In this document: positions 1 to 6,745 of the stretch, piece after piece
Numbering within the stretch: position 1 is the stretch's first letter
How the letters are laid out: each line of letters starts with the position of its first letter
NCBI GenBank assembly: GCA_035387745.1
Contig: DAOOON010000034.1
Span: forward strand, 1 to 6,745
Direction: 5' to 3'
Length of the DNA: 6,745 bases
DNA from: an archaeon
Lineage (GTDB): Archaea; Iainarchaeota; Iainarchaeia; Iainarchaeales; CSSED10-239
Made by a program: the position numbers and the translations under genes
Notes under the pieces: generated by a model
Database searches by the model: none
What the model saw: only the letters and a program-made list of their open reading frames with translations
What the model was told of the DNA's origin: nothing

Positions 1-98
1 GAATCAAGGCCTTGAGGATAAGTAAGTAACTCTATAGCTAGATATCTTTTTTTATGCCTTAAATTTGGCCTGATTACTGCTAGTTTTTTCTTTTTCAT
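1..98 (-). CDS. rnp2: RNase P protein component 2 (Pop5 family). Only the N-terminal 32 codons are in the window; the gene continues past the left edge.
   Basis: Not in the ORF track. Reverse-complementing 1..98 gives ATG at 98..96 and MKKKKLAVIRPNLRHKKRYLAIELLTYPQGLD. The P-x-LR-x-K-K-RY-[IL]-A segment matches my recollection of the conserved archaeal Pop5 N-terminus (LPPTLR-KKRYIAF). The ATG overlaps the TGA stop of the upstream Rpp30-like gene (ATGA, 95..98). Pop5 and Rpp30 genes are commonly adjacent in archaea. Confidence 0.6.
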   Translation of the reverse strand, partial: MKKKKLAVIRPNLRHKKRYLAIELLTYPQGLD

Positions 99-685
99 AA
101 ATCTTCTAAAATTCTTTTTATCATCGCTCTTTCTATCCCAAGATTTCTTAAAAAATTCTTAAGAACTATTGGATCGACAAGGTCTTCAGGAACTTTTGCC
201 ATAGATACAAACCGAAACTCAACATTTCTTTTTTTTAATAGCTCTAAAATAAATAATGTTTGCTTTATTGCTTTGTTTTGATTATATCTTATTTCTCTTA
301 TATCAAAAAAAATAATTTTATTGTTTTGTTTTGCTATTCTTGCTAATCCCTCGTCAAAAGCGGTTTCTGAGGAAATGGGGTTTAAGAGATGAATTTCTGA
401 TTTGCTCGATATAATATTGGTGTTAGCTGAGAGACTGCTGCCTTGTCCAAGAATTAATGCGTTTTTTGTAATCTTGTTTTTTAGATTGCTATAAAGATTT
501 AAGTCTTTAAACAGAAATGCAGGCTTTGTGTTTTTTGCTTTTGGGAAAACAAAGTCAAGGTCTTCTCTTTTGTTTATCTCTTTAACTACGTAAATCTTTT
601 CGATATTTAGTTTCTTTAAAATTTCTTCTGCAGAGGGATAATTGAAAAACTCACTTGAAACTACATCAAAGTATTTTTCTTTCAT
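95..685 (-). CDS. rnp3: RNase P protein component 3 (Rpp30 family)
   Basis: The C-terminal two thirds (HLLNPISSETAFDEGLARIAKQNNKIIFFDIREIRY...LLKKRNVEFRFVSMAKVPEDLVDPIVLKNFLRNLGIE) follow the archaeal Rpp30 pattern as I recall it from Pyrococcus Rpp30 (I-SP...D-LA...KKNV...F-R...Y...L-KY-V...SSA...V-P-DL...LG-E). It sits next to a Pop5-like gene. Start choice: the track start at 730 is a TTG and would overlap argS by 37 nt. The first ATG (685..683) lies 8 nt after the argS stop and 7 nt after a GTGAT Shine-Dalgarno-like motif, so 685 is preferred. That gives 196 aa. Confidence 0.6.
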   Translation of the reverse strand: MKEKYFDVVSSEFFNYPSAEEILKKLNIEKIYVVKEINKREDLDFVFPKAKNTKPAFLFKDLNLYSNLKNKITKNALILGQGSSLSANTNIISSKSEIHLLNPISSETAFDEGLARIAKQNNKIIFFDIREIRYNQNKAIKQTLFILELLKKRNVEFRFVSMAKVPEDLVDPIVLKNFLRNLGIERAMIKRILEDL

Positions 686-693
686 TTTCTTTA

Positions 694-2394
694 TCACATT
701 TTCTCTGGAATCTCTATGCCTAATAACCAAGTTGCATTTTTTAGGGTTTGAAGATAAGTACTTATTAATGCTAGTCTTTGTTCTTGAAGCGCCTTGTTAT
801 CTGATATTACTGGGCAATTTCCATAAAACTTATTAAAAGCACGAGCTAAATCTAAACAGTGACTTGCAATAATATTTGGTTTTCTTTCTTTAGAAGCATA
901 TTCTACTTTGCTTGGAAACTGCATAATCAAATTTAATAATCTCTTTTCATCGTCTTCTAGTTTTTCTGGCTTTGGTGTGTTGTTTATGCCTTTGAAATTT
1001 GCTTTTCTTAAAATGCTTTTTGCTCGTACACCACTATACTGAATATATACTGCCGAGTCGCCTTGAAGATCAAGAGCGGAATTAATATCAAACACAAAGG
1101 TCTTGTTAAAACCAATCTTTAGCATCTCAAATTTAATTGTTCCAAACACTATCTTGTCTATTATTTCTTTGTCCTGCTCTAGGTTGTTTTCAGTTAATAC
1201 TTGTTTTACTTTATCTCGCAATTGATCTCTTAAGTCCTCATAAAGTACCATGCCTCCTGCACGAGAAGCCATCTTTCCGCTTATTAGATTTACCATGCCA
1301 AGAGAAATGTGCTCGTGTGTAGTTTCTGGATAAATCACAGAAAATAACCCAAATAATTGCCTAAAATAAAAATCCTGTTCTGAACCCACAATATAAATGA
1401 AATGCTTGCATTTTGGGAACTTCTGTTTTTTGATTTGCACAAGCGCTATATCTTTTGCACCATAAAGTGGTGCGCCGTTCTTTTTTATTAGCACTAAGAC
1501 ATCCAGTTTTTTGTCTTTTAGGTCTGCTATGATCGCACCGTCACTTTCCTTAATTATATCTTTGTGTTCTTTAAAAAATGCATCTTTAATTTCTAAAAAC
1601 TTCTTTTCGGTCTCGCTTTCAAAGATCTTGTCTACAAGCTCCACTCCAAGTTCTGTTTTAACCTGCATATAAGCATCATAACAAATGTCTCTTAGTCTTG
1701 CTATTTCTTTTTGTAATTCTTTATCTGTTAAAATCTGTTTTTGAATATTATCAATTTCTTTTGTGGAGTTTTCATTATCTTTTGTTTTTTCTCCAGCAGC
1801 AATATAGATTTCTCCAAACCATTTAGAGACGTTCTCTTTAGGAATCTTTTGCTTGTCTTTTGGTAGTTGTAAATAATACCAATACCATTTAGCGACATGC
1901 GTTCCTACATCTCCACCATAATATACTGGCTTAGAATCGTAACCAGAGAAAGATAAAAGACGAGAGATAGCATCTCCTCCAACTATCATTCTTAAGTGGC
2001 CAACATGCAAAGTCTTGAAAGTATTTGCATTAAAGGTGTCAATTACATATTGTTCTTTTGCGCCAGTTTTTGACTTTCCATAATTTTCTTTATTATCAAA
2101 AACTTGAGAAATTGTTTCTGTGTAAAGTATTTCTGGTTTTATCTTAATATTAACATATCCACTAACAGCAAAATACTCAAAAATATCCTGTTTTTCTTTT
2201 TTTAGTTTCTCAACTAAGTCTTTAGAAATGTCATTTGGAGATTTTCTTAGTTCCTTTGATAATGAGAAACACGGGAAAGATAAATCTCCAAGATTAAAAT
2301 CTGGTGGTTCTTCTATGATTTTAAGAGTTTCAGAAATATCTTTTTTTGTAATTTTAGAAATCTCTTCTGCAAATCTTTCTTTAAAGTTAAACAT
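694..2394 (-). CDS. argS: Arginine--tRNA ligase (arginyl-tRNA synthetase), class I
   Basis: 566 aa. N-terminal ArgRS additional domain (EEPPDFNLGDLSFPCFSLSKELRKSPNDISKDL...SGYVNIKI). HIGH motif as HVGH (1996..2007). Degenerate KMSKS region (SGKMASRAGG). C-terminal anticodon-binding helical domain ending in the typical ...PEKM. ATG start at 2394, preceded by AAGGTA 8 nt upstream. Confidence 0.95.
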   Translation of the reverse strand: MFNFKERFAEEISKITKKDISETLKIIEEPPDFNLGDLSFPCFSLSKELRKSPNDISKDLVEKLKKEKQDIFEYFAVSGYVNIKIKPEILYTETISQVFDNKENYGKSKTGAKEQYVIDTFNANTFKTLHVGHLRMIVGGDAISRLLSFSGYDSKPVYYGGDVGTHVAKWYWYYLQLPKDKQKIPKENVSKWFGEIYIAAGEKTKDNENSTKEIDNIQKQILTDKELQKEIARLRDICYDAYMQVKTELGVELVDKIFESETEKKFLEIKDAFFKEHKDIIKESDGAIIADLKDKKLDVLVLIKKNGAPLYGAKDIALVQIKKQKFPKCKHFIYIVGSEQDFYFRQLFGLFSVIYPETTHEHISLGMVNLISGKMASRAGGMVLYEDLRDQLRDKVKQVLTENNLEQDKEIIDKIVFGTIKFEMLKIGFNKTFVFDINSALDLQGDSAVYIQYSGVRAKSILRKANFKGINNTPKPEKLEDDEKRLLNLIMQFPSKVEYASKERKPNIIASHCLDLARAFNKFYGNCPVISDNKALQEQRLALISTYLQTLKNATWLLGIEIPEKM

Positions 2395-2412
2395 AATTTA
2401 TTACCTTTAAAG

Positions 2413-2485
2413 CGAGCCCGGAGGGATTCGAACCCTCGACCCACAGCTTAGAAGGCTGTTGCCCTATCCACTAGGCCACGGGCCC
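2413..2485 (-). tRNA. tRNA-Arg, anticodon UCU (reads AGA/AGG). No intron and no encoded CCA.
   Basis: The reverse complement folds by hand into a 73-nt cloverleaf: GGGCCCG TG GCCT AGTGGATA GGGC A ACAGC CT-TCT-AA GCTGT GGGTC GAGGG TTCGAAT CCCTC CGGGCTC G. It has a 7-bp acceptor stem (one G-U), a 4-bp D stem, a 5-bp anticodon stem, a 5-bp T stem with TTCGAAT loop, and discriminator G. It is GC-rich against the AT-rich background. Confidence 0.9.
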
Positions 2486-2510
2486 ACAATATATATAATT
2501 TAGAAAAGAA

Positions 2511-2523
2511 AATAAATAAAAAT
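2511..2523 (-). promoter_or_regulatory. Candidate archaeal TATA-like element for the tRNA-Arg (and possibly argS) transcript. The same T-rich stretch may also terminate the upstream gene.
   Basis: The minus strand reads ...ctaTTTTTATTTATTttc... about -26 to -38 from the mature tRNA 5' end. This is the spacing expected for an archaeal TATA box with a very short leader. The context is AT-rich, so specificity is weak. Confidence 0.25.
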
Positions 2524-2540
2524 AGAGCAGAAAGAAGCAC

Positions 2541-3617
2541 TTATTGTGCTTGTGCTGCTAAAGATTCTTGAATCTTAGAAAAACTCTCTGGGTTCTCTTC
2601 TATCCATTTTTGTAAAATTGCATATTCTGAGTTTATTCTATTTATGTCTTCTGAATACTTTTCTAAAATACTGTTTTGAAGAGTTTGTAAATTTTCTAAA
2701 AACTCGGAAGAATTATTAAACAATTCTAAATCGGCTTCAAAATATTTTCCTTGCTCTCCTGCACAATTAGCATATACTGCGGCTGATGGCTCTGAACTAA
2801 TCATATCTTTTGGTAAATATTTAATTTTGCCCGTATCAATATATTCAGACTTTAATTGCATTAATGATTCTTGTGCTAGTTTCTTACAATAACCACAATA
2901 ATAATCAGAATAAACATAAACAACAACTTTTGCATTTTCGGAACCAAAAAAGAAATCTCCTTCTTGATAAAACTGGTCTTCCACAACATTCCCGTCCATT
3001 GCTGCATCAATTTTTTCTTTTAATTCTGTATAAGTTAGATAACCGCCAGCATATTCGTTATTAATTATAATTGCAGGAGTTCCAGTTAAACCAATCATTT
3101 GTGCAAATTGTGTGTCTGTAAAAATCTTTTGTAAAATTTTTGCGTCGTTTTCTCCTATTTCTGCAGTAAGGTTAAGGTTTTCTGCAACACATGAATCTAT
3201 TTCAGTTTTATTTAAATTTAATTTGGAGGTTATTTGATCAAATATTGGCTTTTGTTTTACTTGTATATTTTCTAAAAGTTCAGTTTGTATCTTCTGACCA
3301 AATTCTGTTGTTTCAAGCATAAATGTTGAATATTTTTCTATAAATTCTTCTTCCGTTAAACTTACATTTGTATCGACAGGAGTAATTGTTATATTGTGAT
3401 CTACATCCTGATCTGTAATAATTGCCTTTTTGTTTTTTGTTAAAACAATTGTTGCAATTACTGCTCCGATTATTAAAATTATTATAATTAAAATTCCTAT
3501 AATCAAAAAAGTGTTTGATTTCTTTTTTTCTTTGTGAATTATTTCTTTCTTTTCGGTTTTAGGTTTTTTTTCAACTTTTACTTTCTTTTCTGTTTTCTTT
3601 ATTTTCTGTTTTTTCAA
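2541..3617 (-). CDS. Membrane-anchored DsbA-like (thioredoxin-fold) thiol:disulfide oxidoreductase, atypical domain order
   Basis: 358 aa. Lys-rich N-terminal tail (MKKQKIKKTEKKVKVEKKPKTEKK...). One hydrophobic helix (TFLIIGILIIIILIIGAVIATIVL, about 3441..3512), so N-in/C-out topology is predicted. CxxC active site in DsbA-family context (AKVVVYVYSDYYCGYCKKL, Cys codons 2895..2897 and 2886..2888), followed by YANCAGEQGKYFEADLELF. A separate upstream G-L-T-G-T-P-A-I-I-I-N segment matches the cis-Pro loop. The start is TTG at 3617..3615, backed by a strong GGGTGAT SD. There is no in-frame ATG nearby. Confidence 0.75.
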   Translation of the reverse strand: MKKQKIKKTEKKVKVEKKPKTEKKEIIHKEKKKSNTFLIIGILIIIILIIGAVIATIVLTKNKKAIITDQDVDHNITITPVDTNVSLTEEEFIEKYSTFMLETTEFGQKIQTELLENIQVKQKPIFDQITSKLNLNKTEIDSCVAENLNLTAEIGENDAKILQKIFTDTQFAQMIGLTGTPAIIINNEYAGGYLTYTELKEKIDAAMDGNVVEDQFYQEGDFFFGSENAKVVVYVYSDYYCGYCKKLAQESLMQLKSEYIDTGKIKYLPKDMISSEPSAAVYANCAGEQGKYFEADLELFNNSSEFLENLQTLQNSILEKYSEDINRINSEYAILQKWIEENPESFSKIQESLAAQAQ

Positions 3618-3622
3618 AATAT

Positions 3623-3629
3623 CACCCTT
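3623..3629 (-). promoter_or_regulatory. Shine-Dalgarno sequence (GGGTGAT) for the DsbA-like gene
   Basis: The minus strand reads aaaaaGGGTGATattTTG. GGTGAT is complementary to the archaeal 16S rRNA 3' end (GAUCACC), and sits 3 nt before the TTG start. Confidence 0.5.
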
Positions 3630-3659
3630 TTTTAATATGCTTAACTATAAAAATAGTAG

Positions 3660-3676
3660 TATAATATATTATATAG
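3660..3676. promoter_or_regulatory. AT-only 14-bp perfect palindrome (TATAATATATTATA, 3660..3673) with overlapping TTATATAG. Candidate TATA element(s) of the divergent promoter region.
   Basis: It lies in the 89-nt divergent spacer 3618..3706. Its centre is about 40 nt from the taw1 ATG and about 49 nt from the TTG of the DsbA-like gene. That is compatible with transcription starts about 26 nt away in both directions and short leaders. Confidence 0.3.
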
Positions 3677-3706
3677 AATAATAATAGTTTAAAAATAAGT
3701 GTTTTT

Positions 3707-4705
3707 ATGACAAAAGAATTAATATCAACAGAAAAGATAGAAAACTTAAAACATAAGCATTATGGTATGTTCGGCAAACACTCTGCTGTTGAGATTTGCG
3801 AATGGAATAAAAAAGCTCTGCGTGGAGAAGGCGTTTGCTATAAAGAAAAATTCTATAATGTCGAGTGCCACAGGTGTGCGCAAATAACGCCAGCAGTCCT
3901 TTGGTGCCATCAAAATTGTATTTTCTGTTGGCGACCCGCAGAGTATATGACTATTGATAAATTTACTACTAAAGACTATGACAACCCAAAAGAAATAATT
4001 GACGGATTATTTAAAGAAAGAAAAAAACTGCTTTCTGGTTTTGGTGGTTTTCCAAAAGTTTCTAAAGCAAAACTAAAAGAAGCAGAAGTGCCTAGCCACG
4101 TGGCCATTTCTCTTTCTGGGGAACCCACACTTTACAAGGACCTTTGGAAATTGATTAAGGAATTAAAATCTAGAAAAGAAATTAAAACCATTTTTGTAGT
4201 AACTAACGGAATGGAACCGGAAAATCTTTTGGCTTTACAAAAGCACAAAAACCTGCCAACACAACTTTATCTTTCTTTTGTTGCGCCAAACAAAGAATTA
4301 CATCTTAAAATTAATCGCCCAAAGATAAAAGACTCTTGGGAGAGATTACAAAAGACAATATGGATAATGCCAAAACTAAAATGCAGAAAGGTTATTAGAT
4401 TTACATTAATTAAAGGAATGAACGATGATAAAAAATATATTAAAGACTTTGTAAAAATCTTTGAAAAATCAAAAGCTGATTTTGTAGAAATAAAATCTTA
4501 TATGTATCTTGGATATTCTAGAAAGACTATGGCTATAGACAACATGCCAAAATATGAAGAATGCTTGAAATACGCAAAAGCTTTTGAAAAAGAATCAAAG
4601 GACTATAAGATCTCTGATACTTGTAAACCATCAAAGATAATTCTTTTAAAACATAAGAAATCAAAAGTTGATAATTTTATAATTAAGAAAAAAGGTAGAA
4701 AATAA
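3707..4705 (+). CDS. taw1: tRNA 4-demethylwyosine synthase (radical SAM; archaeal Taw1, homologue of TYW1)
   Basis: 332 aa. Radical-SAM motif CHQNCIFCWRP (C67/C71/C74). Three upstream cysteines, C31/C44/C57, are spaced 13 and 13 residues apart, as in the auxiliary-cluster cysteines of archaeal Taw1 (motif block 3797..3928). Family-typical context: KHSAVEICEWNKKAL...CYKEKFYNVECHRCAQITPA and ISLSGEPTLY. Confidence 0.9.
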   Translation: MTKELISTEKIENLKHKHYGMFGKHSAVEICEWNKKALRGEGVCYKEKFYNVECHRCAQITPAVLWCHQNCIFCWRPAEYMTIDKFTTKDYDNPKEIIDGLFKERKKLLSGFGGFPKVSKAKLKEAEVPSHVAISLSGEPTLYKDLWKLIKELKSRKEIKTIFVVTNGMEPENLLALQKHKNLPTQLYLSFVAPNKELHLKINRPKIKDSWERLQKTIWIMPKLKCRKVIRFTLIKGMNDDKKYIKDFVKIFEKSKADFVEIKSYMYLGYSRKTMAIDNMPKYEECLKYAKAFEKESKDYKISDTCKPSKIILLKHKKSKVDNFIIKKKGRK

Positions 4706-5584
4706 ATGGTTGAACTAAATTCAGAATTAAAAGCAGTAGTTGATGCTTTAAATAATGAAAAGACAATTTGTCTTTTGGCACCAAGCTTTCCTGTAGATTT
4801 TAAGTTCCCGGATATTATTCTAGATCTTAGAAGAATGGGTTTTACTAAAGTTGTGGAATTGACTTATGCTGCTAAACTTATTAATTATAAATATATAAAC
4901 ATAATAAATGAAAACCCCGAAAAACAATTTATTTGCGGTAATTGCCCAACAATTGTTAAATTAATAGAAAATCAATATCCTGATCTAAAAGACAATATTC
5001 TAGACGTTACTTCACCAATGGTGGTTATGGCGCGTTTTGTTAAAAGAGAGTTTGGGAATGATTATAAAACCATTTTTGTGGGTCCTTGCTTTGCTAAAAA
5101 AACAGAAGCCAAAGAAAATTCTGATTGCGTAGACTATGCTCTGACTTTTAAAGAGCTAATAGAAATCTATGATTATTGCGAAGAAAAAAATATTTTAAAA
5201 AATATTGAAGAAAATAAAGCAAACAGGGAATTTGATAAATTTTATAATGATGTGACAAAAATTTATCCACTTGGCGGCGGCGTTGCAAGTTCTATGATAA
5301 CAAAAGACATACTTAATCTTGAACAAGTAATTGTATGCGATGGCCCAAAATGTATAGAAAAGGCAATGTTTGATTTTACTAATAATACAAAATATAGATT
5401 TGTAGATATACTTTTCTGCGAAGGCGGTTGCCTTGGAGGACCAGGCATTGTGTGTAAGGATGATCTTGAAACAAAAAAACAAAGACTATTTGATTACAAA
5501 GAAAAATCAAGATACTACGAGCCTAATGAAAACTACGGAAAGTTCGTGCATGCTTTTGGACTGGATATAAAACGAAAGAAATGA
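4706..5584 (+). CDS. [FeFe]-hydrogenase H-domain-like / Nar1-like iron-sulfur protein, miniature (292 aa). Function uncertain.
   Basis: The three H-cluster signature regions appear in order. L1-like FICGNCPTIVKLIENQYPDL (compare TSCCPGW...YPEL), Cys codons 4934..4936 and 4943..4945. L2-like VGPCFAKKTEA (compare MPCxxKKxEA), Cys 5087..5089. L3-like DILFCEGGCLGGPG (compare ExMxCxGGCxxGGG), Cys 5417..5419 and 5429..5431. Also LAPSFPV, TSP and PLGGGVASS blocks. The ATG directly abuts the taw1 stop, and AAGGTA lies 9 nt upstream. Confidence 0.75.
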   Translation: MVELNSELKAVVDALNNEKTICLLAPSFPVDFKFPDIILDLRRMGFTKVVELTYAAKLINYKYINIINENPEKQFICGNCPTIVKLIENQYPDLKDNILDVTSPMVVMARFVKREFGNDYKTIFVGPCFAKKTEAKENSDCVDYALTFKELIEIYDYCEEKNILKNIEENKANREFDKFYNDVTKIYPLGGGVASSMITKDILNLEQVIVCDGPKCIEKAMFDFTNNTKYRFVDILFCEGGCLGGPGIVCKDDLETKKQRLFDYKEKSRYYEPNENYGKFVHAFGLDIKRKK

Positions 5585-5660
5585 ATTAGTATTTATCCCA
5601 ACGACTATCTGATTTGTTATTCCAAGATTTTAAAAAATTATCTAATAATTTATAATACTC

Positions 5661-5696
5661 TTTTTCTTCTTTATTTTTAAATTTAAATTTCTTTTT
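5661..5696 (+). terminator. Cluster of oligo-T tracts. Candidate archaeal terminator for the taw1/hydrogenase-like transcript.
   Basis: T5 runs at 5661..5665, 5674..5678 and 5692..5696, downstream of the stop at 5582..5584. Archaeal RNA polymerase terminates at oligo-T. The AT-rich background makes this weak evidence. Confidence 0.3.
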
Positions 5697-5722
5697 ATTA
5701 ATCATAATCTTCACGGATTATT

Positions 5723-5747
5723 GAATCACAGATTTAATCTGTGATTC
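5723..5747. repeat. Perfect 11-bp inverted repeat (hairpin, 3-nt loop) centred on the radA stop codon
   Basis: GAATCACAGAT (5723..5733), TTA (5734..5736, the complement of the radA TAA stop), ATCTGTGATTC (5737..5747). The right arm encodes the last RadA residues (G)ITD. Confidence 0.6.
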
Positions 5748-6726
5748 CATTTTCTGTAACTTGGTATACTGCTTCGCCGTCTGGAAGGCTTGGGGAATCA
5801 ACAAGTTTTGCAATTCTTTTTGAACCTGAACTTTTTCTTAAATAGATTCGCGTCTTTGATGCGTGCTTAACTATGTTACCGCCAATAGCATCTGTGGGGT
5901 CACCAAACAAAACATCTGGTCTTGACATTACTTGGTTTGTTACAAAGACTACAACATTATAAAGCTCTGCAATCTTTTGTAAAGTTCTCATGTGCCCATT
6001 AAGTTTCTGTTGTCTGTCTGATAACTGACCTCTTCCTACAAATTCTGATCTAAACTGGCTTGTTAAAGAATCGACAATTACAAGCTTAATGTTTTTCTCT
6101 TTTAATAGCTCTTGGGCCTTGTCTGCTAATAACATTTGGTGATTGCTATTAAAAGCTCTAGCAACAAATATGTTTTTCATAACCTCTTCAGGGTCTAGCC
6201 CTCTAAACTTTGCAATCTGTGCCACTCTTTCTGGTCTAAATGAATTTTCTGTGTCAATATAAAGAACTCCGCCGTTTAAACCCCCTTTCTCATTAGGCAA
6301 TTGTGCTAAAACACAAAGTTGGAAACACCATTGGGACTTACCAGAAGCAAACATTCCATAGACTTCTGTAATTGACTGGCTTTCAATTCCTCCGCCAAGT
6401 AATTCGTCTAGTTCTTTTGAACCTGTTGTTAATCTTGCTATTAGCTTTCTTCTATCAAGTATCTTCTCTGCAGTCTCAAAGCCCATCTCTAGTGAATCTC
6501 TTGCTGCTTTAATTGCTTTAATTGCGGTTCCTTCGCCAATACCTGCAACTGCAACTAATTCACTTGGGGAAGCAACAGCTATTGCTTCTAGAGAATCGTA
6601 GCCTGCAGCTAAAAGCTTTTCAGCCGAAGCTGGGCCAATGCCTGGAAGGTCTGTTATTGACATCTCTTTACCTGGTTCTCTCTCTGTTTCTTCTAAATTT
6701 TCTTGATTTTCAAATTCTAAACTCAT
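5734..6726 (-). CDS. radA: DNA repair and recombination protein RadA (archaeal RecA/Rad51 homologue)
   Basis: 330 aa. N-terminal helix-hairpin-helix domain ([25 protein letters not shown]). Walker [10 protein letters not shown] (6334..6357). Walker B-like KLVIVDSL. Typical motifs [31 protein letters not shown] and GGNIVKHAS. An alternative start at M22 (6663..6661, [10 protein letters not shown]) is possible. Confidence 0.95.
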
Positions 6727-6745
6727 GGTTTCTTCCTTCTTTTCT

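Follow-up and report, generated by a model that had tools for sequence, protein, structure and literature searches.

In the uninterrupted pylT-pylS(BCD) cluster of Methanosarcinaceae, a synthetase gene is immediately preceded by the co-oriented gene for the tRNA that the synthetase charges (PMC9499178). A comparable order is found in the enterobacterial tufB operon (thrU-tyrU-glyT-thrT-tufB), where the leading tRNAs share a promoter with tufB and co-transcription has been shown experimentally (PMC6134099). With respect to processing, archaeal tRNase Z cuts at a tRNA-like element to form the 5' end of a downstream RNA, either 5S rRNA or an engineered crRNA (PMC4326828). No tRNA-Arg/argS co-transcript and no tRNA-led operons in Iainarchaeota were found described in the literature.

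The locus analyzed here derives from a small DPANN archaeon (Iainarchaeota) with a genome of ~30% GC. It carries, all on the minus strand, tRNA-Arg(UCU) (2413-2485), argS (694-2394), rnp3 (95-685) and rnp2 (1-98). As in the pyl cluster, an archaeal tRNA gene directly precedes its cognate synthetase gene in the same orientation; unlike that cluster, which joins a rare suppressor tRNA to biosynthesis genes, it combines a major tRNA (80% of Arg codons) with a housekeeping synthetase and then RNase P genes. It shares with the tufB operon a tRNA ahead of a gene for a translation-apparatus protein, here under what is probably one promoter. However, tufB is bacterial, its tRNAs are non-cognate to the protein, the processing machinery is another and co-transcription in the present locus is inferred from sequence. 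The tRNase Z substrate was only tRNA-like and its downstream RNA non-coding, whereas here a real tRNA would be cut from a downstream mRNA. The arrangement is conserved and of an already known type, exemplifies a habit seen throughout the genome, and does not demonstrate a new control mechanism. It is fairly probable that a precursor RNA containing the tRNA, argS, rnp3 and rnp2 is made from a promoter upstream of the tRNA and resolved by tRNA processing, as an instance of a habit of this streamlined lineage, whose tRNA genes lie within tight gene strings or lead them.

The tRNA-Arg(UCU) and argS genes

The window, a stretch of 6,745 nt, is the entire contig C34, and rnp2 is hence cut off at the contig edge after 32 codons. 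ARAGORN calls a tRNA-Arg(TCT) with anticodon tct at 2412-2485 (minus strand). The Rfam tRNA covariance model (RF00005) matches 2413-2485 with 69.2 bits (gathering score 29), which places the discriminator G at 2413. CCA is not encoded. None of the other 35 tRNAs in the assembly (36 in total) has a UCU anticodon, and AGA accounts for 79.8% of Arg codons; it is the major arginine tRNA, in agreement with the original prediction of a major AGA-decoding tRNA. The coordinates given there for the string all hold on re-examination with ARAGORN, Rfam and direct reading of the sequence.

The adjoining argS gene (ATG 2394-2392; stop TGA 696-694; minus strand) encodes an arginine--tRNA ligase of 566 aa. 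Its assignment relies on TIGR00456 (360.5 bits; cut-off 261.65) and the Pfam domains Arg_tRNA_synt_N (PF03485), tRNA-synt_1d (PF00750) and DALR_1 (PF05746), and the HIGH-type and KMSK-type motifs expected of a class I ArgRS are readable in the translation as HVGH and GKMASR. Conservation at the N-terminus sets in at residue 2, K5 and F8 being invariant in A2, which identifies ATG 2394 as the start; the first residue of the Pfam N-domain is residue 4.

The spacer and the upstream promoter

Between the two genes lies a spacer of 18 nt (2412-2395, minus strand, read from the sequence; ctttaaaggtaataaatt). It contains a Shine-Dalgarno-like (SD) AGGT at 2406-2403, -12 from the argS ATG and beginning 6 nt past the tRNA 3' end. 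The 16S 3' end is GGATCACCTCCT, and genome-wide SD 4-mers peak at -13 to -8 (10-15 per 100 genes vs a background of ~1); given that the motif at -12 falls within this peak, the 5' end of the mRNA has to lie at 2407 or farther upstream. The sequence TTTAAAGG(T)AA is kept in 7/9 genomes of the genus. For any start at 2407-2412, and likewise for a leaderless one at 2394, a TATA box ~26 nt upstream would coincide with tRNA nucleotides 43-70, a GC-rich segment that includes TGGGTCGAGGGT and CCCTCCGGGC. The tRNA is followed by TTT only (longest T run 3), without an oligo-T terminator. Judged by sequence rules, neither a promoter nor a terminator separates the tRNA from the ORF, as in a tRNA-led operon, and the earlier view that the 18-nt spacer leaves no room for an independent argS promoter is upheld, the SD lying at -12 and the candidate TATA sites in GC-rich tRNA.

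A stand-alone tRNA, with argS starting from an unconventional promoter over the tRNA 3' part or at TTTAAA, is very unlikely. TTTAAA at 2411-2406 resembles a TATA box, the T5-T7 runs that follow the tRNA in relatives imply termination, and a promoter may be housed in an adjacent gene, as is suggested by a TATA-like stretch at the 3' end of glyS, ahead of tRNA-Thr. Against this, transcription directed by a TATA box at 2411-2406 would start ~10 nt inside argS, within conserved coding sequence, for which reason TTTAAA was discarded as the argS TATA element, and it would exclude the SD as well; every usable start has GC-rich tRNA sequence at its -26 position.

The region upstream of the tRNA is a gap of 55 nt (2486..2540, minus strand) whose sequence shows a promoter-like pair of AT boxes. 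One, distal and made up of T and A, spans 2522-2509 (TTTTTATTTATTTT) and includes TTTATTTA, centred at ~ -31; the other, proximal, spans 2498-2489 (TTATATATAT). Both recur upstream of tRNA-Arg in family loci and may represent a TATA box and a proximal promoter element, although AT-rich boxes are weak promoter evidence in a genome of 30% GC.

On the reading of a shared precursor, tRNA-Arg and argS would be co-transcribed, with a promoter in the 55-nt gap driving a single RNA of the tRNA, argS, rnp3 and rnp2. RNase P would trim the short 5' leader of the tRNA, RNase Z would probably cut after G2413, at ~2412, and the CCA enzyme would complete the tRNA. The freed mRNA would begin at ~2412, and AGGT at -12 in its 18-nt leader would bring in the ribosome, while translation of rnp3 and rnp2 would be closely coupled through an 8-nt gap with its own SD and then an ATGA overlap. 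The likely effect would be to bring this principal arginine tRNA, the synthetase that charges it and a pair of RNase P proteins under one promoter, with the large excess of tRNA over mRNA set by RNA stability. The machinery for these steps is encoded in the genome, which contains an RNase P RNA candidate on contig C28 (62.9 bits, E 1.2e-17), Rpp29, Rpp21, RNase Z (286.5 bits) and the CCA enzyme (387.9 bits). Taken with the SD at -12, the GC-rich candidate TATA sites and the lone TTT, this gives co-transcription good, if indirect, support.

A very strong tRNA promoter acting on a low-abundance synthetase requires the assumption of a difference in RNA stability, a point that counts against the shared transcript.

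The original prediction likened the string to tRNA punctuation. Mitochondrial mRNAs are directly bordered by tRNAs at both ends, almost without UTRs, and a whole strand forms one transcript. Excision of these tRNAs by RNase P and RNase Z is said, after work by Ojala and colleagues in 1981, to define mRNA ends within the polycistronic precursor. The present locus differs in retaining an 18-nt leader with an SD, in having a tRNA on the 5' side only, with none 3' of the string, and in its presumably local promoter; the likeness survives as a loose analogy, and the locus falls outside punctuation of the mitochondrial type.

A divergent Rpp30-type protein adjoining Pop5

The argS stop is separated by 8 nt from the ATG of rnp3 (685-683), with GTGAT at 697-693 spanning the stop and its GTGA (697-694) serving as an SD at -12. 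An alternative rnp3 start, GTG at 697, overlaps the argS stop. The predicted protein (196 aa; 95..685, minus strand) is without a Pfam match even at E 10 and without an NCBIfam match above noise; PF01876 (RNase_P_p30) has no match anywhere in the genome, and searches with profiles A1 and A3 gave no match among PDB sequences. An rnp3 ortholog (L035) has a sub-threshold PF01876 match (21.5 bits; cut-off 35), and by sequence rnp3 itself falls outside this family. The AF2 model of rnp3 (pLDDT 82.1, pTM 0.80) adopts the PHP-type beta/alpha barrel of Rpp30, and the seven best Foldseek matches in the PDB are without exception archaeal Rpp30 structures (3wyz, 2czv, 3wz0, 1v77, 6k0a, 6k0b; E 7.5e-9 to 6.6e-6, TM 0.67-0.77). 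Predicted fold and gene context support the identification of rnp3 as a divergent Rpp30, so that a protein family invisible to Pfam can be given a name.

The rnp3 stop is joined to the rnp2 start by ATGA at 98-95, as originally predicted. The first 32 codons of rnp2 (1..98, minus strand) lie in the window; contig C51:1-55 is identical to window 1-55, and the frame continues there as L002:3-290, which matches PF01900 (Rpp14/Pop5) with 34.8 bits (cut-off 23). The Pop5 ortholog of a relative (G003) matches the same family with 30.0 bits. The earlier gene calls are thus supported by TIGR00456 and Pfam for argS and by Pfam via contig C51 for Pop5, while that of Rpp30 is supported by fold only. At the level of gene order, rnp3 is overlapped by a PF01900 gene, an adjacency of Rpp30 and Pop5 common to the family.

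RNase P subunits are also part of the archaeal exosome/proteasome superoperon. The likeness to this superoperon (Koonin et al. 2001, as cited in PMC2695463) lies in the adjacency of Rpp30 and Pop5 and, in relatives, in the proteasome alpha gene (PF00227) that comes next. It differs in that the Rpp30-Pop5 block of the source family is downstream of tRNA-Arg and argS, and in that the source genome has a membrane-protein gene rather than psmA after Pop5; this C51 gene has a homologue in the same position, behind Pop5, in another genome (G002; E 1e-12).

Conservation among relatives

Synteny was assessed through searches of related genomes and retrieval of the surrounding loci. The order tRNA-argS-Rpp30-Pop5 is present in 17/17 same-family loci whose contig extends to the tRNA position, so the adjacency is not the chance placement that its absence from all relatives would have implied. 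The tRNA-argS spacer measures 14-51 nt in 17/18 loci (window included) and 36 nt in a genome of another family (G045). A looser linkage occurs elsewhere in the order, 6/30 genomes of other families having tRNA-Arg(UCU) no more than 1.5 kb from argS. Other families keep the two genes 200-1200 nt apart or separated by intervening genes. In 27 loci from other DPANN phyla and from bacteria with the same ArgRS type, no tRNA-Arg is found upstream of the ArgRS gene.

Some relatives depart from the window in detail. T5-T7 runs directly follow the tRNA in G012, G020, G018, G005 and G008, the last two of which also encode CCA; these runs suggest termination or a different route of 3' maturation in those organisms. 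In two relatives the spacer, at 43-51 nt, is long enough to house a promoter of its own. Both features count against a shared transcript.

The short spacer also bears on whether the tRNA could act as a control element in cis, with ArgRS binding to the precursor and blocking the SD, like the thrS operator, or with cutting by RNase P and RNase Z setting the life of an mRNA from which RNase P proteins are themselves made. The position of the SD so close to the tRNA, the shortness of the spacer in G045 and throughout most of the family, and the location of Rpp30/Pop5 behind tRNA-Arg (17/17) and of Rpp21 behind tRNA-Gly (21/21) in the family genomes that could be checked are compatible with such feedback. 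It is nevertheless highly improbable, as unrelated genes have equally short tRNA spacers and the distant or interrupted linkage in other families is incompatible with SD occlusion.

tRNA-led genes across the genome

Close placement of ORFs behind tRNAs is widespread in the source genome. Among the 36 tRNAs, 10 or 11 head a co-directional ORF at a distance of up to 30 nt, and the ORFs so headed include unrelated functions (MutS, MarC, GNAT, hydrolase). The median distance between co-directional ORFs is 17 nt, with 56% of gaps ≤30 nt, which together with the tRNA counts marks tight spacing as a genome-wide habit. The original proposal of a device dedicated to coupling this tRNA, its synthetase and tRNA processing is weakened by the number of tRNAs that head ORFs of unrelated function.

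These figures favour neutral compaction, in which the tRNA and argS stay together by descent and streamlining, the transcript may be shared, and selection has given no function to the pairing of the tRNA with argS and the RNase P genes. The non-cognate string of glyS, tRNA-Thr (9 nt downstream) and an ORF (14 nt further) agrees with this, and descent alone predicts conservation inside one family. Set against it are a second cognate adjacency, asnS-tRNA-Asn-asnA on contig C23, making two in one genome where ~0.1 would be expected on a rough, post-hoc estimate; the linkage of tRNA-Arg(UCU) and argS in other families; and the location of 3/4 RNase P protein genes behind tRNA genes family-wide, including Rpp21 behind tRNA-Gly in 21/21 family genomes. 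Compaction without function is regarded as rather unlikely. The placement of RNase P protein genes behind RNase P substrates in Iainarchaeota could also be read as deliberate and as a homeostatic loop for the capacity to process and charge tRNAs, in which excision of the leading tRNA by RNase P and RNase Z would set the stability or translation of the mRNA for RNase P proteins and ArgRS and thereby sense substrate; this is doubtful.

Should the shared transcript prove correct, a free-standing canonical tRNA gene would act as a leader that supplies the promoter both for its cognate synthetase and for subunits of its own maturation enzyme, in a lineage where strings of protein-coding genes seem to be led by a third of the tRNA genes. 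Iainarchaeota would then offer a natural system for the separation of tRNA and mRNA from one archaeal precursor, for the translation of 5' ends made by RNase Z and for promoter economy in streamlined genomes. Operon prediction in DPANN should permit tRNA genes within operons.

Several further candidates for cognate pairing were examined and rejected. The 507-aa class II synthetase before tRNA-Thr(CGT), considered as ThrRS, is the GlyRS noted above; the 586-aa ORF before tRNA-Gly, considered as GlyRS, is a transglutaminase-like protein; and the ORF adjoining tRNA-Trp, considered as TrpRS, is a beta-CASP nuclease.

Gene string and its conservation

The arrangement of tRNA-Arg(UCU), argS, rnp3 and rnp2 was confirmed as observed, and ARAGORN, Rfam and reading of the sequence agreed with all coordinates in the original prediction for these genes and the tRNA-argS spacer. 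ARAGORN placed its sole tRNA call in the window, tRNA-Arg(TCT), at 2412-2485 (minus strand), and the Rfam tRNA model placed the gene at 2413-2485 (minus strand; 69.2 bits), with the discriminator G at 2413. An 18-nt spacer read as ctttaaaggtaataaatt (2412-2395, minus strand) leads to argS (694-2394, minus strand; 566 codons, ATG start, TGA stop at 696-694), identified as arginine--tRNA ligase by TIGR00456 (360.5 bits; cut-off 261.65) and all three Pfam domains. The Rpp30-like gene rnp3 (95-685, minus strand; 196 codons) begins with an ATG at 685, 8 nt past the argS stop, and its own stop overlaps the rnp2 start in an ATGA (98-95, minus strand). The source genome, from a DPANN archaeon of the Iainarchaeota, comprises 807 kb in 67 contigs (82% complete; ~30% GC). 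AGA makes up 79.8% of arginine codons genome-wide and the window's gene is the only UCU tRNA found, which bears out its predicted role as the major AGA-decoding arginine tRNA.

The adjacency of tRNA-Arg and argS proved to be conserved in a synteny comparison, for which ~9.5 kb was cut out around each Rpp30-like gene, followed by tRNA scanning and ORF chaining. The Rpp30-like gene is present in 21 of 21 other genomes of the family, and a co-directional tRNA-Arg(TCT) lies ~1.8 kb upstream of it in all 17 loci with a contig reaching that far; the four loci lacking a tRNA-Arg call are cut off by a contig end and stand outside the 17. Gene order throughout the family loci is tRNA, argS (~565 aa), Rpp30-like gene (~200 aa) and Pop5-like gene (~110 aa). 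With the window counted, the spacer measured from the discriminator is 14-51 nt in 17 of 18 loci, and a 90-codon ORF sits between tRNA-Arg and argS in one of the 18; seven of the nine genomes of the genus have a spacer of 16-20 nt with TTTAAAGG(T)AA retained. Among the order's other families, tRNA-Arg(TCT) is found within 1.5 kb of argS in 6/30 genomes (spacer of 36 nt in genome G045 and ~210 nt in another, one or two intervening ORFs in three, and a divergent orientation in one), with Rpp30 located elsewhere. No tRNA-Arg was found beside this ArgRS type in 27 loci of other DPANN phyla and bacteria. Since some genomes of the other families have the tRNA-Arg/argS linkage with Rpp30 elsewhere and the 27 outside loci lack it, these comparisons indicate that the linkage predates the joining of the RNase P genes to it and is confined to this order.

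Promoter space and the proposed precursor

The 3' end of the 16S rRNA reads GGATCACCTCCT, and 4-mers of the complementary GGAGGTGATC are strongly concentrated at -13 to -8 relative to start codons (10-15 per 100 genes per position versus ~1 elsewhere), so the genome uses Shine-Dalgarno (SD) initiation. AGGT before argS and GTGA before rnp3 both stand at -12. An mRNA that includes the argS SD has to start at or upstream of 2407, at most 6 nt past the tRNA. An archaeal TATA box serving either such a start or leaderless initiation at the ATG, centred ~26 nt further up, would lie within tRNA nucleotides 43-70 (TGGGTCGAGGGT, CCCTCCGGGC), which are GC-rich and also constrained by tRNA function; the claim that the 18-nt spacer has no room for its own promoter thus holds. 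TTTAAA just past the tRNA was rejected as an argS TATA box, as transcription would then begin ~10 nt into the argS coding sequence, which has a conserved N-terminus from residue 2 onward. Spacers of 43-51 nt in two relatives could hold a promoter.

The 55-nt gap upstream of the tRNA contains TTTTTATTTATTTT (2522-2509) and TTATATATAT (2498-2489), both of which recur ahead of tRNA-Arg in relatives and would fit a TATA box and proximal element with a start a few bases before the tRNA, with the caution that AT-rich boxes are cheap in a genome of 30% GC. Oligo-T runs stop archaeal RNA polymerase, and the TTT that alone follows the tRNA is shorter than such runs. On the simplest reading, the tRNA promoter would yield a single precursor, from which RNase P and RNase Z would release the tRNA, leaving an SD-led argS-rnp3-rnp2 mRNA with its 5' end at ~2412. 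Judged from the sequence, co-transcription of the four genes is fairly probable. A precedent for the proposed 5' end is known from an archaeon, in the t-elements of Haloferax, at which RNase Z generates the 5' terminus of the RNA that follows (PMC4326828).

A T5-T7 run follows tRNA-Arg in several relatives. In two genomes of the genus (G008, locus L042; G005, locus L045), the tRNA-Arg(TCT) gene encodes CCA and a T7 run lies 9 nt beyond it, while the window's gene has neither an encoded CCA nor a terminator; 3'-end formation seems to take different routes within this genus. Termination, read-through or the use of another 3'-end pathway may accordingly vary across the family.

RNase P components

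The window spans all 6,745 bases of contig C34, and only the first 32 codons of rnp2 fall before the contig end. The first 55 bases of contig C51 of the same assembly, reverse-complemented, are identical to window positions 1-55, an apparent 55-mer assembly overlap, and the rnp2 frame runs on there, where its continuation matches PF01900 (Rpp14/Pop5; 34.8 bits, cut-off 23), in support of the assignment to Pop5. Downstream of Pop5 on C51, a membrane-protein gene shows homology to the gene after Pop5 in the relative G002 (E 1e-12), and the putative join is consistent with synteny.

The 196-aa rnp3 product has no Pfam or NCBIfam match, even at lenient thresholds, nor was a domain found in its 17 database homologues, and profiles built from its homologues matched none of the PDB sequences. 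A confident alignment-based AlphaFold model (pLDDT 82, pTM 0.80) has alternating strand-helix units, and a Foldseek comparison of it with the PDB has archaeal Rpp30 structures in all of the first seven places (Thermococcus kodakarensis, Pyrococcus horikoshii PH1877 and the Methanocaldococcus jannaschii holoenzyme; E 7.5e-9 to 6.6e-6, TM 0.67-0.77). One family ortholog has a PF01876 match below threshold (21.5 bits), and a search across the window genome gave no other PF01876 candidate. The Rpp30-Pop5(-PsmA) block is part of the archaeal exosome/proteasome superoperon. Like that superoperon (PMC2695463), relatives have the Rpp30-Pop5 pair followed by proteasome alpha. The predicted RNase P protein is accordingly upheld by modeled fold and context, although not by a sequence match, and is accepted as a putative divergent Rpp30.

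Rpp29, Rpp21, RNase Z (286.5 bits) and an archaeal CCA-adding enzyme are also encoded. A candidate RNase P RNA of ~237 nt (contig C28, 4618-4854, minus strand; locus L073) was detected with Rfam at 62.9 bits (E 1.2e-17), under the gathering score of 84, and shares its contig with three tRNA-Ala genes and the 3' end of the 16S gene. The candidate has a short, divergent archaeal form.

tRNA genes in gene strings genome-wide

Ten or eleven of the 36 tRNAs have a co-directional ORF of at least 100 codons within 30 nt downstream, encoding products that include MutS, a MarC-family protein, a GNAT acetyltransferase, an alpha/beta hydrolase, a DUF1015 protein and Rpp21; the median gap between co-directional ORFs is 17 nt. 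Tight tRNA-ORF spacing is therefore not special to argS, and tRNA genes behave here as ordinary members of gene strings. This genome-wide habit weakens the original reading of the string as a device coupling tRNA-Arg, argS and RNase P supply, which is unproven. The placement of RNase P genes suggests that a feedback reading may stay alive: on contig C6 (7568-7975; loci L195/L066), tRNA-Gly(GCC) is followed after ~23 nt by Rpp21/Rpr2 (PF04032, 37.3 bits), with the two directly adjacent in 21/21 family genomes (loci L196-L215), and a co-directional tRNA-Gly lies upstream of Rpp21 in 7/30 genomes from the order's other families. Together with Rpp30 and Pop5 behind tRNA-Arg, the tally of RNase P protein genes located behind tRNAs comes to three out of four.

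A second cognate cluster is formed by asnS, tRNA-Asn(GTT) and asnA on one strand (contig C23, 636-3190; loci L191, L071; asnS by NF003037 at 482 bits, asnA by PF03590). The two cognate synthetase-tRNA adjacencies (Arg, Asn) compare with ~0.1 expected, a rough post-hoc figure (36 tRNAs x 2 neighbours x 1 in ~800 genes). As in pylTSBCD, a cluster with a tRNA immediately ahead of the gene for its own synthetase (PMC9499178), tRNA-Arg directly precedes its cognate argS; as in the enterobacterial tufB operon, headed by tRNAs and including a translation protein (PMC6134099), a translation-apparatus gene lies behind a leading tRNA. Mitochondrial tRNA punctuation is a further known relative. Neither a tRNA-Arg/argS unit nor tRNA-led operons in Iainarchaeota turned up in the literature searched.

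The genome's most punctuation-like spot, on contig C2 (14750-16878; loci L185, L063), is tRNA-Thr(CGT), squeezed without signal space between glyS (NF003211, 482.5 bits), 9 nt before it, and a 169-aa ORF, 14 nt after it, for which no family match was found. Separately, a GC-rich element of ~40-50 nt, ending ..GCGCG..ACCGAGCGAAACCGGTT, abuts tRNA genes. It sits on the 5' side in the orientation of the tRNA or on the 3' side in the opposite one, and its GAAACCGGTT end always faces the tRNA. It occurs at C2:16990-17045, C16:2580-2631, C23:2020-2069, C28:6390-6442 and C56:167-230, with further sites near tRNA-Leu(CAA), Leu(AAG), Thr(TGT) and Ser(CGA), and its possible identities include a small mobile element, a leader/trailer helix and an uncharacterised RNA.

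Neighbouring genes in the window

Just upstream of tRNA-Arg and co-directional with it lies the gene for a 358-aa protein (2541-3617, minus strand) with a C-terminal DsbA/thioredoxin-like domain (PF13462, 74.7 bits) and an N-terminal region free of domain matches. On the plus strand (3707-5584), 4-demethylwyosine synthase TYW1 (TIGR03972, 354 bits; ORF ending at 4705) is followed with zero gap by a 292-aa ORF starting at 4706. The sole domain of the 292-aa protein is the C-terminal domain of the [FeFe]-hydrogenase large subunit (PF02906, 141 bits), and hence it is a predicted Nar1/HydA-like fragment beside a radical-SAM enzyme of tRNA modification.

Follow-up and report, generated by a model that had tools for sequence, protein, structure and literature searches.

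The closest described relative of the hydrogenase analyzed here is Fm, the [FeFe] hydrogenase of Ca. Forterrea multitransposorum (Greening et al., Cell 2024, PMC11216029). In vitro, Fm binds [2Fe]adt, gives well-defined FTIR states and turns over H2. The enzyme works in both directions, although "clearly biased toward H+ reduction", and is handled as a monomer by its authors. In the same paper, group E of the [FeFe] hydrogenases is presented as an archaeal clade, and its physiological role and maturation are named as open questions (PMC11216029). A linkage to Taw1 is absent from the main text and legends of that paper: the terms "Taw1", "wyosine", "radical SAM" and "tRNA" have 0 occurrences. 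Forterrea encodes PFOR and ferredoxin (PMC5905446). According to the literature, the HydEFG maturases are missing from the closed Forterrea genome and from most archaeal genomes with an [FeFe] hydrogenase, and an alternative maturation pathway was postulated.

In eukaryotic TYW1, the radical-SAM module is tied to a one-electron redox module by fusion to an N-terminal flavodoxin_1 domain, a precedent for a TYW1 that carries its own reductant (Young & Bandarian 2021, PMC8941971). Assays of archaeal TYW1 all relied on dithionite, in some cases supplemented by methyl viologen, and its physiological reductant is not established, as the original prediction had said (PMC8941971). Just two radical-SAM systems have a known cognate electron donor (PMC8941971), and the supply of activating electrons in vivo was called "a crucial gap" (PMC10470005).

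Radical-SAM genes also stand directly beside hydA in hydA-hydE/hydG clusters. Nar1/NARFL (IOP1) is homologous in the H-domain, including the four cluster Cys, and its family is tied to the maturation of Fe-S client proteins. Beyond group E, the group C sensory hydrogenases (HydS type) are nearest in our profile search as well as in the published tree (PMC11216029).

We analyzed a stretch of 6,745 nucleotides (the window) from an archaeon of the Iainarchaeota (Diapherotrites, DPANN). It carries taw1 (3707..4705, + strand) and hydA (4706..5584, + strand), which form a real operon, specific to one lineage, from two known enzymes. Like eukaryotic TYW1, the locus ties a radical-SAM module to a one-electron redox module. 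In contrast to eukaryotic TYW1, the redox module has a cistron of its own, carries an H-cluster and not FMN, and would have H2 and not NAD(P)H as presumed electron source. Unlike in hydE/hydG clusters, family models assign the radical-SAM neighbors of hydA to TYW1, to the MiaB/RimO family of methylthiotransferases and to HemW-like proteins. Both enzyme families were known before; new are the conservation of the taw1-hydA pair and a comparable linkage of hydA to radical-SAM genes in CPR bacteria.

Identity of the Taw1 and HydA proteins

The 332 aa product of taw1 reached 354 bits against the equivalog model TIGR03972 (rSAM_TYW1, cut-off 317.95). The Pfam scan revealed PF04055 (1e-16) and PF08608 (5e-19) and no other domains, and a comparison to the PDB matched the TYW1 structures 2YX0 (E=2e-80) and 6DJT (E=2e-61). 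The auxiliary-cluster cysteines C31, C44 and C57, the Schiff-base lysine K46 and the radical-SAM motif C67-x3-C71-x2-C74 all aligned to TYW1 of Methanocaldococcus jannaschii (6DJT) and Pyrococcus horikoshii (2YX0). As judged from its sequence, the protein is an orthodox 4-demethylwyosine synthase of the archaeal type (TYW1/Taw1), which as a radical-SAM enzyme holds two [4Fe-4S] clusters, and the original assignment as Taw1 was confirmed. The scan detected no flavodoxin_1 domain in the 332 aa, which corresponds to the archaeal single-domain architecture and agrees with the predicted difference to eukaryotic TYW1 (PMC8941971).

The product of hydA (292 aa) matched PF02906 only (residues 20-246, E=5e-41) and consists of the H-domain alone. 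It is 54-55% identical to Fm (locus L010) over the full length, and both proteins fell into one clade of a neighbor-joining tree calculated without support values. Fm resembles HydA in size (286 versus 292 aa), in the restriction to the H-domain, in the taw1-hydA gene order and in the C-x-N-C-P, PC..K..E and C-x-G-G-C motifs common to both, and structural differences were not seen. The AlphaFold2 model of HydA showed a single compact domain (pLDDT 91, pTM 0.90). The top 50 PDB matches listed by Foldseek were all [FeFe]-hydrogenases (E about 1e-15 to 4e-13, query TM 0.69-0.78), including CpI, CbA5H, HydA subunits of HydABC and a Desulfovibrio enzyme, with best TM values of 0.74-0.78.

Three motifs were aligned to CpI. 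In I-C77-G-N79-C80-P (4931..4948, + strand), C80 corresponds to CpI C300, a ligand of [4Fe-4S]H. N79 stands in for the proton-relay residue C299 of CpI, none of 77 relatives has a Cys at this position, and C77 is an additional Cys that, in the site table of 77 sequences, is specific to the superclade of Iainarchaeota and code-25 CPR. In G-P-C128-F-A-K131-K-T-E134-A (5081..5110, + strand), C128 corresponds to C355, K131 to the CN-binding lysine K358 and E134 to E361; the three residues are invariant across all four clades. In F-C238-E-G-G-C242-L-G-G-P-G (5414..5446, + strand), C238 corresponds to C499 and C242 to C503, which bridges to the 2Fe subcluster. The pocket residues A25-P26-S27 and S103-P104 match A230-P231-S232 and S323-P324 of CpI. 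All of these, namely C80, C128, C238, C242, K131, E134, A25-P26-S27 and S103-P104, are invariant in 77 family members.

On these sequence criteria, HydA is a group E "ultraminimal" [FeFe] hydrogenase, a described family and the smallest type known among these enzymes. The original prediction of a hydrogenase-like Fe-S protein was correct as to the gene, but the family is characterized: the Forterrea orthologue makes H2 in vitro (PMC11216029). A canonical group A [FeFe] hydrogenase, marked by the relay Cys of TSCCP and a small-subunit-like C-terminus, was excluded by Asn79 in place of this Cys and by scores of 71 and 64 bits against cut-offs of 406 and 765. A group C sensory hydrogenase was also excluded. 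The HydA family shares the lack of the proton-relay Cys with group C, but HydA has neither the Fer4 N-terminus nor the C-terminal PF04060 FeS, PAS, histidine-kinase and sigma-54 output domains. The next-best relatives (P0270, P0297, P0311 and P0354) carry Fer4, FeS, PAS or signaling domains. HydA also lacks the N-terminal ferredoxin-like domain with a second cluster that marks the Nar1/NARFL CIA factors: its H-domain starts at about residue 20, and the N-terminal Cys cluster is absent. The earlier analogy to Nar1 is weak, given this missing cluster domain and the invariant 2Fe-pocket residues.

Among the 150 best representatives in the HydA profile search, proteins of about 290 aa that stand alone rank first and multi-domain ones come next, and no fusion of HydA to a radical-SAM domain was present among the 150. 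The eight prokaryote-type long matches that were annotated all represent fusions to Fer4 and/or signaling domains (0/8 with a radical-SAM domain). A protein of 4122 aa (P0248) is a multi-copy HydA-flavodoxin protein.

Organization and conservation of the taw1-hydA operon

As predicted, the stop codon of taw1 directly abuts the start codon of hydA (TAA 4703-4705, ATG 4706-4708; junction 4703..4708, + strand), which leaves a gap of 0 nt. The predicted AAGGTA motif was found at 4692-4697 in the final taw1 codons. It is part of the purine-rich, Shine-Dalgarno-like AAGGTAG (4692..4698, + strand), which is located within the taw1 coding sequence 8-14 nt upstream of the hydA ATG. The relatives L001, L002 and L004 have GGAG, GAGG or GAAGGG at the equivalent position. 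A divergent AT-rich intergenic region (3618..3706) separates taw1 from a DsbA-like gene on the minus strand and presumably holds the promoter of the taw1-hydA unit, with TATATA at 3671-3676, about 31-36 nt upstream of the taw1 ATG. On the other side, the unit ends in a convergent intergenic region between hydA and radA on the minus strand (5585..5733), which is too small for a ferredoxin gene.

It had been argued that there is no space for a separate hydA promoter. However, a TATA-like element, TTTTATAATT, is present inside taw1 at 4675-4684, about 26 nt upstream of the hydA ATG. This element may function as an internal hydA promoter; it could also be a chance match in a genome with 31.6% GC. 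Because of this possible promoter, we only infer that taw1 and hydA are co-transcribed.

The adjacency extends beyond this genome, as the original prediction required. The co-oriented pair is kept in 49/49 informative Iainarchaeota-type loci of one lineage, i.e., those with upstream sequence, including Forterrea, and 0 counter-examples were found. Both genes are directly adjacent in 44 of these 49 loci, mostly with a gap of -4 to +21 nt, and the Forterrea loci L010 and L081 show the same order. HydA has diverged to 45% identity across the pair-bearing loci. Linkage of a one-electron carrier to the radical-SAM enzyme, be it genetic or physical, would be expected of a cognate reductase (compare the TYW1 flavodoxin domain and Dph3), and all 49 loci show genetic linkage in co-orientation.

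The pair is embedded in a lineage-wide syntenic block, psmA-pop5-rpp30?-argS-dsbA | taw1-hydA | ... radA-PEPS, in which the assignment of rpp30 is uncertain. Since the whole surroundings are syntenic, descent alone could explain the persistence of the pair. Unrelated genes are present between taw1 and hydA in L101, L125 and L150. An extra PF04055 gene is found at L150, and a radical-SAM gene three genes away at L157. L042 and L148 carry other genes in place of the upstream block and an additional CTP synthase gene on the downstream side, but keep taw1-hydA, radA and PEPS. L042 was considered as a pair that survived with all neighbors changed, but the comparison to L148 excluded this, since radA and PEPS are still there. 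In the Forterrea sub-lineage, NifU_N/SufU-SufD-SufB-SufC genes follow directly downstream of hydA in convergent orientation, with a cysteine desulfurase gene about 10 kb off.

Neighbors of taw1 and hydA in other lineages

Random neighbors elsewhere had been named as an argument against a partnership of the two proteins. This applied in part. Nanoarchaeota do not have the taw1-hydA pair, and neither do Taw1 relatives with ≤56% identity, whose neighbors are unrelated; the downstream neighbors of Taw1 in the out-of-clade loci L083-L086, tested as cryptic homologues, showed no similarity to HydA. Group E hydA is flanked by RNase Z and GlyRS genes in Nanoarchaeota and by a gene for a small membrane protein in several lineages, and it has no radical-SAM neighbors in Nanoarchaeota and code-11 CPR. 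A ferredoxin or PFOR gene adjoins hydA in none of the annotated loci.

Close group E homologues are abundant in CPR bacteria, as revealed by our sequence search. The sister clade of this HydA is formed by code-25 CPR bacteria, in which hydA is flanked by other radical-SAM genes, RimO-like and HemW-like. A radical-SAM gene adjoins hydA in 50/75 of these loci and lies within two genes in 9 more, whereas ORFs with CX3CX2C at a distance of at least three genes give a background of 1.3%. This recurrence keeps the idea of an electron donor alive. The RimO-HydA-HemW trio moves as one unit in L029 and L126, and one code-25 clade (L045, L046, L049 and L152) no longer shows the radical-SAM adjacency. 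In older CPR arrangements the RimO-like gene adjoins the HemW-like gene, so that the two adjacencies to hydA do not count as two independent events. With context types counted by eye, radical-SAM adjacency arose in about 3-4 independent events in about 15 context types versus about 0.4 expected (P about 10^-3 to 10^-2, post hoc).

Possible functional relationship between Taw1 and HydA

We favor, with a probability of roughly 45%, that the pair, a genuine operon, was passed on by descent in one Iainarchaeota lineage and that the two enzymes act separately. The operon usually comprises two genes and sometimes three or four. Taw1 would make imG-14 on tRNA-Phe. HydA, with a single H-cluster, no relay clusters and a presumably exposed [4Fe-4S]H, would exchange electrons between the H+/H2 couple and a small, soluble carrier of single electrons, for example ferredoxin. 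By analogy to the Forterrea orthologue in vitro, it may function mainly as a fermentative, H2-evolving redox valve. The hydA gene, with its closest relatives in code-25 CPR, would have come to lie behind a housekeeping gene with constitutive expression in the ancestor of the lineage, and it would since have been carried along with taw1 inside the stable syntenic block. How hydA came to this site and which way electrons flow in vivo is what we infer. The link between Taw1 and HydA would then be indirect, through a common dependence on Fe-S clusters and the low-potential electron economy.

The bias of Fm toward H+ reduction and the PFOR and ferredoxin of Forterrea are in agreement with separate enzymes (PMC11216029, PMC5905446). 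The same is true for the synteny of the whole block, for the tolerated insertions between both genes and for the unrelated neighbors of Taw1 outside the lineage and the non-radical-SAM neighbors of hydA in Nanoarchaeota and other CPR. The absence of radical-SAM fusions among the best 150 representatives also fits, and a mirror-tree analysis revealed no excess co-evolution: the correlation of Taw1 and HydA (r=0.68, partial r=0.21) was not above that of the ArgRS, DsbA-like and RadA controls. Separate action leaves the recurrent radical-SAM neighbors (Taw1; RimO-like and HemW-like; L150; L157) unexplained against the low background. It also does not account for the lack of adjoining ferredoxin or PFOR genes, for the 49 loci free of counter-examples, or for taw1-hydA-radA staying intact in L042 and L148 despite the upstream replacement. 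Moreover, without HydEFG in Forterrea, H-cluster formation in vivo and fermentation remain putative.

The conserved pair hints that the hydrogenase helps to supply electrons to radical-SAM enzymes. It is plausible, though less likely than not, that the C-x-N-C-P type of group E HydA is a dedicated or semi-dedicated redox partner that passes electrons from H2 singly to radical-SAM [4Fe-4S] clusters, either directly via the exposed [4Fe-4S]H or via one ferredoxin step. Its clients would be Taw1 in Iainarchaeota and the RimO-like and HemW-like enzymes in code-25 CPR. HydA would then be a functional analogue of the flavodoxin domain of eukaryotic TYW1 and replace flavodoxin/FNR in ultra-small symbionts. 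Conservation of the operon in all 49 loci, the independent origin of radical-SAM adjacency in the sister clade in another domain (at the P value given above) and the mobility of the RimO-HydA-HemW trio argue for such a role. In reducing power, the H2/H+ couple matches NADPH, which drives the E. coli system. Fm is bidirectional (PMC11216029), and any one-electron donor can serve radical-SAM enzymes, of which two systems have known cognate reductants (PMC8941971, PMC10470005). TYW1 and RimO/MiaB belong to five radical-SAM enzymes for which a second [4Fe-4S] cluster with a free coordination site is named (PMC5352715).

Several results weaken the redox partner. Fm is biased to H+ reduction and treated as a monomer (PMC11216029), HydA of Nanoarchaeota and code-11 CPR lacks radical-SAM neighbors, and the adjacency was lost in one code-25 clade. 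The enrichment was spotted post hoc, with the RimO-like and HemW-like adjacencies not being two independent events, and Taw1 functions without HydA in all other archaea. Neither the co-evolution analysis nor the fusion search gave a signal. The pI values of HydA (5.6) and Taw1 (9.6) in this locus suggested charge complementarity, but the median HydA pI of the clade is 9.3, and this argument was discarded.

Dedicated redox coupling of Taw1 and HydA is plausible, with the odds against it. We consider it equally tentative that C-x-N-C-P HydA is an H2-powered activator of radical-SAM enzymes in ultra-small archaea and CPR bacteria that is encoded beside its clients (Taw1; RimO-like and HemW-like) and whose role and gene were exchanged between domains. 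Such an activator would be a one-protein substitute for a flavodoxin/ferredoxin reductase chain, with Absconditabacteria and Gracilibacteria as the CPR hosts. The operon and its CPR parallel join the question of the radical-SAM reductant to that of the group E role, and both can be addressed with existing reagents, i.e., purified Fm hydrogenase and the established TYW1 assays. If the activator is real, organisms with minimal metabolism would draw low-potential electrons directly from environmental H2 for the modification of RNA and protein. If it is not, the Forterrea reference enzyme still sits in a housekeeping operon, and the "archaeal" group E is still widespread in CPR bacteria, which changes its evolutionary story.

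That HydA is an Fe-S carrier or repair factor similar to Nar1/NARFL, holding only a [4Fe-4S] cluster that it delivers to or rebuilds on radical-SAM clients, is unlikely. The auxiliary clusters of these clients would be labile, or sacrificial in RimO/MiaB. The neighbors are indeed Fe-S enzymes, including a methylthiotransferase-family protein, the closed Forterrea genome has no HydEFG, and in this sub-lineage the SUF genes lie directly 3' of hydA with the cysteine desulfurase gene nearby. These SUF genes are, however, on the opposite strand and restricted to one sub-lineage. All 77 sequences agree at the residues that the 2Fe subcluster alone requires, the N-terminal ferredoxin-like domain of Nar1 is missing, and Fm, the orthologue, binds [2Fe]adt and turns over H2.

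A reverse dependence, in which the neighboring radical-SAM enzymes moonlight as maturases and replace HydE/HydG in forming the 2Fe subcluster, would fit the recurrence of radical-SAM genes beside hydA and the alternative pathway postulated for the many archaeal genomes without HydEFG, but it is highly improbable, since no neighbor matches the HydE or HydG models, HydA of Nanoarchaeota has no radical-SAM neighbor, the neighbors belong to different radical-SAM families in each lineage, and the score of Taw1 exceeds the TYW1 equivalog cut-off, with every TYW1 catalytic residue kept.

The gene pair and its junction

The window (6745 nt, 31.6% GC) contains six large ORFs. A probable Rpp30 gene (95-730), argS (694-2394) and a gene for a membrane-anchored DsbA/Thioredoxin_4 protein (2541-3617) are located on the reverse strand, followed by taw1 (3707-4705) and hydA (4706-5584) on the forward strand and by radA (5734-6726), again on the reverse strand. 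As stated in the original prediction, the taw1 stop codon (TAA, 4703-4705) directly precedes the hydA ATG (4706-4708), and the predicted ribosome-binding-like motif AAGGTA was located at 4692-4697. This layout suggests co-transcription of taw1 and hydA. We can only infer it, since the TATA-like element TTTTATAATT at 4675-4684, about 26 nt 5' of the hydA ATG, leaves room for an internal hydA promoter, which may be present in this AT-rich genome.

The taw1 product scored 354 bits against TIGR03972 (equivalog cut-off 318) and comprises the Radical_SAM and Wyosine_form domains; a domain search of the protein revealed no flavodoxin domain. It aligned over its full length to TYW1 proteins of solved structure (2YX0, E=2e-80; 6DJT, E=2e-61), and in this alignment the radical-SAM cysteines C67, C71 and C74, the auxiliary-cluster cysteines C31, C44 and C57 and the Schiff-base lysine K46 were kept. 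Judged by its sequence, gene 1 encodes a Taw1 of the orthodox archaeal type.

For HydA, PF02906 was the sole domain match. The structural model shows one compact domain (pLDDT 91.3, pTM 0.90), and its structural neighbours were all [FeFe]-hydrogenase H-domains (TM 0.74-0.78). HydA has 54-55% identity over the full length to Fm, the group E hydrogenase of Ca. Forterrea multitransposorum (locus L010). Gene 2 is thus a group E ultraminimal [FeFe] hydrogenase, a family already described for DPANN with enzymes averaging 286 residues (Greening et al., Cell 2024, PMC11216029). Fm has a single [4Fe-4S] cluster, takes up synthetic [2Fe]adt, displays H-cluster FTIR states and turns over H2 bidirectionally, favouring H+ reduction (PMC11216029). 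In 77 family members the equivalents of C300, C355, C499 and C503 of the reference hydrogenase CpI were invariant, as were those of A230-P231-S232, P301, S323-P324, P354, K358 and E361. The position of the CpI proton-relay residue C299 was Cys in none of the 77. HydA of Iainarchaeota and of CPR bacteria using code 25 (UGA read as Gly) carries the motif C-x-N-C-P with an additional invariant Cys; HydA of Nanoarchaeota and other CPR has Val or Pro at the position. The nearest relatives outside group E in a profile search were multi-domain sensory (group C-type) proteins. The same type of search among representatives retrieved a 4122 aa protein (P0248) with seven Fe_hyd_lg_C and seven small-subunit domains, flavodoxin and FAD_binding_1, which may represent tandem eukaryote-type HydA-CysJ genes fused by gene calling.

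The 211-aa ORF at 95-730 (-) showed no family match of its own and shares a 37-nt overlap with argS. It is probably a divergent Rpp30 in the archaeal exosome/proteasome superoperon, because a homologue matched RNase_P_p30 weakly (E=0.0012, below cut-off) and its relatives adjoin Pop5 (RNase P component 2), proteasome alpha, SBDS and exosome Rrp4/Rrp41/Rrp42. The product of 2541-3617 (-) is Lys-rich at its N-terminus, contains one transmembrane helix and ends in a Thioredoxin_4/DsbA-like domain with CGYC. Its gene is divergent from taw1 and keeps this position across the lineage, while the protein differs widely in length (343-540 aa).

Conservation of taw1-hydA

We surveyed loci with hydA homologues in species-representative genomes (80 loci) and metagenomes (80 loci). 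In 49 Iainarchaeota-type loci, the window included, taw1 precedes hydA in the same orientation, and no counter-example was found among them; three further loci of this type were cut by contig ends. The two genes are directly adjacent in 44 of the 49 pairs, where the gap is typically -4 to +21 nt, and in the other five one or two unrelated ORFs are inserted between them and overlap both. Forterrea carries the same order, and independent gene calls agree.

Taw1 homologues of at least 58% identity have a PF02906 gene downstream; in one such case the downstream ORF was shortened and had no Pfam call, and tblastn on the same contig (L165) identified HydA. Those of 51-56% identity, from other Iainarchaeota/Diapherotrites, have unrelated neighbours. 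The pair is therefore a marker of one lineage, within which identity falls to 45% for HydA and to about 58-61% for Taw1. Throughout this lineage proteasome-alpha, Pop5, the putative Rpp30, ArgRS and the DsbA-like gene lie on one strand, followed by taw1-hydA on the opposite strand and then radA and a PEP-synthase-like gene. Since the entire block is syntenic, descent alone can account for the persistence of the pair, and its conservation is only partly informative. A variable region with small ORFs lies 3' of hydA. Other genes have replaced the upstream block in L042 and L148, where a CTP synthase gene is present 3' of hydA. In no case were taw1 and hydA more than two inserted ORFs apart.

One sub-lineage has an unannotated 258-aa ORF between taw1 and hydA, overlapping both (L125 1023-1799, L150 3339-4115, L127 4232-5008, split). 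One part of it, G-x-G...A-I-R-R-F-K, recalls a small kinase. In L101 (4423-5001) and L102 this site is taken by another ORF, of 192 aa; neither ORF has a Pfam match. In the Forterrea sub-lineage a SUF cluster (NifU_N/SufU, SufD, SufB, SufC) is located directly 3' of hydA on the opposite strand (L010 6865-10383, equal to L081 10865-14383; also L009, L017, L019, L021, L103, L106 and L120), with an Aminotran_5 cysteine-desulfurase-like gene about 10 kb away. Here the SUF genes, taw1 and hydA form a local Fe-S gene island.

Radical-SAM genes beside hydA in CPR bacteria

Close HydA homologues are abundant in code-25 bacteria, in records titled SR1, Absconditabacterales and Gracilibacteria, many of them labelled Peribacteria. 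With 44-56% identity they are as close to the window HydA as Forterrea is, and a rough neighbour-joining tree united code-25 and Iainarchaeota HydA in one superclade. The homologues (loci L011-L054, L057 and L105-L167; e.g., L012 6004-6879) share the motifs of the window protein. Close group E homologues are also present in code-11 CPR; group E has been depicted as an archaeal monophyletic clade (Cell 2024, PMC11216029). In public protein predictions from code-25 bacteria, W stands in place of the expected G (e.g., WWCIGGPG), an indication that the wrong code was used for translation.

In code-25 bacteria two further radical-SAM genes flank hydA or lie to one side of it. One encodes a MiaB/RimO-family methylthiotransferase closest to RimO (TIGR00089, 293 bits, cut-off 251), the other a HemW-like protein (173 bits, cut-off 205). 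The older order is UvrB-HydA-RimO-HemW-NusA, that of the main clade UvrB-RimO-HydA-HemW-NusA, and the RimO-HydA-HemW trio was relocated as a unit in L029 and L126. Of 75 code-25 loci, 50 have a radical-SAM gene adjacent to hydA and another nine have one within two genes; the remainder are mostly short contigs, and adjacency was truly lost in one clade. Additional small PF04055 genes were found in an Iainarchaeota locus directly downstream of and convergent to hydA (L150 5049-5825, -) and in a code-11 locus three genes upstream of hydA (L157 2210-2941, +; SPL-like, then a Fic-like gene). Nanoarchaeota group E hydA is flanked by RNase Z and GlyRS.

ORFs with a CX3CX2C motif made up 39% of immediate hydA neighbours versus 1.3% of ORFs at least three genes away. 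Counted as independent events, 3-4 occurred in about 15 context types versus about 0.4 expected (P roughly 10^-3 to 10^-2), an enrichment that was spotted post hoc and includes RimO-like and HemW-like genes adjacent to each other in the older arrangement. Taw1 and group E HydA both belong to known families. Neither the taw1-hydA operon nor the wider link of the C-x-N-C-P hydrogenase clade to radical-SAM genes was found in the searchable literature, and the main text of Cell 2024 (PMC11216029) does not mention Taw1, wyosine, radical SAM or tRNA.

Relation of Taw1 and HydA, and a further hydA neighbour

We tentatively favor, with a probability of about 0.45, that Taw1 and HydA would act separately. 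HydA would be a ferredoxin-linked redox valve, mainly H2-evolving, whose gene was inserted behind the housekeeping gene taw1 and then inherited along with it. This is consistent with the biochemical behaviour of Fm, which favours H+ reduction and was handled as a monomer by the authors (PMC11216029), with the PFOR and ferredoxin that Forterrea possesses, and with the general block synteny and tolerated insertions between the two genes. It is likewise in line with negative results: no excess co-evolution or conserved charge complementarity was found between Taw1 and HydA, and no fusions among the best 150 representatives in the HydA profile search. Separate action leaves the recurrence of radical-SAM neighbours unaccounted for.

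That recurrence, parallel in two domains of life, is what speaks for a dedicated or semi-dedicated role of HydA in passing electrons from H2 to radical-SAM clusters, which we regard as possible though less probable than separate action. The exposure of [4Fe-4S]H that has been reported in group E and the recognised lack of known cognate reductants for radical-SAM enzymes also fit such a role, in which HydA would be the counterpart of the flavodoxin domain that eukaryotic TYW1 carries. A role of HydA as a Nar1-like Fe-S carrier would fit the absence of maturases and the SUF genes next to hydA, but is improbable in view of the invariant 2Fe-pocket residues and the activity of Fm. Surrogate maturation of the hydrogenase by its radical-SAM neighbours is very improbable, given the orthodox character of Taw1 and the change of radical-SAM family from one lineage to another.

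Of all neighbours of group E hydA, the one that recurs most widely is a gene for an approximately 180-aa membrane protein with roughly five predicted transmembrane helices, the motif HPQWL(I/V)G..VN and no Pfam or NCBIfam match (L056 5442-5987, L157 4469-5038, L101 5884-6429; also L055, L062, L076, L078, L102, L164 and L169). It abuts or overlaps hydA in many unrelated lineages, among them Nanoarchaeota and several code-11 CPR, and lies 3' of hydA in one Iainarchaeota sub-lineage. A possible counterpart is 'hyd6TM', a protein mentioned for group A (Cell 2024, PMC11216029).

Follow-up and report, generated by a model that had tools for sequence, protein, structure and literature searches.

The question raised by this locus is whether a protein that consists of little more than the catalytic domain (H-domain) of an [FeFe] hydrogenase, and that departs from the prototypical enzymes at several catalytic positions, is itself a hydrogenase. 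The gene lies at positions 4706–5584, on the forward strand, of a 6,745-nt stretch of DNA, the whole of which is referred to here as the window. According to the original prediction, the protein could be either an atypical hydrogenase in highly reduced form or an Fe-S or sensor protein with no catalytic role.

The predicted protein is a bare H-domain

The open reading frame runs from an ATG to a TGA stop and would encode a hydA-like protein of 292 residues (33.7 kDa, pI 5.6); on the opposite strand the same interval is interrupted by stops throughout. In a Pfam scan the sole match was PF02906 (Fe_hyd_lg_C; E 5.4e-41, 141 bits against a cutoff of 22), with residues 20–246 of the protein spanning profile positions 3–245 of 245. 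The same scan found no Fer4, small-subunit (PF02256), PAS or FeS domain, nor any output domain such as a kinase, nor an FeS motif at the C-terminus, in agreement with the original description of a 292-residue H-domain core that lacks ferredoxin-like N-terminal domains. Cysteines occur at positions 22, 77, 80, 128, 141, 158, 211, 216, 238, 242 and 250; as had been noted, C22 alone precedes residue 77, and it is unconserved (53 of 74 family sequences). The AlphaFold2 model of the protein has a mean pLDDT of 94.9 and a pTM of 0.92, and in a Foldseek comparison with the PDB the best 50 matches listed were all [FeFe] hydrogenases, with query-normalised TM-scores of 0.70–0.75. At least 245 homologues were found.

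Cluster ligands are retained and proton-relay residues are replaced

Residue equivalences were obtained with phmmer against CpI chains and by aligning a 74-sequence family profile with CpI and TmHydA. Near the N-terminus, A25-P26-S27 (4778–4786, forward strand), which is invariant in 74 of 74 family sequences, aligns with ‘APA’ of TmHydA; we take its counterpart in CpI to be A230-P231-S232, in our own numbering. In group A enzymes this AP[S/A] motif makes a hydrogen bond to a cyanide ligand of the [2Fe] site.

The cluster ligands lie in three further motifs on the forward strand, L2 and L3 being placed both by the CpI alignment and by the family profile. Around the L1 motif, C77-G78-N79-C80-P81 (4934–4948), the CpI alignments set F75-I76-C77-G78-N79-C80-P81 against M295-F296-T297-S298-C299-C300-P301, which places C80 at C300, a [4Fe-4S]H ligand, N79 at the proton-relay cysteine C299 and C77, an additional invariant cysteine, at T297. 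The L2 motif, G126-P-C128-F-A-K131-K132-T-E134-A135 (5081–5110), matches G126-P127-C128 with M353-P354-C355, K131 with K358 and E134 with E361. In the L3 motif, L236-F-C238-E-G-G-C242 (5411–5431), L236 corresponds to M497, C238 to C499 and C242 to C503, the cysteine that bridges to the [2Fe] subsite. Thus the equivalences that had been drawn by eye all hold in the alignments with CpI: C80, C128, C238 and C242 are the H-cluster cysteines, the lysine and glutamate of L2 are kept, and at the proton-relay position there is no cysteine but an asparagine, just as the methionine of L2 has become glycine and that of L3 leucine.

The remainder of the canonical proton path is likewise missing. At positions that we assigned by our own CpI numbering, E279 and E282 lie opposite a gap, R286 is matched by I66 and S319 by L99. 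Across the 74-sequence family alignment 40 columns are invariant; they include all the cluster ligands, and C77, N79, C80, P81, C128, K131, K132, E134, C238 and C242 are among the residues that never vary. The signature I-C-x-N-C-P is both invariant in, and specific to, one part of the family, subclade 1, which comprises proteins of Iainarchaeota and of UGA-recoded CPR bacteria.

Assignment to group E

One homologue (P0034), which shares 55% identity with the 292-residue protein over 99% of the query (339 bits), is an exact sequence match to a protein in CP045477.1, the complete genome of Ca. Forterrea multitransposorum, where a genome scan found one H-domain locus only. This homologue is the group E ultraminimal [FeFe] hydrogenase that was described as Fm by Greening et al. 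(2024, Cell 187:3357; PMC11216029). Fm is a 33 kDa protein with 4.2 Fe per protein and one [4Fe-4S] cluster; after artificial maturation with the synthetic cofactor [2Fe]adt it displayed H-cluster states by FTIR and produced H2 in vitro, and in cyclic voltammetry it was catalytic in both directions, with a bias towards H+ reduction (PMC11216029). Group E was described as an archaeal monophyletic clade with DPANN hosts (Iainarchaeota, Micrarchaeota and Nanoarchaeota) and a mean length of 286 residues (Greening et al., 2024; PMC11216029), and is reported to be sister to group C. These are the small [FeFe]-hydrogenase homologues of DPANN archaea to which the original prediction had referred.

The query agrees with group E in size and domain content (292 residues, the H-domain alone), in its ligands (the four cysteines aligned with CpI C300, C355, C499 and C503) and in the signs of its host (archaeal RadA and TYW1 in the window, DPANN-type synteny), and by bit scores and distance-based neighbour-joining (NJ) it is nearer to Fm than to groups A–D. 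In NJ trees with bootstrap (a numpy implementation), which were built from the family sequences, query and Fm fall in one clade with 98% bootstrap against a second subclade. Matches to group A structures reached at most 50 bits, at 20–22% identity, and the group B model TIGR04105 gave 132 bits against a cutoff of 450. The best matches after the minimal proteins were representatives with group C architecture, as a sister relationship to group C would lead one to expect, in an order that reflects hit ranking and not a rooted phylogeny.

Like the query, Fm is a lone H-domain of ∼290 residues without accessory clusters, and the two have in common the motifs I-C-G-N-C-P, VGPC..KK.EA and LFC.GGC.GGPG; the forms found in Fm are CGNCP, VGPCFSKKQEA and LFCTGGC, with the same Asn, Gly and Leu substitutions. 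Because Fm turns over H2 with identical motifs, these deviations are compatible with catalysis. The two proteins nevertheless differ at 45% of residues and occupy separate sub-branches of subclade 1.

Judged by its sequence, the 292-residue protein belongs among the group E ‘ultraminimal’ [FeFe] hydrogenases and so to a family already known; the observation as first filed is a rediscovery of a published family. That the protein clusters with a family of known function, group E with Fm, takes away its novelty and leaves the hydrogenase reading standing. Between the two alternatives originally offered, a reduced, atypical hydrogenase is favoured by the 55% identity to Fm, and a non-catalytic Fe-S or sensor protein is disfavoured by the biochemistry of Fm, although the latter keeps some room in vivo, HydEFG being absent from the closed Fm genome.

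Genomic neighbourhood, host and maturases

The gene immediately upstream (3707–4705, forward strand) encodes the radical SAM enzyme TYW1/Taw1, 4-demethylwyosine synthase (TIGR03972, 354 bits against a cutoff of 318; Pfam Radical_SAM and Wyosine_form). Its TAA stop (4703–4705) directly abuts the hydrogenase ATG at 4706, so that TYW1 and the hydrogenase are probably co-transcribed and translationally coupled. The tetranucleotide AGGT at 4693–4696 (forward strand), which lies 9 nt 5′ of this ATG and within the 3′ end of TYW1, may be a Shine-Dalgarno-like ribosome-binding signal for the hydrogenase. A promoter and terminator scan gave nothing beyond shuffled expectation with a sigma-70 model, which is not applicable to archaea.

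The other genes of the window encode ArgRS, a DsbA-like thioredoxin and RadA, and one ORF is without assignment. The order ArgRS-Trx-TYW1-HYD-RadA recurs in MAGs labelled Iainarchaeum or Diapherotrites. The Fm locus resembles the window in having TYW1 upstream, ArgRS-Trx-TYW1-HYD...RadA synteny and an Iainarchaeota/Diapherotrites (DPANN) host, and differs in the downstream gene, SufCBD/NifU genes being found there as against RadA in the window. In 17 of 18 Iainarchaeota-type loci TYW1 comes before the hydrogenase gene, the two being separated by −17 to +45 nt, and the gene downstream is variable; in the remaining locus (L040) TYW1 was missed by ORF calling but is present by tblastn. The RadA and TYW1 equivalogs in the window are archaeal, and the host is taken to be a low-GC (∼30%) DPANN archaeon, probably of the phylum Iainarchaeota.

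As the original prediction had it, hydE, hydF and hydG are missing from the window: profile searches for HydE, HydF and HydG found none in these 6.7 kb or in the 9.1-kb source contig, and the small ORFs on the rest of that contig include no ferredoxin. HydEFG are likewise reported to be missing in the closed Fm genome and in the majority of archaeal genomes that carry a hydrogenase (PMC11216029). The conserved immediate neighbours annotated in 80 loci are TYW1, RimO-like and HemW-like radical SAM genes and housekeeping genes, with no ferredoxin, PFOR or maturase among them. We rejected the possibility that the adjacent TYW1 is HydE or HydG in disguise, since its score exceeds the TYW1 equivalog cutoff and its matches include no HydE/HydG model. 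Around an 88%-identical homologue of the query, a gene for an ADP-forming acetyl-CoA synthetase-like protein lies ∼10 kb away and one for a PEP-utilising enzyme ∼4 kb away, a setting in keeping with fermentation. JGI annotated an 88%-identical homologue as an NtrC-family sensor kinase.

Family members in UGA-recoded CPR bacteria

Around 36 species of UGA-recoded CPR bacteria carry members of the family, and in the NJ tree these are interleaved with the archaeal ones; inside subclade 1 monophyly of Iainarchaeota has 34% bootstrap and that of CPR 10%. Each bacterial copy contains 2–12 in-frame UGA(Gly) codons and keeps its reading frame and motifs. Such UGA-Gly-rich, long-resident copies in Absconditabacterales-/Gracilibacteria-type CPR indicate that the clade is not archaea-only. 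A literature search for CPR (Absconditabacteria, Vampirococcus) homologues or for group E follow-up found nothing specific.

A RimO-like or HemW-like radical SAM gene is the immediate neighbour in 26 of the 36 UGA-recoded CPR loci, the arrangements being UvrB-RimO-HYD-HemW-NusA or UvrB-x-HYD-RimO. Because RimO-like genes are thus found on either side of the CPR hydrogenase gene, the radical SAM linkage survives rearrangement. In subclade 2 the neighbours are RNase Z and GlyRS, HPF and SecA, or an uncharacterised membrane protein.

Proposed mechanism and alternative readings

We consider it probable that the gene encodes a ferredoxin-dependent, H2-evolving minimal group E hydrogenase of an Iainarchaeota-type archaeon. 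In such an enzyme, a condensed H-domain of 292 residues devoid of accessory cluster domains, C80, C128, C238 and C242 would ligate the [4Fe-4S] part of the H-cluster, with C242 bridging to the [2Fe] subsite, and the cyanide ligands would be held by A25-P26-S27 and by K131, paired with E134. As relay clusters are absent, the [4Fe-4S]H cluster is predicted to be surface-exposed; we infer that ferredoxin is the electron partner, and reduced ferredoxin would pass electrons straight to this cluster, as in algal HydA1. Since C299, E279, E282, S319 and R286 are replaced or deleted, protons would enter by a non-canonical route, for which the invariant N79/C77 pair at the active-site loop is a candidate presumed to act in proton transfer. 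The H2 released would dispose of fermentative reductant. Maturation in vivo presumably follows a route other than HydEFG, and the [2Fe] subsite in vivo is putative, given that no HydE/F/G is encoded in the window and that the three are reported missing both from the closed Fm genome and from most archaeal genomes with a hydrogenase.

Established in this analysis are the fold (as a model), the conservation of the ligands, family membership and the residue equivalences; a single [4Fe-4S] cluster, assembly of an H-cluster and bidirectional catalysis biased to H2 evolution are known for the 55%-identical Fm and would extend to the query by analogy. Several points count against this reading: the activity of Fm depended on artificial maturation with a synthetic cofactor; HydE, HydF and HydG are missing from the window; the conserved neighbours in the 80 loci include no ferredoxin, PFOR or maturase; the whole canonical proton pathway is gone; and the nearest multidomain relatives have a putative-sensor architecture.

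An alternative that we think unlikely is that in vivo the protein serves two-cluster radical SAM enzymes whose genes adjoin its own, TYW1 in the window and RimO-/HemW-like proteins in CPR, and takes the place of the flavodoxin or ferredoxin reductase systems on which other organisms rely. It could do so as an H2-oxidising hydrogenase that gives the low-potential electron for SAM cleavage, or, with a [4Fe-4S] cluster alone, as a redox or cluster-carrier protein comparable to eukaryotic Nar1/NARFL; in a variant, the flanking radical SAM genes would be the missing maturases. This would fit the abutting of the TYW1 stop and the hydrogenase ATG, the short TYW1–hydrogenase gaps found in 17 of the 18 loci despite a variable downstream gene, and a linkage in the CPR loci that has outlasted rearrangement, the neighbour families being different in the two host domains. 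It would also fit archaeal Taw1, which is without the flavodoxin domain that eukaryotic TYW1 carries as its own. SufCBD and NifU genes directly after the hydrogenase gene in the Fm locus point the same way, as does the closed Fm genome without HydEFG (PMC11216029). The association was, however, spotted post hoc and is limited to subclade 1; by their scores the neighbours are ordinary housekeeping genes, TYW1 (which exceeds its equivalog cutoff), RimO and HemW, and since they sit in housekeeping-gene blocks, conserved synteny alone could account for the adjacency. There were no radical SAM–hydrogenase fusions among the distant relatives examined. For a [4Fe-4S]-only protein the invariance of the cyanide-holding APS motif and of K131 would be needless, although Nar1, too, retains the KK.EA motif. 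Furthermore, the bias of Fm is towards H2 evolution, not uptake (PMC11216029). We rate a little lower still the broader proposal that the I-C-x-N-C-P subclade has been exchanged between Iainarchaeota and UGA-recoded CPR and is not primarily a fermentative H2 valve but a dedicated partner of two-cluster radical SAM enzymes acting on tRNA or ribosomal protein, with the H2-electron, Nar1-like [4Fe-4S] or maturase variants as above; in the first two it would make up for flavodoxin or ferredoxin reductase systems that these reduced genomes lack.

The nearest larger relatives, in which Fer4, the H-domain and a PF04060 FeS domain are joined by PAS, HisKA, HATPase, MCP or GAF domains, suggest instead a stand-alone H2 sensor: a stripped-down group C (HydS-like) protein that would signal the H2 level to a separate partner without bulk turnover. 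The reported sister relationship of groups E and C, the loss of the proton-relay cysteine together with glycine at the M353 position, as in most group C-type relatives, and the JGI label on the 88%-identical homologue are all consistent with this, but we judge it very improbable. PAS, kinase and any other output domain are absent, as is the C-terminal FeS motif; a signalling gene is a conserved neighbour in none of the 80 loci; and hosts of the DPANN/CPR type have tiny genomes with little regulation. In addition, Fm evolves H2 substantially, with a bias opposite to that of TmHydS (PMC11216029). With both output domain and partner missing, the sensor was rejected. Least credible, to a degree that we attach almost no weight to it, is a decaying relic, a hydrogenase remnant whose function has been lost in this lineage. 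Maturases are not known in these genomes and the canonical proton pathway is missing, as might be expected of a remnant; against this, ∼80 species-level genomes, belonging to two domains, carry the ORF intact, with the 40 invariant columns and all cluster ligands, the bacterial copies gained their UGA(Gly) codons with frame and motifs intact, and the structure model is of very high confidence. So strong a pattern of conservation effectively refutes a pseudogene.

With a minimal, H2-evolving group E hydrogenase as the preferred reading, the gene adds to a group that comprises the smallest known H2 catalysts, which are potential engineering scaffolds, and that poses the question of how an H-cluster is assembled without HydEFG. 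As a new member, 45% diverged from Fm with all active-site motifs intact, it helps to delimit the residues that are truly required. The invariant Cys-x-Asn pair in place of the relay cysteine suggests a specific alternative route for protons that can be tested. The less ordinary features of the gene are its close relatives in recoded CPR bacteria, which imply that genes have passed between two groups of ultra-small episymbionts, and its habitual radical SAM neighbours, a recurrent adjacency that is a lead on the physiological electron acceptor or on the missing maturation route. These side observations (Cys-x-Asn, CPR copies, radical SAM adjacency) could outweigh family membership in importance.

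Comparison with other hydrogenase groups and Nar1

The closest multidomain relatives are of group C (HydS type, for example Thermotoga maritima HydS), with ∼30–37% identity in the H-domain. In most of them the residue equivalent to C299 is Ala, Pro, Ser or Thr and that equivalent to M353 is Gly, which bears out the earlier remark that sensory relatives deviate at these sites; their L1 loop, however, reads S-[ST]-[APST]-C-P as against C-x-N-C-P here, and the 292-residue protein has none of their N-terminal Fer4, C-terminal PF04060 FeS and PAS/kinase/MCP output domains. TmHydS favours H2 oxidation, in contrast to Fm, which favours H+ reduction (PMC11216029).

CpI-type group A structures have the same H-domain fold as the modelled 292-residue protein (TM 0.70–0.75, ∼20–22% identity); CrHydA1 chains matched it by sequence only. 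Both CpI and CrHydA1 possess the four cluster cysteines, the Lys358 and Glu361 equivalents and the APS motif, and Chlamydomonas reinhardtii HydA1 is also without accessory clusters, but at 457 residues (PMC11216029) it is far longer than the 292 found here. The relay C299 of the group A TSCCP motif is unmatched, N79 standing in its place; M353 and M497 give way to G126 and L236; the E279-S319-E282-R286 proton path is absent; and, unlike Clostridium pasteurianum CpI and CrHydA1, the protein lacks a small-subunit-like C-terminal segment (no PF02256 match). Group A hosts, moreover, possess HydEFG.

Nar1/NARFL combines a PF02906 domain with deviations at catalytic positions and with hosts that are not known to have [2Fe] maturases. 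It is eukaryotic and larger, and has an additional N-terminal four-Cys cluster site that is not matched in the 292-residue protein, where the unconserved C22 is the sole cysteine before C77; the archaeal context of the window also sets the protein apart from Nar1 as a eukaryotic protein. Fm marks the further distinction from Nar1, for this close homologue of the 292-residue protein takes the [2Fe] cofactor and makes H2 (PMC11216029).

Results

A bare H-domain with an altered L1 loop

The reading frame at 4706-5584 (+) is intact from ATG to TGA and encodes 292 aa, while the opposite strand of the same interval carries many stops. PF02906 (iron-only hydrogenase large subunit, C-terminal domain) is the sole Pfam domain of the product; the match spans residues 20-246 and profile positions 3-245 of 245 (E 5.4e-41, 141 bits), and no ferredoxin-like, small-subunit, PAS or other Fe-S domain was detected in the Pfam search. 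This bears out the original prediction of a bare H-domain without N-terminal ferredoxin-like domains. A single cysteine had also been claimed ahead of C77; the cysteines lie at positions 22, 77, 80, 128, 141, 158, 211, 216, 238, 242 and 250, and C22 is indeed the only one. NCBIfam models gave sub-threshold matches only, headed by the group B model TIGR04105 (132 bits; cutoff 450), with group A models at 42-71 bits. An AlphaFold2 model built from the family alignment has a mean pLDDT of 94.9 and a pTM of 0.92. When the PDB was searched with Foldseek, [FeFe] hydrogenases made up 50 of the 50 matches listed, at query-normalised TM-scores of 0.70-0.75 and 17-22% identity.

Residue equivalences with CpI, the clostridial group A reference, were obtained from phmmer comparison of the query with CpI chains, and from a 74-sequence family profile aligned with CpI and Thermotoga HydA; the two alignments have an identical register. 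I76-C77-G78-N79-C80-P81 corresponds to CpI F296-T297-S298-C299-C300-P301, G126-P127-C128 to M353-P354-C355, K131 and E134 to K358 and E361, L236 to M497, and C238 and C242 to C499 and C503. The equivalences originally drawn by eye, including the replacement of the proton-relay Cys by Asn and of two Met by Gly and Leu, were therefore all correct. The family profile also places A25-P26-S27 opposite the AP[S/A] motif that is conserved in group A enzymes. The remainder of the clostridial proton pathway is absent as well, with E279 and E282 falling in a gap, R286 replaced by I66 and S319 by L99 (positions read off the phmmer alignment, with CpI numbers counted by us from C299/C300). C77, N79, C80, P81, C128, K131, K132, E134, C238 and C242 are invariant in the 74-sequence family alignment. 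Fold, cluster ligands and residue map are shown for the query itself, as is the clade membership described below.

A member of the group E ultraminimal hydrogenases

A large protein collection contains at least 245 homologues of the query, nearly all of which are 280-300 aa long and have no Pfam domain but PF02906. Greening et al. (2024; Cell; PMC11216029) defined 'group E ultraminimal' [FeFe] hydrogenases as monomeric, H-domain-only proteins averaging 286 aa, with hosts in Iainarchaeota, Micrarchaeota and Nanoarchaeota. The enzyme of Ca. Forterrea multitransposorum (here Fm) was purified as a 33-kDa protein with 4.2 ± 0.4 Fe per protein; its H-cluster was assembled from synthetic [2Fe]adt and seen by FTIR, and it produced H2, with voltammetry showing bidirectional activity biased to H+ reduction (PMC11216029). 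Our scan of species-representative genomes found one locus in CP045477.1, the complete Forterrea genome (839,632 bp), whose translation is identical to the homologue P0034. That genome gave no second locus, and the same paper reports that genomes outside Asgard have a single [FeFe] hydrogenase; on these grounds we identify P0034 as Fm.

The query is 55% identical to Fm across 99% of its length, and the motifs ICGNCPS, VGPCFSKKQEAKE and LFCTGGCVGGPG are the same in both. The three catalytic-site positions that had been taken as deviant are therefore common to an enzyme that turns over H2 in vitro. Identity and motifs together support the first of the alternatives originally put forward, a highly reduced, atypical hydrogenase. 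Rather than a novel kind of protein, the query is an additional, uncharacterised member of a family that was described, and validated biochemically, in 2024. A closer relative (P0004; 292 aa, H-domain only, 88% identical to the query) bears the JGI name 'two-component system, NtrC family, sensor kinase', presumably a misannotation transferred from group C sensory hydrogenases.

The family extends into recoded bacteria

Homologues at 80 genome loci were sorted into three host sets. Set (i) comprises Iainarchaeota-type archaea (18 loci including Fm; 46-88% identity to the query). Set (ii) comprises Bacteria of ~36 species, from SR1/Absconditabacterales and Gracilibacteria, with many labelled 'Peribacteria' (44-59%), and set (iii) Nanoarchaeia, Woesearchaeota, Pacearchaeota and other CPR lineages (35-44%). 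A neighbour-joining tree (200 bootstraps) separates (i + ii), in which the query falls, from (iii) with 98% support. Within (i + ii) archaeal and bacterial sequences interleave, monophyly of the host groups receiving only 34% and 10%. All members of (i + ii) except one have an I-C-x-N-C-P L1 loop; in set (iii) this loop reads I-[SA]-[ST]-[VPA]-C-P and the L2 motif starts S-P-C.

Full-length members of set (ii) lie among loci L017-L060 and L063, for example L063:8001-8870, and one of them is in CP006913, a complete SR1 genome (L058, CP006913.1:688378-705154). Long-ORF coverage of these loci rises from 0-0.5 with UGA read as stop to 0.75-0.94 when it is not, so that they only make sense with UGA as a sense codon. 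Each bacterial HYD gene (the homologue of the query gene) has 2-12 in-frame TGA codons, and the invariant Gly126 is coded by TGA at 11 of 34 bacterial loci. These codons show that the genes are residents of recoded bacteria, not binning contaminants. Group E was described as an archaeal monophyletic clade (PMC11216029), and our literature search found no paper mentioning CPR members of this family.

HYD lies beside radical SAM genes in two host groups

In the window (GC ~30%), HYD directly follows TYW1/Taw1 (3707-4705, +; TIGR03972, 354 bits against a cutoff of 318), whose TAA stop (4703-4705) abuts the ATG at 4706 without a gap; AGGT occurs 9 nt upstream of this ATG. Divergent from the pair is a DsbA/Thioredoxin_4-like gene (Trx; 2541-3617, -), whose product is Lys-rich at the N-terminus and has a single hydrophobic segment; among relatives this product varies from 339 to 541 aa while the position of the gene is conserved. 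Arginyl-tRNA synthetase (ArgRS) is a further neighbour. Directly downstream of ArgRS is a 196-211-aa ORF (95-730, -) without a Pfam family, which is kept in 13 Iainarchaeota-type loci (cluster c10) and whose counterpart adjoins an RNase P Rpp14-like gene in one relative. Archaeal RadA (5734-6745, -) runs past the end of the window; in the 9,126-bp JGI metagenome contig Ga0116242_10020247, which contains the window, its ORF starts at 6753 (339 aa) and not at the ATG at 6726 to which the window alone would point.

The order ArgRS<-Trx<- ->TYW1->HYD recurs in the Fm locus and on a 429-kb contig that carries an 88%-identical homologue. By tblastn, TYW1 is immediately upstream of HYD in 18/18 Iainarchaeota-type species loci of the genome scan, flanked by ArgRS and Trx wherever the contig extends far enough. 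In 17 loci (L007-L016, L023, L025, L027, L037, L041, L048 and L057) TYW1 and HYD are -17 to +45 nt apart; in the 18th, L040, TYW1 was missed by the ORF caller. The gene downstream of HYD varies, being SUF/NifU, MFS, small ORFs or RadA. In the Forterrea lineage (L003/L004/L016), that genome's Fe-S cluster assembly genes NifU-SufD-SufB-SufC are convergent to HYD and 3 nt away (10865-14383 in L003).

The usual order in recoded CPR bacteria (CPR loci within L017-L063) is L9-UvrB-RimO-like-HYD-HemW-like-NusA, and in deeper-branching members UvrB-x-HYD-RimO-like...HemW-like; adjacency to radical SAM genes thus outlasts a change of gene order, with the RimO-like gene on either side of HYD. The RimO-like protein has UPF0004 and Radical_SAM domains; its score with TIGR01125 RimO is 327 bits (cutoff 357), and it clears the threshold of the MiaB/RimO subfamily. 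In the HemW-like protein, Radical_SAM is combined with HemN_C (172 bits against TIGR00539; cutoff 205). Taken with TYW1 in archaea, this means that two unrelated sets of hosts usually have HYD next to two-cluster radical SAM enzymes, and that the enzyme families differ. Greening et al. (PMC11216029) do not discuss these neighbours.

Subclade (iii) differs, its neighbours being RNase Z and GlyRS, HPF and SecA, or a ~180-aa multi-pass membrane protein that overlaps the HYD start in four loci. This membrane protein gave no Pfam or NCBIfam match; it is encoded directly upstream of HYD, -47 to +9 nt from its start, in CPR bacteria and DPANN archaea (L062:7442-7987, L068, L082, L084:7404-7940; on the opposite strand in L061), and may be related to the 'hyd6TM' protein mentioned for group A (PMC11216029). 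Among the conserved immediate HYD neighbours annotated in the 80 loci there was no ferredoxin, PFOR or HydEFG maturase.

Discussion

We consider the query to be probably a minimal H-cluster enzyme that evolves H2 from ferredoxin electrons, which is the published explanation and the best supported. Its exposed [4Fe-4S]H would take electrons from reduced ferredoxin, the putative partner, and H2 would be released. Protons may reach the site by a non-canonical route, for which N79 and C77 are candidates, and the cofactor would be made in vivo by a HydEFG-independent route. Cofactor binding and catalysis are predicted for the query from the literature on its homologue Fm.

Gene neighbourhoods and the lack of maturases suggest, as the main rival, that the query works for the radical SAM enzymes encoded next to it, as a reductase driven by H2 or, with a [4Fe-4S] cluster only, as a Nar1-like partner. 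We regard this as unlikely: the association was noticed after the fact, is confined to one subclade, lacks supporting fusion proteins and could be accounted for by housekeeping synteny. That the query is a stand-alone sensor is more improbable by far, as it has neither output domain nor partner. The pattern of conservation rules out the reading as a decaying relic. Three features make this family member of interest, and each is testable by experiment: its invariant C-x-N-C-P loop, a distribution across domains in which recoded CPR bacteria are among the hosts, and the linkage to radical SAM genes.

An exhaustive search of 50%-identity representatives returned 2,175 proteins at E ≤ 1e-3 and 42 at E ≤ 1e-30. 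After ~25 minimal clusters, the next matches are proteins of 350-1,000 aa. The search also returned P0128, a predicted protein of 4,122 aa in which a unit of H-domain plus small subunit is repeated seven times in tandem, with flavodoxin and FAD-binding domains after the repeats; it resembles either a eukaryote-type hydrogenase array or an artefact of assembly or gene calling. Unlike the query, the 350-1,000-aa relatives combine N-terminal Fer4, the H-domain and a PF04060 FeS motif with PAS, HisKA, HATPase, MCP or GAF domains, which is the group C sensory architecture. In most of them the C299 position is occupied by Ala, Pro, Ser or Thr, and L2 contains 'IGPC'. Gly in place of M353 and a missing relay Cys are therefore normal outside group A, and it is the Cys-x-Asn pair that sets the query's subclade apart.
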